Assembly (NCBI GenBank): GCA_963847145.1
Contig: CAWJYN010000002.1
Span: 17,810-81,809 of the forward strand
Reading direction: 5' to 3'
Origin: an uncultured Alphaproteobacteria bacterium
Lineage (GTDB): Bacteria; Pseudomonadota; Alphaproteobacteria; Rhizobiales; Hyphomicrobiaceae
Length of the DNA: 64,000 bases
The notes below the pieces were generated by a model, which was not told where the DNA came from, did not search any database, and saw only the letters and a program-made list of their open reading frames with translations. Of the stretch, positions 1-64,000 are shown one piece after another. Position numbers and translations under genes: made by a program. The first letter of the stretch is position 1, and each line of letters starts with the position of its first letter.

Positions 1-2051
1 TTCTCTCCATCTCAGCTGCCAACCTCGACGAATTCTATATGGTGCGCGCTGCCGGTGTTCACGGTCAGGTGGTTGCCGGAATCAATGTCAAGAGCCAGGA
101 TGGCTTGACGCCGGTTCAACAAATGGCGGCGATCAACGCGGCCGTAGCGCGGCTGGTTGCTGACAAACAGGCGTGCTGGCGGCAGCTCTGCACGGAAATG
201 ACGGCAGCTGGTTTGACCATCGTCGACGCTGAGGCGCTGCGCGCCCACGAGCGCAAATGGCTTGAGCGCGAGTTTTTGACGCGCATCTTCCCGGTGTTGA
301 CGCCAATCGCCGTCGATCCGGCGCATCCATTCCCGTTCATTCCCAATCTTGGCTTCGTGCTTGGCGTCGAGCTGGTCCGCGAGAGTGATGCCAAGACCAT
401 GCATGCACTGCTGCCGATCCCCAGCCAACTCGCGCGCTTCATCAGGCTGCCAGGCGGCGAGGGGGCCGGCGAAGGCTCCCGCGAGATCCGTTTCGTGCGC
501 ATCGAGACGGTGGTCGCATTTTTCATTATGCGTTTGTTTCCAGGTTTCAAGCCTCGAGGGCAAGGGGCGTTCCGCGTGTTGCGCGACAGCGATCTTGAAG
601 TCCAAGAAGAAGCTGAAGACCTCGTGCGCTCGTTTGAGAGTGCGCTCAAGCGCCGCCGGCGCGGGCACGTGATCCGGCTTGAGATCGATGGCGCGATGCC
701 CGAACGGCTCATGAAGTTCGTCATCGACGAACTCGAAGTAAAAGAGGACGACGTATTTGTGAAAGAGGGCCTGCTTGGCCTCTCCGACACATCGCAGCTG
801 ATCGTCACCGATCGCCCTGACCTGACATTCCGCGCTTTCAACATCCGGTTCCCGGAACGCATCCGCGAGTTCAACGGTGATTGCTTTGCGGCGGTCGGCA
901 AGAAGGACATCGTTGTCCATCACCCGTACGAGAGCTTCGATGTGGTGCTGCAGTTTCTGCGCCAGGCGGTCGCCGACCCGAACGTGATGGCGATCAAGTG
1001 GACGCTATACCGCACCAGCAACGACAGCCCCATTGTGCTGCTCCTCAAGGAAGCCGCCGAAATGGGCAAGTCGGTGACCGCCGTCGTTGAGCTTCGTGCA
1101 CGCTTTGATGAGGCAGCCAACATCCGCTGGGCGCGCGATCTGGAAAGTGCAGGCGTGCATGTGGTCTATGGCTTCATCGAGCTGAAGACGCATGCCAAAA
1201 TGGGTCTCGTGGTGCGCCGGGAAGGCACCGAGCTTGCCACCTACAGCCACATGGGAACCGGTAACTACCACCCGCAGACAGCCAAGGTCTATACCGACTT
1301 GTCGTTCTTTACCGCCGACGCTGCTGTTGGCCGCGACGTGACGCGCATTTTCAACTTCGTCACCGGCTACGCCGAGCCGGCCGAACTAGAGACGCTGGCA
1401 GCCAGTCCGCGCGGAATTCGGGCGCGCATGCTGAGCCACATCCGTGCTGAGATCGCGCACAAAGAGGCCGGTCGTCCGGCGGCCATCTGGCTTAAGATGA
1501 ATTCGCTGGTCGATGCGGAGATCATTGAAACGCTGTATGCGGCAAGCCAGGCCGGTGTCGATATTGAACTGGTCGTGCGGGGAATTTGTTGTTTGCGGCC
1601 GGGTGTTCCCGGCATGAGCGATCGTATCCGCGTCAAAAGCATCGTTGGCCGCTTTCTGGAGCACGGGCGCATCTATTGCTTCGGCAATGGGCATGGCTTG
1701 CCGTCGGAGCAAGCCCTGGTCTACATCAGCTCAGCGGATATGATGCCGCGCAATCTCGATCGCCGCGTTGAGGTGATGGTGCCGATCAAAAACCCGACCG
1801 TGCACGCGCAAATCCTCGACCAGATCATGGTGGCCTGCCTCAATGACAACCAACAAAGCTGGTCGATCGCGTCCGATGGCAGTGCAACGCGCGTCGAGCC
1901 TGCCCCTGGAGAGGCACTGTTTAATGCCCATCAGTACTTCATGACCAATCCAAGCCTGTCTGGCCGTGGGAAGTCATTGAAGGAGAGCTTCCCGCCACGC
2001 TTCGAGAGTTCCGCCCGCCGGGCAGTTACGAAATCGCCGACGAAGTCCTGA
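1..2051 (+). CDS. ppk: polyphosphate kinase 1, 5' partial (frame open to window edge)
   Basis: ORF 39..2051; the same frame stays open back to nt 3 ([18 protein letters not shown]). PPK1-like throughout, including C-terminal PLD-like segments ([26 protein letters not shown]). Followed by ppx as in the classic ppk-ppx pair. Confidence 0.9.
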
Positions 2052-2080
2052 ATACTAATCCTCGAACAGAAGAACCCAGC

Positions 2081-3631
2081 GTGCGAGTGCCCTCCGCCAG
2101 CCGTTTTGACAGTGATCGCTCCCGTTCGGGCGAACTTGAACCTATGGCAGTTGTCGATATCGGTTCGAATTCAGTGCGTCTTGTGGTTTACGAGGGCGCA
2201 GTGCGCGCACCGACTGCGTTGTTCAACGAAAAGGTGCTGGCGGGCCTTGGGCGCTCCATCGCTTCAAAAGGCGCGTTGGATGAAGACGCCATCGCACGGA
2301 CACTGGAGGGGCTGGCGCGCTTCAGTGCGATACTACGAGTTCTTGGGGTCAAGAACGTGCGTGCGATCGCCACGGCGGCGTGTCGCGAGGCCCGCAACGG
2401 CGCGCAGTTCATAGCGCGCGCCGAGAAGGCATTGGGTGCCAAGATCGATGTACTATCGGGCGCACAAGAGGCTGAGCTGGCGGCCAATGGGGTCATGATG
2501 GGCTTTGAGGCGCCGGATGGTATCGCTGGCGATCTCGGTGGCGGGTCGCTTGAGCTGATCGATATCGCCGGCAAGACGCTCCGGCATGCGACAACTCTGC
2601 CACTGGGATCGTTGCGCTTGTTGGATTCCTCGGGCGGCCGCATCGACAAAGCGCTGAGCTTTACCGACGACGAGATCGCTGGCGTGCCTTGGATTGGGAA
2701 GGGAGCCGGCCGGACATTTTACGCGGTCGGTGGCACCTGGCGCGCCTTCGCCAAACTGCATATGGCTGCCCGCGACTATCCCCTGCACATGATGCAAGGG
2801 TATGCACTGCCGGCCGCCGAGGCGATCGATTTCTGCGAGCAGATTCGGAAGTCCAAGAAACTGGCCGGAGTTGCGGCCGGCCACACAGTTTCCAAAGCAC
2901 GGCGCGAGGTGTTGCCGTACGGTGCGCTGGTGCTGGAACGGTTGCTGCGCAAGCTCAAGCCGCGCGACGTAGTGTTTTCGGTTTTTGGCGTGCGCGAAGG
3001 ACTAGTCTACAAACTCCTGTCCCGAATTGAGCAGGATCGGGACCCGCTGATCGCGTTTGCCACCGACTATGCCATGCTGCGGTCACGCTCGTTCAAGCAC
3101 TCCCAAGAACTCTGCACGTGGACGGACGCATTATTCGCGCCTGGTGGACCAAGTGAAACTTCGGTCGAGCGGCGGCTCAGACATGCGGCTTGTCTGCTCT
3201 CAGACGTAGCCTGGCGGGCGCATCCCGACTACCGGGGCGAGCAGAGCCTGGTGGGTGTTGCTTATTCAGCGATGGCTGGCATCGACCATCCCGGCCGTGT
3301 CTTTCTTGCCATGGCCAGCTACTACCGCCATGCTGGCCCCGGCGGTAAAGACGACGAAGTCGCCGAACTATCGACCCAACTGGCGCCGCTGCTGCCAGGG
3401 CGGTTACTGGAGCGGGCCAAGATCGCGGGCGCAGCGGTTCGGGCGGCCCACATGCTATCAATCGGCCGCCCAGGCATTATCGACGAAGTGCCATTGAGTT
3501 ACGAAAAGGACCGGCTTGTGGTCGCCGTGCCCAAATCGTATGCCGCCCTCAATGGCGACCGGCTGCAACGGCGCTTTGTGACGCTGGCGTCCCTTTTGGG
3601 CAAAACTGCTGAAGTGCGGATAGTCCCCTGA
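2081..3631 (+). CDS. ppx: exopolyphosphatase, Ppx/GppA family
   Basis: Has Ppx/GppA actin-like ATPase motifs AVVDIGSNSVRLVVYE and DLGGGSLEL. Start is uncertain: GTG 2081 or ATG 2144. Confidence 0.85.
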   Translation: MRVPSASRFDSDRSRSGELEPMAVVDIGSNSVRLVVYEGAVRAPTALFNEKVLAGLGRSIASKGALDEDAIARTLEGLARFSAILRVLGVKNVRAIATAACREARNGAQFIARAEKALGAKIDVLSGAQEAELAANGVMMGFEAPDGIAGDLGGGSLELIDIAGKTLRHATTLPLGSLRLLDSSGGRIDKALSFTDDEIAGVPWIGKGAGRTFYAVGGTWRAFAKLHMAARDYPLHMMQGYALPAAEAIDFCEQIRKSKKLAGVAAGHTVSKARREVLPYGALVLERLLRKLKPRDVVFSVFGVREGLVYKLLSRIEQDRDPLIAFATDYAMLRSRSFKHSQELCTWTDALFAPGGPSETSVERRLRHAACLLSDVAWRAHPDYRGEQSLVGVAYSAMAGIDHPGRVFLAMASYYRHAGPGGKDDEVAELSTQLAPLLPGRLLERAKIAGAAVRAAHMLSIGRPGIIDEVPLSYEKDRLVVAVPKSYAALNGDRLQRRFVTLASLLGKTAEVRIVP

Positions 3632-3722
3632 TTGGGCTCCGCCATGAACATGCCGCAAGATTTGCGGCGCGGTTTGGTGTAAAGTCCAGACGAATGAGAT
3701 GATAGCGAGCCGGCGCACAACC

Positions 3723-4616
3723 ATGGCTGACGACCTCTACAAGGAACTTGGCGTCGCGCGAGGAGCGTCAGATGATGACATTCGGCGTGCTTACCGCAAG
3801 CTCGCCAAGGAATTTCACCCGGACCTGAACCCGGCTAACCGGGTGGCCGCGGAAGCACGCATCAAAACGGTCAATGCCGCCTTCGCGATCCTTGGGGATG
3901 CAGAAAAGCGCCGCCAGTACGACGCCGGACTGATCGATGGCAACGGCGATCCCCGCCAGCGCACGCAGCGGACGTATGCGGGCGCCAGTCGGCCCGGTGC
4001 AGGCGGCGACGATTTCGGTTTTGGTGACATTTTTTCCGATCTGTTCGGCCGTGGCCGCGGCGGACCCGCCAGTGCATCGGGGCTACGCGGGCCCGATGTG
4101 CGCTACACGTTGGAAGTCGACTTTCTGGAAGCTGCCAACGGGGCTCGCAAGCGCGTCACCATGCCCGGCGGCGCAGCACTAGACCTGACGGTGCCGGAGG
4201 GTGTGACGGACGGGCAGGTGCTGCGTCTCAAGGGCAAAGGTGGCGAAGGTCCGCGAGGGGGCGAGGCTGGCGATGCGCTGGTAGAGATCAAGGTCCGGGC
4301 GCATGCCGAGTTCCGTCGCACCGGCGACGACATCCTTCTGACTGTCCCCGTGACGATCGACGAGGCGGTGCTGGGCGGCAAGATCGAGGTCGCCACGATC
4401 CACGGCCGCGTCGCCTTGACCATCCCGAAGGGTACCAGTTCCGGCCGCGCGTTTCGCATGAAGGGACGCGGCGTGCGGCCTGCACCGGGACAGACACCCG
4501 GCGACCAGATCGTCACCATCGCCATCGTCATGCCCGACGAGATCGACGACAAGCTGTCTTACTTCATGACGGAGTGGCGCCGCGACCACGCCTACGATCC
4601 TGGCCGGAAGGGCTGA
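3723..4616 (+). CDS. J-domain co-chaperone, CbpA/DnaJ-like, without Cys-rich zinc finger
   Basis: N-terminal J domain with HPD motif (YRKLAKEFHPDLNP), a G/F-rich linker and a DnaJ C-terminal beta-domain (DVRYTLEVDFLEAANG...). ATG at 3723. Confidence 0.8.
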   Translation: MADDLYKELGVARGASDDDIRRAYRKLAKEFHPDLNPANRVAAEARIKTVNAAFAILGDAEKRRQYDAGLIDGNGDPRQRTQRTYAGASRPGAGGDDFGFGDIFSDLFGRGRGGPASASGLRGPDVRYTLEVDFLEAANGARKRVTMPGGAALDLTVPEGVTDGQVLRLKGKGGEGPRGGEAGDALVEIKVRAHAEFRRTGDDILLTVPVTIDEAVLGGKIEVATIHGRVALTIPKGTSSGRAFRMKGRGVRPAPGQTPGDQIVTIAIVMPDEIDDKLSYFMTEWRRDHAYDPGRKG

Positions 4617-4710
4617 CGGCAAATAAATCCGGGCAAAACCGGCAAACGGCCTCTACAATTCATGCGACTCATTGGCACGCTCGACCTCTGATCTGGACAG
4701 GGGATCGCCG

Positions 4711-6456
4711 ATGCCTGTGGAAACGTCAAAACACACGGTGCGCACTTCGCTGGCTATGGCCGAGCGCGCCATCCGGCGGCGCTACGCGCGGTCACTGCAT
4801 CAGCGTGTCGCCTTTGATGCGCTGACGGAGCTATCCGGCCCAGACGCGGCGCGCTGGCGTCAGATGTTCCATAGCGAGGCAGCACTTCTGGCGTTGGGCG
4901 CCGACGCGCCGGATCAAGAGTTCCGCGATTTCAAGAACCACGTTCTATTCCCGCGTGACGGCTACTGGGGCGGCGCCATCGGCCGGGCCCAAAGCTGGTA
5001 TCAGAACCTTGTCGCAGCACTGTCGAAGCGGGAATGGAACAACGCTGCCTACTGCGCTGGTGTCCTATCCCACTATGTGACTGATGCGCTGCATCCGTTT
5101 CATACGGCGCAGTCCGAAGCCGAGAACGACATTCACTTTGCGTGTGATGTGGCGGTTCAGGTGGACTATGGGAACCTACGGACGCTTGCCGTCACAGCGG
5201 CGGCGCCGATCAAACTTGCGGATGGAGCGGGGTTTCTGGCACCGGCGATAGCTGCGGGCGCCGATGCAGCTAATCTTGCCTATGAAGGCCTGTTGGCGCA
5301 CTTTGATTTGAGCCGCGCGGTGGCAGACCCGGCAGCCGGGCTCGATGCCGTCGGGCGGCGGATTATGGCGGGCGTGTTGGCAGCGCAGGTTCAACTGCTG
5401 GCCGCGATCCTCAATCGGGCAATTCTTGACGCAGCATCGGAGGCACCGGCGAGCAGTCTTTGGCGGTCCGGACTGACGTCCGCGCTGATGTTGCCGTTGG
5501 TCCATCGGCGCATGCGCAGCCGCCTGTCCGAGGCGCGGCGGCAGATCGCGGTTATGTTCGACGAGGTCCGCGCCAACGGCCGTGCGCAAGCGTCCGTGCC
5601 CGATGAAGAGCGCGTGAAACGCGATCAGTATGCCCGGGATATTGTGGCCACGCGCGCTCCGGTCAACATCGGCAACGTGTTTCCGCTGGACGCACGGCGG
5701 ACCACCGTAGTTCTCCGGCCAACGGCTGTGAACACTGCCCCAGTGAGCGATGACGGTGACGATACGGGCGGCGAAGTCGTTGTCCTGCAGCGGCGGCGCG
5801 CGGTTATCGATCTGCCACGGCCGGCGCCCCGCTGGGTCAAACCCGATGCGGTTCGCAGCCGTGCTGACGTTCTCAAGTCTTCTGCTGCTCAGCCCACGGT
5901 CATGCCAATTCCCGTGGCGTCTCCTGAGCGGGCAACACAGGCCGCAGCGCCCGCAACCGCCGGTGTTGGTCATGCGGCGGCGGCCATGCTGCTGCCTGCG
6001 TCGACCGAGGGGCTCTCGAACTTCAGGGACCGCCGCCTGCAGCGGACCGAGGAGCCGGGCGGCACCATTCCCGGCGTCGGGCCGGTCGATGCGCTGATCC
6101 TGCGCGCCGCCGGAGTGGTCACAGCGGAGCGGTTTATCGCCGCCGACGCCGGTGAACTCAGCAGCCGGATCGGGCCATTGCCGGTGAACGCCGACACACT
6201 GCGCGGCTGGCAAGCACGGACCCGTCTCATGTTGGCGGTGCCGGGCTTAGCTGGCACTGAAGCCGACTTGCTGCTCGGCAGCGGCTACGCAACAGCGGCT
6301 GCAATCGCGGATGCCGACGCAGAGAAAGTTTGCGCCGACATCCTCGCGTTTGTGACGACGGAGGCCGGGCGGCAGGCACTCGCCGTCGGTTCGCCCCCTG
6401 ACGTGGCCAAAGTGCGGGCGATGGTCGAGGCCGCGCGCGCCGCGCAAGCGGCGTAA
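4711..6456 (+). CDS. hypothetical protein; N-terminal His-rich region resembling the zinc phospholipase C / P1 nuclease fold, C-terminal helix-hairpin-helix-like (DUF4332-like) modules
   Basis: 581-aa ORF (ATG 4711 after AGGGGA; TTG 4672 is an alternative start). Motif GVLSHYVTDALHPFH. Two C-terminal segments (VDALILRAAGVVTAERFIAADAGEL; LLLGSGYATAAAIADADAEKV). Domain calls are recollection only. Confidence 0.5.
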   Translation: MPVETSKHTVRTSLAMAERAIRRRYARSLHQRVAFDALTELSGPDAARWRQMFHSEAALLALGADAPDQEFRDFKNHVLFPRDGYWGGAIGRAQSWYQNLVAALSKREWNNAAYCAGVLSHYVTDALHPFHTAQSEAENDIHFACDVAVQVDYGNLRTLAVTAAAPIKLADGAGFLAPAIAAGADAANLAYEGLLAHFDLSRAVADPAAGLDAVGRRIMAGVLAAQVQLLAAILNRAILDAASEAPASSLWRSGLTSALMLPLVHRRMRSRLSEARRQIAVMFDEVRANGRAQASVPDEERVKRDQYARDIVATRAPVNIGNVFPLDARRTTVVLRPTAVNTAPVSDDGDDTGGEVVVLQRRRAVIDLPRPAPRWVKPDAVRSRADVLKSSAAQPTVMPIPVASPERATQAAAPATAGVGHAAAAMLLPASTEGLSNFRDRRLQRTEEPGGTIPGVGPVDALILRAAGVVTAERFIAADAGELSSRIGPLPVNADTLRGWQARTRLMLAVPGLAGTEADLLLGSGYATAAAIADADAEKVCADILAFVTTEAGRQALAVGSPPDVAKVRAMVEAARAAQAA

Positions 6457-6461
6457 CGCTG

Positions 6462-6653
6462 TCAGTAGCGCTGGATCTGGAGGCCAGTCCAGAACGTGGC
6501 GGCATTTTTGAAACGGGCGCCGTCGTTGTCTTTTTTGAACTTCAGCGGGGTGCCGAACAAGCCCATTTGGGTCGGCTTTGTTTGTGTGGATTTGGCCTCC
6601 GCAGCCGGAACACTCAAGGCAAGGATCGCAACAGCGGCAAGGATGCGGATCAT
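6462..6653 (-). CDS. small secreted protein (63 aa)
   Basis: Clear Sec-type signal peptide MIRILAAVAILALSVPAAEA followed by a Lys-rich mature part. No family recognised. Confidence 0.45.
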   Translation of the reverse strand: MIRILAAVAILALSVPAAEAKSTQTKPTQMGLFGTPLKFKKDNDGARFKNAATFWTGLQIQRY

Positions 6654-6891
6654 GATCGGCTCCTATTTCGATGAATGACTGAGGTCTGGATGCTTTGTCG
6701 CGGCAAGCATCATGAAGATGTGACGCGCCACCCTTGTGTGCGCGCAATAGTGCTGCGGCGGAAGGCGACCTCACCCAGCCGTGAGATGGTTTGACATGAC
6801 ATGGCTGCCGCCGGCAGGCGGACGCTAATCCGCCAGCAATTGAGCGCGGCAGCCTCTCGCATAAACGTGATGAGGGATTGATCGCGTGCGG

Positions 6892-7296
6892 CTAGTTCAC
6901 CACGCGGCGGCCTTCTGGACTGTCGAGCGAGAAGGCAGGAACCGCGACATCGAACATTTCGCCGTCCTCGTTGGTCATCTGAAAGCTGCCGACCATGATG
7001 CCGGATGGCGTCGAGAGCGGACATCCAGATGTGTAGCGGAACGACTCACCGGGTTTGAGTGTGGGAGTTTGCCCGACGACACCGGGGCCGCGCACTTCCT
7101 CGACCCTGCCGGTCTCGTCCGTGATGCGCCAAACGCGGGAGCGCAGTTGCACCGTTTCGCGGCTCTCGTTCTCGATGTCGATGGTGTAGGCCCAGAAATA
7201 GCGGCCTTCGTCCGGATCGGACTCGTCTGTCAGGTATTGCGGCAATACGCTGACCCGGATGCCGCGCGTGACGGCTTCGTAGCTGGAAGACGACAT
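6892..7296 (-). CDS. apaG: ApaG (DUF525) protein
   Basis: 134 aa from ATG 7296. Typical ApaG sequence: VSVLPQYLTDESDPDEGRYFWAYTIDIENESRETVQLRSRVWRITDETGRVEEVRGPGVVGQTPTLKPGESFRYTSG. Confidence 0.9.
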   Translation of the reverse strand: MSSSSYEAVTRGIRVSVLPQYLTDESDPDEGRYFWAYTIDIENESRETVQLRSRVWRITDETGRVEEVRGPGVVGQTPTLKPGESFRYTSGCPLSTPSGIMVGSFQMTNEDGEMFDVAVPAFSLDSPEGRRVVN

Positions 7297-7395
7297 GGGT
7301 TCGCTTCTCTGTGGGTGCGCGTTGATCTGATCTGATACCATGAACCACGCTGCCATGGTCAACAAAGCCTAGCGGCCTCTGTCATCTGGAGTCGC

Positions 7396-8023
7396 ATGCT
7401 GGACGCGCGCCCCAGACCCTGGATCGGCCCGCCGCTCAACCCGCTGGCGCAGCCGCTGGTGCGTGCCGGGGTTACGGCCGAGGCAGTGACCTGGGTGGGA
7501 TGCGGCTTGGGGCTGGCTAGCGCAGCGGCCGTTGCCGGGCATGCGCCAGAGCTGGGGCTGCTGCTGTTCACCCTCGGACGGCTCGCCGATGGGCTGGATG
7601 GCGCGGTGGCGCGCCGCGCAGGCCCGACCGACCGGGGGCGGGTTTCTGGATATTGTCAGCGACTTTCTGGTGTACGCAGCCATCCCGCTGGCGTTTGCGG
7701 TGGCCGATCCGGCTGCCAATGCGCTGGCGGCCGCAGCGATGCTCGCCGGTTTCATCGTAAGTGGTGTGGCGTTCCTCGCGATCGCAACAGGTGCCGCCAA
7801 GCGCGGCTTGGAGACCACAACGCAGGGCGCCAGATCGATCTACTACATGGCGGGACTGACCGAGGGCACCGAGACCATCGCCGTGTTCGCGGCGATGGTG
7901 CTGTGGCCGCCGTGGTATGCTGTTCTGGCGTGGGGCATTGCGGCGGTCTGTGCCGTTTCTGCCGTAGCCAGGATCGCGGCAGCAACTAAAGTGCTGCGGG
8001 AGGGGCAACTGCGCAAACGCTAG
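7396..8023 (+). pseudogene. CDP-alcohol phosphatidyltransferase family gene, interrupted by a frameshift (or assembly error)
   Basis: ORFs 7396..7989 and 7532..8023 overlap in different frames. The catalytic motif is split: DGLDGAVARRAGPTDRG is in the first frame and GFLDIVSDFLVYA in the second. The switch lies at the G-run 7634-7642 (gggggcggg). Confidence 0.75.
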
Positions 8024-8802
8024 ACCTTTTTGCGTGCCGCGATTTCTGCTGGTTCCGCAGCGTCGGTCCCGCGCCGCGTCATGCGCCTGGGGATCAGCAT
8101 CGACACGCGTTCCTTGTAGCGGCGGTAGTCGTCGCCGAACATCTCGACCAGATCGCGCTCTTCAAGCCAGATGCCGACGAAGATGTAGGCGGTGGTGACG
8201 GCTGCGAACAGCAGGTGCCCAACCGTCATCACCGGCGTCGCCCAGAAGGCAATGATGAAGCCGAGATAGATCGGATGGCGCACGAACTTGTAATAAAGCG
8301 GCGTGCGGAAGCGTGGCGCTGGCATGTCTTGGCCTGACAGATTGTTGGCGACCTGATGCAGCCCGAACAATTCGAAGTGATTGATCAGGAATGTGCTGGT
8401 CAGCACGATCAACCAACCGAGCAGCGACACTGCCGTCACCAGCATGGCAACATTTGAGTTTCTTATCTCCCAGATTACATCCGGTAGCGCCCGCCACTGC
8501 CAGAACAGCAACACCAACGCGAGGCTAGAGAGCGCCACATACGTGCTGCGCTCCACGGCCTTCGGCACGAATTGCGTCCACCATTGCTTGAACCCCTGGC
8601 GCGCCATCACGCTGTGCTGCAACGCGAACACCGCCATCAGCGCGAGGTTGACAGCCAGCGCCTCGGGCAGCGGCACAATGGTCCCGTTGTCAATTGTCTT
8701 GGGCACGTAGAGCCCGCCAACAAAGCCGATGGCATAGAGAAAAGTGACGAAGAAGAAGGCGTAGGACGCCACGCCGTAGCCGAATGCCAATAACCTGCCC
8801 AT
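8020..8802 (-). CDS. ICMT-family membrane methyltransferase (MddA-like candidate)
   Basis: 260 aa from ATG 8802, preceded by AGGAG. Multi-pass membrane protein with the C-terminal ICMT-type segment FVRHPIYLGFIIAFWATPVMTVGHLLFAAVTTAYIFVGIWLEERDL. The long 5' extension of the ORF (to 9075) is not protein-like. Confidence 0.7.
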   Translation of the reverse strand: MGRLLAFGYGVASYAFFFVTFLYAIGFVGGLYVPKTIDNGTIVPLPEALAVNLALMAVFALQHSVMARQGFKQWWTQFVPKAVERSTYVALSSLALVLLFWQWRALPDVIWEIRNSNVAMLVTAVSLLGWLIVLTSTFLINHFELFGLHQVANNLSGQDMPAPRFRTPLYYKFVRHPIYLGFIIAFWATPVMTVGHLLFAAVTTAYIFVGIWLEERDLVEMFGDDYRRYKERVSMLIPRRMTRRGTDAAEPAEIAARKKV

Positions 8803-8983
8803 AAGAATCTCCTGCTGTTCCGGGGGGAATAGATCGTCGTATTGGCCGATGGCATGTGTGGATGCGACGGACGGTTTAGTGCCATCGAGGTCCCCGCAGT
8901 ATGCAGCCGCTGGGCCGCAAAGACTTTGCCAAGCCCTTGATTTGTCCCCGACAAGCGCGTGAGTATCCCTTGAGATTGGCTCG

Positions 8984-10561
8984 GTGGCCGCCTGGAGACC
9001 CTGTGTGAAAGTTCTTTTTGCCGACCACATGCTCGACAACGAACGGCGCGAGCTGTGCCGCGGCGCGGAAAGCATCGCCGTCGAACCGCAGGTGTTCGAT
9101 CTGCTGGTCTATCTCGTCGAGAACCGCGATCGCGTCGTCAGCAAAGACGATCTTATGACCTCGGTGTGGGGCGGTCGTATCGTGTCTGAATCGACGCTAA
9201 CCAGCCGCATCAATGCCGCGCGCAAGGCCATCGGCGATACCGGGCGCGAGCAGAAGCTGATCCGCACCATTGCCCGCAAAGGCTTCCGTTTTGTCGGCGA
9301 TGTCCGGCTGCCATCACCCGCCAACGACACCGCCTACCCGGCCGGCACGCCACCCGATGGCAGCCCCGAACCGGCGCGTCCGGCCATCGCCGTGCTGCCC
9401 TTCGTCAACATGAGCGGCAACCCCGAGCAGGAGTACTTCTCCGAGGGCATCAGCGAAGACATCATCACCGCTCTGTCCAAGCTGCGCTGGTTCTTGGTCA
9501 TCGCGCGCACCTCGTCGTTTATCTACAAGGACAAAGCCGTCCACCTCCGCCAGATCGCTGCCGAGTTGGGCGTGCGCTATGTGGTTGAAGGCAGCGTCCG
9601 CCAGGGCGGCGATCGCGTGCGCATCACCGTGCAGCTCAACGACGTTGCCACCGGCAGCCACATCTGGGCCGAGCGCTACGATCGCAGTCTCGCCGATGTG
9701 TTCGCCGTGCAGGACGAGATCACCGAAGCCATCGTCGCCACCATCGAACCGCAGCTCTATGTGGCCGAAAACTTTCGCGCCCAGCGAAAGCCACCCGACA
9801 GCATGGACGCCTGGGATCTCGCCATGCGCGGGCTGTCCCACTACTGGCGCGTGACGCGGCAGGACAACATCGTTGCCCAGGCACTGCTGGAGAAGGCGAT
9901 CGTGCTTGATCCGCATTACGGCCAAGCCCTCGGCGTGCTCGCCACCAGTCATACTTTTGGTGCCCACAACGGGTGGGAGGACATGAGCACCGCGCTGCTG
10001 GTTGCCAGTCAAGCGGCGGAGGCGGCCATCCTCGCCGATAACGAGGACCCCTGGGCGCATTATGCGCTCGGCTGTGTGCATCTTTTCTTACGCCGCTTCG
10101 ACGACAGCCTTGCCGACTATGCAATGGCCTTGCGCCTCAATCCGAATTTCTCGCTGGCACAAGGTTACTACGGCTTGGCGCTGTCGTATTGTGGCCGCTG
10201 GGAGGAGGGCGCCACCGCAGCCCGCCGTGCGCTTCGCGCCAGCAGCCCTCACGATCCATTCTCGGCGATCTACAACTCCATCATGTCATACGCGATGTTC
10301 TGCGGCCGCCGCTACGACGAGGCTATGCGGCTGTCGCGCGAAGCCATCCGCCAGCGCGGCGATTTCGTGGGCGCGCTCCGCGTCTTCACAGCCGCCGCCG
10401 GGATGGCCGGCGAACGCGACGCCGCAAATGCAACGCTGCAGCACCTGCGCGCCGCCCAGCCCAACATCTCACTCGCCTGGATCGAGCAGCACATGCCGAT
10501 TAAACTCGATAGCGAGCGCGAGCATTATCTCGAAGGGTTCCGCCGCGCAGGAATGCGATGA
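8984..10561 (+). CDS. winged-helix (OmpR/CadC-type) DNA-binding protein with C-terminal TPR region
   Basis: N-terminal trans_reg_C-like segment (VEPQVFDLLVYLVENRDRVVSKDDLMTSVWGGRIVSESTLTSRINAARKAIGD...IRTIARKGFRFVG). TPR-like helical repeats follow. GTG 9005 is an alternative start. Confidence 0.75.
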   Translation: MAAWRPCVKVLFADHMLDNERRELCRGAESIAVEPQVFDLLVYLVENRDRVVSKDDLMTSVWGGRIVSESTLTSRINAARKAIGDTGREQKLIRTIARKGFRFVGDVRLPSPANDTAYPAGTPPDGSPEPARPAIAVLPFVNMSGNPEQEYFSEGISEDIITALSKLRWFLVIARTSSFIYKDKAVHLRQIAAELGVRYVVEGSVRQGGDRVRITVQLNDVATGSHIWAERYDRSLADVFAVQDEITEAIVATIEPQLYVAENFRAQRKPPDSMDAWDLAMRGLSHYWRVTRQDNIVAQALLEKAIVLDPHYGQALGVLATSHTFGAHNGWEDMSTALLVASQAAEAAILADNEDPWAHYALGCVHLFLRRFDDSLADYAMALRLNPNFSLAQGYYGLALSYCGRWEEGATAARRALRASSPHDPFSAIYNSIMSYAMFCGRRYDEAMRLSREAIRQRGDFVGALRVFTAAAGMAGERDAANATLQHLRAAQPNISLAWIEQHMPIKLDSEREHYLEGFRRAGMR

Positions 10562-10642
10562 GGGGCGGCACCCTTTACACCTGCCACTCCATCCCTCCAT
10601 ATCTACCGCTCGCCGTCCCCGCCCCCTCTCCCCCGAGCGCCC

Positions 10643-12250
10643 ATGCCCCGATTGAAATCGTCCGTTGCCCCTGAGAGTGCTGACTTCAAGGCCAATGCGG
10701 CGGCGATGGGTGCGCTGGTTGCCGACCTGCAGGCCAAGCGCGCCGTCACGGCCCAAGGCGGCAACGCGAAATCGCGCGAGCGCCACACCAGCCGTGGCAA
10801 ACTGCTACCGCGCGAGCGCGTGATGACATTGATCGATCCGGGCTCGCCGTTTCTCGAGTTTTCGCAGATGGCCGCGTGGGGGATGTACGACAACGAAATC
10901 CACGGCGGCGGCGTCATAACCGGCATCGGCCGCGTGTCGGGCCGCGAGTGCGTCATCGTCTGCAACGACGCCACCATCAAGGGCGGCACCTACTACCCGA
11001 TGACGGTGAAGAAGCACTTGCGCGCTCAAGAGATCGCCCATGCCAACCGTCTGCCGTGCCTCTATCTCGTCGATAGCGGCGGCGCCAACCTGCCTCACAA
11101 CGCCGATGTGTTTCCGGATCGCGAACACTTCGGGCGTATTTTTTATAACCAGGCGCGCATGAGCGCCGATCGCGTGCCGCAGATCGCCGCCGTGCTTGGC
11201 AGCTGCACAGCTGGCGGCGCCTATGTGCCGGCCATGTCGGACGAGACCATCATCGTCCGCAAACAAGGCACCATCTTTCTTGCTGGGCCGCCGCTGGTCA
11301 AAGCAGCAACCGGCGAAACCGTCTCGGCCGAAGATCTCGGCGGCGCGGACGTCCACACGCGCCTCTCGGGCGTCGCCGATCACTATGCACTCAATGATCG
11401 TCACGCTTTGCAGATCGCGCGCGATATCGTGGCCAATCTTGGCGCGGCGCGCGCGCCCGACGTCACGCTGCGCGCGGTTCGCGCTCCCGCCTACGACACG
11501 CGCGAACTCGACGGCGTGGTGCCCGCCTCCCTGATGACCCAGTACGACGCGCGCGACATCATCGCGCGGCTGGTGGATGCGTCCGAGTTCGACGAGTTCA
11601 AAGCCAATTTCGGCACCACCATCGTCACCGGCTTTGCCCATATCGAGGGCATCCCGGTTGCCATCCTCGCCAACAACGGCATTCTCTATTCGGAGAGTGC
11701 GCAGAAGGCCGCGCACTTCATCGAGCTCGCCTGTCAGCGCAAGATCCCGCTCTTGTTTTTGCAAAACATCACCGGCTTCATGGTCGGGCGCGAAGCGGAA
11801 GCCGGTGGCATCGCGCGGCATGGCGCCAAGATGGTCACCGCCGTGTCGTCTGCCAACGTGCCCAAGATCACCGTGCTGATCGGCGGCAGCTATGGTGCCG
11901 GCAACTACGCTATGTGCGGGCGTGCGTACTCGCCCCGCTTTCTGTTTTCGTGGCCGAACGCGCGCTGCTCGCTGATGGGCGCACCGCAAGCCGCCTCCGT
12001 GCTCGCCACCGTCAAGCGCGACAACTACGACAAGGCGGGCGAGACCTGGTCCGCCGCAGACGAAGCCAAGTTCAAACAACCCACGCTCGAACAGTTCGAA
12101 CGCGAAGGTCACCCTTACTTCATGACCGCGCGTCTCTGGGACGATGGGATTATCGCGCCGAGCGAAACGCGGCGGGTGTTGGGACTAGCGTTTGCGGCGT
12201 GCTTGAACGCCCCGATTGCCGACACGACGTTCGGGGTGTTTCGGATGTGA
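10643..12250 (+). CDS. mccB: methylcrotonoyl-CoA carboxylase beta (carboxyltransferase) subunit
   Basis: 535 aa. Characteristic carboxyltransferase blocks [63 protein letters not shown] and [16 protein letters not shown]. Confidence 0.85.
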
Positions 12251-12358
12251 GGGGGTAGGCAGCGCGTAGATACGGCTGGTGTGCCATAGGTGCCGAAGTT
12301 GCGCGAAGATGTTGCCTCACGCGTGGCTCAACAAACCCCTAAAAGACGCTGCCGCAGC

Positions 12359-12565
12359 CTAACATTTGCATCTAAATGCGATGCACTGCTGAACAAACTT
12401 ATTGGTGTGGTAGGCTTTTTCGCAAGCCGCTTTACACTGTGGAGTACAAATAGCGCCCTTCGTTTGGGCAGCCGTCGGCGCCGCCGCAAAGATGGAGACC
12501 GTCGAGGCAATAGCAACGGCTGCTGCACACGTCAGCAAGAATTTTTGGGAACCAGCGCGCGACAT
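12359..12565 (-). CDS. small secreted cysteine-rich peptide precursor (68 aa)
   Basis: ATG 12565 preceded by GGAGAG. Signal peptide MSRAGSQKFLLTCAAAVAIASTVSIFAAAPTAAQ. The ~34-aa mature part has 6 Cys (CTPQCKAACEKAYHTNKFVQQCIAFRCKC). It lies in a visibly lower-G+C islet. Confidence 0.5.
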   Translation of the reverse strand: MSRAGSQKFLLTCAAAVAIASTVSIFAAAPTAAQTKGAICTPQCKAACEKAYHTNKFVQQCIAFRCKC

Positions 12566-12661
12566 TGTGAACTCTCCAGCGAAAAACACGTGTCGTAACG
12601 ATTGTCTCCTTCGACATAATCTAAGAGAAATCTAGCTGCAGCGCGTCACCCGAACTCCAAC

Positions 12662-12702
12662 GACTGAAGCCAATTATACTTCAGAACTATTATGCTTCAG
12701 TC
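12662..12702. promoter_or_regulatory. 9-bp perfect inverted repeat (GACTGAAGC / GCTTCAGTC), candidate operator or hairpin
   Basis: Arms at 12662-12670 and 12694-12702, with a third CTTCAG copy between them. About 100-140 bp upstream of the small Cys-rich peptide gene. Confidence 0.3.
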
Positions 12703-13059
12703 AGTGTTTTGGCTGTCCTGTCGAGCAGATCTAGTCCGCTTTGCGGCAAGTAGTTGCCGGGCTGCTTTGCGCAAGACGTCGTCCGTGTTTGATACATAAA
12801 GACAATCGCGCCCGAAACATTACTGAGTTTCTGGCAGTCGTCAATCGACATACATGGAAGGCACGATCCGGATTATATCGTCTCAGCAGCGGCGGGCGTG
12901 CTGGCGAGCTGGGGCTTGCCTGCGCTGCGTGACTTAAATGGCCTCGTGACCGCCACGACAGTTGGGGTGTCCCGGATGTGTGGATTGCGGATCAGAAATG
13001 TGCGGACTGATGAGTTCAATATTGCGGATTTGAAAAGATGCGCCGCTGCGATTGAATAG

Positions 13060-14001
13060 ATGCAAGCCCTGTCGAACGCGATCAAAGCCACGAGCCCCCT
13101 CATGCCCCTCGCTCCCGCCACCGGCGCCCGCATCTACTACGAAGAAACCGGCAGCGGCACACCGATCGTGTTCGTGCACGAGTTCGCTGGCGATTGGCGC
13201 ACGTGGGATGATCAGATGCGCCACTTCGGCCGCGGCTGGCGCTGCGTGACGATGTCGGCGCGCGGCTACCCGAAGTCGGACGCGCCGGAGGACGAAGCGC
13301 TCTACGGCCAATCGTTCTCCACGCGCGACATCGTCGCCGTCATGGATACGGCCGGCATCAGCCGCGCCCACGTCGTCGGCCTCAGCATGGGCGCGTACGC
13401 GGCGCTGATGGTGGCGATGGAGTTCCCCGAACGCGTGCTCTCAGTCGTCGCGGCCGGTGGTGGCTCCGGCTCACCACTGGCCACGTGCGAAACCTTCCGC
13501 GCCGAAAGCCGCGCCACCGCCGCGCACTTCGACGCGACCGGCACCATCGATGCAGCCAGCATGGGCCACGGGCCTACGCGCATACAGCTGAAGAACAAAG
13601 ATCCCGTCGGCTGGCAGCGGTTCGTCACGCAACTCGCCGAGCATCCCGCGCACGCTGCCGCCAAAACTCTCAGACAAGTGCAGGCCAAGCGCGCCTCGCT
13701 CTACACCATGGAGACACAACTCAAGGCCATTGCCTGTCCCGTGCTGCTGATGGTCGGCGACGAGGACGAGCCGTGCCTCGACGTAAACCTGTGGATGAAG
13801 CGCCTGATGCCCGTCGCCGATCTCGTTCTGCTGCCGGGCTCCGGCCACGCCATCAATCTCGAAGAACCACTGGTGTTCAACCAGTTTGTCGAGCAGTTCA
13901 TCGCCCGCGTGGACGCCGGCCGCTGGCGCCCGCGTGATCCAACGGCGGTGCCCGGCGCTGTGACGTCGCTTTCGGCTGCCGCCGCAATGCCAAAAACCTG
14001 A
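13060..14001 (+). CDS. alpha/beta-fold hydrolase
   Basis: HEFAGDW oxyanion region and nucleophile elbow GLSMGA. C-terminal GSGHAINLEEP is typical of the fold. Confidence 0.8.
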   Translation: MQALSNAIKATSPLMPLAPATGARIYYEETGSGTPIVFVHEFAGDWRTWDDQMRHFGRGWRCVTMSARGYPKSDAPEDEALYGQSFSTRDIVAVMDTAGISRAHVVGLSMGAYAALMVAMEFPERVLSVVAAGGGSGSPLATCETFRAESRATAAHFDATGTIDAASMGHGPTRIQLKNKDPVGWQRFVTQLAEHPAHAAAKTLRQVQAKRASLYTMETQLKAIACPVLLMVGDEDEPCLDVNLWMKRLMPVADLVLLPGSGHAINLEEPLVFNQFVEQFIARVDAGRWRPRDPTAVPGAVTSLSAAAAMPKT

Positions 14002-14123
14002 TGGCCCAAGGCGGCAAGACACCCAGCGCATTTGCATCGAATGTTGCGCCAATCAGCAAAAGCTTCTTAGCAAGGCCGAGCTAACATAGCGATGAGCGAC
14101 GTAACAGCTTGGCAGGGCGGAAC

Positions 14124-14558
14124 ATGATTTCGGGCAAGCAGTCACAGCCGCGTGCGGCGTCGGGCGTCGCAATGACTGGTGCCGACCGCCGCCAGTTCGG
14201 CCGCCGCGCCACCGTGCGCCATGCGTGGATTATTGCTGGCGCGCAGCGGCGCATTGCCTGTGTGATCCGTAATGTCTCAGAAGGCGGCGCGCTGCTGGAG
14301 CTGGACGGCGTCGCCACGCTGCCCGGCCGCTTCTCGTTGGATATTGAAGGCAGCGGCCTCATTGTCGCGTGCGAGGCGCGGCATCGCGGGCAGGTCTCGC
14401 TCGGCGTGCTCTTCCTGGAGCCTGGCGCGGGTGCGCAGCTGCTCGCGCTTGGGCATGGAATCCAAAATTCAGCGCCGGGAACTGTGGCCCTAGCCCCAAC
14501 CGTCGCCGTTACCCCTGCCCGGCCAGCCGCCACCGTCATCGCGTTGCCGGACCGCTAA
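14124..14558 (+). CDS. PilZ-domain protein
   Basis: c-di-GMP-binding signatures RRQFGRR and NVSEGGALLE (RxxxR ... D/NxSxxG) in a single-domain 144-aa protein. Confidence 0.75.
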   Translation: MISGKQSQPRAASGVAMTGADRRQFGRRATVRHAWIIAGAQRRIACVIRNVSEGGALLELDGVATLPGRFSLDIEGSGLIVACEARHRGQVSLGVLFLEPGAGAQLLALGHGIQNSAPGTVALAPTVAVTPARPAATVIALPDR

Positions 14559-15493
14559 GGCAGGAAGCCTTTGCTCAAATCCATCGCCTGCTTGATCCGC
14601 TCGCGGCCTTTGCTGTCGGTCACCGCAAGCGTCCACGTCACGTTGGTGCCCTGGCCGTAAGAGGTTGTCGAGCGCAGCCGCGCCGCCAGCGTCTCGCCCT
14701 TGCGCACTTCGAACGGCTCGGCAGCCGGGAGATACAACTGCTCCCAATGCGTGCGTGGATCGAACGGCCCAGTGCCAAGCGACAGCCCTTCGACCAACTC
14801 AGCCGTCCACCAGATCGCGAAGCCGCTGATCGTCGCGGGCGCTTTCATCGCCCACGCCGCAGTGCCGATGCGCGTTGTCTTGGTCGCCTTCGCAAGATCG
14901 ACCTTGTCCCACAGCAGCGCGGCTTTACCGTCATCCAGCAGATCGTTCGCCACCAGCCAGCGAACGTAAATATTGTTCAGGCCCATCTCGCGGGCAGCTG
15001 CAAAATTCAGCCCAAAGCCGACGCTGTCCCATGTCGTGAGGTCCGCGTGCAATTTGGTGCTCACCACCGGGCACACCATTTGCGTCACCTTTCCCGGGAT
15101 CAGCACGCCGCCCGGCTCCAAGTAGCGGTCACGCGCATCGCCCAAGGTTTCGATGATATTTTCCTCAAACGCGTAGTTGCCCAGCGTTTCCGACACCGCG
15201 ACATCAAAGCGCTCCGGCGGCTCCAACTCCGTCGAATGCGCCGGCACGACTTCGATGTTGCGCAGCCCATTGGCCTTCGCCAGCTTCTTCGCCAGCGCCG
15301 CAATCTCCGCCGTCTCGATCAGCACCACACGCTTAGCGCCGAGCTTGGCCGCCATAAAGCCGAGAAATCCCGTGCCGCAGCCGATATCGACCACTTTGGT
15401 CTGGCCCGGCACGATCACGCGCCGCAACGCTTCGTGAAATGCCTCATTGCGCACGCGGTCGGCGAGCAGCGTACGGTGATATTCAATGCGCAT
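14555..15493 (-). CDS. protein arginine N-methyltransferase (PRMT)-like class I SAM methyltransferase
   Basis: 312 aa from ATG 15493. SAM motif VVDIGCGTGFLG, double-E loop VSETLGNYAFEEN (15158-15193), THW loop RTHWEQ (THW at 14744-14752), and a C-terminal beta-barrel-length extension. Confidence 0.7.
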   Translation of the reverse strand: MRIEYHRTLLADRVRNEAFHEALRRVIVPGQTKVVDIGCGTGFLGFMAAKLGAKRVVLIETAEIAALAKKLAKANGLRNIEVVPAHSTELEPPERFDVAVSETLGNYAFEENIIETLGDARDRYLEPGGVLIPGKVTQMVCPVVSTKLHADLTTWDSVGFGLNFAAAREMGLNNIYVRWLVANDLLDDGKAALLWDKVDLAKATKTTRIGTAAWAMKAPATISGFAIWWTAELVEGLSLGTGPFDPRTHWEQLYLPAAEPFEVRKGETLAARLRSTTSYGQGTNVTWTLAVTDSKGRERIKQAMDLSKGFLP

Positions 15494-15817
15494 GGCGCTC
15501 CAGGTCTTTCGCGGCCGCAAAATAATTGCGCATAGCGCAGGCGCTCTTGCGCGCGCCGAGCCATAAAAGCGAGGATTGGAGGGCGCAAGGGGTTAACGTT
15601 ATTGATTAATCTTTTAATCGCAAGCCGCGAGCCGCCCGTATTCCGGGCCTTGCCGTTTCAGCAGCAGTCAAAAACCGGCCAAAAAGCCCCCGCCAATGCT
15701 CGCCTGTTGCAGCCATGGTAGAGTGTTCCTCAGCCACACCTGCTCAAACGTCCTCACGAGGAACGACCCCGCATGCACGCCGTCAATGCTACCGCAGCTT
15801 ACAGCCACCCGTCATCG

Positions 15818-17002
15818 TCAGCCGCGCCCACCGTCCCCCAACCACGGCCGGCTGCGGATACGCGCGACCACAAATCGCATCAGGGCCGCGTCCGCCACCG
15901 GCGTGAAGGCACCGAACGAGATGAACTTCACGAAGCTGTTCCACAGCATCAGTCCGGCAAACTGCATCTTGGGCAGCTTCACGTCCAACCGCTGGCCGTC
16001 GAACACCAGACTGGAAATCTGATGCTCGATCCACGCGGCGCGATAATACAGGAGAAACCCGAACACCGGCGTCAGACCGAATGCCAACACCCCGAGCCCG
16101 GTCTTCAACGTCTCCGGCTGCAACAACGGCGTCAACGTTTGGCCTTCGAGGGCGGCCAGCACCTCAGGGCCAATCGTCAGGCCCACCAGCACCATGGTCG
16201 CGACATAGATCGTGCCGCCGCCAAACCACAGCGCTGCAAAGGCCCGATAAAGCGGCGCGACACCACCCACCGCCCTGAAGCGTTGCGCGCCCAGGCACAT
16301 ATCGCCGATCTTGCGACGCTCCAGCCGGTTGGCACGCCACGGGCCTGCCCAGCCGAGCGTCAGCGGCACCAGGAAGGCGGTCCAAAAGTGCTGCAGTGCG
16401 TAGGCCCAAGGCTGGCCGTCAAGATCGAAGTGCTGGCCACGCCACCACGTGCGCCGCAGGATCTCCTTGCGCTTGCGGTAGACGACCGAGCCCAGCAGGA
16501 ACAGCAGCGGCAGGGTGATGAAGAGCCGCTGATAGCGGAACTCGCCGAGCGATTGGCGCAGCTGACCGGTCCCACCGCCCGTCTTGACGAAGAACCAGAC
16601 AAACGCCGAAACGAACATCACCGTCGTCAGGGTGCCCAACAGAAACGCCTTGAAGGCCTCGCGGCCGGTGCCTGTGTAGTCGAGGGGCGCGCCACCGATG
16701 CGCAGTGCGCGATGCAGCTGCTTGCGCGCCTCGGCCTTGGCCCAGAACGAGTAGAAACCGAGTGTCGCCAGGGTCAGGCCGAAATTGCGGATCGAGAGGC
16801 TCAGGAAGCTCTCGGCGGGCTCGACGAATGTAACAAGTTGAGCGGGTGCGTTGGGCGCGTGCGGCTCAGACGCCTCGTGGCGGTCGTGCGCTGTGACAGA
16901 TTGCAGCCAAGCGGCCGCGAACGGGCCCACCGATGCAGGCGAAGCGGTGAGCATAAGACGCACTCGTACAAAACAACGACCCCAGTGCACGCGGTGCACC
17001 AA
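15818..17002 (-). CDS. DUF898 (YjgN-like) inner-membrane protein
   Basis: Repeated hydrophobic modules with FLSLSIRNFGLTLATLGFYSFWAK-type motifs. Start is uncertain (17002 or ATG 16954). The opposite-strand ORF 15773..17017 is Arg/Gln/His-rich and not protein-like. Confidence 0.7.
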   Translation of the reverse strand: MVHRVHWGRCFVRVRLMLTASPASVGPFAAAWLQSVTAHDRHEASEPHAPNAPAQLVTFVEPAESFLSLSIRNFGLTLATLGFYSFWAKAEARKQLHRALRIGGAPLDYTGTGREAFKAFLLGTLTTVMFVSAFVWFFVKTGGGTGQLRQSLGEFRYQRLFITLPLLFLLGSVVYRKRKEILRRTWWRGQHFDLDGQPWAYALQHFWTAFLVPLTLGWAGPWRANRLERRKIGDMCLGAQRFRAVGGVAPLYRAFAALWFGGGTIYVATMVLVGLTIGPEVLAALEGQTLTPLLQPETLKTGLGVLAFGLTPVFGFLLYYRAAWIEHQISSLVFDGQRLDVKLPKMQFAGLMLWNSFVKFISFGAFTPVADAALMRFVVARIRSRPWLGDGGRG

Positions 17003-17238
17003 CGCTGTGCACGATAACTACCAATGGTTACTCAGGTGTTAATGGCGTCGTGCGTGAGGCTGGTCGCAGCCCAAAGGAGAAGTGCGCATGATGACCAATG
17101 GTTATAGGCAGCGGAGGCGCTCTAATTGCCTCACGCGATCGACAGCTGCACGCGCTTAGTTCCCGTTTCCTTGACGCCAGCGGGCGGCGCGCGTACCACC
17201 CACGTCAAACCCCTTCATTGGTGAAACGCCCCCGCGCC

Positions 17239-20154
17239 ATGCTCGAGAAGACCTACCAGCCCGCCGACATCGAAGCCCGCATTCACAAGGACTGGGAGGC
17301 AGCGCAAGCCTTCAAAGCCGGCCGCCCCGAGCGCGCTAAGGCTGAGCCTTACACCATCGTCATCCCGCCGCCGAACGTCACCGGTTCGCTGCACATGGGG
17401 CATGCGCTCAACAACACCTTGCAGGATATTCTCTGCCGCCATCAGCGCATGAAGGGCAAAGACGTGTTGTGGCAACCCGGCACCGACCATGCCGGCATCG
17501 CCACCCAGCTTGTTGTGTCGCGGCAACTCGCCGAAAAGCAGAACCACGAGGCCTTGCGGTCCCGCGAGAAATTCATCGAAGAAGTCTGGAAGTGGAAGGC
17601 CGAAAGCGGCGGCACGATCACCGGCCAGCTGAAACGGCTCGGCGCCTCGTGCGACTGGTCGCGTGATACCTTCACTATGGGCAAATCCGGCGCGCCGGAC
17701 GAGCAGATGGTGCGCGCGGTGATGAAGGTGTTCGTCGAGCTGGCGAACACGCCCGGCCCCAATGGGCGCAACCTGATCTATCGCGACAAGCGGCTGGTCA
17801 ACTGGGACCCCGAGTTCAAGTCCGCCGTCTCCGATCTCGAAGTCGAGATGGTCGAACATCGCGGCACGTTCAAATGGGCCGATGGCGACGTCGACAAAGA
17901 GGGCAACATTGTCGCGTTCTCGGCTGCTGCACTCGACAAGGCGCTGTCGAAAGATCCGGGTGGGCATATGTACCACCTGCGCTATCCGATCACCGGCAAG
18001 ACTTTCGACCCGAAAGATGCGACGACCTTCATCGTCGTCGCCACCACACGGCCGGAGACGATGCTGGGCGATACCGGCGTCGCCGTGCATCCAGATGACG
18101 AGCGTTACAAGGCATTGGTTGGCACAACGGTCGACCTGCCGCTGGTCGGCCGCAAGATCAAGATCGTTGCTGATTTCTACTCCGATCCCGAGAAGGGCAC
18201 CGGCGCCGTCAAGATCACACCCGCACACGACTTCAACGACTACGAAGTCGGCAAGCGTGCCGGGCTCGAGATCATCAACATCCTGACCGAGAGTGCACAG
18301 CTCAACGAGAACGTGCCGGCGGCCTACCGCGGCCTCGACCGTTTTGCAGCCCGTCGCAAAGTCACCGCTGATCTCGTCGCCGGTGGCTTCATCGTCAAGA
18401 TCGAGCCGCACACGCAAGCCGTGCCGCGCGCGCAGCGTGGCAACGCCGTCATCGAGCCGTGGCTGACAGACCAGTGGTATGTGGACGCCGCCGTGCTCGC
18501 CAAGCCAGCCATGGAAGCGGTGCGCTCTGGCAAAACAAAGTTCGTGCCGGAAAAGTATGCCGACGACTACTTCCGCTGGCTCGAAAACATCCAGCCCTGG
18601 TGCATCTCGCGCCAGATCTGGTGGGGGCATCGTATCCCCGCTTGGTATGTCGCCTTTGCAAAAGGTAAGTTCCTGAAGAACGACGAGACCAAATACTTTG
18701 TTGCTGGCACTACAGGCGAAGCAGTTGACAAGGCAAGGAAGGAACTCGGTTCACAGATTTTTGCTTTCGACGATGCCGGCGAGGCCAGTCGTTTCATCGA
18801 ACCCGGTTGGTTGAACAACGCAGAAGCGCCAGTTGTGTTGATCCGCGACCCCGACGTGCTCGACACCTGGTTCTCCTCTGCCCTCTGGCCATTCTCCACG
18901 CTCGGCTGGCCCGAGAACACGCCTGAACTGAAGCGCTACTACCCAACCGCGACGCTGGTCACCGGCTTCGACATCATCTTCTTCTGGGTTGCGCGCATGA
19001 TGATGAGCGGCATCCACTTCATGGGTGATGTGCCGTTCTCAGACGTCTACATCCACGGCCTCGTCCGCGACGAGAAGGGCCGCAAGATGTCGAAGTCCAT
19101 CGGCAACGTCATCGATCCACTCACGCTCATCGACCAGTACGGCGCCGACGCGCTGCGCTTCACGCTGGCGGCACTCACCACACAAGGCCGCGACGTCAAA
19201 CTGACCACCGCCATCGTCGAGGGCAATCGCAACTTCGCAACCAAACTCTGGAACGCGGCGCGCTTCGCTGAAATGAACGAGTGCGTCCGCCAGAAGAATT
19301 TCGATCCCAAGTCCGTCAAGGAAACCGTCAACCGCTGGATCGCCGGCGAAACCGAACGCGCGGTGAAGTCCGTCACCGCCGCCATTGATGCCTATAAATT
19401 CAACGAAGCCGCGAAAGCTGCCTACGAGTTCACCTGGGGCACCTTCTGCGACTGGTATCTGGAACTCACCAAGCCGATCCTCTCCGGCGATAACGACGCC
19501 GCCACCGCCGAGACGCGCGCAACGACGGCGTGGGTGCTCGATCAGATCTTGAAAATGCTGCACCCGTTCATGCCCTTCATCACCGAAGAGCTGTGGGGCC
19601 GCATGGTCGAAGTCGGCGTCAAGCGCGAGACCTTGCTGTGTCTCTCCACTTGGCCGGAACTTTCAAAGCTCCAGAACCCGGCGGCCGACGAAGAGATCGG
19701 CTGGCTGATCACGCTCATCTCGGAAGTCCGCTCCGTCCGCTCCGAAATGAATGTGCCCGGCGGCGCGAAGATCCCGCTCGTCATGATCGGCGCCAGCGCC
19801 GAGACGCGCACGCGCACCGACCGCCACGCCGACACCATCAAGCGCATGGCGCGCCTCGATGACATCACGTTTGCCACCGCCGCCCCCAAAGGCTCAGCAC
19901 AGCTCGTGGTCGCTGAAGCCACCGTCTGTCTGCCGCTCGACGGCGTCATCGATATGAGTGCGGAAAAGGCGCGTCTCGACAAGGAAATCGCCGCCGTCCA
20001 AGTCGACCTCGGAAAAATGAACGCCAAGCTCGACAACCCGAGTTTCATGAGCCGCGCCAAGCCCGACGCCATCGAAGAAACGCTGGAACGCAAAGCCGAA
20101 CTTGAGCAGGCGTTGGCCAAGCTCCAAGCGGCCGTCAAGCGGATCGCGGCGTAG
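17239..20154 (+). CDS. valS: valine--tRNA ligase
   Basis: 971 aa from ATG 17239. HIGH motif (PNVTGSLHMGH), KMSKS motif (GRKMSKSIGN) and a C-terminal coiled coil. Confidence 0.95.
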   Translation: MLEKTYQPADIEARIHKDWEAAQAFKAGRPERAKAEPYTIVIPPPNVTGSLHMGHALNNTLQDILCRHQRMKGKDVLWQPGTDHAGIATQLVVSRQLAEKQNHEALRSREKFIEEVWKWKAESGGTITGQLKRLGASCDWSRDTFTMGKSGAPDEQMVRAVMKVFVELANTPGPNGRNLIYRDKRLVNWDPEFKSAVSDLEVEMVEHRGTFKWADGDVDKEGNIVAFSAAALDKALSKDPGGHMYHLRYPITGKTFDPKDATTFIVVATTRPETMLGDTGVAVHPDDERYKALVGTTVDLPLVGRKIKIVADFYSDPEKGTGAVKITPAHDFNDYEVGKRAGLEIINILTESAQLNENVPAAYRGLDRFAARRKVTADLVAGGFIVKIEPHTQAVPRAQRGNAVIEPWLTDQWYVDAAVLAKPAMEAVRSGKTKFVPEKYADDYFRWLENIQPWCISRQIWWGHRIPAWYVAFAKGKFLKNDETKYFVAGTTGEAVDKARKELGSQIFAFDDAGEASRFIEPGWLNNAEAPVVLIRDPDVLDTWFSSALWPFSTLGWPENTPELKRYYPTATLVTGFDIIFFWVARMMMSGIHFMGDVPFSDVYIHGLVRDEKGRKMSKSIGNVIDPLTLIDQYGADALRFTLAALTTQGRDVKLTTAIVEGNRNFATKLWNAARFAEMNECVRQKNFDPKSVKETVNRWIAGETERAVKSVTAAIDAYKFNEAAKAAYEFTWGTFCDWYLELTKPILSGDNDAATAETRATTAWVLDQILKMLHPFMPFITEELWGRMVEVGVKRETLLCLSTWPELSKLQNPAADEEIGWLITLISEVRSVRSEMNVPGGAKIPLVMIGASAETRTRTDRHADTIKRMARLDDITFATAAPKGSAQLVVAEATVCLPLDGVIDMSAEKARLDKEIAAVQVDLGKMNAKLDNPSFMSRAKPDAIEETLERKAELEQALAKLQAAVKRIAA

Positions 20155-20182
20155 GCCGGGCGGAAGCGGCCGCACATAAGTT

Positions 20183-20318
20183 GTCATCCTCGGGCTTGTC
20201 CCGAGGACCCAGGGTGCAACAAGAGCTGACCCCGCAGAATTCGATATGATGTCGGAATACAATGTCTCACCGTACGCCCGGCTTAGAAATGGGTCCTCGG
20301 GACAAGCCCGAGGATGAC
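20183..20318. repeat. REP/BIME-like element: two perfect 28-bp copies in inverted orientation around an 80-bp spacer
   Basis: GTCATCCTCGGGCTTGTCCCGAGGACCC at 20183-20210 and its exact reverse complement at 20291-20318. Each copy contains its own hairpin (CCTCGGG...CCCGAGG). Intergenic, after valS. Confidence 0.85.
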
Positions 20319-20450
20319 ATTGGAGATGAAGGCCACCGGTGCAGTCGAATACACGATGGTTAGTCACCGGGCCGCCCATCCACCGCTTGCCCAATGCCCC
20401 CAATCAGGCCGAAACTCTCCCCTTACCGCTCGTGCCGAAAGTCATCCCCC

Positions 20451-21281
20451 ATGCCGACGCAAGCCGAAAAAGCCGCCACCTTCCGCAAGCTCCACCAGGG
20501 CCCTGGGCCGTTCGTGATCCCCAATCCGTGGGATGCGGGGTCCGCCAAGATCCTCGCCAGCCTCGGCTTCCAAGCGCTGGCCACCACCAGTGCGGGTTTG
20601 GCCTTCGCCCTCGGCCGCGTCGATGGCCAAGCGACGCGTGACGAGGCGCTCGCCAATGCCACGTCGATTTGCGCTGCCACATCGCTGCCGGTCTCCGCCG
20701 ATTTCGAAAATCTCTACGCCCATGCCCCCGATATCGCTGCCGCCATGATCCCGGCCGCCGCCGCAACCGGCCTCGTTGGCTGCTCCATTGAAGACGCAAC
20801 CGGCGATCCAGCCAATCCAATCTATCCGATGAACGTGGCCATCGCGCGCGTGGCAGCAGCAGTCGCTGCCGCCCGTGCTTTGCCGTTTCCATTCACTCTC
20901 ACCGCCCGCGCCGAGAATTTTCTGCACGGCCGCCGCGATCTCGCCGACACACTCGCCCGGCTCCAAGCCTTCGACGCGGCCGGCGCCGACGTCATCTACG
21001 CGCCCGGCCTGCCCGACATCGCGAGCATCGAGGCGGTCGTCAAATCAACCGCCAAGCCCGTCAACGTCCTCGTTTCCTCAGGCAACGCCCAGCTGACGGT
21101 TGCCGAACTCGGCCGCCTCGGTGTGCGTCGCATCAGCGTTGGCGGGGCCATGGCCCGCGCCGCGCTTGGCGGATTGTTAGCCGCCGCCGAAGAAATCCAG
21201 AAGCATGGTACATTCACCTACGGACGCACCGCCATGCCGCACGCCGGCATTGAAGCCATTCTCAGGAAGGACATCGTATGA
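20451..21281 (+). CDS. isocitrate lyase / PEP mutase superfamily protein
   Basis: FVIPNPWDAGSAKILASLGFQALATTSAG and CSIEDATGD segments are typical of the PEP-mutase/2-methylisocitrate-lyase fold. ATG 20451. Confidence 0.75.
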   Translation: MPTQAEKAATFRKLHQGPGPFVIPNPWDAGSAKILASLGFQALATTSAGLAFALGRVDGQATRDEALANATSICAATSLPVSADFENLYAHAPDIAAAMIPAAAATGLVGCSIEDATGDPANPIYPMNVAIARVAAAVAAARALPFPFTLTARAENFLHGRRDLADTLARLQAFDAAGADVIYAPGLPDIASIEAVVKSTAKPVNVLVSSGNAQLTVAELGRLGVRRISVGGAMARAALGGLLAAAEEIQKHGTFTYGRTAMPHAGIEAILRKDIV

Positions 21282-22060
21282 CGGCCCAAGCTTCCGGTCG
21301 CCTCGCTGGTAAGATCGCGTTCTGCACGGCGTCCGGTGCCGGCATCGGCCGCGCCACCGCACTCGCGTTCGCGCGCGAAGGCGCCAAGGTCATCGCCTCC
21401 GACATCGACCTCAACGCCCTCAAAGGCCTGCGCGACGAAGGCATTGCCGAAACCCACATCATCGATGTGCGCAACACCAAGTCCGTCGAAGACGCCGCCA
21501 AGCGCATCGGCCCCATCGATATCCTCTTCAATGCCGCTGGCTTCGTGCACGCGGGCACCGTGCTTGAATGTTCGGAAGCCGATTGGGACTTCTCCTTCGA
21601 CATCAACGTCAAGTCGATGCACCGCACCATTCGCGCCTTCGCCCCCGGCATGCTCGCGCGCGCCGCTGAAAAGAAGGCCAGCGCGTCGATCATCAACATC
21701 GCCTCCGGCGCGGGCTCGGTTCGGGGTATCCCCAACCGGTATGTCTATGGCGCGACCAAAGCCGCCGTCATCGGCTTGTCCAAGGCTGTCGCCGCCGATT
21801 TCATGCGCAAGGGCGTGCGCTGCAACGCCATCTGCCCCGGCACCGTGCAATCGCCGTCGCTCGATGCGCGCATCGCCGCTCAAGCCAAGACCCTCAACAA
21901 AACCGACAACGAAGTCCGCCAGATGTTCGTCGACCGTCAGCCCATGGGCCGCCTCGGCACCGCCGAGGAAATAGCCGCCATGGCGGTCTATCTGGCCGCC
22001 GATGAAAGCGCCTTTACAACGGGCCAGATCTTCCTTGTCGACGGTGGCTTCGCGCTGTGA
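21278..22060 (+). CDS. SDR-family oxidoreductase
   Basis: Rossmann motif TASGAGIGRA, NAAG, and catalytic YGATKAAV (YxxxK). The 4-nt overlap with the upstream stop suggests an operon. Confidence 0.85.
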   Translation: MTAQASGRLAGKIAFCTASGAGIGRATALAFAREGAKVIASDIDLNALKGLRDEGIAETHIIDVRNTKSVEDAAKRIGPIDILFNAAGFVHAGTVLECSEADWDFSFDINVKSMHRTIRAFAPGMLARAAEKKASASIINIASGAGSVRGIPNRYVYGATKAAVIGLSKAVAADFMRKGVRCNAICPGTVQSPSLDARIAAQAKTLNKTDNEVRQMFVDRQPMGRLGTAEEIAAMAVYLAADESAFTTGQIFLVDGGFAL

Positions 22061-22587
22061 CAGCCGATACGACCAGCCCTGAGACCATTCAGCCGCAGGC
22101 AAACCGCCCGCCGCCGGCACCCATTCGTTTTCGCCGTGCCACTGAGGCTGATCGCACAACCGTTGAAGCGCTCCAACAAGCCGCCTACGACCGCGAGCGC
22201 TTGCTCGGCCTGGAGCCACCGCCGCTGAAAGCGGACTATGCAAAGATTGTCGCCACCATGGAAGTCTGGCTCGCTGAAGAGCGCGCCGTCGTCCGCGGCG
22301 TACTGATCCTCGACGTGCGGCCGGATGATCTCGTCATCTGGTCGGTCGCTGCAGCCCCCGAAGCACGCGGCCAGGGCCTCGGCCAGATCATGCTGGATGC
22401 CGCCGAAGTGCGCGCCGAGCAATTGGGCCGCCGCATCATCCGCCTCGATACCGGTGCCGTCCAACAAGCATTGATCGGCTGGTATGGCCGCCATGGCTAC
22501 GCTATCGAAGGCCGCGCCACCGTCGCCGATCACCCCGTCATTCACATGATCAAGCGCCTCGCATCGCCAAAACCCAAAGGCACGTAA
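22057..22587 (+). CDS. GNAT-family N-acetyltransferase
   Basis: Acetyl-CoA binding segment EARGQGLGQIML (Q/RxxGxG/A) and the GYAIEG tail. The GTGA overlap with the SDR stop suggests coupling. Confidence 0.75.
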   Translation: MTADTTSPETIQPQANRPPPAPIRFRRATEADRTTVEALQQAAYDRERLLGLEPPPLKADYAKIVATMEVWLAEERAVVRGVLILDVRPDDLVIWSVAAAPEARGQGLGQIMLDAAEVRAEQLGRRIIRLDTGAVQQALIGWYGRHGYAIEGRATVADHPVIHMIKRLASPKPKGT

Positions 22588-22604
22588 GCGAAGCCTCAGT
22601 GCCC

Positions 22605-23348
22605 TCAGTAAAACAGCTTGCCACCCAGCCCCATGATCCCGCCAGCGACGATGCCGATGGCCAGCACCAGCGTGCCCAGCGCCCGCAACGTCACATCGCG
22701 CGCAATCACCGCTTCGCGCTGATCCTCGTAGTCCTCCGCCGGTTTCCGCCCCGTCACCATGGCGCGGATCAGCGGATCGCGTTTGAGGAGGCCATACAGC
22801 GTATTGGCGATGATGTGCGCCGCCACCAGCGGCAGGATCGCCCAATAGAGCAGCAGTCCGTGCCAGCGCAGCACATCTTTCTGCTTGGCCTCACCGACGA
22901 GCTTGTAGAGCGGCCCCCATGTCGTGTCGTTGTGCTCCACAACCATCAATCCGAGTGCCGCCTGGACGCTGACCGCCGCCAGCAGTCCAAGGATCATGTA
23001 GGTGCCCAACGGATTGTGCCCGAGGAATTTGCGGTCGCGCCCACGCAGCAAATCCAGCGCATATCCCGCCGCCGTCCACGGCCATCGCACGAAAGCCACC
23101 CAGCGCGCTGTCGATGAGCCGAGAAAGCCCCACAGGACGCGGAACACCACCAGCACCAGCACCGCGTAGCCGTTGTAGCGGTGCCACTTCATCGTCGGAT
23201 CGCCGAACGTCTCGGCATACTGATAGCTCGGCCACGCCGAGATCAGGCACACCACCAGCAGCCAATGAAACGCCCGCGTCGGCCAATCCCAGACAGCGAC
23301 CGTTGCGCCGCTCGTCCCAGGCTTCTGGGAAGCTGATCTTGCTGGCAT
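22605..23348 (-). CDS. cytochrome b561 / Ni-Fe-hydrogenase b-type cytochrome family membrane protein
   Basis: VWDWPTRAFHWLLV start and four hydrophobic helices with conserved His (HWL..., RWHGLLLYW, AHIIAN). Confidence 0.7.
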   Translation of the reverse strand: MPARSASQKPGTSGATVAVWDWPTRAFHWLLVVCLISAWPSYQYAETFGDPTMKWHRYNGYAVLVLVVFRVLWGFLGSSTARWVAFVRWPWTAAGYALDLLRGRDRKFLGHNPLGTYMILGLLAAVSVQAALGLMVVEHNDTTWGPLYKLVGEAKQKDVLRWHGLLLYWAILPLVAAHIIANTLYGLLKRDPLIRAMVTGRKPAEDYEDQREAVIARDVTLRALGTLVLAIGIVAGGIMGLGGKLFY

Positions 23349-23353
23349 CGTCG

Positions 23354-23611
23354 TCAGCTCTTTTCTGGCTTGGCGGCTGGGTCCAGTAGCCGGTGCATAT
23401 GAACAATGAAATAACGCATGTGCGCATTGTCGACAGTCTTCTGCGCGGCACCCTTCCAGGCTTTATGCGCTTCCGCGTAGTCGGGATAAATGCCGACAAC
23501 ATCAAGCTTGGTCACGTCGGCGAATGTGATCCCATCCAGTTGCGTAAGCTCGCCGCCAAACACCAGATGTAACAATTGCTGTGACGTGCGCTCGGCTGTC
23601 GGTGTGCTCAT
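23354..23611 (-). CDS. DUF4170-like small protein
   Basis: 85 aa with QLLHLVFGGELTQLDG...FIVHMHRLLDP. Sits 5 nt upstream of the cytochrome b gene on the same strand. Family call is from memory. Confidence 0.5.
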   Translation of the reverse strand: MSTPTAERTSQQLLHLVFGGELTQLDGITFADVTKLDVVGIYPDYAEAHKAWKGAAQKTVDNAHMRYFIVHMHRLLDPAAKPEKS

Positions 23612-23885
23612 GACTTTTCATCTCTCACGTAAGAAACGGCGATGCTCAGCACACACCTGATGCAAATCGGGACGGTGCCGGACGGTTGTTCACGCGACTT
23701 TTACGGTTCCATTAAGCGGGCGGGAAGCCCTTTGTGCGACTATCATGGAGAAGAGGCCACATAGATGGCTCGAGAGTTGACAGGCGTTGAAAGAAGTTTG
23801 GCCAGGGAAGCCCGGCAGAGGTTGTTTGGCGTGATCGCAATGGGACGCGGTCGCGCCAAAACCCATTGCGGGACAGCTCTCCGCC

Positions 23886-24896
23886 TCAAAGCCGACCAGC
23901 GGCTTGCACCAAGACCAGATCGGTGACCAACCCGATCGCAAAGATCCACCCCACCAGCCGGTTAGACTTGAAGCGCTCCAGGCAGTTGGCCGGGCTTTTG
24001 GTATCCAGTGTCGCGACCTGCCAGACCATCTGCAACCCAACCGCGGCCAGCGCCACCAGCACCGGCCAACCCGCGCCAGCGGCGATAGTGGCAACCAGCC
24101 ACAGCGAAACCGCAGCACTATACAACCCGGCCAGCCACACTCCGGTGTTTTCGCCAAACCGCAACGCGGTTGAGCGCAAGCCGATCACCGCATCGTCGCG
24201 GCTGTCTTGGTGGGCATAGATTGTGTCGTAGCCAATGGTCCATGCGATACAACCCGCATAAAGCAACAGCGCCGGCCAGCCCAACCCACCGGTCACGGCG
24301 GCATAGCCGACGAGTGCACCCCACTTAAATGTCAACCCAAGCACCAGTTGCGCCCAATTGGTCGCGCGCTTGGCGAACGGATAGACGGCGACGAGCGCCA
24401 GTGACGCGATCCCGAGCGCAATCGTGAACCCGTTGAACTGAATCAATACCAGCAATCCGATGAGCGACAGAATGCAAGCAAACAGCAGCGCTTGCAGGGG
24501 AGTTACCTGCCCCGACGGGATAGGCCGCGAGCGTGTCCGCTCGACCTGCGCGTCGAAATCGCGGTCGACATAATCGTTGTAAGCGCAGCCAGCGCCACGC
24601 ATGACGAAGGCACCCAGCAAAAACAGCAGAAGATACCAGAGGTTCGGATACGCGCGCCCCTGCTGTACCTCCCCAAGCATCTGCCCCCACCAGCAGGGGA
24701 ACAGCAGCAGCCACGCCCCGGTCGGCCGGTCGAAGCGCGCCAGGCGGCCAAACGGCCGCAACAGCTCCGGCGCTAGCCGGTCGAACAGGTTGTCGGACGC
24801 GGCATCCGCAACGCGCACAGGCGTGGGGCGCCCGGCAGGGGCCGTTGGTGGCTGCGTGTCGGGGTCAGCCTTGTCAGATGTCGTCGGTTCGTACAT
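23886..24896 (-). CDS. ubiA: 4-hydroxybenzoate polyprenyltransferase
   Basis: 336 aa from ATG 24896. UbiA prenyltransferase motifs (GAGCAYNDYVDRDFD; YDTIYAHQDSRDD) and multiple TM helices. The 139-codon 5' extension of the ORF is not protein-like. Confidence 0.85.
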   Translation of the reverse strand: MYEPTTSDKADPDTQPPTAPAGRPTPVRVADAASDNLFDRLAPELLRPFGRLARFDRPTGAWLLLFPCWWGQMLGEVQQGRAYPNLWYLLLFLLGAFVMRGAGCAYNDYVDRDFDAQVERTRSRPIPSGQVTPLQALLFACILSLIGLLVLIQFNGFTIALGIASLALVAVYPFAKRATNWAQLVLGLTFKWGALVGYAAVTGGLGWPALLLYAGCIAWTIGYDTIYAHQDSRDDAVIGLRSTALRFGENTGVWLAGLYSAAVSLWLVATIAAGAGWPVLVALAAVGLQMVWQVATLDTKSPANCLERFKSNRLVGWIFAIGLVTDLVLVQAAGRL

Positions 24897-25178
24897 CGGT
24901 TCGTATGCAGCTTTGCTGGTAACGTCGCGTGGCAGGTGTTTTACGCGACAATAGAGTGCGCGCTGCAACTGTCCATGACATGCGGGCCACATGCGACACC
25001 GCATGCCACAGCCGGTTGACGAACCCGGCGCACGGGCTGGGACGCCAGCATGAACAGCCTTTGCCGCACGGCCGACAGCCTTGCTCCGAACCCTTGTTCC
25101 GGGCGCGCCGCTCGGCCATAGTGCTGTCAAGCTGCGGTGCTTCGGATCTGGCGGCAGAACAATCTTCGGGAGGACACC

Positions 25179-26195
25179 ATGGCCATCGACCGCCGTTCGG
25201 CGCTGAAAACAACCCTGGCGGGCGCGGTGTTCGCTCCTGCCGTATTGCGCGTCACCAAAGTGTACGGCGCGGAATTCACTCTGAAATATGCCAATAACTC
25301 GCCCGTCACGCATCCGCTGGTGATCTGGACCAAGCAGGCCATCGAGTGGATCGCCAAAGAGAGCGGCGGCAAAGTCGAGATCCAGATGTTCCCCAACAAC
25401 CAGTTGGGTTCTGACACCGATATGCTCAGCCAGTTGCGCTCGGGTGCCATCGAGTTCTTTACATTATCGCCGCTGATCCTGCAGACGCTGGTTCCCAAAG
25501 CCGCCATCAGCGGCATTGGTTTTGCGTGGCCTGGCTACGATAAAGTCTGGCCCGCCATGGACGGCGAATTCGGTGCCTACGTCCGTGCCGAGATCGCCAA
25601 GTCCGGGCTGCATACGTTTGAAAAAATGTACGACAACGGCTTCCGGCAGATCACCTCGTCGACCAAGCCGATCAACACGCCGGCCGATCTCGAAGGGTTC
25701 AAGATCCGTGTCCCACCAAGCCCACTGTGGACCTCCATGTTCAAGGCCTTTGGCGCCGCGCCCGCACCGTTAAACTTCTCGGAAGTTTATTCGGCCCTGC
25801 AGACAAAGGTGTTTGAGGGCCAGGAAAATCCACTCGCTATTATCGCGGCGGCCAAACTGTTTGAAGTGCAGAAGTACCTCGCGAAGACCAACCATATGTG
25901 GGACGGCTTCTGGTTCCTTGCTAACGGCAAGATGTGGGCTGGCCTGCCCAAGGACGTGCAGACCATCATCGCCAAAGGCTTCAATGATCATGCCATCAAG
26001 CAGCGCGAAGAGATTGCCAAGTTGAACGCGTCGCTGGAAAAAGAGCTGTCAGAGAAGGGCATGGCCTTTAACTCGGTCGACAATGCCAAGTTCCGCGAGA
26101 AGCTGGCAGCAGGCGGCTTCTATAAGGAATGGCAGGACAAGTTCGGCCCGGAAGCGTGGGGTCTGCTAGAAAAATATGCCGGCAAAGTCTCCTGA
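25179..26195 (+). CDS. TRAP transporter substrate-binding protein (DctP family), Tat/Sec-exported
   Basis: MAIDRRSALKTTLAGAVFAPA signal. DctP-type body (KYANNSPVTHP..., MFPNNQLGSDTDMLSQLRSGAIEF). No dctQ or dctM gene adjacent. Confidence 0.8.
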   Translation: MAIDRRSALKTTLAGAVFAPAVLRVTKVYGAEFTLKYANNSPVTHPLVIWTKQAIEWIAKESGGKVEIQMFPNNQLGSDTDMLSQLRSGAIEFFTLSPLILQTLVPKAAISGIGFAWPGYDKVWPAMDGEFGAYVRAEIAKSGLHTFEKMYDNGFRQITSSTKPINTPADLEGFKIRVPPSPLWTSMFKAFGAAPAPLNFSEVYSALQTKVFEGQENPLAIIAAAKLFEVQKYLAKTNHMWDGFWFLANGKMWAGLPKDVQTIIAKGFNDHAIKQREEIAKLNASLEKELSEKGMAFNSVDNAKFREKLAAGGFYKEWQDKFGPEAWGLLEKYAGKVS

Positions 26196-26221
26196 TCGCA
26201 CACCAGTGCATGTTGTCTTTC

Positions 26222-26248
26222 GTGCGGCCGGGACCATCCCGGCCGCAC
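26222..26248 (+). terminator. strong GC hairpin downstream of the DctP gene (terminator-like, weak U-tract)
   Basis: GTGCGGCCGGGA (26222-26233) pairs perfectly with TCCCGGCCGCAC (26237-26248). Lies 27 nt after the stop codon, followed by CTGCAATTGTAT. Confidence 0.5.
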
Positions 26249-26258
26249 CTGCAATTGT

Positions 26259-27422
26259 ATGGTTCGGCGCGCAAGAGGATCGTACCGCGTGACGGTTCCG
26301 ATGTCAGGCCCGCCGTCAGGCAAAGCGCTCAGCCGGCCCAACGTGAGCCAACCTACGCAAGGACGGGCCGCGGCGGTGTTTGCGGCCAGTCTCGCCTTCG
26401 AGAGCGTGGCCCGGCGTTTTGAGGGCATCGATGCGCTCGACGGCGTCTCGCTGGCTGTCGACCCTGGAGAGATCGTGTGCCTGCTCGGCCCGTCGGGTTC
26501 AGGCAAAACGACGTTGTTGCGCATCGCCTCCGGCATCGAGAGGCCGACAGGAGGGCGTGTTCTGATCGACGGCGTCGAGGTTGCTGGACCGGGAGCATTC
26601 GTGCCGCCGGAGAGCCGTGGCGTCGGGCTGATGTTCCAGGACTTCGCGCTGTTTCCGCATTTGACGATTGCGCAGAACGTCTCGTTCGGGTTGCGACGCC
26701 TCTCCCAGGCCGAGAAGCGTGCAGAGGCGCTGTCGGTGCTCGACCGTGTCGGCCTCTCGCGGCTGGCCGATGCGTATCCGTCGACACTCTCGGGCGGCGA
26801 ACAACAGCGTGTGGCGCTGGCTCGCGCTATTCTCCCCCGGCCGCGCGTCATGCTGATGGATGAGCCGTTCTCTGGTCTCGATGTGCAACTGCGCGAGCAA
26901 CTGCAGGGTGAAACGCTGAAGCTGCTGGCTGAGACGCGCGCCACCTGTCTGATGGTCACCCACAGTCCGGATGAAGCCATGCGGATGGCGGACCGCATCG
27001 CTGTCATGCGCAACGGCCGCATTGTCCAGGTTGGCCGGGCTGAAGAACTCTATCGCAATCCGGCGGACCTGTTCGTCGCGCGGCTGTTTTCCGAGATCAA
27101 CGAGATAGCCATGACGGTGATCCATGGCGCGCTCAAAACGCCAATTGGAACCTTCGCCATCCCCGATCTGGTGGAGGGCGAACAAGCGCGGCTTTGCATC
27201 CGCCGCAGTGCCATCCGAGTGGCGGCCCCTGGTCAGGGGTTACTTGCGCGTGTGCTCAAGCGGCGGTTTCTCGGTGATACCATGCGGGTAGAGCTGGCCG
27301 TCGAAGGTTTTGACCAGCCATTGTCGATGAGCGTCCCGGAAGATCAGGCTCCGCCGCTGGCCGACGACGTGACGATCGCCATCGATCCAGCGGGTGTGCT
27401 GGTTTTTCCCGCAGTATCATAG
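26259..27422 (+). CDS. ABC transporter ATP-binding protein (PotA/FbpC-like, with C-terminal TOBE-like domain)
   Basis: Walker A GPSGSGKTT, signature LSGGEQQR, Walker B LMDEPFSGLD. Start could be ATG 26301. No permease gene adjacent. Confidence 0.85.
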   Translation: MVRRARGSYRVTVPMSGPPSGKALSRPNVSQPTQGRAAAVFAASLAFESVARRFEGIDALDGVSLAVDPGEIVCLLGPSGSGKTTLLRIASGIERPTGGRVLIDGVEVAGPGAFVPPESRGVGLMFQDFALFPHLTIAQNVSFGLRRLSQAEKRAEALSVLDRVGLSRLADAYPSTLSGGEQQRVALARAILPRPRVMLMDEPFSGLDVQLREQLQGETLKLLAETRATCLMVTHSPDEAMRMADRIAVMRNGRIVQVGRAEELYRNPADLFVARLFSEINEIAMTVIHGALKTPIGTFAIPDLVEGEQARLCIRRSAIRVAAPGQGLLARVLKRRFLGDTMRVELAVEGFDQPLSMSVPEDQAPPLADDVTIAIDPAGVLVFPAVS

Positions 27423-27436
27423 GAGGCGAAGGCCGC

Positions 27437-28552
27437 GTGGCACTCGACGCACCATCGAAGTCGACAACGGCACCCGAGCTGGCGCTGATCGTGCCGACGT
27501 TCAACGAGCGTGGGAACCTGCGTACGCTCGTTGGACAGATCGAGGCCGCCCTCGGCGCGCGCCGCTGGGAGCTTATTTTCGTTGACGATAGTTCGCCCGA
27601 CGGCACTGCCGCCCTCGCACGTGAGATGGGCCGCGAAGACCCCCGCATCCGCTGCATTCACCGCATTGGACGCCGTGGTTTGGCGGGTGCCTGCATTGAG
27701 GGTTTTCTCGCCACTTCCGCGCCCGTCATGGCGGTGATGGACGCGGACCTGCAACACGATGCTACGTTGCTCGGGCGGATGCTTGAAGCGCTTGAACATG
27801 AGCAGGCCGATCTGGTGATCGCCAGCCGTTATAGCGCTGGCGGTTCAGCCGACGCCGGCTTCAGCGCCTTTCGTGGCTTTGCCAGCAAACTCTCCACCTC
27901 CATTGCGCGTTTCGCCACCGGCGTCACCGTGACCGATCCGATGAGCGGGTTCTTCATGATCCGCCGCGCGGCTTTTGAACCGCTGGCACCGGGCCTGGCC
28001 TCTGAAGGCTTCAAAATTCTGTTCGACATTCTAGCGACCGCGCGGGGCTCATTGAAAATTGCCGAGGTCACGTATTCGTTCGGCGCGCGTCAGGAAGGCG
28101 CCTCGAAGTTTGATACCCAGAACATTCTCGATTTTCTGGGCTTGATCGTTTCGAAGACGACCGGCGGTATCGTGCCGGTCCGCTTTCTCAGCTTCGCTAT
28201 GATGGGTGCGGCGGGCATTTTGGTCCATCTCGCGACCTTGGATGTGCTCAAGCGGTCGGGCGTTTCGTTCGGTGCGGCGCAGGCGATTGCAACGCTGGTG
28301 GCGATGACGTCGAATTTCTTCCTCAACAACGCCACCACCTACCGTGACCGGCGGCTGAAGGGCGCGGCTGCCGTCAACGGGCTACTGGCTTTTTATGCCA
28401 TCTGCAGTATCGGTGCATTGAGCAACATCGGCGTCGCGCACTGGCTACACTATGACAACGGCTGGCGCTGGATCATGGCGGGTTTTGTGGGCTCACTGAT
28501 TGGCGCGATTTGGAACTTTACCCTGTCGAGCCAACTGATGTGGCGCAAATGA
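27437..28552 (+). CDS. family-2 glycosyltransferase (polyprenyl-phosphate sugar transferase type) fused to a GtrA-like membrane domain
   Basis: GTG 27437 after AGGAGG. GT2 motifs LIVPTFNE and FVDDSSPDGT. The C-terminal ~130 aa has 4 hydrophobic helices (GtrA-like). Confidence 0.8.
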   Translation: MALDAPSKSTTAPELALIVPTFNERGNLRTLVGQIEAALGARRWELIFVDDSSPDGTAALAREMGREDPRIRCIHRIGRRGLAGACIEGFLATSAPVMAVMDADLQHDATLLGRMLEALEHEQADLVIASRYSAGGSADAGFSAFRGFASKLSTSIARFATGVTVTDPMSGFFMIRRAAFEPLAPGLASEGFKILFDILATARGSLKIAEVTYSFGARQEGASKFDTQNILDFLGLIVSKTTGGIVPVRFLSFAMMGAAGILVHLATLDVLKRSGVSFGAAQAIATLVAMTSNFFLNNATTYRDRRLKGAAAVNGLLAFYAICSIGALSNIGVAHWLHYDNGWRWIMAGFVGSLIGAIWNFTLSSQLMWRK

Positions 28553-30105
28553 TCGCCAACGTACGCGCGTCCAGTGGCGATGGCCGCGCGCTGCGGACGG
28601 TGCTGGCACTCATCGCCTTCGTCACCGGTGCACGGCTGGTGCTTGCCGCAACCCTTGGCCTCGGTGTCGACGAGGCATATACGGTTGCGACATCCCGCGT
28701 TCTCGCGCTCGGCACGTTCGACCACCCGCCACTGGCCTGGTGGCTTTCGGGAGGCGCTGCCAAAGTCTTCGGCACGGAAGCACCGCTCGCCGTTCGCTTG
28801 CCGTTTATCGCCCTCGGCGCGCTCACACTCTGGCTCGCGTTCGATGCGGGCCGATACCTCTACTCGGCGCGCGCCGGGCTCTATGCGGCTGTTGTGGTCG
28901 TTCTCGCGCCTGTGCTTGGCTGGACGAGCGGCAGCATGGTGCTGCCTGATGGCCCTTTGCTGGCGGGTTTTCTTGCCGGCCTGTGCTGTCTTGCCCGGGC
29001 ACTGTTTGGTGATAGTGCCAGTGCGCCGCGCTGGTGGCTGCTCGCGGGCTTGGCTGCGGGTATCGCGTGCCTATCCAAACTGCACGGGATATTTCTGCTG
29101 GCGGGCACCGGGCTCTTTCTGCTCACCACACCCTCGCATCGCCATTGGCTATCCAAACCGTGGCCCTACCTCGCGGCCCTGATCGCGCTCGTCGTCGCTA
29201 GTCCGTTTCTGCTCTGGAATGCGGAGCATCAGTGGATCTCGTTTGCGTTCCAGGCCGGGCGCGCGAAAACCAACCGCATCGATCTGGCCGGTCCGTTCGT
29301 GGCGCTCGGCGGGCAGGCGCTGTTTTTGCTGCCGTGGGTGTGGGTGGCGCTGATGCTGTCGCTGGGCCGTGCGCTATGGGGAGGCCCGGGCCGGCCACGC
29401 GACTGGCTGTTGGTGTGCTGTGCCATCGGCCCCATCGCCGCCTTCACACTGATTGCTGTCACGGGCACCAAAACCCTGTTCCATTGGGCGGCACCCGGTT
29501 ATCTCTTCGTCTGCGTGCTGCTCGGCCGTGATCTGGCGCGCGATTTGGACGCCGGGTTGCGGCGCGCGCGGTCCTGGTTGACTGGCTCACTTGCGTCGAT
29601 TGCGGTGCTGTTCGTCATCGTCCTGGCCCTGGCCTATGCGCCCTGGCCGCAGCTCGTGCTCGCTGGCAAAGCCCTGCCTTACCCGCTGGTCGAAACCCGC
29701 TCGTGGCGCGAAGTGCGGGCGCAACTTGCAGTCCGCGGTCTACTCAATGCGCCAAATACCTTTGTGGCTGGCGTGCGCTGGCATGAGACTGGCCGCCTCG
29801 CCGTGGCGCTTGGCCCGTCCGTGGCCGTGCGGTGCCTGTGCACCGATCCTCGTGGCTTCGGGATCCTGACCGACAACCGCGCCCACATAGGCGCCGACGC
29901 CTTGATCATCGCGGCGGATCAGTCCTCGAAAGAAATCCTGCAGACACTCGGGCCCTATTTCGCGTCATTGGAGGTCCTGCCATCCCTGCAGATCACGCAG
30001 GGTGGCCGGATGCTGACCGCGTTGGCGCTCTATCGCGGCCGTGCGCTGCAAGACCCGGCGCTGCCAAGACCCAATGTCCTGCGTCCTTTTGCGTCTGGAC
30101 GTTGA
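28549..30105 (+). CDS. family-39 (ArnT/PMT-like) membrane glycosyltransferase
   Basis: ATGA overlap with the upstream stop. Multi-pass membrane protein with a first-loop acidic motif GVDEAYT and a soluble C-terminal domain. Confidence 0.75.
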   Translation: MIANVRASSGDGRALRTVLALIAFVTGARLVLAATLGLGVDEAYTVATSRVLALGTFDHPPLAWWLSGGAAKVFGTEAPLAVRLPFIALGALTLWLAFDAGRYLYSARAGLYAAVVVVLAPVLGWTSGSMVLPDGPLLAGFLAGLCCLARALFGDSASAPRWWLLAGLAAGIACLSKLHGIFLLAGTGLFLLTTPSHRHWLSKPWPYLAALIALVVASPFLLWNAEHQWISFAFQAGRAKTNRIDLAGPFVALGGQALFLLPWVWVALMLSLGRALWGGPGRPRDWLLVCCAIGPIAAFTLIAVTGTKTLFHWAAPGYLFVCVLLGRDLARDLDAGLRRARSWLTGSLASIAVLFVIVLALAYAPWPQLVLAGKALPYPLVETRSWREVRAQLAVRGLLNAPNTFVAGVRWHETGRLAVALGPSVAVRCLCTDPRGFGILTDNRAHIGADALIIAADQSSKEILQTLGPYFASLEVLPSLQITQGGRMLTALALYRGRALQDPALPRPNVLRPFASGR

Positions 30106-30197
30106 GGGCCGGCGACTGTCTCCAGAGTTCGCAATAAAACGACCGCTCGCGCATCGCGATTGACCATATGGAAACGCTCCGGCACTAATGTGCAAGA

Positions 30198-31112
30198 TTG
30201 ATGCGTTTGCGTTGGCTTGAAAGGGCCGAGACGATGGGATCGGTGTCTCCGAGTACCGCGAGCCGGCTGAGCCCCGGCCGGCGGCTTATTGACGACTCGG
30301 GCGGGCTTTGGCCGCTGAATGAGCACGCCTTGCGCGCGAAATTCGGCTCCAATCTGTCTGATGCCGCTCTGGTAGAGTATCTGCTCGTCAACATGGGCTG
30401 GATCGAGATCAGCACCGCACAAGGCCGCTTCGGCGTGCGTTGCCGGCCGCGTGTTGTCACCCAGCGGGGTCTTGCCTGTCTGTTTTACATGCTGTTCGAC
30501 GCCGCAGCCCCGCGCATACTGCTGAGCGTTTTCGGCTCTGAGTGGCAGCATTCCATCCATCGCACGCCGCAAGGCGTCGCGACGATTATCGGCGGCATGT
30601 CGGGGGTGGTTCCGGCCGGTCTGGTGAGCACGGACAACGCGCTGATGAGCCGGGCTATCGCGCCCCAAGCGTCGCCACTTTATGCGGGTGTCAGTTCTGT
30701 CAATGCGCAACTCTCCGAGGTCAGCGCGATCGAGGAACTTGCGGCGCCGCTTGATAGTGCCTTTCGCGGCCGGTGGTGCGTCTGTCACGTCGAGGCCGGG
30801 ACCGTGATCGTAGATCGGGTCGGGCAGGGGTTCACCCTGTTCAACCCGCAATGGCACCAGCAAGCAATCGGTCCGAGCCTTGATCGCTATGCTGATGCCG
30901 ACTATGGCGCCTGGATCGCCTTGCAACGTCAATATATCGCCCGCACACGGGAAACCGTTTACGATCAAGTCGATGCCATCGTGCGCTTTCCACGTCTCGG
31001 AGAAACCCGCCTGCAATACGCGCGCGCGACGTTTCCCATCAACCTAGCCAGCGGCGCGCAGTACATCGTCTCGGCTGCCATCTCTGACAGCGGGATCAAT
31101 CTGCGCGGTTAG
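30198..31112 (+). CDS. hypothetical protein (no family recognised; C-terminal half possibly PAS-like)
   Basis: 304-aa ORF with a protein-like composition. The competing antisense ORF 30030..31016 is Arg/His-rich. Third-position G+C looks lower than in neighbouring core genes. Confidence 0.5.
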   Translation: MMRLRWLERAETMGSVSPSTASRLSPGRRLIDDSGGLWPLNEHALRAKFGSNLSDAALVEYLLVNMGWIEISTAQGRFGVRCRPRVVTQRGLACLFYMLFDAAAPRILLSVFGSEWQHSIHRTPQGVATIIGGMSGVVPAGLVSTDNALMSRAIAPQASPLYAGVSSVNAQLSEVSAIEELAAPLDSAFRGRWCVCHVEAGTVIVDRVGQGFTLFNPQWHQQAIGPSLDRYADADYGAWIALQRQYIARTRETVYDQVDAIVRFPRLGETRLQYARATFPINLASGAQYIVSAAISDSGINLRG

Positions 31113-31886
31113 TCGGGCGCGCGTCTCGTTCATGTCGGCGGTCAGCTGCGCCGCGGGCATCCAGAGCAGGGATGCCGTGTAGACGCAATCGCCACCTTCC
31201 CAGAGTGAGAAGCCCGGTTCACGCAGCGTGTAGCCATACATGGCGAACAATGGGCTGGCAGCGATCTGATCGCTGACGACGCAGAAAGTCGTCTCGGTGC
31301 CGAACCGCCCCAGCGCATAGGCCCGCGAGATACGCGGCAGCAAAGCTGCAAGTTTGTTGCCGCGATGCTCAGGCGCGACCCAGAGGGCACCCGAATAGAC
31401 AATCGTGCCCGTCAGCTGGGACGCCGACGGCGCCGCGAGTGAGACATGCGGATCGCGCCCCTGAGGCTCGGACGGCTGACCATAGATCAGGGAATGGTCG
31501 TCCACCACGTCCTTCAAGGAGCGTGCGCCGAGCCGGTAAATCCGGCCGCCTTGAGATGCCACAACCCGGCCGGCTGCGTTCCGCCCCAGCAGGCAATAGG
31601 AGTTGTCATCATCGAGTGGCGCGAACTTTGAATTCATCCACGGCGCCAAAAGAGGCCAAGAGATCTCATTGCGCCCTTGGAGCTCCCGGAGTTCGGCAGC
31701 CGGCGCAAAACTCAGCGAAATGCCAAATGATCGAACTGTCGCCTCCGCGGCCAGCAGAAAACGGCCGATATCAGCAATCGGTCCGTGATCGAGGCGCAGA
31801 CTTTCCAGGAACGATGGAGGCCTGGGTTGCATGGCTTGACGCGGGGCGGCGGTGGACGCCGGCAAACTCTGTAAACGACTTCCCAT
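31044..31886 (-). CDS. hypothetical protein with possible GNAT-like acyltransferase core
   Basis: 280 aa. Segment GALWVAPEHRGNKLAALLPRISRAYALGRFG resembles the GNAT acyl-CoA-binding strand-helix. The 3' end overlaps the convergent gene by 69 bp. Confidence 0.45.
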   Translation of the reverse strand: MGSRLQSLPASTAAPRQAMQPRPPSFLESLRLDHGPIADIGRFLLAAEATVRSFGISLSFAPAAELRELQGRNEISWPLLAPWMNSKFAPLDDDNSYCLLGRNAAGRVVASQGGRIYRLGARSLKDVVDDHSLIYGQPSEPQGRDPHVSLAAPSASQLTGTIVYSGALWVAPEHRGNKLAALLPRISRAYALGRFGTETTFCVVSDQIAASPLFAMYGYTLREPGFSLWEGGDCVYTASLLWMPAAQLTADMNETRARLTAQIDPAVRDGSRDDVLRAAG

Positions 31887-32157
31887 GACGCTATCTCCTC
31901 AGTGGTCTACTCCCGTCCGCTGCAGCAGAGGCCGCTGTGCGGCGTCGCATCTGAGAGCGCGGGCATTGCGCCGTAGCACCCGTGCAAATTTCGGACCTTG
32001 AATGAACCGAATCTCTGCAGTTGGCGGACGCCAAACGTTCGCCTTCCGGTTGCTAGGCGTCAAGCGCCGGTTGCAGAATCCACTGCAAAACACAAATGCG
32101 CGTGTTAACCATTGCCGCTGTGGCCTTGGTGTGGACGGCGCAGGAGGAGTGGATTTG

Positions 32158-32985
32158 CTAGAGTGTGCGCGGTGGGAGAACCGATGCCGCAGCGGCTGAT
32201 CCTGAGCTATCGATCAGAAAGCGGATTGTCCGCGGCGCTGCCGCTGTACTGCCCATCACCTCGCGGCAGACAACCATTGTGAACGATGTTCGCGGTGCAC
32301 CAACGTCCTGGCCGCCGTGCCGTGCGGTTGCGACGCCGCCACCCAGTTCCGCCATCGACTTCAGTTCAATAACTTCAAACACGTGCGTTACGGCTGCCGT
32401 GGTGCCATCGGCAACCGCGGCTTTGGATGAGAGTGTGATGCGGTCTCCGAGGGCAACAGGCCCGGCCGTGCTCCCGGCGAGGTCATTGCGGCTGAGCCAG
32501 AAGCCCTCATCACCGACAACCGGCGCACGGGTGACGCGTGGTAGACCTGCATAACTATGCGCAGCGCCATCAGTCCCGTCCCAGGCTTGCACAACACCCG
32601 CCAGATCGGCCTTCAAATGCTGCGTCGCCTCGCGCGTACCGACCCCGGCAACGAGTGCCAAAGCACTACAAGCGATCATCGCTAGCGCCCATGGCCAAGC
32701 CGGTCGACGAACGGGCGCACTTGCTGCGTAAGGGTGCTGGGTGCTCACGCCGCGTTGATCACTCGGTGCGGCTGTCCCAGTAGCTGCCCGTCCGAACATC
32801 GCAGGTCTCCGTCTTTGGAACTGGTCAGATGGATCTTCAGAAAGGCACTGCAAGTTGCGCCGTGCGTCGTGCATTGTGCCGACCGTCCAAAGCGCTGGCC
32901 GCTCATATATAGGGTCCAACGATGCGATATGGAAGAACGCCGCGCACACGTCATTGTGACGTGTGGCCGACCCCGCTCCGCTCAC
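32158..32985 (-). CDS. hypothetical bitopic membrane protein
   Basis: ATGA overlap with the upstream gene's stop at 32982-32985. One TM helix (PAWPWALAMIACSALALVAGVG) followed by a ~190-aa extracytoplasmic domain. No family recognised. Confidence 0.45.
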   Translation of the reverse strand: MSGAGSATRHNDVCAAFFHIASLDPIYERPALWTVGTMHDARRNLQCLSEDPSDQFQRRRPAMFGRAATGTAAPSDQRGVSTQHPYAASAPVRRPAWPWALAMIACSALALVAGVGTREATQHLKADLAGVVQAWDGTDGAAHSYAGLPRVTRAPVVGDEGFWLSRNDLAGSTAGPVALGDRITLSSKAAVADGTTAAVTHVFEVIELKSMAELGGGVATARHGGQDVGAPRTSFTMVVCREVMGSTAAAPRTIRFLIDSSGSAAAASVLPPRTL

Positions 32986-33323
32986 TCGGGCCGGGCCGCC
33001 TGCGGCGCTGGCGTGCTGGCGGCCGACGTGGCAACCTGGCGGACGTGCCGGGCCAGCGACAGGTTGAACGCCGTCAGGGCGCCGAAGGTCAGAGCCAGCA
33101 GCGCGGTGGCGCCGACATGCCAGTTGGCGAAGCGCGATAAAAAAGATGGTTCAGCCGCATAGCTCACTGTTGTTACCCAACCCAGTGTTTGACCACTCGC
33201 TGCCTGGCTTTCCGTTACCGCGACGCAGGCTGCAACCAACCCAAACACCAGCACACCTATGGCAAAATCGGTTGCAGCGCGACGCATGGTCTCGGAGGTC
33301 GTCGGTTCGGTCGGGGTGGTCAT
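32982..33323 (-). CDS. small membrane protein (113 aa, two TM helices)
   Basis: ATG 33323 preceded by AGGAG. TM helices FAIGVLVFGLVAACVAV and VGATALLALTFGALTAF. Confidence 0.45.
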   Translation of the reverse strand: MTTPTEPTTSETMRRAATDFAIGVLVFGLVAACVAVTESQAASGQTLGWVTTVSYAAEPSFLSRFANWHVGATALLALTFGALTAFNLSLARHVRQVATSAASTPAPQAARPE

Positions 33324-33722
33324 TGGGGGGAACTCCTGCGGTCTGGACTGAGGTTTTATATGGCCGGCAGTGAGGGACTCATCGCCCGCCGGGTTTCGCT
33401 CAATCAACAAAGACAGTTTGACCCCGATGGGTTCGGAATGTGGCCATTCCTGTGCATTCGATGACTGGGGGATGAACCGCCCGGGATGTGTCTTCCCAAC
33501 CACAAGGCCGCCAAACGAGCCCGGTCACAGGATTGCTCGCCTTCTGCGCGGGCGGGCGTTATGAATCGTCGCTATGTGCCATCACAATGAGTTGAGGGAT
33601 GTCATGACGGCATGCAGGGTTTTAGCCGCGCGTGTGCGCACGGATGCGGGCACTGATGTGGTCACGCGGCAGCTCCACTCTGCGGGCGTCGATGTGTACC
33701 AAACCGGCGCAAAGGCTCGCCC

Positions 33723-34427
33723 ATGACCGCGGTGCGCCTAGGCCATCTGGTGGCGCCGCCCGCATTGATCATCCTCGATTTCGATGGGGTGGTAGCGGAC
33801 AGTGAGCTTCTCGCCAATACGATCCTGGCCGAGTTTTTGACGGCGCAAGGCCTGCCGACGACGCCGGATCAGTCGATCGAGCGGTACATGGGGCGCCGCT
33901 GGGCTGATACCGAAGCACGTGTCGCGGAAGCCTTGGGCCGGTCATTGCCGGACAATTTTCAAGAGCAATACAGGGCCTTTGTGAATGGCCGCATCCGTGC
34001 CGGCGTGCAGCCCGTGCCAGGCGTCGCCGGCTTTCTTGCCCGCCATCGCTATCTCAAGTTCTGCGTCGCCTCGTCCAGTACGCCTGACTGGCTGATGCAT
34101 GGTGTCGAGAAGTTTGGCCTTGCCGATGTTCTCGGTGACCGGTTGTTCAGCGCCACGGCGGTGACGAACGGAAAGCCGGCTCCTGACATCTTTCTGCATG
34201 CGGCTGAACGCATGGGTGTTGCGCCAGAACGCTGTGCGGTGCTGGAGGACAGCGTCGCCGGGGTCCAAGGGGGCGTTGCTGCCGGCATGACAGTGCTCGG
34301 CTTTCTCGGTGGCGCACACATCCGTGCCGGCCACGGCGAGCAACTGGTGCAAGCCGGTGCTCATGCCCTTGCTGACACATATGCCGATGTGAGCGCGCAT
34401 CTCGGCCTCAACGCCGGCGGCAGGTGA
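33723..34427 (+). CDS. HAD-superfamily hydrolase (subfamily IA, beta-phosphoglucomutase-like)
   Basis: Motif I ILDFDGVVADSE, motif II CVASSS, motif III/IV NGKPAPDIF ... LEDSVAGVQGG. Confidence 0.8.
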   Translation: MTAVRLGHLVAPPALIILDFDGVVADSELLANTILAEFLTAQGLPTTPDQSIERYMGRRWADTEARVAEALGRSLPDNFQEQYRAFVNGRIRAGVQPVPGVAGFLARHRYLKFCVASSSTPDWLMHGVEKFGLADVLGDRLFSATAVTNGKPAPDIFLHAAERMGVAPERCAVLEDSVAGVQGGVAAGMTVLGFLGGAHIRAGHGEQLVQAGAHALADTYADVSAHLGLNAGGR

Positions 34428-35626
34428 TCATGCGCCACAGCCCGATCAACCCGGACCTCATCGATACAGCTACGCCGCCGATCCCCGAGGCGCGCGGCTG
34501 GCTTGCGGACTACAACGGCGAGCACGGCACGGCGATCAATCTTGCGCAGGCCGTACCGGGCGCACCGCCGCCGCCTGAAATGCTGGCGCGGCTTGGAGCG
34601 GCTGCCGCCGATCCGGCGATGGCGAGTTATGGCCCGATCACCGGCGATCCAGCACTGGTGGCAGCCTACGCGGCCGATGTGGCATCAGTGTATGGAGCCG
34701 AGCCATCGCCGGCTGAGATCGCCATCACGTCTGGCTGCAACGAAGCATTCTTTGTGACTGTTCTGGCCTTGGCCAAGGCAGGCGAAGCGATCATGCTGCC
34801 CGTGCCGTGGTACTTCAATCACGCCATGACTTTGCGCATGCTAGGGATTATGGCCATTCCGCTGCCGACCCATGCGGTGCGTGGTTTCGTTGCGGATCCG
34901 GCTGAAGCAGACGCGGCGTTGCGCGCGCATGCACGCGCCCACCCCCGCGTGTCGGTACGGGCACTGGTGCTGGTGACACCCAACAATCCGACCGGCGCGA
35001 TCGCCAGCCCGGAGGGAATAGCAGCGTTTGCTGCGCTGGCGCTGAGGCATCGATGCTGGCTGGTCCTGGACGAAACCTACCGCGACTTCCGGCCAGACCC
35101 GGCGACGTCGCCGCATGCGTTGTTCACCTCGCTGGAGGCGCGCGCGTCAACCATACAACTTTATAGTTTTTCGAAGGCTTACGCGGTTCCTGGCCACCGG
35201 GTCGGCGCGCTGATCGCTCCTGCGGCCGCCATGGCGCACATCGGCAAGGTGCTCGATTGCATCCAGATCTGTGCGCCCCGACCCGCCCAAGCAGCGGTGG
35301 CATGGGCGATCCCAGCCCTGCGGTCGTGGCGGTTGGACACGGCTAGGCAGGTGGCCGCCCGCGCACGCCTGTTTGCTCACAGCCTCGAGGCGGCACCCGG
35401 CTGGCAGATCGAGGCAATTGGCGCTTACTTTGCTTACGTGCGGCATCCATTTACGCATAGCCCCGCGGTTGATGTCGCGCGGCGGCTGGCGATCGAAACA
35501 GGCGTGCTGGCGCTTCCCGGAAGCTACTTCGGGCCGGAACAGGAGGCTTATCTCCGGTTTGCCTATGCCAACACCGACGAGGCGGGTGCCGCGGCAACCG
35601 GCGCCCGTCTGGCGCGACTTGGGTAG
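34424..35626 (+). CDS. PLP-dependent aminotransferase, class I/II
   Basis: GTGA overlap with the HAD stop. Has TPNNPTG, and YSFSKAYAVPGHRVG containing the PLP lysine. Confidence 0.8.
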   Translation: MIMRHSPINPDLIDTATPPIPEARGWLADYNGEHGTAINLAQAVPGAPPPPEMLARLGAAAADPAMASYGPITGDPALVAAYAADVASVYGAEPSPAEIAITSGCNEAFFVTVLALAKAGEAIMLPVPWYFNHAMTLRMLGIMAIPLPTHAVRGFVADPAEADAALRAHARAHPRVSVRALVLVTPNNPTGAIASPEGIAAFAALALRHRCWLVLDETYRDFRPDPATSPHALFTSLEARASTIQLYSFSKAYAVPGHRVGALIAPAAAMAHIGKVLDCIQICAPRPAQAAVAWAIPALRSWRLDTARQVAARARLFAHSLEAAPGWQIEAIGAYFAYVRHPFTHSPAVDVARRLAIETGVLALPGSYFGPEQEAYLRFAYANTDEAGAAATGARLARLG

Positions 35627-35912
35627 CCTCGCTTATCGTGGCTGTTGTGCCACGCATGCAGAGCGGAGTGTCGGTCAGCAACCATCGCGGGTTGACGACG
35701 GCGTGCGCACGGCCAAACGTAAAAGGCGGCATTTTCCTTAATCGGGATATCGGGTTGCTGACAGCGATCGCGATACCCTAAGCTTACGGAAGGTGGCCTA
35801 GGCCGGACGCCGGGGGGCGTTAGCGGCTGATTGCCGACGTGGGTCCCGTTCCACGGGAGCAAACCAGCAGTTCCCAATCGCCTCAGCACACGGGTTCCTT
35901 GCGAGGAGTTCG

Positions 35913-38669
35913 TTGCGCGCGCTTAGTGTTGGGTTAGTGTACGAGTACCGCCGCATGACACAGGGGGGGGCACGGTCTTTATTCGCGGGGGTTCTCCGCC
36001 TCGTCCCCTATTCCGGTATTCAATTCTGCGATGTGGCCGTACCGGCGGGCGTTGCAGCGGAGCTGGTGACGGAATTCATCGAAGAAATTTTTGAGTCCGA
36101 CGGCGTTCCCCACCGCATCCTGTTACCGCTGGAAACCCGCCCCGACGCGCCGGTCGCGCCGCAGGCTGACAACGCTCAAGCAACGGCGCCCCAGCGCGTC
36201 GTCCACCCCGTGACCGGCCGGCCGGTCGATCCTGCTCGCATTCTCGAAATGGACGGCGTTGGTGCACTGTCGTACTTCGCGGCACGCTGGGTTCCGCTGC
36301 CGTATTTGCGTTTTATCGGCCGTGATGAACTCCAACGGCCCCGTTACGATAGCGGGCCGACCAATTGGGCCCGGGCCTGGATTGCGCCGGCTGCTGGGAA
36401 TGCCGCAGCACAGTTCACGGTCACCCTCGCCTTCGACACAAATCTGGAGCGCCAGTCCCGCTTCGACGCGGCGGCCTATCTGGCGCCTAACAACGACGAC
36501 GCTGCGTTTGGGTCGACGTTCATCTGCGCTGAGACCGTCGATGATCTGGGGGCGCTGATTGGTGAGCCTTGGCTGCAGGCATGGCTGGCCGATGGAGCGG
36601 CTCCTTCGAGTGAGGCGGGCGAGCCGGCAACGGCAGAGTTCCGCCATCGTCATATCGCGCAGTACCTGACCCTTCTGCGGTTGCTCGCCCGCGCCGGTAT
36701 CATGCCGGAGGCGCGGTTCATCGACACCATCCAACGGCGGTTCCCGATCCGCACCACAGCTGTCGATCTGGTGCTCGACCTTGGGGACACCGAGACCACG
36801 GCCTTGCTTGTCGAAGTGCCGCCTGGTCATGCCGACCGCCCGGCCGGGGGCTTTGCTGAACCGCTGCGGCTGCGCGAACTTTCCTTCCCCAATACCGTGC
36901 ACGAGGGGCCGTTCCCGACCGCTGCCGAGTTCAACGGCCAGCCGTTTGGCGACGCGATGTTGTCACGTGACAGCGGACGCCATGATGCTTTTACATGGCC
37001 AAGCCTTGTCCGCATCGGCCACGAGGCGCGCCGGCTCTCCCTGCGCAACAATGGCACTGAGGGTGTCACCGGGCTGTCCAACCTGCGCTCGTTCCTCCTC
37101 GATGAAACGGTCAATGCTGGGCTTTGGCGCCAGAGTACCGATGACGCCATCGGCGCCGAGCATGGCCCCATGGTCTCGGGGCTGACGCTGGCGCATGTCG
37201 GCGAGAATGGCGCACTGCTTGGTGCTGAGCCTGCTGACGCGACGCTGCCACGTCTTGGCGCGCCGCGGCCAGCGATCCGGCCTCGGTTCTCGCGCGCGTC
37301 GATGATCGGCTTCTTTGCGGCCGAGTTGGTTTTGCATGCGCTGGCGCAGGCCAATGCCGCCAGCCCCCATGGCAACGGCAGTGGCGAAAATGAAATGCGG
37401 GAACTGCGCCAGGTTGTCGTTCTGGCGCCAGCGACCCTGAGTGCGCGCGAGCGGGATGCTTTGCGGTTGCGCGTCGATGCCGGGATCGTACTGGCGTGGC
37501 GCGGCCTCGGCTGGGACCGTGCGGCCGGGGTGCCGCGACGGCCGACGGTCGTGCTTGGCCTTGGTGGTGATGTCGGCAGCCAAGTCGCGTTTCTGCACGA
37601 CGAAGTTAGCAGCAAGTACCAGGGCCGCTTTCTCGACCTGCTGCGCGTGTATCGCGGCGGTGATGGGGATGGCGTGGAAACGCTGCGCGTCGCCTCGGTT
37701 GACTTCGGCGCGCGCACAACCAGCCTGACGATTGTGGACTATACAGCGCTTGACGATCCCTTGGGCGCCAGCGCGTGGGAACCAACGATCAAGGTGGCGG
37801 AGCGGATGCCCGTCGGCACCGATGCGGCGGCGCAGGCTCTCATCTGGTCGATCGTCCTGCCGGCCATCGAGCGGCATTTGGAGGCCTCCGCTCTGAGGCC
37901 GGCGCGGCACTTTTTAGACGAGATCACCGGCCGCTCAACGACCAGCCTGCTGATCGACGATCCATACTTCACGCGCCGGTTCAATCGAAAAGTGCTGTGG
38001 CCTGCCGCGCGCGGCCTTTTTCTACTTGATGAACATGGCGCTCGCAGCACCGCTGATGGCAACCGGTCGGTGCGGCTTTCAACGCTCGTCGCGCTGGGTG
38101 GTGGGCGGCTCGATACGGCGGCGCAGGCGTTCGATGCAGCAGCGTTGCAAGCCGGCGCGCGGGACTTCGCGCTCGCCGATGCCGAGGTCCAACTCCGGCG
38201 CGGTGAGATTGGACGTCTCATCGCCGCCGAGATGCAAGACGCCGTGACCCAGGTCAGCCGCGTTGTGGCTGCGCAGGCCTGCGACCTCTTGTTGCTGGCC
38301 GGCGAAGGGACGCGACTGCCCGCACTGCAAAGCGCCGTACTTGCAGCGCTTCCCGTTCCAGCAAGCCGCATCGTTGATCTCAACACACATGTGAACCGCA
38401 GTGCCTTGGAGGCGCTCGGTCCGGCAGGGCTACTGGCACCAGCGACCATGATGCCGGCCATTGCCGCCGCGCTTGATCGGCGCAATAGTCTCGAGGCCAG
38501 CGGGTTTGGCGCCCGCGCGCTGCGTCTGCTCGGGGCACCGGTGTCACCGGATCGTGAGTTTCCGCGCGTGCGCGCGCCGTCGTTGTCTGAGCCCGTTGCC
38601 GGTATGCTGCGCGTTTCTGCCATCGCCGCGGCACCAGCAGCCGCTCCCGTTCCCGGCAAGGGGGCGTAA
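35913..38669 (+). CDS. large actin/Hsp70-fold ATPase-like protein (SrfB-like)
   Basis: 918 aa; TTG start 5 nt after GAGGAG. Phosphate-1-like LDLGDTETTALLVE (DLGDTETT at 36777-36800). Hsp70-like VVVLAPATLSARERDALRLRVDAG. Phosphate-2-like VDFGARTTSLTIVDY (37701-37721). Adenosine-like LLLLAGEGTRLPALQ (38283-38321). N-terminal SGIQF motif as I recall for SrfB. Confidence 0.65.
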   Translation: MRALSVGLVYEYRRMTQGGARSLFAGVLRLVPYSGIQFCDVAVPAGVAAELVTEFIEEIFESDGVPHRILLPLETRPDAPVAPQADNAQATAPQRVVHPVTGRPVDPARILEMDGVGALSYFAARWVPLPYLRFIGRDELQRPRYDSGPTNWARAWIAPAAGNAAAQFTVTLAFDTNLERQSRFDAAAYLAPNNDDAAFGSTFICAETVDDLGALIGEPWLQAWLADGAAPSSEAGEPATAEFRHRHIAQYLTLLRLLARAGIMPEARFIDTIQRRFPIRTTAVDLVLDLGDTETTALLVEVPPGHADRPAGGFAEPLRLRELSFPNTVHEGPFPTAAEFNGQPFGDAMLSRDSGRHDAFTWPSLVRIGHEARRLSLRNNGTEGVTGLSNLRSFLLDETVNAGLWRQSTDDAIGAEHGPMVSGLTLAHVGENGALLGAEPADATLPRLGAPRPAIRPRFSRASMIGFFAAELVLHALAQANAASPHGNGSGENEMRELRQVVVLAPATLSARERDALRLRVDAGIVLAWRGLGWDRAAGVPRRPTVVLGLGGDVGSQVAFLHDEVSSKYQGRFLDLLRVYRGGDGDGVETLRVASVDFGARTTSLTIVDYTALDDPLGASAWEPTIKVAERMPVGTDAAAQALIWSIVLPAIERHLEASALRPARHFLDEITGRSTTSLLIDDPYFTRRFNRKVLWPAARGLFLLDEHGARSTADGNRSVRLSTLVALGGGRLDTAAQAFDAAALQAGARDFALADAEVQLRRGEIGRLIAAEMQDAVTQVSRVVAAQACDLLLLAGEGTRLPALQSAVLAALPVPASRIVDLNTHVNRSALEALGPAGLLAPATMMPAIAAALDRRNSLEASGFGARALRLLGAPVSPDREFPRVRAPSLSEPVAGMLRVSAIAAAPAAAPVPGKGA

Positions 38670-38672
38670 CGC

Positions 38673-41216
38673 ATGCGTCCTGAGCAGAAAATCATCCTGT
38701 CCTGCCGGCAGACCGGTGAACGCGCCGAACGTCTGCAGGAATGGCTTGACCAGAGCCGGCTCATGCTCAAATCGCAGAGCCGGGCGCTGCGCACCGAAGT
38801 GCAAGTTATTCACAGCGAGTTGTCCGACGTGATGGAAGCGGTCGAGTTGCCGCCGACGGCGGGCGTACTCGGCAGCTGGGGCAGTCATCGGGCCGCGTTG
38901 GTCGGCGCCCTGATGTCTGAAATGCCGAGTAGCGAGGACGACACGCGGACAACCCTTGGCAGGGACCGGCTGCTCACGTTGATGCCGCGGGACTGTGACG
39001 GCGGTCAGGTCGCGAACTTGCGGTTCGTGTCTGCAGCGCGCACCGAGACGCCGTTCCGGTTCCCGATCCAGATCGGACTTCTGAGCCAGCTTGATCTCGT
39101 TAGGATCATCGCGTGCGCTTATGCCGTGCATGTGCCGCGGCGACAGCAATGCATACCCGCCGCGGAGATTGTCGCCGAACGGCTGGCGTCGATGGCCGAG
39201 CAACTGGGAACGCAATCGTTCTCCGGCATGGCGCGCCGCGATATTGATAGCATCCGCGAGGCGCTGCATGCAGCCGTGCCGGACAGCGAGGTTCTGCGCA
39301 GTCTCGAAGCGGCAGGGTATTGGGACACGCTGGGTGGGCTCATTCCGCATTTGCCGGATGCAGCGCGGCGACGGGCGTTTGCGATGCTTTGGGGCGCCGA
39401 TCCCGCATTAACCGAGCTCTTCGATCGCCTTTCCGATGCAATCGAACTGCTGGGGTTCACAGGGGAAGCGTTCGCCGGGGTGGATGCGCTGACGGGCCGC
39501 GATGCGGTGTCCGGATGGATCACCCGGCACGAGGACAGTGTCATTGCAACGTCGACGCTCTTCACGTGTTTCCAAGCGCCAGAGCGGACGGCGCGCATAT
39601 CGAGCCGACACGGGCGGGCGACCGATGTCGAGCGCTTCATCATCGCAGCCCTCGCGCGCGACGTGCGGTTGCCTGTTGATGCGGCGGCACTTCCACTCAT
39701 CGAGACCGCTGATCTGCTCGTGTTACCGGCGCCCGCGCCGGTGATGTTGTGGCCTCCTGTGGAGCGGCTGTCACGGCTCGTGGCGCCGCCGGGTACGCAA
39801 AATCTCACCGCGCTTGAGGCGCTTGAAATTTTCGCGGCGGCGAAGGCTGTGTATCTTGCCGACCAAGCCGTGCGCCGCCACACGCTGACAAGTTTGCTCG
39901 TCGTTGCTGCAAATGCCGAGAGCGCGTCGCGTCCCGAAATCGATGCGTCGGTCAGCTCCTTGGTTGCCAACTGGGTGGAGTTGAACCAAGGCGAAACCGC
40001 TCACGTGCGAGAGCGCCGCCGCACGGGACTCAGTATTCTGGTGGCGGAGGCGGATCGCCACGCGCTGCCCTCGGAGAGCGTGTTTGGAACACACGACAGC
40101 GCCCAGCACCTCACCTCAACGATCGAAGCGGTGTTCGACGGCAACGCCGAATGGGCCGCCGAATGGACTCCCAACCGCGCGTTCCGCAACGTGTTTACGT
40201 GGCAGCCGCCGCAAGGACCCAAACCCAGCACACGCGATGCCGGCATCGGGGACCCCCCCGGGACGGCCGATATTCTGCGGTTTGACCGGCACCGTTCCGG
40301 CGACGCGTATGCAGTCAAATCGGCAGAACTGAGCGCGCCGTCAGATTTGACGGGTCTCGTGCAGGCCGTGACGCAAGCCACCACTGCTGCAATCCATGCA
40401 CAGCATCTTTCGGCACGCCTGGTCGATCTCCGCCGCAATCTGTCCGCCCGGTTTCTGCGATTGCACATTTCGAACGACCCGACCAGCATCGTCGAGTGGC
40501 GGCGCCAAGTATGCCACGTGGCGCGCAACCGGCTGGACCGGGCGTCTAGCTTCGGAACGTTTGGCCGCTTGCAGCGCGCGTTGATGTTTTCTGAAGCCGA
40601 GGCCCTCGCCGTCATTGCGCGCCTGAAGACCGAGGACCCGCGCGCATCGGCTGCCCGCGGTGTGGACCTCCGCACGATCGAGCCGCTGCGGGTCGTCGAA
40701 GCATGCCTGGAGACTTGGATTGTCGCCATGCGCCAGATCACCCGCGCAGCGCCGCTGATGCGAACCCTGCGTGTGCCCGGGACCGTTGTTGCCCATGTGA
40801 TTGACGAACTGGTGCTGGGTGCCGTGCGGATCGGGCTGCAGCAAAAGCTCACCGAAGCGGTCCGCCGGATACAACTCAGCGCGGCCCGCGCGCTCGACTG
40901 CGAGCTGGCGGTGGCGGCGCTGATCGCGCGTGGCGTCAATGCTTACGTCGAGACGCTGGATCCGGGCGCACGCGGCGCACGGCCGTCCGGCACGCGTGAT
41001 ACGCGATTTGGGATGAGCACCGCCAGTGGCGCGGCGCTTGCAACGCCTATCCGGTCGGCCGGTACAGTTGCCGCCGTCTGGGCAGAAAAGTTCAGCGATC
41101 TGGTGGAAGCCAATATTCTCGGGGCCAGCTTGCTGGGCGGCGCCGGTCATCTCAATCGCGAACTCGGCGAAGTTCTCAATGCCATGTCCGCGCAATCCTA
41201 TGAGGGGTCGCTATGA
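38673..41216 (+). CDS. large helical protein, SrfC-like partner, no Walker A
   Basis: 847 aa. ATG lies 3 nt after the upstream stop. No GK[ST] anywhere in the protein. The P-loop-like position reads GVLGSWGSHRAAL (38862-38900). Family call is from memory and synteny only. Confidence 0.5.
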   Translation: MRPEQKIILSCRQTGERAERLQEWLDQSRLMLKSQSRALRTEVQVIHSELSDVMEAVELPPTAGVLGSWGSHRAALVGALMSEMPSSEDDTRTTLGRDRLLTLMPRDCDGGQVANLRFVSAARTETPFRFPIQIGLLSQLDLVRIIACAYAVHVPRRQQCIPAAEIVAERLASMAEQLGTQSFSGMARRDIDSIREALHAAVPDSEVLRSLEAAGYWDTLGGLIPHLPDAARRRAFAMLWGADPALTELFDRLSDAIELLGFTGEAFAGVDALTGRDAVSGWITRHEDSVIATSTLFTCFQAPERTARISSRHGRATDVERFIIAALARDVRLPVDAAALPLIETADLLVLPAPAPVMLWPPVERLSRLVAPPGTQNLTALEALEIFAAAKAVYLADQAVRRHTLTSLLVVAANAESASRPEIDASVSSLVANWVELNQGETAHVRERRRTGLSILVAEADRHALPSESVFGTHDSAQHLTSTIEAVFDGNAEWAAEWTPNRAFRNVFTWQPPQGPKPSTRDAGIGDPPGTADILRFDRHRSGDAYAVKSAELSAPSDLTGLVQAVTQATTAAIHAQHLSARLVDLRRNLSARFLRLHISNDPTSIVEWRRQVCHVARNRLDRASSFGTFGRLQRALMFSEAEALAVIARLKTEDPRASAARGVDLRTIEPLRVVEACLETWIVAMRQITRAAPLMRTLRVPGTVVAHVIDELVLGAVRIGLQQKLTEAVRRIQLSAARALDCELAVAALIARGVNAYVETLDPGARGARPSGTRDTRFGMSTASGAALATPIRSAGTVAAVWAEKFSDLVEANILGASLLGGAGHLNRELGEVLNAMSAQSYEGSL

Positions 41217-42508
41217 GTGCCTATCAAGTCGCTGTGGTGGAAGACGATGCAGCGCCGACGTCCGGCGTCGCGATCATCCGGATTGCCGGGTTGGAGGCTT
41301 GGCCACAGGGCGCAACGGTTCGCTTGCGGCCCATCGACGAGGCGTCGGTGCCGCCGCAAAGTGACGGCTGGCCATGGGGCGAGCTGGTGCCGTCGCGGGT
41401 GATTCCGAAGTCCGGTGGTATCGATGTGATCCTGGGACCGGATGTGGTTTCGAGCCATCGGCTGGTGCCAGGCACGCCCGTGACGATCGAAGTGAGTGCA
41501 GCCAATGTCGAAGCCGATGTGCGTTGGCCGGCCATTACGCCGACAGCGCCGCGGCGGGTGAGCGCTGTGGCGATGAGCGCGACGCAATTGCTGGCCGCCA
41601 AGTCCGAGCGCGAACGCGTGGAAAAGGAAGCGGCGACGCGGCGGCAGCAGATGGCGGAGTCGGCCGCCCTCTCCGTGCGTGAGGCTGCAGCCGAAGCGTC
41701 CTCCGTTCGGGTGGCGTTGGCAGTCGCCGCCCCGGTCGCATCGAAAGAAGCTGGGCAATTGGCGCGGCTATTTCCGGTCCGCAGGGCTAATGCCGTACTG
41801 ACGGCCGAGCAAAAGGTTGATGGGCAGTTGTCGCGTCTGGGTAGTGCCGTCGAGCGCGCTGCGACAAACGCTGAGCCGACGCCGCGTCCGGTGGCACGTG
41901 GGCGGGCATCCGCCGCCATCACGAGTTTCATCGCCGGCGCCGTAACGATGGCAGGCGTTGCAGCCGGTGTCGCACTGTTGGCGCCGCAGTGGCTGCCACG
42001 CGCGCCTGTGGCGCCGGCAGCGGCGCTGGGCGCACAGATGTCGGTTGTGAACCTCGAGAGCGTGTTCAAGGACCTCGGCAGTGCGGGCCCAACATCGCCG
42101 CGGCGCAAGTCAGCAACGAACGTGGATCTGCCGACGGCGTTGTCGCTGGCAGACCACAGTCTGCGCGGTCAGCGAACGTCTGCCGAAACAGAAGAAGCCG
42201 AGTTCTGGCTGAAACGCGCCTTGAACGCGAGCTTCGGTGGCACGGATGTCGGGTGGGCACTGACCCAGCTCGGCACGATCTATGCGCAATCCGACAGTCC
42301 GCGGCACAGCTATGCCAAAGCACATACTGTCTGGCAGCTCGCGGCTGCGCAGGGTGATCCGGTGGCGCATTGCTTCCTGGGAGCCATCTACGAACATGGT
42401 CTTGGCGTTACCGCCAACCGTCAGATTGCGCGCGGGCACTACGTCATCGCCGATACCGCCAATGCTTGCCGCAGTGCCAAAGAGGCCGCTGCTCGTTTGA
42501 AAGACTAA
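41213..42508 (+). CDS. bitopic inner-membrane protein with periplasmic Sel1 repeats
   Basis: ATGA overlap with the upstream stop. No signal peptide. TM helix AAITSFIAGAVTMAGVAAGVALLAP (41909-41986) with Arg-rich N-side. C-terminal Sel1-like repeats (AQGDPVAHCFLGAIYEHGLGVTANRQIARGHY; ~42194-42448). Confidence 0.6.
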   Translation: MSAYQVAVVEDDAAPTSGVAIIRIAGLEAWPQGATVRLRPIDEASVPPQSDGWPWGELVPSRVIPKSGGIDVILGPDVVSSHRLVPGTPVTIEVSAANVEADVRWPAITPTAPRRVSAVAMSATQLLAAKSERERVEKEAATRRQQMAESAALSVREAAAEASSVRVALAVAAPVASKEAGQLARLFPVRRANAVLTAEQKVDGQLSRLGSAVERAATNAEPTPRPVARGRASAAITSFIAGAVTMAGVAAGVALLAPQWLPRAPVAPAAALGAQMSVVNLESVFKDLGSAGPTSPRRKSATNVDLPTALSLADHSLRGQRTSAETEEAEFWLKRALNASFGGTDVGWALTQLGTIYAQSDSPRHSYAKAHTVWQLAAAQGDPVAHCFLGAIYEHGLGVTANRQIARGHYVIADTANACRSAKEAAARLKD

Positions 42509-42513
42509 CCGCT

Positions 42514-44208
42514 ATGTCGAAACAACCACTTCATTTGTTTGCTGCCGGGCTGCTGTCTGGTTCCGCTCTGCTGGCGGCCGTCGGTGCTGCCCAAGCTCAA
42601 ACAGCCGCGCCAGCGCCGGGTCCCACGCTGCCGAATTTCGTCGACACGCGGCCTTTGCCGCAATCTGACCGCGCGCGCGCCGACGAGGCGGAAGCAAAGC
42701 GAAAAGCCGATGAAGAGATCAAGCGCCTCGCCGGCGAAGCCGACGCCAAGCGCCGGTCGGATGAGGAGGCGAAGCGCACCGCTGCCGAAGCGGACGCCAA
42801 ACGCCGGGCCGACGATGAGACACGCCGGCTTGCGGCGGAAGCTGAGACACGCCGCCTTGCGGCGGAGACAGAGGCCAAACGCGTGGCGTCCGAGGCCGAA
42901 GCCAAGCGCAAGACCGAAGACGACGCCAACCGGTTGGCGGCGGCGACGGAAGCGCGGCGCAAGGCTGACGAAGACGCCAAACGTGCCGCCGCCGAGGCCG
43001 ACGCCAAACGCAAGTCTGACGACGAGACTGCTCGTGTTGCGGCTGCGGCGGAGGCCAAGCGCAAGGCGGACGAAGAGACACGGCGCGTGGCGGCGGAAGC
43101 CGAAGCCAAACGCGTGGCTGCCGAAACGCAGGCCAAGCAACGCGCCGATGCTGAGGCAAAGCAAAGAGCTGAATCCGAAGCAAACCGCGTGGCCGCGGAG
43201 GCTGAAGCCAAGCGTGCGGCAGCGGCGGAGGCTGAGGTCAAACGGGCTGCGGCGGAGGCCGAGGCCAAGCGCCGGGCGGATGAAGAAACACGGCGGCTCA
43301 CAGCGGAGGCGGAAGCCAAACGCCGTGCCGACGAGGCCGCACGAGCCGCTGCGGCAGCACGGCCAGCAGCACCCGCCCCGGCAGCGCCGGCCAGCGATAC
43401 TGCGCGCCTTCTGGAGCGCGGCCGGCAGCTGGTCAGCAATGGGGACATTGTCGGTGCGCGTCTGATCTTCGACAGAGCGGCCGGACTTGGCAGCGCCGAC
43501 GCAGCGTTGGCGCTTGCCGATACGTTTGATCCCGAGGTGCTGCGGCGCGGGGGCACCGTCGGCGTTGCTGCGGACCCGGCGCAGGCCGCCTTCTGGCGCA
43601 AACGCGCTGATGAACTCGGTGGCGGAACGGCAGCCGCGCAGCAACGCGCCGCAGTGGCGGCAGCAGCAGCAGCTGCACAGCAACAGCAACAACAGCAACA
43701 ACAGCAGCAACAAGCAGCCGCTCAAGCGGCAGCACAGTCGGCGGCACAAGCCGCTGAGCGTCAACGTGCGGCCCAGCAGGCGGCCCAACAAGCGGCGGCT
43801 GCCGCCACAGAACAACAGCGCAAGGATGCCGCGGCGACCGCCGCCGCCGCCGCTGTGGCCGAGCAGCAGCGGCAAGCCGCCGAACAGCAGCGGCAAACGG
43901 CGGCGGCAGCGGCGGCCGCTGCTCGCCCGGCCTTATCGCCCGACGCAGAACGCTTCCTGGCACGCGGCAAGCAAATGCTTGGCACCGGCGATATCGATGC
44001 GGCGCGGTTGTTCTTCGAGCGCGCTGTCACGGCGGGTGCTGCGGAAGCGGCCTTGGAACTTGGCGGGACGTTCGATCCGGTGGAGTTGCGCGCACTTGGC
44101 GTGGTCGGTCTGCAGGCTGACGCAGCGCGGGCCGCGGCTCACTACCGGCAGGCACAAAAGATGGGTGCACCGGCGGCCGCGGCCCGGTTGCAACGCCTCG
44201 GTCAGTAA
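42514..44208 (+). CDS. Sec-exported protein: TolA-like charged repeat helix, poly-Gln/Ala linker, two Sel1-like modules
   Basis: ATG 42514 lies 5 nt after the upstream stop. Signal peptide MSKQPLHLFAAGLLSGSALLAAVGAAQAQ. Repeat region is aa 52-281. 12 Gln at 43678-43713. Duplicated modules at 43399-43617 and 43936-44166. Confidence 0.65.
   Translation: MSKQPLHLFAAGLLSGSALLAAVGAAQAQTAAPAPGPTLPNFVDTRPLPQSDRARADEAEAKRKADEEIKRLAGEADAKRRSDEEAKRTAAEADAKRRADDETRRLAAEAETRRLAAETEAKRVASEAEAKRKTEDDANRLAAATEARRKADEDAKRAAAEADAKRKSDDETARVAAAAEAKRKADEETRRVAAEAEAKRVAAETQAKQRADAEAKQRAESEANRVAAEAEAKRAAAAEAEVKRAAAEAEAKRRADEETRRLTAEAEAKRRADEAARAAAAARPAAPAPAAPASDTARLLERGRQLVSNGDIVGARLIFDRAAGLGSADAALALADTFDPEVLRRGGTVGVAADPAQAAFWRKRADELGGGTAAAQQRAAVAAAAAAAQQQQQQQQQQQQAAAQAAAQSAAQAAERQRAAQQAAQQAAAAATEQQRKDAAATAAAAAVAEQQRQAAEQQRQTAAAAAAAARPALSPDAERFLARGKQMLGTGDIDAARLFFERAVTAGAAEAALELGGTFDPVELRALGVVGLQADAARAAAHYRQAQKMGAPAAAARLQRLGQ
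42667..43356 (+). repeat. in-frame degenerate tandem repeats (AEAEAKR[RK]ADEE[TA]RR[LV]A units) encoding an Ala/Glu/Lys/Arg helix
   Basis: About 230 aa of iterated EAKR / ADEETRR units are visible in the translation. This also creates long spurious ORFs in other frames and on the opposite strand. Confidence 0.8.
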
Positions 44209-44300
44209 TGGCTCTGCGCAGTAATTCCGGCGTGGACACACATCGCGCCGGCTTGGATTTCATAACACCGGCCTTTCCGGCCCTACTTGGAGACAGTGAC

Positions 44301-45335
44301 ATGCCCGTAAGCGTACCGAAAATGACCGCTCTGAAGGCCGCCGCTGTGCTGGCCTTGGGAGCACTGGCGACGATCGCCGCGCCCGCCCAGGCGCAGTACA
44401 ACCCCAGCCAGCTCCGCGAAGACCTCAACCGCAACACAGCGAGCATCATCACGGGCACGCCGAGCGGCACTTACGTGCAGATAGCCTACGACATGAGCGC
44501 GGTGCTGGATGATGGCAATAACCTGCGCATCCTGCCGATCCTCGGCAAAGGCAGCGTGCAGAACGTGAAGGATATCTTGCATCTGCGCGGCATCGACATG
44601 GGCATCGTGCAGTCGGACGTGATGGGCTATTTCCGTCAGACGGGCGAGCTGGGCCGCGATATCGACAAGCGGCTGGTGTACGTGACGAAGCTCTACAACG
44701 AAGAAGTGCACATCGTTGCCGGCAAGGGCATCACGTCGCTGAAGGACCTCGCTGGCAAGCCGGTCAATTTCGCCGAGCAAGGTTCCGGCACGCAGTTCTC
44801 TGCGCGGCAGATCTTCAAACTGTTGAAACTCGACGTGCGCGAAGTCAACATGGGCCAGACGGATGGCTTGCTGAAGGTGAAGCAAGGTGAGATCGCTGCC
44901 ACCATCTTCGTCGCTGGCCGGCCGGCCGCGGCAGTGAAGGCACTAGCCAAGGACCCCGATTACAAGTTGCTGCCGATCCCATTCTCAGCCGACGTCGAGA
45001 ACGACTATCTGCCAGCAAAGCTTTCCAACGAGGATTACCCGAACCTGATCGAAAGCGGCCAAAGCGTCGAGACCATTGCCGTGGGCGCCGTGCTCGCGGT
45101 CTTTAACTGGGGCGAGGGCACCGATCGCCAGCGCCGCGTGTCGGCGATCGTCGACAAGTTCTTCACAAAATTCGCCGACTTCCAGAAGGCACCGCGGCAT
45201 CCGAAGTGGAAGGAAGTCAATCTTGCGGCCCGCTTGCCGGGCTGGAACCGCCTGCCCGCGGCGACCGCATGGCTGGAGCGGAACGGCCAGGTCAAGCGGA
45301 GTGATGTTTCCGGTGCGACCAGCGCTGGCGAGTGA
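44301..45335 (+). CDS. periplasmic solute-binding protein (TAXI/NMT1-like)
   Basis: ATG 44301. Signal peptide MPVSVPKMTALKAAAVLALGALATIAAPAQA. Segment IITGTPSGTYVQIAYDMSAVL resembles the TAXI TGGxxGxYY region. Confidence 0.6.
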   Translation: MPVSVPKMTALKAAAVLALGALATIAAPAQAQYNPSQLREDLNRNTASIITGTPSGTYVQIAYDMSAVLDDGNNLRILPILGKGSVQNVKDILHLRGIDMGIVQSDVMGYFRQTGELGRDIDKRLVYVTKLYNEEVHIVAGKGITSLKDLAGKPVNFAEQGSGTQFSARQIFKLLKLDVREVNMGQTDGLLKVKQGEIAATIFVAGRPAAAVKALAKDPDYKLLPIPFSADVENDYLPAKLSNEDYPNLIESGQSVETIAVGAVLAVFNWGEGTDRQRRVSAIVDKFFTKFADFQKAPRHPKWKEVNLAARLPGWNRLPAATAWLERNGQVKRSDVSGATSAGE

Positions 45336-45359
45336 TCCCGTTGCTGTGAGCGTATCGAA

Positions 45360-45390
45360 CCCCGTCGCAGGCATGCGGCGGGGCTTTGCG
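45360..45390 (+). terminator. hairpin plus T-rich tail between convergent genes
   Basis: CCCCGTCGC (45360-45368) pairs with GCGGCGGGG (45375-45383) with one G-U. 6-nt loop, followed by CTTTGCG. Confidence 0.4.
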
Positions 45391-46248
45391 TTATGCAGAC
45401 ACGCCCTTCAGAAACGCTTCGACGGCGCGATTGAAAGCGTCTGCACGCTCGAAGTAGGCGGAGTGGCCGGCGTCGGCGAAGTGTTGCACGCGCGTGCCAG
45501 GCTTCAGACGTGCAATGGCATCGGCTGCAAACGGCGGAATGACGATGTCTTCGTCGCCCGACACAAACAGTACCGGGCATTGCACCTTCGCGATATCGGA
45601 CGGCGGTCGCACGCGGCCATCGAACAGCCGCTTGCGCAGAGCCATTTTGTCGAGGCCAGCGTTCATGTCGTCAACGTGACGGTAGAGCAGATGCAAAGCC
45701 GGTTGCTCGGCGGCCATGCGCGCGCCGGCGGCGACGTGGATGTTGTGGGCACCCAACGTTGAGGCGGCGGCCGTGCTTGACGTTTGCCAGTCTGCAAGCC
45801 GCCCATGTTCAGGACCCTCGATGCGCAGCGGATCAATCGTGCCGGTCGTGGCAGCCATGACGAGGGCGCGCACTTTGTCTGGCCGCGCCAGCGCATACTC
45901 AAGCGCACTCCACCCGCCCATCGATTGCCCAACGAGGGCCACGCGATCGAGTTGCAGCGTGTCGATGAGCGCCGCAAGATCGCCGAGGTAGTCTTTCGGA
46001 TCCGGACCAGCCGGCAGGTGGCCGGAGGGCGCAAACCCACGCGCGCTCAACGCGACGCACATGTGCGTCTTGGAAAAGTAGGCGATCTGCTGCCACCACG
46101 ACAGGGTATTGCCGCCGAGGCCGTGCAGGAAGATGATCGGCGCGCCGTCTCCAGTCACTTCATAGTGTAATCGGCAATCAGGCCGGTCCAGTGTGCCGAT
46201 GTGGCGGCGTGGCAGTTTGATGGGCTGGGACAGTGTCATCTGATACAA
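45391..46248 (-). CDS. alpha/beta-fold hydrolase
   Basis: HGLGGN oxyanion region, nucleophile elbow GQSMGG, and a C-terminal AGHSAYFE. Confidence 0.8.
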   Translation of the reverse strand: MYQMTLSQPIKLPRRHIGTLDRPDCRLHYEVTGDGAPIIFLHGLGGNTLSWWQQIAYFSKTHMCVALSARGFAPSGHLPAGPDPKDYLGDLAALIDTLQLDRVALVGQSMGGWSALEYALARPDKVRALVMAATTGTIDPLRIEGPEHGRLADWQTSSTAAASTLGAHNIHVAAGARMAAEQPALHLLYRHVDDMNAGLDKMALRKRLFDGRVRPPSDIAKVQCPVLFVSGDEDIVIPPFAADAIARLKPGTRVQHFADAGHSAYFERADAFNRAVEAFLKGVSA

Positions 46249-46257
46249 CTCCAGACA

Positions 46258-47310
46258 TCAACCGAGTTCGGACCTGACCAGTGTTGCCGCCGCTGTCATC
46301 GCGCGCAGCTTGCCCATGGCGACGGCATGGTCGAGATATTTCATGCCGCAATCGGGCGCGAGCACGAGGCGGTTGGCATCGACAAATTTCAGCGCCGCAC
46401 GAATGCGCCCGGCGACTTGGTCAATCGTTTCGACGGCAGGTGTGCCGAGATCCAGAACGCCGCAGATGATATCTTTGCTTTTGAGGTCGGCCAGCACGCC
46501 CATGTCGAGCTTCGGCTGCGCGGCTTCGATCGACACTTGGGTAACGCGTGTCGATGAAAGTTCGCCCAGCAGCGAGTAGCCTGCGGGCTTGTCCTTGACC
46601 ACGTAGGCATAGCCGAAGCAGAGGTGCAGCGCGGTTGTGCCGCTGATGCCGTCGAGCGCTGCGTTGATCGCCGCAAGCCCATAGGCGCGTGCCGCGTCGG
46701 GCTTGGATTGCAGGTAGGGCTCGTCGAGTTGCACGATGTCGACGCCAACCGCTTTCAGTGCAGCCAGCTCTTTGTTCACTGCCGCCGCATAGGCGTGCGC
46801 GAGCCGCTCTGGATCGCCATAGTGATCGTCCTGCGCCAGTGATGTCAGCGTGAAAGGCCCGGGCACTGTCACGCGAATGGGGCGCGTCGTCAGTGACCGC
46901 AGATGGCGGGCGGCGTCTGCGAGAGGGCTGCGTTCCCAGGTGATGGGGCCGGTCACGCGCGGAACCGCGACATCACGGCCAAGGCGCGATTTGGTCATTC
47001 CGGGGCGGTCGAGATCAATCCCGCCGAGGCCGGTGGCGAACAAGTTGAAATAGCTCTCGCGGCCAACCTCGCCATCAGTGACGATATCGATGCCAGCGGC
47101 CTCCTGGTCGAGCACGGCGAGGCGGGCCGCGTCACGTTGCGCGGCCGCGCGCTCAGCGCCGGTAAGCCGCCACACCTTCTCCATCCGCACGCGCGGCGGC
47201 AGCTCGCCTTTGAGAATGGCCTTGTCGACCAGCCAATCGGGTTGCGGAAAGCTGCCGACAAGCGTCGTCGGCAGCAGTGGCAGTGGCGGGTGGGTTGCCA
47301 TGGCGATCAA
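46258..47310 (-). CDS. cobalamin-independent methionine synthase (MetE C-terminal domain)-like protein
   Basis: 350 aa. TTLVGSFPQPDWL start, QLDEPYL, and ALHLCFGY are typical of the MetE/URO-D-like family. Overlaps the upstream dioxygenase stop by 4 nt. Confidence 0.7.
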   Translation of the reverse strand: MIAMATHPPLPLLPTTLVGSFPQPDWLVDKAILKGELPPRVRMEKVWRLTGAERAAAQRDAARLAVLDQEAAGIDIVTDGEVGRESYFNLFATGLGGIDLDRPGMTKSRLGRDVAVPRVTGPITWERSPLADAARHLRSLTTRPIRVTVPGPFTLTSLAQDDHYGDPERLAHAYAAAVNKELAALKAVGVDIVQLDEPYLQSKPDAARAYGLAAINAALDGISGTTALHLCFGYAYVVKDKPAGYSLLGELSSTRVTQVSIEAAQPKLDMGVLADLKSKDIICGVLDLGTPAVETIDQVAGRIRAALKFVDANRLVLAPDCGMKYLDHAVAMGKLRAMTAAATLVRSELG

Positions 47311-48335
47311 TGCCCGTGCGCCGCAGCACCAACTTTGGATGGATCGGCACCGACGCGGCCGGAGGACTTGTCGGTCTCGCTCTCTATCGACAGCGCGAAG
47401 TTGAACTTGATGCTGTTGATGCCGGGCACTGGGCAGCCGGGCTGATCGGCCTTGATCGCGGCAATCAGATCGCCGTGCGCGCCGAAGACGACATCGTCCA
47501 TGATGTGTGGATCGCCGGCGACGTAAAGCGCGGTGACCATCTCACGGAAGCCACTGGCCGAGATGAGAAAATGAACGTGGGCCGGCCGGTTTCCGTGCCG
47601 CTTCTGGGCCGTGATCATTTCGCCGACCGGGCCGTCCATGGGGATAGAATAGAACAGCGGCCGGACCGAGCGGATGAAGTAGTCGCCGTTGGCGTCAGTG
47701 GTGAACTCGCCGCGGCAGTCCATGCTGTCGTCGTCCTGTTGCATGTCGTAGCGCCCGTCGGTGGCTGTCTGCCAGACGGAGACGATCGCGTTGGCAAGGG
47801 GTTTGCCCTTGGTGTCCGTCACCTTGCCCCACAAGATGACTTCGTCGGACGCGTCTTTGATGGAGATCTGTTCGCCGGGTTTGAACTTTGGCGCGTTCTC
47901 GCGGAAGAATGGGCCCAGCAGGCTTGAGTGCGTGGCTTCTTCCACGGCGGTGGTGTCGTGCATGGTGTTGATGAGCGTCGAAAGGCCGAGCGTATCGGAC
48001 AGCAGGATCACCTCCTGCCGCGAGGGCGTGCACTTCTGGCCGGTGCGGGTCAGAAAATCGATACCCTTGATCCATTCGGACGGCGTGAGTTTCACCTCCC
48101 GCGCGAAGGCATGCAGATGCTTGACGGCAGCCGCCATGATCTCTTTGAAGCGCGGATCGGGCGTCGTCGACATCTGCGCCAGGGCCGCGGCCGTAATCGT
48201 CTCGGTCGTGTATTCGAGCTTCACGTCGGTGACGTTGGCTTTGAAGGGCGCGGCAGGCGCCGCTGCCTGAGACTGCGTGCCGCCAGCACCGCCCTTGTCG
48301 GCGTTGCCATTTTTCCATCCAAAGAAGCCGCGCAT
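47307..48335 (-). CDS. intradiol ring-cleavage dioxygenase (hydroxyquinol/catechol 1,2-dioxygenase type)
   Basis: Dioxygenase_N-like helix region, then the catalytic core (GRYDMQQDD..., YFIRSVRPLFYSIP, RPAHVHFLISASGF). Confidence 0.8.
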   Translation of the reverse strand: MRGFFGWKNGNADKGGAGGTQSQAAAPAAPFKANVTDVKLEYTTETITAAALAQMSTTPDPRFKEIMAAAVKHLHAFAREVKLTPSEWIKGIDFLTRTGQKCTPSRQEVILLSDTLGLSTLINTMHDTTAVEEATHSSLLGPFFRENAPKFKPGEQISIKDASDEVILWGKVTDTKGKPLANAIVSVWQTATDGRYDMQQDDDSMDCRGEFTTDANGDYFIRSVRPLFYSIPMDGPVGEMITAQKRHGNRPAHVHFLISASGFREMVTALYVAGDPHIMDDVVFGAHGDLIAAIKADQPGCPVPGINSIKFNFALSIESETDKSSGRVGADPSKVGAAAHGH

Positions 48336-48420
48336 CTGTCATTCCCCATCGGCAATGTTGTGACCTGAGATACCCTGATCCCCGGCGAAGTAGGGTGTCA
48401 AGCAAGCGGCAGGTTAGAGC

Positions 48421-49218
48421 TCACACACACCGCGCCGTCAGCCCGCCATCGACGGGCAGGCAGACGGCGTTGATGTATTGGGCGTCGTCGGAGGCGAGGA
48501 ACACGGCGGCATGGGCCACGTCCCACGCGGTGCCCATTCGTCCGGGTGGGGTAGCTGCATGGCGGGCGGCCTGCATCTCTTCGATTGATGCGTACTGCCC
48601 CGATATCTGCGCGTAGATCAGCGGCGTGTCCATCAGGCCGGGCAGGATCGCGTTGCAGCGGAGGCCCTCGCGGGCGTACTGGATGGCAAGGCCGACAGTG
48701 AATTGGTTCACGCCACCCTTTGAGGCGTAATAGCTGGCGTAGGGGTAGCCCGTGTAGCGGATACCAGCCGATGACGAGATGTTGGTGATCACGCCGCGTT
48801 TCTGCGCCAGCATCGTGGGCAACACGGCCTTGGCGGTGCGGAACATCGAATTCAAATTGATGTCCATCTCGCGCAGCCACTGGTCTTCGCTCAACTCCAG
48901 CGGGCCGCCCATGCCGGCATGGCCGACGTTGTTGTGGAGAATGTCGAGCGTGCCGAACGCAGCCTTGGCACGCGTGGCGACCTGTTCAACGGCATCGAGT
49001 TTGGTCACGTCGCAGGTCAGCGCCAGCACCGTGCCGCCCTCGCCCGTGATGATGTGGGCGGTTTCCTCGGCGGCGGCCTTGTCCCAATCGATGGCCACCA
49101 CCCGCGCGCCGGCCCGGGCATAGGCGACCGCGGCGGCCTTGCCGTTGCCCCAGCCAGGCCCGATTGAACCAGCGCCGAACACAAGGGCAGTGCGCCCGGA
49201 AAGCTTCTTGTCCGCCAT
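48421..49218 (-). CDS. SDR-family oxidoreductase
   Basis: 265 aa from ATG 49218. Has GAGSIGPGWGNG, NNVG and YYASKGGV (YxxxK). Confidence 0.8.
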   Translation of the reverse strand: MADKKLSGRTALVFGAGSIGPGWGNGKAAAVAYARAGARVVAIDWDKAAAEETAHIITGEGGTVLALTCDVTKLDAVEQVATRAKAAFGTLDILHNNVGHAGMGGPLELSEDQWLREMDINLNSMFRTAKAVLPTMLAQKRGVITNISSSAGIRYTGYPYASYYASKGGVNQFTVGLAIQYAREGLRCNAILPGLMDTPLIYAQISGQYASIEEMQAARHAATPPGRMGTAWDVAHAAVFLASDDAQYINAVCLPVDGGLTARCV

Positions 49219-49367
49219 GCCCACATCCCGTTCGGCCGGTTCAGCCCGTTTTGGGGACATTGGTAGGGTGCAAAAGTCCACTCACGCAAGAGAGCAAAAC
49301 TGTGTTGACCAAAGGCGCAGATATGGAGATATTCACCCATTAGGTAATGGCTACCGCGAGGGGTGCT

Positions 49368-50858
49368 ATGCTCATTCGTTTCCTATTGTCTGTGTGTGTT
49401 CTTATTGCCGGCGTCGTTGCCGCCCAGGCCGAACGGCGGGTTGCGCTGGTGATCGGCAATGGCGCCTACAAGGCCGCGCCGGCGCTGCCCAACCCGCCCA
49501 AAGACGCCGAGGCGATGGCCTCCATGTTGAAGCTCCAAGGCTTCGAGGTGGTGCTCGGCACCGACCTTGACCGGGATGGCATGTCGGCGACGATTGCCAA
49601 GTTCGCCGACACCGCGCGCGGCGCTGATGTGGCGATGTTTTTTTATGCCGGCCACGGCATTCAGATCGATGGCAAGAACCTGCTGATCCCGACCGACGCC
49701 GTGCTCAAGAACGAGTTCGACGCCAAGGTGCGCACCGTTGAAATCGATACCGTCCTCAATCACACGATGACGGACGCGAAGGTCAAAATCGTGCTGTTGG
49801 ATGCGTGCCGCGAAAATCCGTTCGCCAAAGAGATCGCTGCGGGCGCGCCGAAGACCCGCTCAGTCGCGGTGGCGAATGGCTTGGCGGAAATGAAGCCGGG
49901 CGAAGGCACGTTGATCCAGTTCGCAACGGCGGCTGGCGCGCTGGCCTTTGACGGCACGGGCGAGAATAGCCCATTCACGGCGGCGCTTTTGAAGCATCTG
50001 CCGGCACCGGATATCGAAATCGGCCTTGCTATGAAGCATGTGCGTGCGCAGGTGGCAGACGATACGCGCAAGCAGCAGCAGCCCTGGGAAAGCACCAACA
50101 TGACCGGTGTTTTCTACATGAAGAAGACGGCGGCGTTGACGGCACCTGGGGCGGCGGCGCCCGCGCCGGCGGCTGGCATGGCGAGCTTCGATCCGCAAGT
50201 GCTGGAACTGGAGTTCTGGAATTCCATCAAGACGTCGACCAATCCGCAGGATTTCAAGGCTTACCTGGACAAGTATCCCACCGGGACGTTCGCATCGCTG
50301 GCACGCGTGCGCCACGATGGATTGAGCAAAGTTGCCAGCGCGCCGGGGTCGCTCAGTTCTGCCGCTGGCGCAGCCCACGCGCCGGTCTCCGGCGATGCCA
50401 CGGCAATCCGGACCGCTGAAGCGAGCATGGCGACCGAAGACGCGCTGGGTTTGAAAAGCGAGTCCTGGCAGGAGGCACAGCGCCGTCTGTCGGCCCTGGG
50501 CTTCGGGACGCGCGGCACGGACGGGCGCGTCGGGGACGGCACGCGGACGGGTATCCGCGGCTGGCAGGCCGCGCGTGGGTATCCCACAACGGGGTATTTC
50601 AACAAGTTGCAGCACGATGCACTGCTGACCGAGAACGTGCCGGCGCCGGCGGTGGCCAAGAAGCCGTCGCGAGATGACGACGACGACGAAAAGCCAGCAC
50701 GCCGCCGCGCCAGCAGCGGCAATAGTTCGGGCTCAAGTTCCGGTTCGAGTTCTGGGTCGAGTGGCCGCAGCAGTGGTAGCGGCGGCGATGCGGCAGCAGC
50801 AGCGGCAGCGGGCTTCATTGGTGGTGTCATCGGCGGTGCCATCGGCAAGAAGTGGTGA
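49368..50858 (+). CDS. exported caspase-like (peptidase C14) protein with peptidoglycan-binding domain and Gly-zipper tail
   Basis: Signal peptide MLIRFLLSVCVLIAGVVAAQA. Caspase dyad in FYAGHGIQ (His codon 49653-49655) and LLDACREN (Cys codon 49806-49808). PG_binding_1-like LSALGFGTRGTDGRVGDGTRTGIRGWQAARGYPTTGY. Ser/Gly tract, then GFIGGVIGGAIG. Confidence 0.8.
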   Translation: MLIRFLLSVCVLIAGVVAAQAERRVALVIGNGAYKAAPALPNPPKDAEAMASMLKLQGFEVVLGTDLDRDGMSATIAKFADTARGADVAMFFYAGHGIQIDGKNLLIPTDAVLKNEFDAKVRTVEIDTVLNHTMTDAKVKIVLLDACRENPFAKEIAAGAPKTRSVAVANGLAEMKPGEGTLIQFATAAGALAFDGTGENSPFTAALLKHLPAPDIEIGLAMKHVRAQVADDTRKQQQPWESTNMTGVFYMKKTAALTAPGAAAPAPAAGMASFDPQVLELEFWNSIKTSTNPQDFKAYLDKYPTGTFASLARVRHDGLSKVASAPGSLSSAAGAAHAPVSGDATAIRTAEASMATEDALGLKSESWQEAQRRLSALGFGTRGTDGRVGDGTRTGIRGWQAARGYPTTGYFNKLQHDALLTENVPAPAVAKKPSRDDDDDEKPARRRASSGNSSGSSSGSSSGSSGRSSGSGGDAAAAAAAGFIGGVIGGAIGKKW

Positions 50859-51127
50859 TAGCCAGCTTTGGAGTCGCGCAAGCGGACGGATCGATAGGGC
50901 GCCCGCCAACGCGCCGTCGCGCGTTCAGCCTGTAGATCAGGCTGTCGATCGGACCGTCGATCGGGTCGCGGCACGCCACCCGACCAGACAGGGTCGGCAG
51001 CGAGCGATGCCGGGTCTCGCCGCAGGGGCTGACGCGGCAGCAGCGTCAATTGAGGTGTTGCCCACACCAGGGTGACGTGAACGGTGCTTCTCAAGCGGGC
51101 TGAAAGAGCCTACGTTCCTTCCAGTGA

Positions 51128-52177
51128 ATGTCCCTTGGGAGCAGGTCGATGGCCGGAATTGACAGGCGTGCCTTCGGCTTTGGGCTGGCGACGGCCGCGA
51201 CGGTAGGGCTGATGCCGGCGGGCGCATCAGCACAGGCACCCGGCGACCTCTGGGTGGCGTTTGCGCAGCTTTCGGCGGATGCACGGAAGGTCGGACTGGC
51301 GGTGCCAATGGTGACAGCGCCGCAGCAGGCGACGGGCGCGCGGCCTGACTACCGGCAGCTGTTGCCAGCGCTCGTCGATTTCACCGACAAGCTGGACGAG
51401 GCGGCAACCAAGAGCACCGTGTTCGCCAACGAGATCGCCGCGCTCAAAAAGCGCGCCGCCGATATGCTGCAAGACATCAACAGACTTGAGAAGGCACCGC
51501 AACAGCGGTCTGATTGGCAGCAGCCGGCGGCACAGGGCTTTGGCCTGCTGGCGTTGCTGTCAACGCCGGCCAGCGCACAGAACGCCGTGCAGGATGCCAA
51601 GTTCCGCAAATATCACGACGGCTACCTGAAGCTGTTTGACGCTTGCAAGGTCAAGGCCGAGAACCGCTCGGAGGTGGACTGGTACATGTCCAAGCTGACG
51701 AGCGCCAAGTACCGGACGCGATACGAGGCGGTGGCCAATGCCGTCTGCGTGCCGTGGTATTTCATCGGCATCGTCCATGCACTGGAAGCTAGCCTCAACT
51801 TCGAAGGTCATCTGCACAATGGCGATCCGCTGTCGGAGCGGACGGTGCAGGTGCCAGCCGGGCGTCCCAAAATCTGGGGACCGCCGAGCGATTGGGAAGC
51901 GAGCGCCAGGGATGCACTGGAGTATGAGGGTTTCACCAACCAGACGGATTGGTCGCTGGCGCACACGCTGTTCCGTTACGAGGCCTATAACGGCTTCCGC
52001 AGCCGCGAGCTGCATGACATCAACACGCCCTACCTCTGGAGCTTCTCCAATCACTACGACAGCGGCAAGTTCGTGGCTGACAATGTGTGGTCTGATGATG
52101 CGGTCTCCAAGCAATGCGGCGCAGGTGTGCTGCTCCGTGAGCTGGTGACCAAGGGCTTGGTCAACTTTACGGCTTGA
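51128..52177 (+). CDS. Tat-signal periplasmic protein, C-terminal lysozyme-like (COG5526-type) domain suspected
   Basis: Twin-arginine motif GIDRRAFGFGLATAA..AGASAQA. C-terminal block VPWYFIGIVHALEASLNFEGHLHNGDPLSERTVQVPAGRP matches my recollection of COG5526 lysozyme-family proteins. Confidence 0.5.
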   Translation: MSLGSRSMAGIDRRAFGFGLATAATVGLMPAGASAQAPGDLWVAFAQLSADARKVGLAVPMVTAPQQATGARPDYRQLLPALVDFTDKLDEAATKSTVFANEIAALKKRAADMLQDINRLEKAPQQRSDWQQPAAQGFGLLALLSTPASAQNAVQDAKFRKYHDGYLKLFDACKVKAENRSEVDWYMSKLTSAKYRTRYEAVANAVCVPWYFIGIVHALEASLNFEGHLHNGDPLSERTVQVPAGRPKIWGPPSDWEASARDALEYEGFTNQTDWSLAHTLFRYEAYNGFRSRELHDINTPYLWSFSNHYDSGKFVADNVWSDDAVSKQCGAGVLLRELVTKGLVNFTA

Positions 52178-52209
52178 GGGGCGCGCGTCAGCGCAGCCGA
52201 GGATGCCGC

Positions 52210-53538
52210 ATGGGTACCTATGAAAAGGGCGACAGTGACGAGGACGAGATCGGGCGCCTCCAGAAGGCATTAGGCGTCGAGGCTGATGGCGAGTTCGGCG
52301 CGGACACCCTTGCAGCCGTAAAAGCGTGGCAGAAGGCCCACGGCGCCAAAGCCGATGGCATGGTCGGGCCCGATATGCTGCTGGCGCTGCGGCTGGACGA
52401 TCTGGTCGTTGTCGAGAAGGGTGACGAAGGCGAGCTGGTGCGCGGCTTGCAGGCCGCACTCGGCGTCAAGGCTGATGGCGAATTCGGCAGCGAGACTGAG
52501 CGCGCGCTGAAGGCCTGGCAGAAGGACAACGGCCACAAAGCCAACGGCAAGGCGCTGGTGGCGGCCTTGCGCGCGCTGGGCGTGGCGGGGCGTGCTGCGC
52601 CACGGGCTACTGCCCCAGTCGCGCGGCCGGCGGCACATCAGGTGCCGCGCGCCGCGCCAGTGCGTCCGGCGCCCGCGGCGCAAGACGCCATCGCACCCAC
52701 AGCGGTCTCGTCGTGGGCCTATCAACTCGCTGACATCGACCCAGACAAGATCGCCAAGCTGCCCGTCGACCTGTGCGTGATCGACTATTCAGCGGATGGC
52801 GAGGATGCGACGGCGTTCAAGCCCGCCGACACACAGCGCATGAAGACGCGGCCCGATGGTGGCCGCAAGCGACTGATTTCCTACATGAGCATCGGTGAGG
52901 CCGAGGACTACCGGTACTACTGGCAGAAGTCGTGGGAGACGGCGGCGACGCGCCCTGCGTGGCTCGATAATTTGAACCCGGATTGGGAAGGCAACTACAA
53001 GGTCCGCTATTGGGATCCGGCGTGGCAGGCGGTGATCATGGGCAGCCCGCAAAGCTATCTCGACAAAATCATCGCGGCGGGCTTCGATGGTGTTTATCTC
53101 GATATCGTCGATGCGTTCGAATACTGGCGCGACGACAAGCCCGAGCGGCCATCAGCAGCCGAGGACATGATCGCCTTCGTCTCGGCGATTGCCAGATACG
53201 CACGTGCGAAACAGCCGGGCTTCTGGATCATTCCGCAAAATGGCGAGGCACTGCTGGAAGACGCGGCCTATCGCAAAGTTATCAGCGCGCAGGCCAAGGA
53301 AGACATCTTCTTCGGCCAGGACGGCGACGGCAAACCGAACAAAAAGGACGCTGTTGATGATTGCCTTGGCTATCTCGCGCTTGCGCGCGAAGCGGGTTTG
53401 CCGATCCTGGCCATCGAATACCTGAAGGATGGCAAGAAGATCGGCGATGCGCAGGTGAAGCTTGCTGGCATTGGCTGCGCGCCGACATTCGGGCCGCGCG
53501 ATCTGAAGACGATCGACCTCAAACAGTTCGGCGGATGA
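52210..53538 (+). CDS. two PG_binding_1 domains fused to a TM1410/GH114-like glycoside hydrolase domain
   Basis: Duplicated LQKALGVEADGEFGADTLAAVKAWQK / LQAALGVKADGEFGSETERALKAWQK. C-terminal ISYMSIGEAEDYRYYW ... GFDGVYLDIVDAFEYW is typical of the TM1410-type (endo-alpha-1,4-polygalactosaminidase-like) fold. No signal peptide at ATG 52210. Confidence 0.65.
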   Translation: MGTYEKGDSDEDEIGRLQKALGVEADGEFGADTLAAVKAWQKAHGAKADGMVGPDMLLALRLDDLVVVEKGDEGELVRGLQAALGVKADGEFGSETERALKAWQKDNGHKANGKALVAALRALGVAGRAAPRATAPVARPAAHQVPRAAPVRPAPAAQDAIAPTAVSSWAYQLADIDPDKIAKLPVDLCVIDYSADGEDATAFKPADTQRMKTRPDGGRKRLISYMSIGEAEDYRYYWQKSWETAATRPAWLDNLNPDWEGNYKVRYWDPAWQAVIMGSPQSYLDKIIAAGFDGVYLDIVDAFEYWRDDKPERPSAAEDMIAFVSAIARYARAKQPGFWIIPQNGEALLEDAAYRKVISAQAKEDIFFGQDGDGKPNKKDAVDDCLGYLALAREAGLPILAIEYLKDGKKIGDAQVKLAGIGCAPTFGPRDLKTIDLKQFGG

Positions 53539-53756
53539 AGCCTGTGACGGTTGCGAGCCCCTGCCAGCTGATCTGCGTGATGGATGCCGAGCGTGCGTTG
53601 TGCGTCGGCTGTGGCCGCACGCTCCAGGAAATTGCTGGTTGGAGTGCGCTGGATGACAGCGCCAAGCAGCGGGTTGTGGCGGCGTTGCCGGCACGCATGC
53701 AAACGATGCCAGCGCTGGAACTGCCCCTGCCGCGGCGCGCACGGGTTGTGCCGTGA
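53535..53756 (+). CDS. DUF1289 small Cys-rich protein
   Basis: 73 aa. ATGA overlap with the upstream stop. Motif SPCQLICVMDAERALCVGCGRTLQEIAGW. Confidence 0.65.
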   Translation: MKPVTVASPCQLICVMDAERALCVGCGRTLQEIAGWSALDDSAKQRVVAALPARMQTMPALELPLPRRARVVP

Positions 53757-53787
53757 CAGCACAGAGCAGCGTCACGGAGAGTGAGAC

Positions 53788-54759
53788 ATGCGCATCGTTC
53801 TAGCCGGTGTCGGCGCTGTTGGCGGTATTGTGGCGTGGCATCTGGCACGGGCCGGGTTGGCCCCCACGCTGCTGGCGCGGCCAGCAACTGCTGCGCAGCT
53901 GCACGCGGAAGGGTTGACCGTGCGCGGTCCGGACGGCAGCGAGACGGTGCGCGTGACGGCGGTTGCCGAGGCCAAGGCTGCAGGGCCGTGCGACGTTCTT
54001 CTGGTGGGCTTCAAAGCGCAGGATTGGCCAGACGCAGCAGCGAGCCTGGTGCCGTTGATCGGCCCTCAAACTGTCGTCGTGCCGATGCTCAATGGCATTC
54101 CGTGGTGGTACGTCGATGGCATCGGCGGCGCGTTCGAAGGCCGGCGAATTGCTGCGGTGGATGCCACGGGTGCGATCGCCAAGGTCATCCCGTCGCGTCA
54201 AGTGATCGGCTGCGTCGTCTACACGGGCGGCACGCGCGAGACGCCGACACAAATTCATTGGAACGGCCGCAAACGTCTGGTGCTGGGCGATGCAATGGGG
54301 CCACCGAGTGCGCGACTTGCGGCCGTGGTCGCGATGCTGGCCGGCAGCGGGCTGGAGGCCGTGGCGAGCGATGATATCCGCCGCGAGGTGTGGAACAAGC
54401 TGCTCGGCAACATCACCTACAACCCGTTGTCCGTCATCAGCGGCGCGACCATCGGCGCGTTCGAGAACGACCCAGCGCTGTCGCGCGTCGTGCGGCTGGT
54501 GATGGACGAGGCGGCGGCCGTCGCGTATGCGTTGGGGATTGCGCCGCCGTTCGATCTCGACAAGCGGCAGGCCGTGGCACCGGGCATGCGGACTTTCAAA
54601 ACGTCGATGTTGCAAGACTACGAAGCCGGCCGCCCGCTTGAACTTGGCGCGATTGTGCACGCGGTGGTCGAACTCGGCCGCCGCGCCGGCGTGGCCACCC
54701 CTGTCATCGAAACCGTCGGTCTGCTCGCCGAGCAGCGCTGGCGCGCTGCGCACGGGTAA
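53788..54759 (+). CDS. panE: 2-dehydropantoate 2-reductase family protein
   Basis: N-terminal Rossmann MRIVLAGVGAVGG, ApbA/PanE-type middle section and a C-terminal helical domain (TSMLQDYEAGRPLE). Confidence 0.75.
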   Translation: MRIVLAGVGAVGGIVAWHLARAGLAPTLLARPATAAQLHAEGLTVRGPDGSETVRVTAVAEAKAAGPCDVLLVGFKAQDWPDAAASLVPLIGPQTVVVPMLNGIPWWYVDGIGGAFEGRRIAAVDATGAIAKVIPSRQVIGCVVYTGGTRETPTQIHWNGRKRLVLGDAMGPPSARLAAVVAMLAGSGLEAVASDDIRREVWNKLLGNITYNPLSVISGATIGAFENDPALSRVVRLVMDEAAAVAYALGIAPPFDLDKRQAVAPGMRTFKTSMLQDYEAGRPLELGAIVHAVVELGRRAGVATPVIETVGLLAEQRWRAAHG

Positions 54760-54761
54760 CG

Positions 54762-55781
54762 TTAGCCACTCACCTCCACCGCTTGGCCTGAACGGGCGCT
54801 TTTGAGCAGGGCTTCGAGTGTCATCGCGATGTCGATGGATTCATCTGGTGTGGCACCATTCCACTCGGCGACGCCGCCCGTGATCATGCGCGCGAAGCTC
54901 TCAGCCTCCAACAAGAAGCCGTTGCCCTCGGGCACCGCAATGGTCTCGATCCTTGAGGTCGCGGCCAATGCGCCGCGGCGGATGTCGAAGCTGGCGCGGC
55001 CGCCCATGGGTGGGTGGTTGAGGTACATGGTTTCGATGGAGCCAGCGTCGCCAGAAATCTGTGCGTGGCGGTGATAGCCGGTGGCGAAGCTGGAGGCGAT
55101 CTGCGCGATCAGTCCGCTGTCGAACTCCAGCGTGCCAGCCATTGTCAGGTCTACGCCGGTTGTGGCCCATCGCGCCGTGGCCTGCACGCGCTTCGGCCGC
55201 ACACCGGCGATGACGCGCACGAAGCTGACGGCATAGCTGCCCGCATCCATCAATGAACCACCGCCGACATCGGGCTTCAGGCGGATGTTCGACGTGTCGG
55301 AGAACGGCACGCCGAAACTGGAGCGGATCAACTGAGGCGTGCCGATGGCGCCCGAGGCCACCAGTTCGCGCACCGTCAACGTCATCGGTTGGGCAAGATA
55401 GGGATAGGCCTCGACCAGGTGCACGCCGTGCTTGCGGGCGGCGTCGAACATAGCGCGGGCTTCGGCGCCACTCATCGCCAGCGGCTTTTCGCACAGCACA
55501 TGCTTGCCGGCTTCAACAGCCTTGATCGACCACGCAGCGTGCATCGAGTTCGGCAAGGGATTGTAGATCGCGTCAATGTCGGGATCAGCCAGCAAAGCAT
55601 CGTAAGAGCCGAGCGCGCGCGCGACGCCCGTCTCTGTGGCGAAGGCGGCGGCTTTGGCGGCATCGCGGCTGGCGATGGCGGTGATGGTGACAAGCGGGGA
55701 GGACTTCACGGCGGCAATGAATTGGCGCGCGATGTTAGCAGCACCGAGGATGCCGATGCGGATGGGCTTGGCGGCGGTCAT
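54762..55781 (-). CDS. Gfo/Idh/MocA-family oxidoreductase
   Basis: 339 aa from ATG 55781. IRIGILGAANIARQF Rossmann start and the EKPLA motif (HVLCEKPLAMS). Confidence 0.85.
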   Translation of the reverse strand: MTAAKPIRIGILGAANIARQFIAAVKSSPLVTITAIASRDAAKAAAFATETGVARALGSYDALLADPDIDAIYNPLPNSMHAAWSIKAVEAGKHVLCEKPLAMSGAEARAMFDAARKHGVHLVEAYPYLAQPMTLTVRELVASGAIGTPQLIRSSFGVPFSDTSNIRLKPDVGGGSLMDAGSYAVSFVRVIAGVRPKRVQATARWATTGVDLTMAGTLEFDSGLIAQIASSFATGYHRHAQISGDAGSIETMYLNHPPMGGRASFDIRRGALAATSRIETIAVPEGNGFLLEAESFARMITGGVAEWNGATPDESIDIAMTLEALLKSARSGQAVEVSG

Positions 55782-55921
55782 GCGTCCACTCCTGGGGGCT
55801 GCCCTTGGGCTCTGCCTGTTCATTGCCACGTCAATGTGCCGCCGAACAGGTGCTGGCGGCACCTTCCGTCAAGCCGCGGCAGGCCCTATCTGTGCCGCTA
55901 GCTGTTCGCGATGGAGGCACC

Positions 55922-56266
55922 ATGCAAACTTACGCAACACCGATCCTGGCGCTGGTGGTGTCAAACGTCTTCATGACGTTGGCGTGGTATGGGCATTTGA
56001 ACTTCAAAAGCACGCCGCTGTGGGTTGTGATTTTGGCCTCGTGGGGGATCGCGTTCTTTGAGTATTGCATCGCGGTGCCAGCCAACAGATATGGTCACGC
56101 GGTTTACTCGGCGGCCGAACTGAAAACCCTCCAGGAGGTGGTGACCTTGATCGTGTTCGCGGGCTTTTCGGTGTTCTATCTGAAAGAGCCCCTGGGCTGG
56201 AGCCACGTGGCGGGCTTCACCCTGATCGCGGCCGGCGCGGCGCTCATCTTCAGCGCACGGGGGTGA
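55922..56266 (+). CDS. small DMT-superfamily membrane protein (DUF486-like)
   Basis: 114 aa, four hydrophobic helices, FMTLAWYGHL start typical of DUF486. Confidence 0.65.
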   Translation: MQTYATPILALVVSNVFMTLAWYGHLNFKSTPLWVVILASWGIAFFEYCIAVPANRYGHAVYSAAELKTLQEVVTLIVFAGFSVFYLKEPLGWSHVAGFTLIAAGAALIFSARG

Positions 56267-56270
56267 GACC

Positions 56271-56786
56271 ATGAGCCATCAGGTTGCGCTTTTTGCCGGT
56301 TCGCCGCTGGTGCTGCGGCCGTTCCTCGATATCGTCCCGGATGCGCGCGCGTACACGTTGACGGTGGACGGGGAGACCGGCGTCATCCCGTTCGATGACC
56401 ACGTCGAGGATGCACTGCAGCGGCGGTTCGGCACCGGCGATTGGCCCGCGGGGCAGGCGCTGTTACTGTCGACGACGGTACAGACGTTTGCGGCCGAGTG
56501 CTCGCTGCGCGCGCCGCTGGCGTACCTGGAGACGCACTACGATGGCACGGGTGGCCAGCAAGCGGCGGTATTGTGGCAAGGCGGCCGCGCGGTGGTCGGT
56601 CCGGCGTCGCTGGACATTGCAGGCGTCGGCCGCCAGCGCGCGCCAACGCTGTGGCCCATCAATGTCGTGCTGCGCGCGCTCGGCGTGCGCGCCACGGCGA
56701 CCGAGGACGAGTTCTCAGTGTTCGGGTTGGGCGGCTTTCGATCGAACGGTTCAATTCATGAGCGGGCGTGGCCGTTTCGGCTTTGA
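56271..56786 (+). CDS. hypothetical protein
   Basis: 171-aa ORF starting 4 nt after the DMT gene. No motif recognised. Confidence 0.4.
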   Translation: MSHQVALFAGSPLVLRPFLDIVPDARAYTLTVDGETGVIPFDDHVEDALQRRFGTGDWPAGQALLLSTTVQTFAAECSLRAPLAYLETHYDGTGGQQAAVLWQGGRAVVGPASLDIAGVGRQRAPTLWPINVVLRALGVRATATEDEFSVFGLGGFRSNGSIHERAWPFRL

Positions 56787-56789
56787 GCC

Positions 56790-57260
56790 TTAGCCCATCT
56801 GCACCTTTGGAATACAACGCACCGGGAAATTGACCGAGTTGGCGATGTAGCACTTTTTGTGGGCGGCTTCGTGCAGGTGCTCGGCGACGGCGGCGTCACC
56901 AGCCGAAATCGTGACCAGCGGGCGCAGCACGATCTCGGTGAAAAACCCGCCGCGCTCTTTGTCTTCTGCCATCGTGCCACGCGCCGCATCCGTGTAGCCG
57001 GTGACGACGATCTTGGCTTCGGCGGCGAGGTGGAGATACCAGAGCATGTGGCAGGTGGAGACGGCGGCGACCATCATGTCTTCGGGGTTGTGCCGGTCGG
57101 CATTGCCACGGAAAGCGGGATCGGCCGAGCCTTTGATGTCTGGCTTGCCGTCCATGCGGATGACGTGCTCACGGCCGTAAGCGCTGTAGCTGGAGGTGCC
57201 CGTGCCGCGATTGCCGGTCCATTCGACGTGGGTGGAATAGGTATGCGTCTTGCCGGTCAT
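56790..57260 (-). CDS. OsmC/Ohr-family peroxiredoxin-like protein
   Basis: 156 aa from ATG 57260. HNPEDMMVAAVSTCHML and KKCYIANSV hold the two conserved Cys contexts. Confidence 0.8.
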   Translation of the reverse strand: MTGKTHTYSTHVEWTGNRGTGTSSYSAYGREHVIRMDGKPDIKGSADPAFRGNADRHNPEDMMVAAVSTCHMLWYLHLAAEAKIVVTGYTDAARGTMAEDKERGGFFTEIVLRPLVTISAGDAAVAEHLHEAAHKKCYIANSVNFPVRCIPKVQMG

Positions 57261-57391
57261 GGAATCGATCCTAAGGTTTGTGCCGGCGAAAATGGGGACA
57301 GCCACACTCTCGGCTCTGAAAAGTCACGCTATCGCAGCCACCGCGTGCCGAAAAGGTGGCTGTCCGCGTTTTCGCTCGCTATAACGCGGCC

Positions 57392-60300
57392 ATGACCGAC
57401 ACACCGAAGACGTCCGACCCCAGCGCACGCGCGCAGCAAACCTCCATTCCCGACGGCGAACCCGTGCCGGTGGGCAAGGGCAGCCATGTGTATCTGATCG
57501 ATGGATCGGGGTTTATCTTCCGTGCGTTCCACGCGCTGCCGCCACTGACGCGGAGTTCGGACGGGCTGCCGGTGGGGGCGGTGCAGGGCTTCTGCAACAT
57601 GCTGTGGAAACTCGTGCAGGAAAGCCGCGGCTCCAAAGGGCCGACGCATCTGGCGGTGATTTTCGATGCGGGCTCGAAGACGTTCCGAAATGAGATCTAC
57701 GCAGAGTACAAGGCGCACCGGCCACCGTTGCCGGAGGAGCTGATCCCGCAGTTCCCGCTGATCCGCAATGCCGTGACGGCCTTCAACATCGCGTCCATCG
57801 AGCAGGACGGTTTTGAAGCCGACGACATCATCGCGACGTACGCAGTGCAGGCGCGCGCAGCCGGCGCAGACGTGACGATTGTGTCGTCCGACAAGGATTT
57901 GATGCAACTCGTGGGCGGCGGCATCGGCATGCTGGACACAATGAAGAACAAGGTGATCGGCCACGACGAAGTCATCGAGAAGTTCGGCGTGCCGCCGGAC
58001 AAGGTCATCGACGTGCAATCGCTGGCGGGTGACAGCACTGATAATGTGCCGGGCGTGCCGGGCATCGGCATCAAGACAGCGGCGGAACTGATCAAGGAGT
58101 ACGGTGATCTTGATGCGCTGCTCGCGCGGGCGGGCGAGATCAAGCAACCCAAGCGCCGCGAGAAGCTGATCGAGTTTGCCGATCAAGCGCGCATCTCGCG
58201 CGATCTTGTGCGGCTGAAGCAGGATGTGCCGGTTCTGGTGGCGCTTGATCGGCTCGGCGTGCAGGCGACGGGTGCTGAGCAGATGCTGGCGTTTCTCAGG
58301 TTGATGGAATTCAACACGCTGACCAAGCGGGTTGCGGATACGTTGGGCGTCGAGGCACCGCCGCCCTCCGCGCGACCGGCACGGGAGAGCGCGACATTGG
58401 CCGCCGCCGAACCTGGGGGCACACCCACTGACCTTGCGCCGGCGCAGGCGGGCGGTCCTGCTGTCGCTGTCGCCGCCGCACGCGACGCGGCGCGAGGGCC
58501 GAAAATCGACGCTGGCCGCTATGAAACCGTGCGTGACTTAGGCCGGCTCGCAGATTGGATCGCTGACGCGACCGCGGCGCGTCGCGTCGCGTTCGACACC
58601 GAGACGACCAGCCTCGACGCCATGCGCGCCGACCTCGTCGGGTTCTCGCTGGCGACGGCGCCCGGCAAGGCCTGTTACGTGCCGCTCGGGCATACGACGG
58701 GCACGGGTGATCTGTTCGGCGGCGGCGGCAAGGTCGAAGGGCAGCTGGACATCAAGGCGGCGCTGGCCGCGCTGAAGCCATTGCTGGAAGATGCGAGCGT
58801 TCTGAAGATCGGGCAGAACCTCAAGTACGATGCGCTGGTGCTGCGCCAACATAACATCGGCATTCATTCCATCGATGACACGATGCTGCTGTCGTACGTG
58901 CTCGACGGTGGGCGCGGCAGCCACGGCATGGACGCGTTGAGCGAGCGGCATCTCGGACATACACCGATCTCGTTCGATACCATCATAGCACACGCGCCTG
59001 GGGCGAAGAAGGCTGACAAGACATTTGCAGGCGTGCCTATCGACAAGGCGACGGAGTATGCCGCCGAAGATGCCGACGTGACGTTGCGGTTGTGGATGGT
59101 GCTGAAGCCGCGGCTCGTGGCCGAACGCATGACGACGGTGTATGAAACGCTCGAACGCCCGCTGTTGCCCATCGTGGTGAGCATGGAGGGCGCTGGCATC
59201 AAGGTCGACCGTTCGATCCTATCGCGCTTGTCTTCAACATTTGCGCAACGCATCGCACAGCTCGACGAAGAGGTGCAGGCGCTGGTGGGGCCGAGCATCG
59301 GCGGCCAGCGGTTCAATCTTGGCTCGCCTAAGCAACTCGGCGAGCTGCTATTCGATACGCTGCAATTGCCCGGCGGCAAGCGCACCAAGTCCGGCCAGTG
59401 GGAAACGCGCGCGGGGTTGCTCGACGATCTCGCCAACAATGAAGAGCTGCCGGACGATGCGCGCAAGCTCGTCAACACGATGATGGAGTGGCGTCAGCTT
59501 TCGAAGCTCCGCTCGACTTACACAGACGCGCTGCCGGAGTTCATCCAACCGGGCGGGCGCGAGCGCATCCACACGTCATATGCGTTGGCATCGACCACGA
59601 CAGGCCGCCTCGCCTCGTCTGATCCCAATCTGCAAAACATTCCCGTGCGCACCAAGGAAGGCCGCGAGATCCGCACGGCGTTTATTGCCGACAAGGGCGC
59701 CAAGCTGGTGTCGGCAGACTACAGCCAGATCGAATTACGCGTGCTGGCGCACATTGCCGATATTCCGCAGTTGAAAAAGGCGTTCGCCGATGGCCTCGAC
59801 ATTCACGCGATGACCGCGTCAGAAATGTTCGGCGTGCCGGTCAAAGACATGCCGCCAGACGTGCGGCGGCGGGCGAAGGCGATCAACTTCGGCATCATCT
59901 ACGGGATTTCAGCGTTCGGCTTGGCTGCCCAGCTCGGCATCACCAAGCAGGAAGCCGGCGAATACATTACCACCTACTTCAAGCGCTTCCCCGGCATTCG
60001 CGCCTACATGGACGCCACCAAGAAGTACGCGCACGACAACGGGTACGTGGAGACGATCTTCGGCCGCCGCATCCACTATCCGGAGATCAACACCAAAAAC
60101 CCTTCGATGCGTGGCTTCCTCGAGCGCGCGGCGATCAACGCGCCGATCCAAGGCTCGGCCGCCGATATCATCCGCCGCGCCATGATCCGGATGCCGGGTG
60201 CATTGGATGCCGCAAACCTGCAGCACACGACGATGCTGCTGCAGGTGCACGACGAACTGATCTTCGAAGTGAGAGAGGCAGAAGAGGAGCGCGCCATCAA

Positions 60301-60406
60301 GACCGTCCGCGCGACGATGGAAGGTAGTTCGCTTCCCGCCGTCAAACTGTCCGTCCCCATTCAAGTCGACGCCAAAGCCGCCGACAACTGGGAAGCGGCA
60401 CATTGA
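57392..60406 (+). CDS. polA: DNA polymerase I
   Basis: 5'-nuclease domain (YLIDGSGFIFRAFHA), 3'-5' exo domain (FDTETTSLD) and polymerase motifs A/B/C (DYSQIELRVLAH, RRRAKAINFGIIYG, QVHDEL). Confidence 0.95.
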   Translation: MTDTPKTSDPSARAQQTSIPDGEPVPVGKGSHVYLIDGSGFIFRAFHALPPLTRSSDGLPVGAVQGFCNMLWKLVQESRGSKGPTHLAVIFDAGSKTFRNEIYAEYKAHRPPLPEELIPQFPLIRNAVTAFNIASIEQDGFEADDIIATYAVQARAAGADVTIVSSDKDLMQLVGGGIGMLDTMKNKVIGHDEVIEKFGVPPDKVIDVQSLAGDSTDNVPGVPGIGIKTAAELIKEYGDLDALLARAGEIKQPKRREKLIEFADQARISRDLVRLKQDVPVLVALDRLGVQATGAEQMLAFLRLMEFNTLTKRVADTLGVEAPPPSARPARESATLAAAEPGGTPTDLAPAQAGGPAVAVAAARDAARGPKIDAGRYETVRDLGRLADWIADATAARRVAFDTETTSLDAMRADLVGFSLATAPGKACYVPLGHTTGTGDLFGGGGKVEGQLDIKAALAALKPLLEDASVLKIGQNLKYDALVLRQHNIGIHSIDDTMLLSYVLDGGRGSHGMDALSERHLGHTPISFDTIIAHAPGAKKADKTFAGVPIDKATEYAAEDADVTLRLWMVLKPRLVAERMTTVYETLERPLLPIVVSMEGAGIKVDRSILSRLSSTFAQRIAQLDEEVQALVGPSIGGQRFNLGSPKQLGELLFDTLQLPGGKRTKSGQWETRAGLLDDLANNEELPDDARKLVNTMMEWRQLSKLRSTYTDALPEFIQPGGRERIHTSYALASTTTGRLASSDPNLQNIPVRTKEGREIRTAFIADKGAKLVSADYSQIELRVLAHIADIPQLKKAFADGLDIHAMTASEMFGVPVKDMPPDVRRRAKAINFGIIYGISAFGLAAQLGITKQEAGEYITTYFKRFPGIRAYMDATKKYAHDNGYVETIFGRRIHYPEINTKNPSMRGFLERAAINAPIQGSAADIIRRAMIRMPGALDAANLQHTTMLLQVHDELIFEVREAEEERAIKTVRATMEGSSLPAVKLSVPIQVDAKAADNWEAAH

Positions 60407-60427
60407 ACAGGCGTGGAGCGGAAACGC

Positions 60428-60787
60428 ATGAGCGACCGCCGCCTTGCTCCTATTCAGCTCGATCGAGCCAACTTAATCCTCGACAGTGTGCGGAGGCAAA
60501 TCGAAGAGGCGGGCGCGGGCGATGTCGACCTGCTCTTCGCGCTGCGCAGAAAAACCTACCAGGAGCTGACGCACGCCGAACGCGGCAAGCCAATGCAGCG
60601 CCGAAAATTGAAGGTGGAGTTGCGCAAACGCCGGGGCGGACCGTGCAAGCATTGCGATGAACCGCTTCCGGCGCGCTACGTGGTGCTTGATCGCTTCGTC
60701 GCCGCCAAAGGGTACGTGGCGGAGAACGTGCAGTTGATATGTGAGCCGTGCGATCGTGTTATCCAGCTTTCAAGAAAATACCCGTGA
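60428..60787 (+). CDS. small zinc-ribbon protein with degenerate HNH-like core
   Basis: 119 aa. CKHC ... VVLDR ... ENVQLICEPCD (60644-60751) follows the CxxC-(D-H)-N-CxxC layout of HNH nucleases, but with Arg where the catalytic His is expected. Confidence 0.5.
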   Translation: MSDRRLAPIQLDRANLILDSVRRQIEEAGAGDVDLLFALRRKTYQELTHAERGKPMQRRKLKVELRKRRGGPCKHCDEPLPARYVVLDRFVAAKGYVAENVQLICEPCDRVIQLSRKYP

Positions 60788-60905
60788 GCGTGATCGAGGG
60801 AGACGACGAAAAACTGCGTGTATCACCATGCGGGTATCCGATAGTTGAGGAGGGCTGCGCTCATGCAACGGCAGGGAACAGCAAGAGGACAGAACCAATC
60901 CTTGC

Positions 60906-60940
60906 CGTGGGTCCCGGCCTTCGCCGGGATGACGATGGGA
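60906..60940. repeat. REP copy R1 (CGTGGGTCCCGGCCTTCGCCGGGATGACGATGGGA)
   Basis: Its reverse complement is identical to R2 over 29 bp. Internal hairpin CCGGCCTTCGCCGG. Confidence 0.85.
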
Positions 60941-61038
60941 GAGAATGAAACTTGGTTCCTCGGCAGATACTCTGGGTTCTTGCGTGCTTCTGACAGCGGT
61001 GGATCGCGTGCAATATGTCCTGCAACGCACTTTCTTCT

Positions 61039-61068
61039 CGTCATCCCGGCGAAGGCCGGGACCCACGG
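61039..61068. repeat. REP copy R2 (inverted relative to R1 and R3)
   Basis: CGTCATCCCGGCGAAGGCCGGGACCCACGG. Ends 17 bp upstream of the GIY-YIG start codon. Confidence 0.85.
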
Positions 61069-61085
61069 CAACTCGGTAATCGGCG

Positions 61086-61451
61086 ATGCGCGATCGTTAC
61101 AATGACCACCGAACGACGCCATGCGTCTATCTGCTCGCAAGTAAGCGGGATGGAACCCTTTACGTCGGTGTGACGAGCGACTTGCACTCGCGAATGCAGC
61201 AGCATGTCAACGGAACATTTGAGGGGTTCACGAAGCGGTATGGCGTGCGGACTCTAATTTACTACGAGATGCATGATACGATGGCGCAGGCCATATCGCG
61301 CGAAAAGCGTATCAAGGAATGGAAGCGGGCTTGGAAGGTTCGGTTGATACAGTCAGTCAATCCGGAATGGCTTGATCTCTTTGATCGTGAGAGCGGCGCC
61401 ATCGCAGACGCACCTGCAGACCACGAGAGGCTCAAACAAGAACCGCCGTGA
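61086..61451 (+). CDS. GIY-YIG nuclease family protein (small stand-alone URI domain)
   Basis: 121 aa. CVYLLASKRDGTLYVGVTSDLHSRMQQH ... REKRIKEW is the GIY-(x10)-YVG plus conserved Arg/Glu pattern of COG2827-type proteins. Confidence 0.8.
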   Translation: MRDRYNDHRTTPCVYLLASKRDGTLYVGVTSDLHSRMQQHVNGTFEGFTKRYGVRTLIYYEMHDTMAQAISREKRIKEWKRAWKVRLIQSVNPEWLDLFDRESGAIADAPADHERLKQEPP

Positions 61452-61486
61452 CGTGGGTCCCGGCCTGCGCCGGGATGACGATGGGA
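61452..61486. repeat. REP copy R3
   Basis: CGTGGGTCCCGGCCTGCGCCGGGATGACGATGGGA. Begins at the nucleotide after the GIY-YIG stop codon. Matches the R2 reverse complement at 28 of 29 positions. Confidence 0.85.
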
Positions 61487-61568
61487 ATTGATCGGTCCGG
61501 AGTTGCTGTTGAGTAGTTGCCGGCGTCACGTTACGTCATAGTTTCCACCCACGAGTTGAGGGCCCCCC

Positions 61569-61898
61569 ATGATCTATGAACTTCGCATTTATGACTGTGT
61601 CCCCGGCCGACTGCCGGCGTTGTTGAAGCGGTTTGAGACCGTGACGCTGAAGCTGTGGGAGCAGCATGGCATCCGGCAGGTCGGTTTCTGGACGACGTTG
61701 GTCGGACCGTCGAGCCACCGGCTGACGTATCTGATCGCGTGGGAAAACCTCGCCGAGCGCGAGCAGAAGTGGGACAAGTTCCAGGCCGACCTGACGTGGA
61801 TCGCCGCGCGCACGGCGAGCGAAGTTGACGGCGGGCCGATCCTGAAGAACGTCGAGAGCTCGTTCCTGACGCCGACGGCGTTCTCGAAACTGCGCTGA
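61569..61898 (+). CDS. NIPSNAP-family protein
   Basis: 109 aa. MIYELRIYDCVPGRLPALLKRFE ... FWTTLVG is typical of NIPSNAP. Confidence 0.75.
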   Translation: MIYELRIYDCVPGRLPALLKRFETVTLKLWEQHGIRQVGFWTTLVGPSSHRLTYLIAWENLAEREQKWDKFQADLTWIAARTASEVDGGPILKNVESSFLTPTAFSKLR

Positions 61899-61916
61899 CG
61901 GCCGTGTTCACAAACG

Positions 61917-61946
61917 AAAAAAGGGGAAACCGTCGCCGGTTTCCCC
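61917..61946 (-). terminator. Rho-independent terminator for the TPR gene (possibly bidirectional)
   Basis: Perfect 10-bp stem GGGGAAACCG / CGGTTTCCCC (61923-61932 / 61937-61946) with a 4-nt loop. On the minus strand it is followed by TTTTTT (61917-61922), 29 nt after the TPR gene stop. Confidence 0.8.
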
Positions 61947-61974
61947 CAATTGATAATCGACCGTTTTCGAATGC

Positions 61975-62757
61975 TCAGCTGCCGAGCTTCTTGATGGCGT
62001 CGGCGGCAGCAGCCAACTTGGGATCGAGCTCGAGCGCCCTCTTGAGGTCGGCCATGGCAGCGGCTTTATCGGTCTTGATCTTGGCGAAGCCGCGCGCGGC
62101 GTAAGCCAGCGCCGACTTCGGGTCGAGCTTGATGGCTTCTTCGGCATCCTTCATGGCGTCGGCATCTTTGCCGAGGCGCTGCGTCGCGTAGGCGCGGTTG
62201 GCCAGCGCGACAGATGACTTTGGATCGATCGCCAGTGCGGCGTCGGCGTCCTTGATTGAGTTGGGCAGTGCGCCGAGCAGGCGGTACTGGGCGGCGCGGC
62301 CAAGCAGGGCGCTGAGGTTCTTCGGATCATACTTGAGAGCCACGGAGTAGTCGGCGGCTGAGCGGATTTTCTGGCCGAGGGAGGCGCGGACATCAGCACG
62401 CTTCGACCAGAGGGCCGCGTCTTTCGGACTGGCGGCGAGCGCCCAAGAGAGCTGCTTGAGCGCGCCCTTCAAATCGCCGGTTGCTTTGGCGGCGTCGGCG
62501 AGGCCGGTGTAGCCGACCGCCATGGCGGCGCGGTCTTTGCCGGCGTCTTTCAACAGCGCCTTACAGGCAACCGCGGTTTTGGCGAGATCGGTGCGCTGCG
62601 TGCAGTCAGCGAGCGATGTGGAGGCGGCCGGCGCGGCGGGGGTGGGCGCGGCGGCCTGTGCGGTGGTGGGTGCAGCAGGGGCGGCCGGCGCTTGGGCGGA
62701 AACAGATGACAGCGCGGCGGCCGAGATGATGGCGGCCAGCAGAGACGTGCGGAACAT
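61975..62757 (-). CDS. exported TPR-repeat protein
   Basis: Signal peptide MFRTSLLAAIISAAALSSVSAQA. Several 34-residue TPR-like units (ALKYDPKNLSALLGRAAQY..., AIKLDPKSALAYAARGFAK...). Confidence 0.75.
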   Translation of the reverse strand: MFRTSLLAAIISAAALSSVSAQAPAAPAAPTTAQAAAPTPAAPAASTSLADCTQRTDLAKTAVACKALLKDAGKDRAAMAVGYTGLADAAKATGDLKGALKQLSWALAASPKDAALWSKRADVRASLGQKIRSAADYSVALKYDPKNLSALLGRAAQYRLLGALPNSIKDADAALAIDPKSSVALANRAYATQRLGKDADAMKDAEEAIKLDPKSALAYAARGFAKIKTDKAAAMADLKRALELDPKLAAAADAIKKLGS

Positions 62758-62853
62758 GAGGGGTCCTTGGGTGAGGTGACGGTCACAGCTGTAGCGTCAG
62801 GGCGGTTTAGTGTCTTTGCCGGGCGCTGGCAATTCTCGTTCGTGGGCAGATGG

Positions 62854-63747
62854 TTAACGCCGCAACTGATCCAGCAGGACCGCCAGGAGGATCAGCGCCA
62901 GCCCTGTCAGGTCAAGGGCGGTGGGCCAATCATCGAGCAGCCACACAGCGCCGGCGACCCCGAAGATCGGCACCAGCAGTGTGCCGATCGATGCCGTTGC
63001 GGCCGATGCGCGCCGTGTCAGATCGAACCACAGAATGTAGGCGATGCCTTGCGGAAACACGACATGGTAGAGGAAGGCCCACAGCTGCGGCGGCGCGCTG
63101 AGATCGAGGCGGGGCGTCTCGAACAGCGCCATACAGATGCAACAGATAACGGCCGCGATCACCACCTGCCAGGTGGTGGAAGCCAGCGGCGCCACCGGCA
63201 TCGGATGGCCCTTGAGGTACACCGTGCCGAGCGCCCATGAGATCGACGCGCCAAGCACGTAGACAAGCCCGAACGGCACCACACCGCTCGCCAGCACCGG
63301 CCAGAACGGCACCGCCAGCACGCCGAGCCCCAGCGCGCCAAGGGCGAGTGAGGCAGCCCGGCGGCCGTCGATCTTCTCGCCCAGCATCGCCCAGGCAAAC
63401 ACGGCGGCCCACAACGGCATCGTGAACGTCAGGATGGCCGCGCGCGACGTCGGCATCGAGAGCTGCGCGAATACCGCGCAGATGTTGAACAGCGCCACGT
63501 TCAAGGTGCCGGCGATGAGCAAAGTGGGCCAGTGCGCGCGTGGCACGGCGAGCGAGGTTCGCGTGAGCTGTATCGCAACGAACAGGAAAAGCGCGCCGCC
63601 GGTCAGCCCAGCCGCCCGCAAGGTCCAGGGCGACGATGTGGCCAGCATGATTTTGACGATCGGCCAGTTGAGCCCCCATAGCAGGGCCGCCGCCCACATG
63701 CGCCAAAGGCCACTGCTTTGGGCGACAGGTTGCGCAGACGCCGTCAC
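62854..63747 (-). CDS. DMT-superfamily (EamA-type) transporter
   Basis: 297 aa, ten hydrophobic helices in two EamA-like halves. Confidence 0.75.
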
Positions 63748-64000
63748 TCTTTCCGCCCACGGAAGCCTGTGGCCAGCACATAGAGCTCGGCGCTTTCGGC
63801 GCGGCTGGCGGGGGGCTTGATGTGACGGACGGTGGCGAAGTCCTTTTTGAGCAGTGCCAGCAGATCGCTTTCGGTGCCGCCCTGGAACACTTTGCTGAGA
63901 AACGCGCCACCGGGGGTGAGCACTTCGCAGGCGAAGGCGACGGCGGCTTCAGCAAGACCCATGATGCGGATGTGGTCGGTGCGGGTGTGACCGGTGGTGG
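63744..64000 (-). CDS. rlmE: 23S rRNA (uridine-2'-O)-methyltransferase RlmE/FtsJ, 5' part outside the window
   Basis: C-terminal RlmE sequence ...[41 protein letters not shown]...[20 protein letters not shown]. The frame is open to the window edge. Confidence 0.8.

Follow-up and report, generated by a model that had tools for sequence, protein, structure and literature searches.

A SrfA-less Srf gene cluster of Hyphomicrobiaceae that may encode an ATP-driven, envelope-spanning complex

Organization of the cluster and its chromosomal setting

Positions 35913-44208 of the window (the whole 64-kb stretch of DNA that was analysed) hold four same-strand genes, termed here A to D, which form a tightly packed operon (Table 1). 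Direct reading of the sequence gave the junctions that had been anticipated, i.e., 3 nt between A and B (TAA-CGC-ATG), a 4-nt ATGA overlap between B and C, and 5 nt between C and D (TAA-CCGCT-ATG). The original prediction also started A at a TTG codon preceded by GAGGAG; this motif, which lies 4 nt upstream, and the 286-bp gap preceding the codon, which results from the upstream aminotransferase gene ending at 35626, are present as described. The choice of start is nevertheless doubtful. In an alignment of A with four relatives, the TTG 35913/GAGGAG pair is unconserved and ATG 35955 (residue M15) is the only conserved start; hence, A is more likely a protein of 904 aa preceded by a 328-bp leader. 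A block of this leader at approximately 35690-35768 (TTGACG ... TTTTCCTTAATCGGGATATCGGGTTG) is common to the two closest relatives, while searches of the leader revealed neither a sigma-70 consensus promoter nor any Rfam match that rose above noise.

Table 1. Coordinates of genes and sequence features, numbered from the first letter of the window
Feature	Position	Strand	Remark
Non-coding leader	35627..35954	+	286 bp to TTG 35913, or 328 bp to conserved ATG 35955
Gene A ORF	35913..38669	+	918 aa from TTG start
Gene B ORF	38673..41216	+	847 aa
Gene C ORF	41213..42508	+	431 aa
C, predicted cytoplasmic N-terminal domain	41213..41557	+	aa 1-115
C, predicted single transmembrane helix	41915..41983	+	aa ~235-257; hydropathy maximum 2.11 at aa 239-257
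C, predicted periplasmic Sel1-repeat region	42200..42505	+	two conserved Cys
Gene D ORF	42514..44208	+	564 aa from ATG inside 42370 ORF
D, predicted signal peptide	42514..42597	+	aa 1-28, ...AAQA|QT; hydrophobic N-terminus and AxA site
D, linear motif PNFVDTRPLP	42631..42660	+	mature N-terminus
D, A/E/K/R-rich helical region	42709..43279	+	degenerate 51-nt (17-aa) and 27-nt tandem repeats (TRF)
D, first TPR-like module with 'FDP' motif	43381..43629	+	TPR_14, module alignment
D, second, C-terminal TPR-like 'FDP' module	43927..44205	+	conserved in all close relatives
GC-rich hairpin	44227..44251	+	19 nt past D stop codon; weak T-tail

The operon probably ends at the hairpin beyond D. A fifth ORF, encoding a TAXI solute-binding protein, nominally overlaps the D stop codon by 1 nt; its start is likely ATG 44301, which lies past the hairpin and behind a GGAGA motif, and the ORF does not lie next to D in all relatives. 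The flanking metabolic genes are syntenic in closer relatives, GC and GC3 are uniform across the locus (A-D do not fall below their neighbours in GC3), and no defence or mobile genes were found adjacent to the cluster. Synteny and composition thus identify A-D as a native chromosomal gene set.

Predicted properties of the four proteins

The resemblance of the first two gene products to the SrfB and SrfC families, as originally proposed, was borne out by HMM searches. By its match to Pfam PF07520 (411 bits vs. a cut-off of 27.1, E 1.5e-122), which covers residues 27-825 and model positions 11-797 of 992, A is classified as a SrfB-family protein; B is classified likewise as a SrfC-family protein by PF10139 (Virul_Fac/SrfC; 200 bits vs. 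a cut-off of 28.1, E 7.7e-59). Neither protein has a signal peptide.

The AF2 model of A (pLDDT 80.5, pTM 0.85) supports the actin/Hsp70 fold proposed for this protein: in a Foldseek search of the PDB it matched Hsp70 nucleotide-binding domains (NBDs; E 2.4e-11, target TM-score up to 0.69), the top 50 matches were all Hsp70/Hsp110 family proteins, and residues ~280-830 superpose on the Hsp70 NBDs. The core of A is therefore modelled as an Hsp70/actin-fold (ASKHA) nucleotide-binding domain, with the two-lobed, RNase-H-like fold of that superfamily. It keeps the ASKHA residues D285/D289/G291/T295, D597/G599/T602/T603 and D791/G797, and the corresponding motifs recur family-wide, as they do in Hsp70/ASKHA proteins. 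In 25 aligned sequences, both aspartates of the phosphate-1 motif DLVLDxGxxxT are invariant (25/25), with its glycine in 23 and its threonine in 21; the phosphate-2 motif DxGxxTT is conserved in 20-22 of the 25, and the D and G of the adenosine motif DLLLLxG in all. Given this complete ATP-binding signature, we infer that A is an ATPase. Unlike Hsp70, A has insertions and, at aa 27-270, a large N-terminal region rich in beta structure, and no substrate-binding domain was detected in A; a search for sequence-level similarity to Hsp70 also detected none, and the operon contains no J-protein or exchange factor. All canonical SrfB homologues have ~31-33 plus 53-66 extra C-terminal residues, which are absent from A and the Hyphomicrobiaceae proteins. 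The C-terminal part of PF07520 (positions ~800-992) is accordingly unmatched by A, and a module of ~90 aa has been lost.

For B, the AF2 model (pLDDT 75.9, pTM 0.82) points to a bacterial-dynamin/mitofusin-like fold, in which a large G domain is combined with a helical stalk. Foldseek matched it with probabilities of ~1.0 to SynDLP (E 2.5e-6), BDLP (1.5e-4) and Fzo1 (7.5e-4), and further to MFN1, Campylobacter DLP (DLP1/2), IniA and Drp1, with TM-scores that are low (0.19-0.28 on the query for full-length targets) and reach at most 0.5 on the target, for truncated Fzo1/MFN1. No sequence-level match to dynamins of the PDB was found (the best was the P-loop of GBP1, E 0.065), and no membrane paddle was identified. 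The predicted fold matches that of Nostoc BDLP, SynDLP, Campylobacter DLP1/2, Mycobacterium IniA and mitofusin/Fzo1; Bacillus DynA and ETEC LeoA are other bacterial dynamin-like proteins. Canonical SrfC proteins resemble dynamins in motifs as well, since G1 (GxxxxGKS), the switch-I threonine (VTR), G3 (DxPG) and G4 (TK) occupy aligned places as GxSQAGKS, TGxVTRF, DLLDFPG and LTK. At those four sites B has GSWGSHRA, QVANLRF, DLLVLPA and LVAE, so that the description of the second gene product as Walker-less was accurate. G1-G4 are all lost in the lineage of B, and P-loop decay is graded across lineages. Hence, B is probably a pseudo-GTPase, and GTP-driven membrane fission or fusion by it is unlikely. 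A dynamin-like protein of this kind may not remodel membranes at all, and attachment of B to the membrane would, unlike that of dynamins, be indirect, via C. As A has a complete ASKHA signature and B a dynamin-like fold whose GTPase site is dead, the earlier statement that the cluster lacks any recognisable enzyme domain did not hold.

C is predicted to be a bitopic inner-membrane protein of three parts, namely a cytoplasmic N-domain, a periplasmic Sel1 domain and a variable spacer between them. Hydropathy upheld the proposed topology: the flanks of the single transmembrane segment read RPVARGR...TM...PQWLPRAP, and an N-in/C-out orientation is predicted because the N-terminal side is Arg-rich. 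The Sel1 assignment (PF08238) is borderline, with 26.3 bits over the full length and 31.2 bits when only the periplasmic part is scanned, against a cut-off of 30.7; an orthologue (L005) scores 52 bits, 67 of 86 C-family members match Sel1 at E<=1e-3, and G417 and C419 are near-invariant in the family.

The cytoplasmic N-domain of C has no match in Pfam or NCBIfam. Its family comprises 212 representatives (E<=1e-3) among 1.84 billion proteins, in which it always forms the extreme N-terminus. The HMM matches lie directly after srfC in every locus, and the post-srfC gene is matched in Zavarzinia, Rhodovastum, Oleomonas and Rhizobium, the Zavarzinia and Rhodovastum sequences being members of the seed alignment. 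In hhalign comparisons, the N-domain was related to the post-srfC proteins of Rhizobium (probability 92%, E 7.5e-7) and Methylobacterium (69%, E 4.6e-5). C-family genes after srfC in Rhizobium, Methylobacterium, Zavarzinia, Oleomonas and Rhodovastum are annotated as 'hypothetical'; on a Klebsiella plasmid, the post-srfC protein is architecturally equivalent to C and possibly homologous to it. The pairing with a Sel1 anchor, which had been taken for an undescribed arrangement, is thus one that annotated Alphaproteobacterial Srf loci already contain in the form of a homologous, unnamed bitopic protein following srfC, and by homology C represents a conserved 'fourth Srf component'.

D is predicted to be a Sec-exported periplasmic protein, with a signal peptide that contains no lipobox Cys. 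The signal peptide and the long charged helix foreseen for this protein are both present, while the label 'TolA-like/Sel1' was not sustained: a Pfam scan gave no Sel1 match, and the likeness to TolA domain II lies in the A/E/K/R-rich composition of the helical repeat region only. This region (AT-skew peak 0.279) varies in length among relatives, in which D measures 346-564 aa. Unlike TolA, D has a cleavable signal peptide in place of an N-terminal membrane anchor, lacks domain III and any Pfam or NCBIfam TolA match, and is not accompanied by a TolQ/R-like proton channel, there being no tolQ/tolR genes in the cluster. The motif PNFVDTRPLP, a candidate docking peptide, recurs in D and D' from the two Hyphomicrobiaceae tiers; a search for it returned 10 loci, in each of which it lay in no ORF other than the one following C. 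The TPR_14 matches of D are sub-threshold (E 0.018 for the first module and 0.056), and hhalign detected at most a faint likeness between its C-terminal module and the periplasmic 'YDP' region of canonical fourth components (E 0.001-0.006, probability 6-21%).

Conservation and relation to known Srf loci

The co-conservation of the genes was confirmed by a neighbourhood check: the order A-B-C is kept in all 16 related loci that are long enough to show it, all of them from Hyphomicrobiaceae MAGs, although identity falls to 36% for A and 28% for B. The 4-nt B/C overlap is kept as well wherever start coordinates were read. Hence, the arrangement reflects more than chance. D or D' is found in most of these 16 loci, and many positions of A and B outside the lost motifs are invariant. 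The locus is inherited vertically in Hyphomicrobiaceae and stable across the family. A pattern scan detected the SrfA-less form only in Hyphomicrobiaceae, a result favoured by the scan having been built from this subfamily.

Srf stands for SsrB-regulated factor, as in the srfABC operon of Salmonella; the system, labelled a 'virulence factor' locus, is known but functionally obscure, and the cluster described here is a stripped-down variant of it in which no SrfA was found. As in srfABC operons, the SrfB and SrfC families occur in the same order and are tightly coupled, and they are joined by a bitopic protein whose N-domain is cytoplasmic and whose C-domain is periplasmic. The absence of SrfA, noted at the outset, held in the sequence available: NCBIfam NF040486 matched none of A-D or the TAXI ORF, tblastn with two SrfA proteins found nothing in the 64-kb window, and an HMM from 8 SrfA proteins matched neither the window nor any of the Hyphomicrobiaceae loci. 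An aminotransferase gene lies upstream of A, where canonical srfABC has the SrfA gene. The extended Srf form (vWA, Lol-like ABC, SUMF1/FGE) occurs on Klebsiella plasmids, in Haemophilus and in Zavarzinia; tblastn with vWA, Lol-like ABC and permease, and SUMF1/FGE from L020 and L021 revealed none near the cluster, the sole match being an unrelated ABC ATPase at 26.4 kb, and the trypsin-like protease gene of extended loci is absent here. The cluster thus differs from srfABC operons in lacking SrfA and the vWA, ABC/FtsX, FGE-sulfatase and trypsin-like genes, in the loss of G1-G4 from B and of the C-terminal module from A, and in possessing the extra periplasmic coiled-coil/TPR-like protein D; moreover, it is chromosomal and syntenic in free-living Hyphomicrobiaceae rather than plasmid-borne or pathogen-associated. 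At least one bitopic partner was present in every Srf locus examined: in Rahnella it is SrfA only, most loci combine SrfA with a C-like protein, and the present cluster has just C. In an AF3 model of the SrfABC complex, the bitopic SrfA serves as the platform, and SrfA has been called the effector or the platform of a toxin (bioRxiv 10.64898/2026.09.18.752743).

Proposed mechanism and alternative explanations

We consider the locus to be a reduced, SrfA-less Srf cluster that encodes an ATP-driven complex for remodelling or tethering, anchored in the inner membrane and spanning the envelope, a reading to which we assign a probability of roughly 0.45. The identities of the components and their architecture are highly probable; the mechanism as a whole is tentative, falling somewhat short of even odds. 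We propose that A and B would form a cytoplasmic complex, by analogy with the co-immunoprecipitation of SrfA, SrfB and SrfC in Xenorhabdus (PMC6950479), and that this complex would dock on the N-domain of C at the inner membrane. The periplasmic Sel1 domain of C would bind D, possibly via the conserved N-terminal peptide of the latter, and the long helix of D would cross the periplasm toward peptidoglycan or the outer membrane. The dynamin-like scaffold would be assembled, disassembled or changed in conformation at the expense of ATP turned over by the Hsp70-like A, and not of GTP hydrolysed by B, which would yield a membrane-tethering or remodelling device for the cell's own envelope, not a secreted toxin. 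In layout (cytoplasmic motor, inner-membrane anchor, periplasm-spanning helix) such a device would resemble Tol-Pal. The working hypothesis put forward at the outset, an ATP-driven envelope-spanning assembly, would fit all findings.

The experimental Srf literature reports cytotoxicity and no envelope function; lysates with co-expressed SrfABC from Xenorhabdus stockiae were cytotoxic and insecticidal (PMC6950479). A and B share their Pfam families with the SrfB and SrfC components of that toxin, and the cluster might likewise encode a multi-component toxin, with release of the large proteins and killing of target cells, eukaryotic or otherwise. This is very improbable here: SrfA was found neither at this locus nor in the 16 related ones, A and B are without signal peptides and the cluster without secretion genes, and none of the Lol-like ABC, vWA and FGE genes, for which a role in export has been proposed, is present. 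Furthermore, the cluster occurs in MAGs of environmental Hyphomicrobiaceae and lies in synteny with housekeeping genes instead of in an island, and the nucleotide site of B is, by its motifs, dead. Most likely, the machine is membrane-associated and not a toxin. The absence of SrfA and the accessory genes, together with the loss of G1-G4 from B, graded across lineages at the P-loop, and of the C-terminal module from A, could be read as drift in a decaying, non-functional remnant. We regard this as the most remote of the explanations, because pseudogenes would not stay open over such divergence: all four ORFs (431-918 aa) are intact, order and integrity persist in 16 loci whose identity goes as low as 36% in A and 28% in B, the B/C overlap is conserved wherever start coordinates were read, many positions of A and B outside the lost motifs are invariant, and GC3 is no lower than in the neighbours.

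Bacillus DynA is linked to phage resistance and membrane repair, and trypsin-like protease, vWA and FGE-sulfatase domains, genes for which are carried by canonical extended Srf loci, are common in conflict systems. Membrane damage inflicted by phages might accordingly be sensed or sealed by the dynamin-like B and the Hsp70-like NTPase, C and D serving as envelope sensors. An anti-phage or conflict role is improbable, however, as protease, vWA and FGE are exactly the genes missing here, A-D have no match in PADLOC-DB 2.0 (E<=0.1), the flanks are metabolic and syntenic in closer relatives with no defence or mobile neighbour, and the locus is inherited stably and vertically across the family instead of being patchily distributed. 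A lineage-specific morphogenetic or polarity module, organising membrane and envelope growth in the hyphae or buds of these prosthecate, budding bacteria, is unlikely yet deserves more weight. PodJ, a bitopic polar scaffold with periplasmic Sel1/TPR domains, would be an analogue, and the combination of an ATPase of actin/Hsp70 fold with a dynamin-like scaffold and a bitopic Sel1 anchor would suit such a role, as would the detection of the SrfA-less form only in Hyphomicrobiaceae (by a scan favouring relatives) and, in a sister lineage, the addition of a peptidoglycan-binding OmpA-domain protein, often with opgG/mdoG next door. The argument is purely correlative; most source genomes are MAGs, and the C family and SrfBC also occur in non-budding Rhizobium and Klebsiella.

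As regards the envelope-spanning complex that we favour, two of the 86 C-family proteins are fused to PBP_like_2+OmpA, and a gene for a PBP_like_2+OmpA protein lies next to D' in the sister lineage and in Rhodovastum; these fusions and neighbours suggest a link to peptidoglycan.

The four-gene unit and its boundaries

Direct reading of the sequence bears out the original prediction of four packed genes on one strand (A, SrfB; B, SrfC; C, a bitopic Sel1 protein; D, a Sec-exported protein): A and B are separated by 3 nt (TAA-CGC-ATG), B and C share a 4-nt ATGA overlap, C and D lie 5 nt apart (TAA-CCGCT-ATG), and a purine-rich stretch precedes each junction. The GC and GC3 values of A-D are even with those of the flanking sequence. 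The start proposed for A, the TTG at 35913 that follows a GAGGAG by 4 nt and closes a 286-bp gap after the end of an aminotransferase gene (35626), is doubtful: in a leader alignment with four relatives the TTG/GAGGAG pair is not kept and the ATG at 35955 (M15) is the sole conserved start codon. Residues 1-25 of A are disordered in the AF2 model. In the leader upstream of A, an Rfam search gave only noise and a promoter scan found no site; a block within it (TTGACG ... TTTTCCTTAATCGGGATATCGGGTTG), common to two compared loci (L001 and L017) and without an Rfam match, could be a promoter or operator. One relative (L003) carries in its srfB leader or 5' extension a tandem GGCATCGGTTTCGGC repeat, which would encode GIGFG repeats if translated and is absent from the other relatives.

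Coordinates of the features of the window and of the compared loci (L-numbers)
Feature	Position	Strand	Remark
Gene A ORF	35913-38669	+	918 aa
Gene B ORF	38673-41216	+	847 aa
Gene C ORF	41213-42508	+	431 aa
Gene D ORF	42514-44208	+	564 aa; start is an ATG internal to the 42370 ORF
Leader block	~35690-35768		before srfB
Imperfect (GCA)n / 9-nt repeat	43660-43718		poly-Gln/Ala linker of D
GC-rich hairpin	44227-44251		downstream of D stop
TAXI gene E	44301-45335	+	directly after D
Glycosyltransferase pair	27437-30105	+	strong negative AT skew
Tandem repeat	L003:9731-10000		srfB leader / 5' extension
PBP_like_2+OmpA gene	L005:18328-19965		distant tier
PBP_like_2+OmpA gene	L020:1475-2911	-	Rhodovastum
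MdoG/OpgG gene	L024:2189-3871	-	metagenome locus
C-family gene in two ORFs	L024:10001-11578		metagenome locus
C-family gene in two ORFs	L023:10001-11064		Oleomonas
Region with HscC-type Hsp70	L028:17260-19522		Rahnella plasmid
Region with HscC-type Hsp70	L029:15761-18770		Kacie_13 plasmid

A hairpin follows the D stop, and the downstream gene E most plausibly starts at an ATG of its own preceded by GGAGA; a four-gene unit is hence a fair description. E encodes an orphan TAXI-family TRAP solute-binding protein with no adjacent TRAP permease genes. It was considered as a fifth core member and rejected, since the hairpin and its own Shine-Dalgarno-preceded start split it from D and since, while it lies downstream of D in L001, L003 and L017, this adjacency is absent in L002 and L004. 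A 46% homologue occurs near the cluster of L010, on the other strand.

Predicted folds of the SrfB and SrfC proteins

The large proteins SrfB and SrfC occur widely and have been called virulence factors since 2000 without a mechanism. The suggested likeness of the first two genes to these families was confirmed by Pfam (A to SrfB, 411 bits; B to Virul_Fac/SrfC, 200 bits). Single-sequence and profile searches of A against the PDB returned nothing usable. The AF2 model of A (pLDDT 80.5, pTM 0.85), compared with the PDB by Foldseek, gave a top 50 consisting entirely of Hsp70/Hsp110 family members, mostly nucleotide-binding domains, with E down to 2.4e-11 and a target TM-score of up to 0.69. Moreover, across 25 SrfB homologues with identity down to 23%, the phosphate-1 motif DLVLDxGxxxT is conserved with D285 and D289 invariant, the phosphate-2 motif DxGxxTT is conserved in 20-22 of the 25, and D791 and G797 of the adenosine motif DLLLLxG are invariant. 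The structural matches and the three conserved ASKHA motifs together support the predicted actin/Hsp70 fold, and the modelling supports an Hsp70/actin-fold ATPase core for SrfB generally; judged by its motifs, A looks catalytically competent.

For B, sequence searches of the PDB (single-sequence and profile) likewise gave nothing usable, the top match being the GBP1 P-loop (E 0.065). Its AF2 model (pLDDT 75.9, pTM 0.82) best matches the dynamin-like proteins SynDLP (E 2.5e-6) and BDLP (1.5e-4), followed by Fzo1, Campylobacter DLP1/2, Drp1, mitofusin-1 and IniA, with low global TM-scores, as expected for multi-domain hinged proteins. At aligned positions, the canonical SrfC proteins of Rhodovastum, Zavarzinia and Falsiroseomonas have GxSQAGKSYLIS (G1), ATGxVTRF (Switch I), DLLDFPGAR (G3) and LVLTK (G4), whereas B and its close relatives have GSWGSHRAAL, GQVANLRF, DLLVLPAPA and ILVAE. 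Since all four G motifs are replaced, the earlier description of B as Walker-less is not only confirmed but extended. The models and motifs support a dynamin-like fold for SrfC with a true G-motif set in canonical members, and on this basis B is a predicted dynamin-like pseudo-GTPase. In the sister Hyphomicrobiaceae lineage G1 and G3 are retained in L010, L013 and L014, G1 only in L007 and neither in others, and the Thr of Switch I and the TK of G4 are gone from all of these as well as from the window tier. The P-loop (alignment A3) reads GSGKT/S in L007, L010, L013 and L014, AKS in L006 and L008, and xxR in L011, L015 and the close tier that includes the window; its decay within Hyphomicrobiaceae is graded and apparently independent.

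Membrane and periplasmic partners across Srf loci

C lacks a signal peptide, and the Arg-rich N-flank of its only hydrophobic helix (~aa 235-257) predicts an N-in/C-out topology; the bitopic part of the original prediction therefore stands, while its Sel1 assignment is borderline (26.3 bits at full length and 31.2 for the periplasmic part alone, against a cut-off of 30.7), with orthologues scoring up to 52 bits. Neither Pfam nor NCBIfam has a model that matches the conserved N-domain (aa 1-115). When 1.84 billion representatives were searched exhaustively, it was recovered in 212 proteins at E<=1e-3, always at the extreme N-terminus; a word-indexed homologue search with the same profile returned only four short proteins. 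A Pfam scan covering 86 of the 212 detected Sel1 repeats in 67 and a PBP_like_2+OmpA fusion in two. The idea that the N-domain is a diverged SrfA N-terminal domain was rejected (hhalign probability 0.05%). In L024 and in Oleomonas (L023) gene calling divides the C-family gene into two ORFs, an N-domain of 140-151 aa and a separate downstream part. The division could be real or could stem from a frameshift or an assembly error; a real one would mean that the N-domain can work as a polypeptide of its own.

D had been described as a secreted TolA-like/Sel1 protein. Its Sec signal peptide (AQA|QT) and long charged helix were recovered, whereas no Sel1 or TolA match was obtained and the likeness to TolA is one of composition only. 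The mature protein begins with a conserved PNFVDTRPLP motif and continues with ~275 A/E/K/R-rich residues in degenerate 17-aa (51-nt) repeats, which would span ~40 nm as a single continuous helix, and with two helical modules sharing an 'FDP' motif, whose matches to TPR_14 are sub-threshold (E 0.018 and 0.056). The poly-Gln/Ala linker between these TPR-like modules is encoded by an imperfect repeat that is a likely hotspot for length variation. The charged helix differs in length from one relative to another, with D measuring 346-564 aa.

One genome per species was scanned with a pattern made from 13 closer sequences, because a 25-sequence alignment lacked a sufficiently conserved stretch; this gave 19 loci with relatives of A. 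All are Hyphomicrobiaceae/Hyphomicrobium MAGs except one labelled 'Alphaproteobacteria' and one 'Hyphomicrobiales'; since the pattern was built from the window's subfamily, the set is biased to Hyphomicrobiaceae. L005, L007 and L014 come from Hyphomicrobium spp. MAGs. In the close tier (6 loci, A 60-73% identical) a HAD gene is detectable upstream in 4/6 and the aminotransferase also in 2/6; the distant tier comprises 13 loci (A 36-40% identical). The predicted co-conservation was upheld: the order A-B-C is present in all 16 sufficiently long loci (15 of the 19 plus L024) and is followed in most by a D-type gene, and the 4-nt B/C overlap is kept in the Hyphomicrobiaceae loci where start coordinates were read. 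The distant-tier D-type protein (D') differs in its C-terminal domain and retains the signal peptide, an xF[VIYF]D[TAG]R[PR]LP motif and the charged helix. Downstream of it lie the genes of a 540-aa PBP_like_2+OmpA protein and of a TctC-family binding protein.

Equivalents of the L005 PBP_like_2+OmpA protein occur in L006, L009, L011, L013-L015 and L024, and a homologue (37% identity) lies beside the Rhodovastum Srf cluster (L020) together with a protein carrying the D' C-terminal domain. The sequences suggest a recurrent peptidoglycan-binding partner absent from the window's lineage, which the TAXI protein may or may not replace. Upstream of srfB in L024, and divergent from it, is an MdoG/OpgG gene for periplasmic glucan synthesis; in L005, L006, L008 and L009 this place is taken by ORFs that share its conserved C-terminus. 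MdoG/OpgG is another envelope-related neighbour.

We compared these with eight canonical loci, from Rhodovastum, Zavarzinia (L021), Oleomonas, a Klebsiella plasmid (L025), Rhizobium pRL10 (L026), a Methylobacterium plasmid (L027), Rahnella (L028) and Enterobacteriaceae bacterium Kacie_13 (L029). A SrfA-family gene lies directly upstream of srfB in 8/8. Accessory genes for vWA, a Lol-like ABC pair and SUMF1/FGE, reported in a 2026 preprint (10.64898/2026.09.18.752743), occur in 4/8 (Zavarzinia, Oleomonas, Klebsiella and, partly, Rhodovastum), and trypsin-like protease genes lie upstream in the three Alphaproteobacterial loci of this group. None of these accessory genes was found in the window or the Hyphomicrobiaceae loci. 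SrfA, as predicted, was not found by an NCBIfam search of the window genes, nor by tblastn or an HMM from the eight SrfA proteins in the window and all Hyphomicrobiaceae loci. In the same preprint SrfA is described as a bitopic protein whose TM helix joins a cytoplasmic pseudo-kinase-like domain to a periplasmic lipocalin, and it is modelled as a platform for SrfB and SrfC. A ~90-residue C-terminal module present in all canonical SrfB homologues (P0030-P0060) is absent from every Hyphomicrobiaceae SrfB (alignment A1); since the proteins that have lost it come from loci in which SrfA is absent, this module is a candidate for the part that binds SrfA. By these sequence comparisons, SrfA loss is accompanied by loss of this module and by decay of the SrfC G motifs.

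In six of the eight canonical loci srfC is directly followed by a 'hypothetical' gene of 310-403 aa (in Oleomonas called as 140 + 214 aa). Its product matches the C N-domain in Zavarzinia (BLAST E 3e-7), Oleomonas (HMM 2.6e-30), Rhizobium (HMM 8.5e-8; hhalign probability 92%) and Methylobacterium (hhalign 69%), and in Rhodovastum is a member of the seed alignment with 17% identity to C. The Klebsiella protein is not significant against the profile and has the same architecture (N-domain, linker, TM, periplasmic helical 'YDP' region). The FDP modules of D align weakly with this canonical YDP region, centred on the motif (hhalign E 0.001-0.006, probability 6-21%). Rahnella and Kacie_13 have no such gene after srfC. 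Each of the Srf loci examined hence encodes one or more bitopic partners: the minimal enterobacterial form has only SrfA, the remaining canonical loci have SrfA and the protein encoded after srfC, and Hyphomicrobiaceae have only a C-family protein. The sequences support an unnamed bitopic protein as a fourth component that is found regularly in several Srf loci. A few kb beyond the minimal srfABC, on its downstream side, the plasmids of Rahnella and Kacie_13 carry a gene for an HscC-type Hsp70; the next gene encodes a J-domain protein in Rahnella and is hypothetical in Kacie_13. The arrangement is possibly a coincidence.

Possible function and alternative explanations

We are highly confident of the identity and architecture of A-D. 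Automatic annotation would recognise the gene families, which are already known; the locus is a GTPase-dead form of four genes that lacks SrfA and includes a periplasmic partner, and the comparison supports retention of the SrfB/SrfC pair in Hyphomicrobiaceae while SrfA, the accessory genes and the SrfC GTPase site were dropped. This form points to an indispensable core made up of an Hsp70-like ATPase and a membrane anchor; being naturally minimal, it reframes Srf protein function, and its four proteins make it simpler for reconstitution and genetics. In the literature searched, no paper describes SrfB as Hsp70-like, SrfC as dynamin-like, or the fourth component; the papers found regard SrfABC as a toxin whose mechanism is unknown.

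Short linear peptides are the usual ligands of Sel1/TPR domains. We postulate a cytoplasmic A-B complex that the N-domain of C would hold at the inner membrane. The periplasmic Sel1 domain of C would bind D, perhaps through the conserved N-terminal peptide of D, and the D helix would bridge the periplasm; SrfA, SrfB and SrfC have been co-immunoprecipitated (PMC6950479). The Hsp70-like ATPase would act on the dynamin-like scaffold and supply the energy, since the GTPase site of B is dead and the ATP site of A intact. The output would most plausibly be tethering or remodelling of the cell's own envelope, a mechanism to which we assign a probability of about 0.4. The OmpA-domain protein beside D' in sister lineages and the occasional C-PBP/OmpA fusions link the system to peptidoglycan.

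Among other explanations, hypha or bud morphogenesis, an attractive lineage-specific version of this mechanism, is purely correlative and we consider it unlikely. A role in defence is more improbable still: dynamins can protect membranes, but A-D have no PADLOC matches, lack island context and are stably vertically inherited. We give very little credence to a secreted tripartite toxin, since the cluster has neither SrfA nor secretion signals or export genes and the hosts are environmental bacteria; the minimal GTPase-dead form in non-pathogens argues against a dedicated toxin role. A non-functional remnant is the least credible, as the ORFs are intact and their order is kept down to 28-36% identity.

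Beyond envelope tethering or remodelling, we speculate, with considerable doubt, that the 'Srf virulence factors' could be a widespread bacterial membrane-dynamics machine, in which an Hsp70-fold ATPase acts on a dynamin-like protein docked to bitopic anchors reaching the periplasm; the Hyphomicrobiaceae form would be a housekeeping, ATP-only version, with a GTPase-dead scaffold and D as a periplasmic ruler coupling inner-membrane remodelling to the wall or outer membrane. That version might serve in vesicle formation, membrane repair, or the growth of hypha and bud envelopes. If true, the reading would move the Srf family from toxins to cell-envelope machinery, and no earlier case would be on record in bacteria of an Hsp70-like motor functionally paired with a dynamin-like scaffold.

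Elsewhere in the window, a second D-like gene was considered behind the AT-skew anomaly at 28-30 kb and set aside, the region encoding an ArnT-like membrane glycosyltransferase; the skew comes from the pair of a GT2 glycosyltransferase and this polytopic protein, which is unrelated to A-D.
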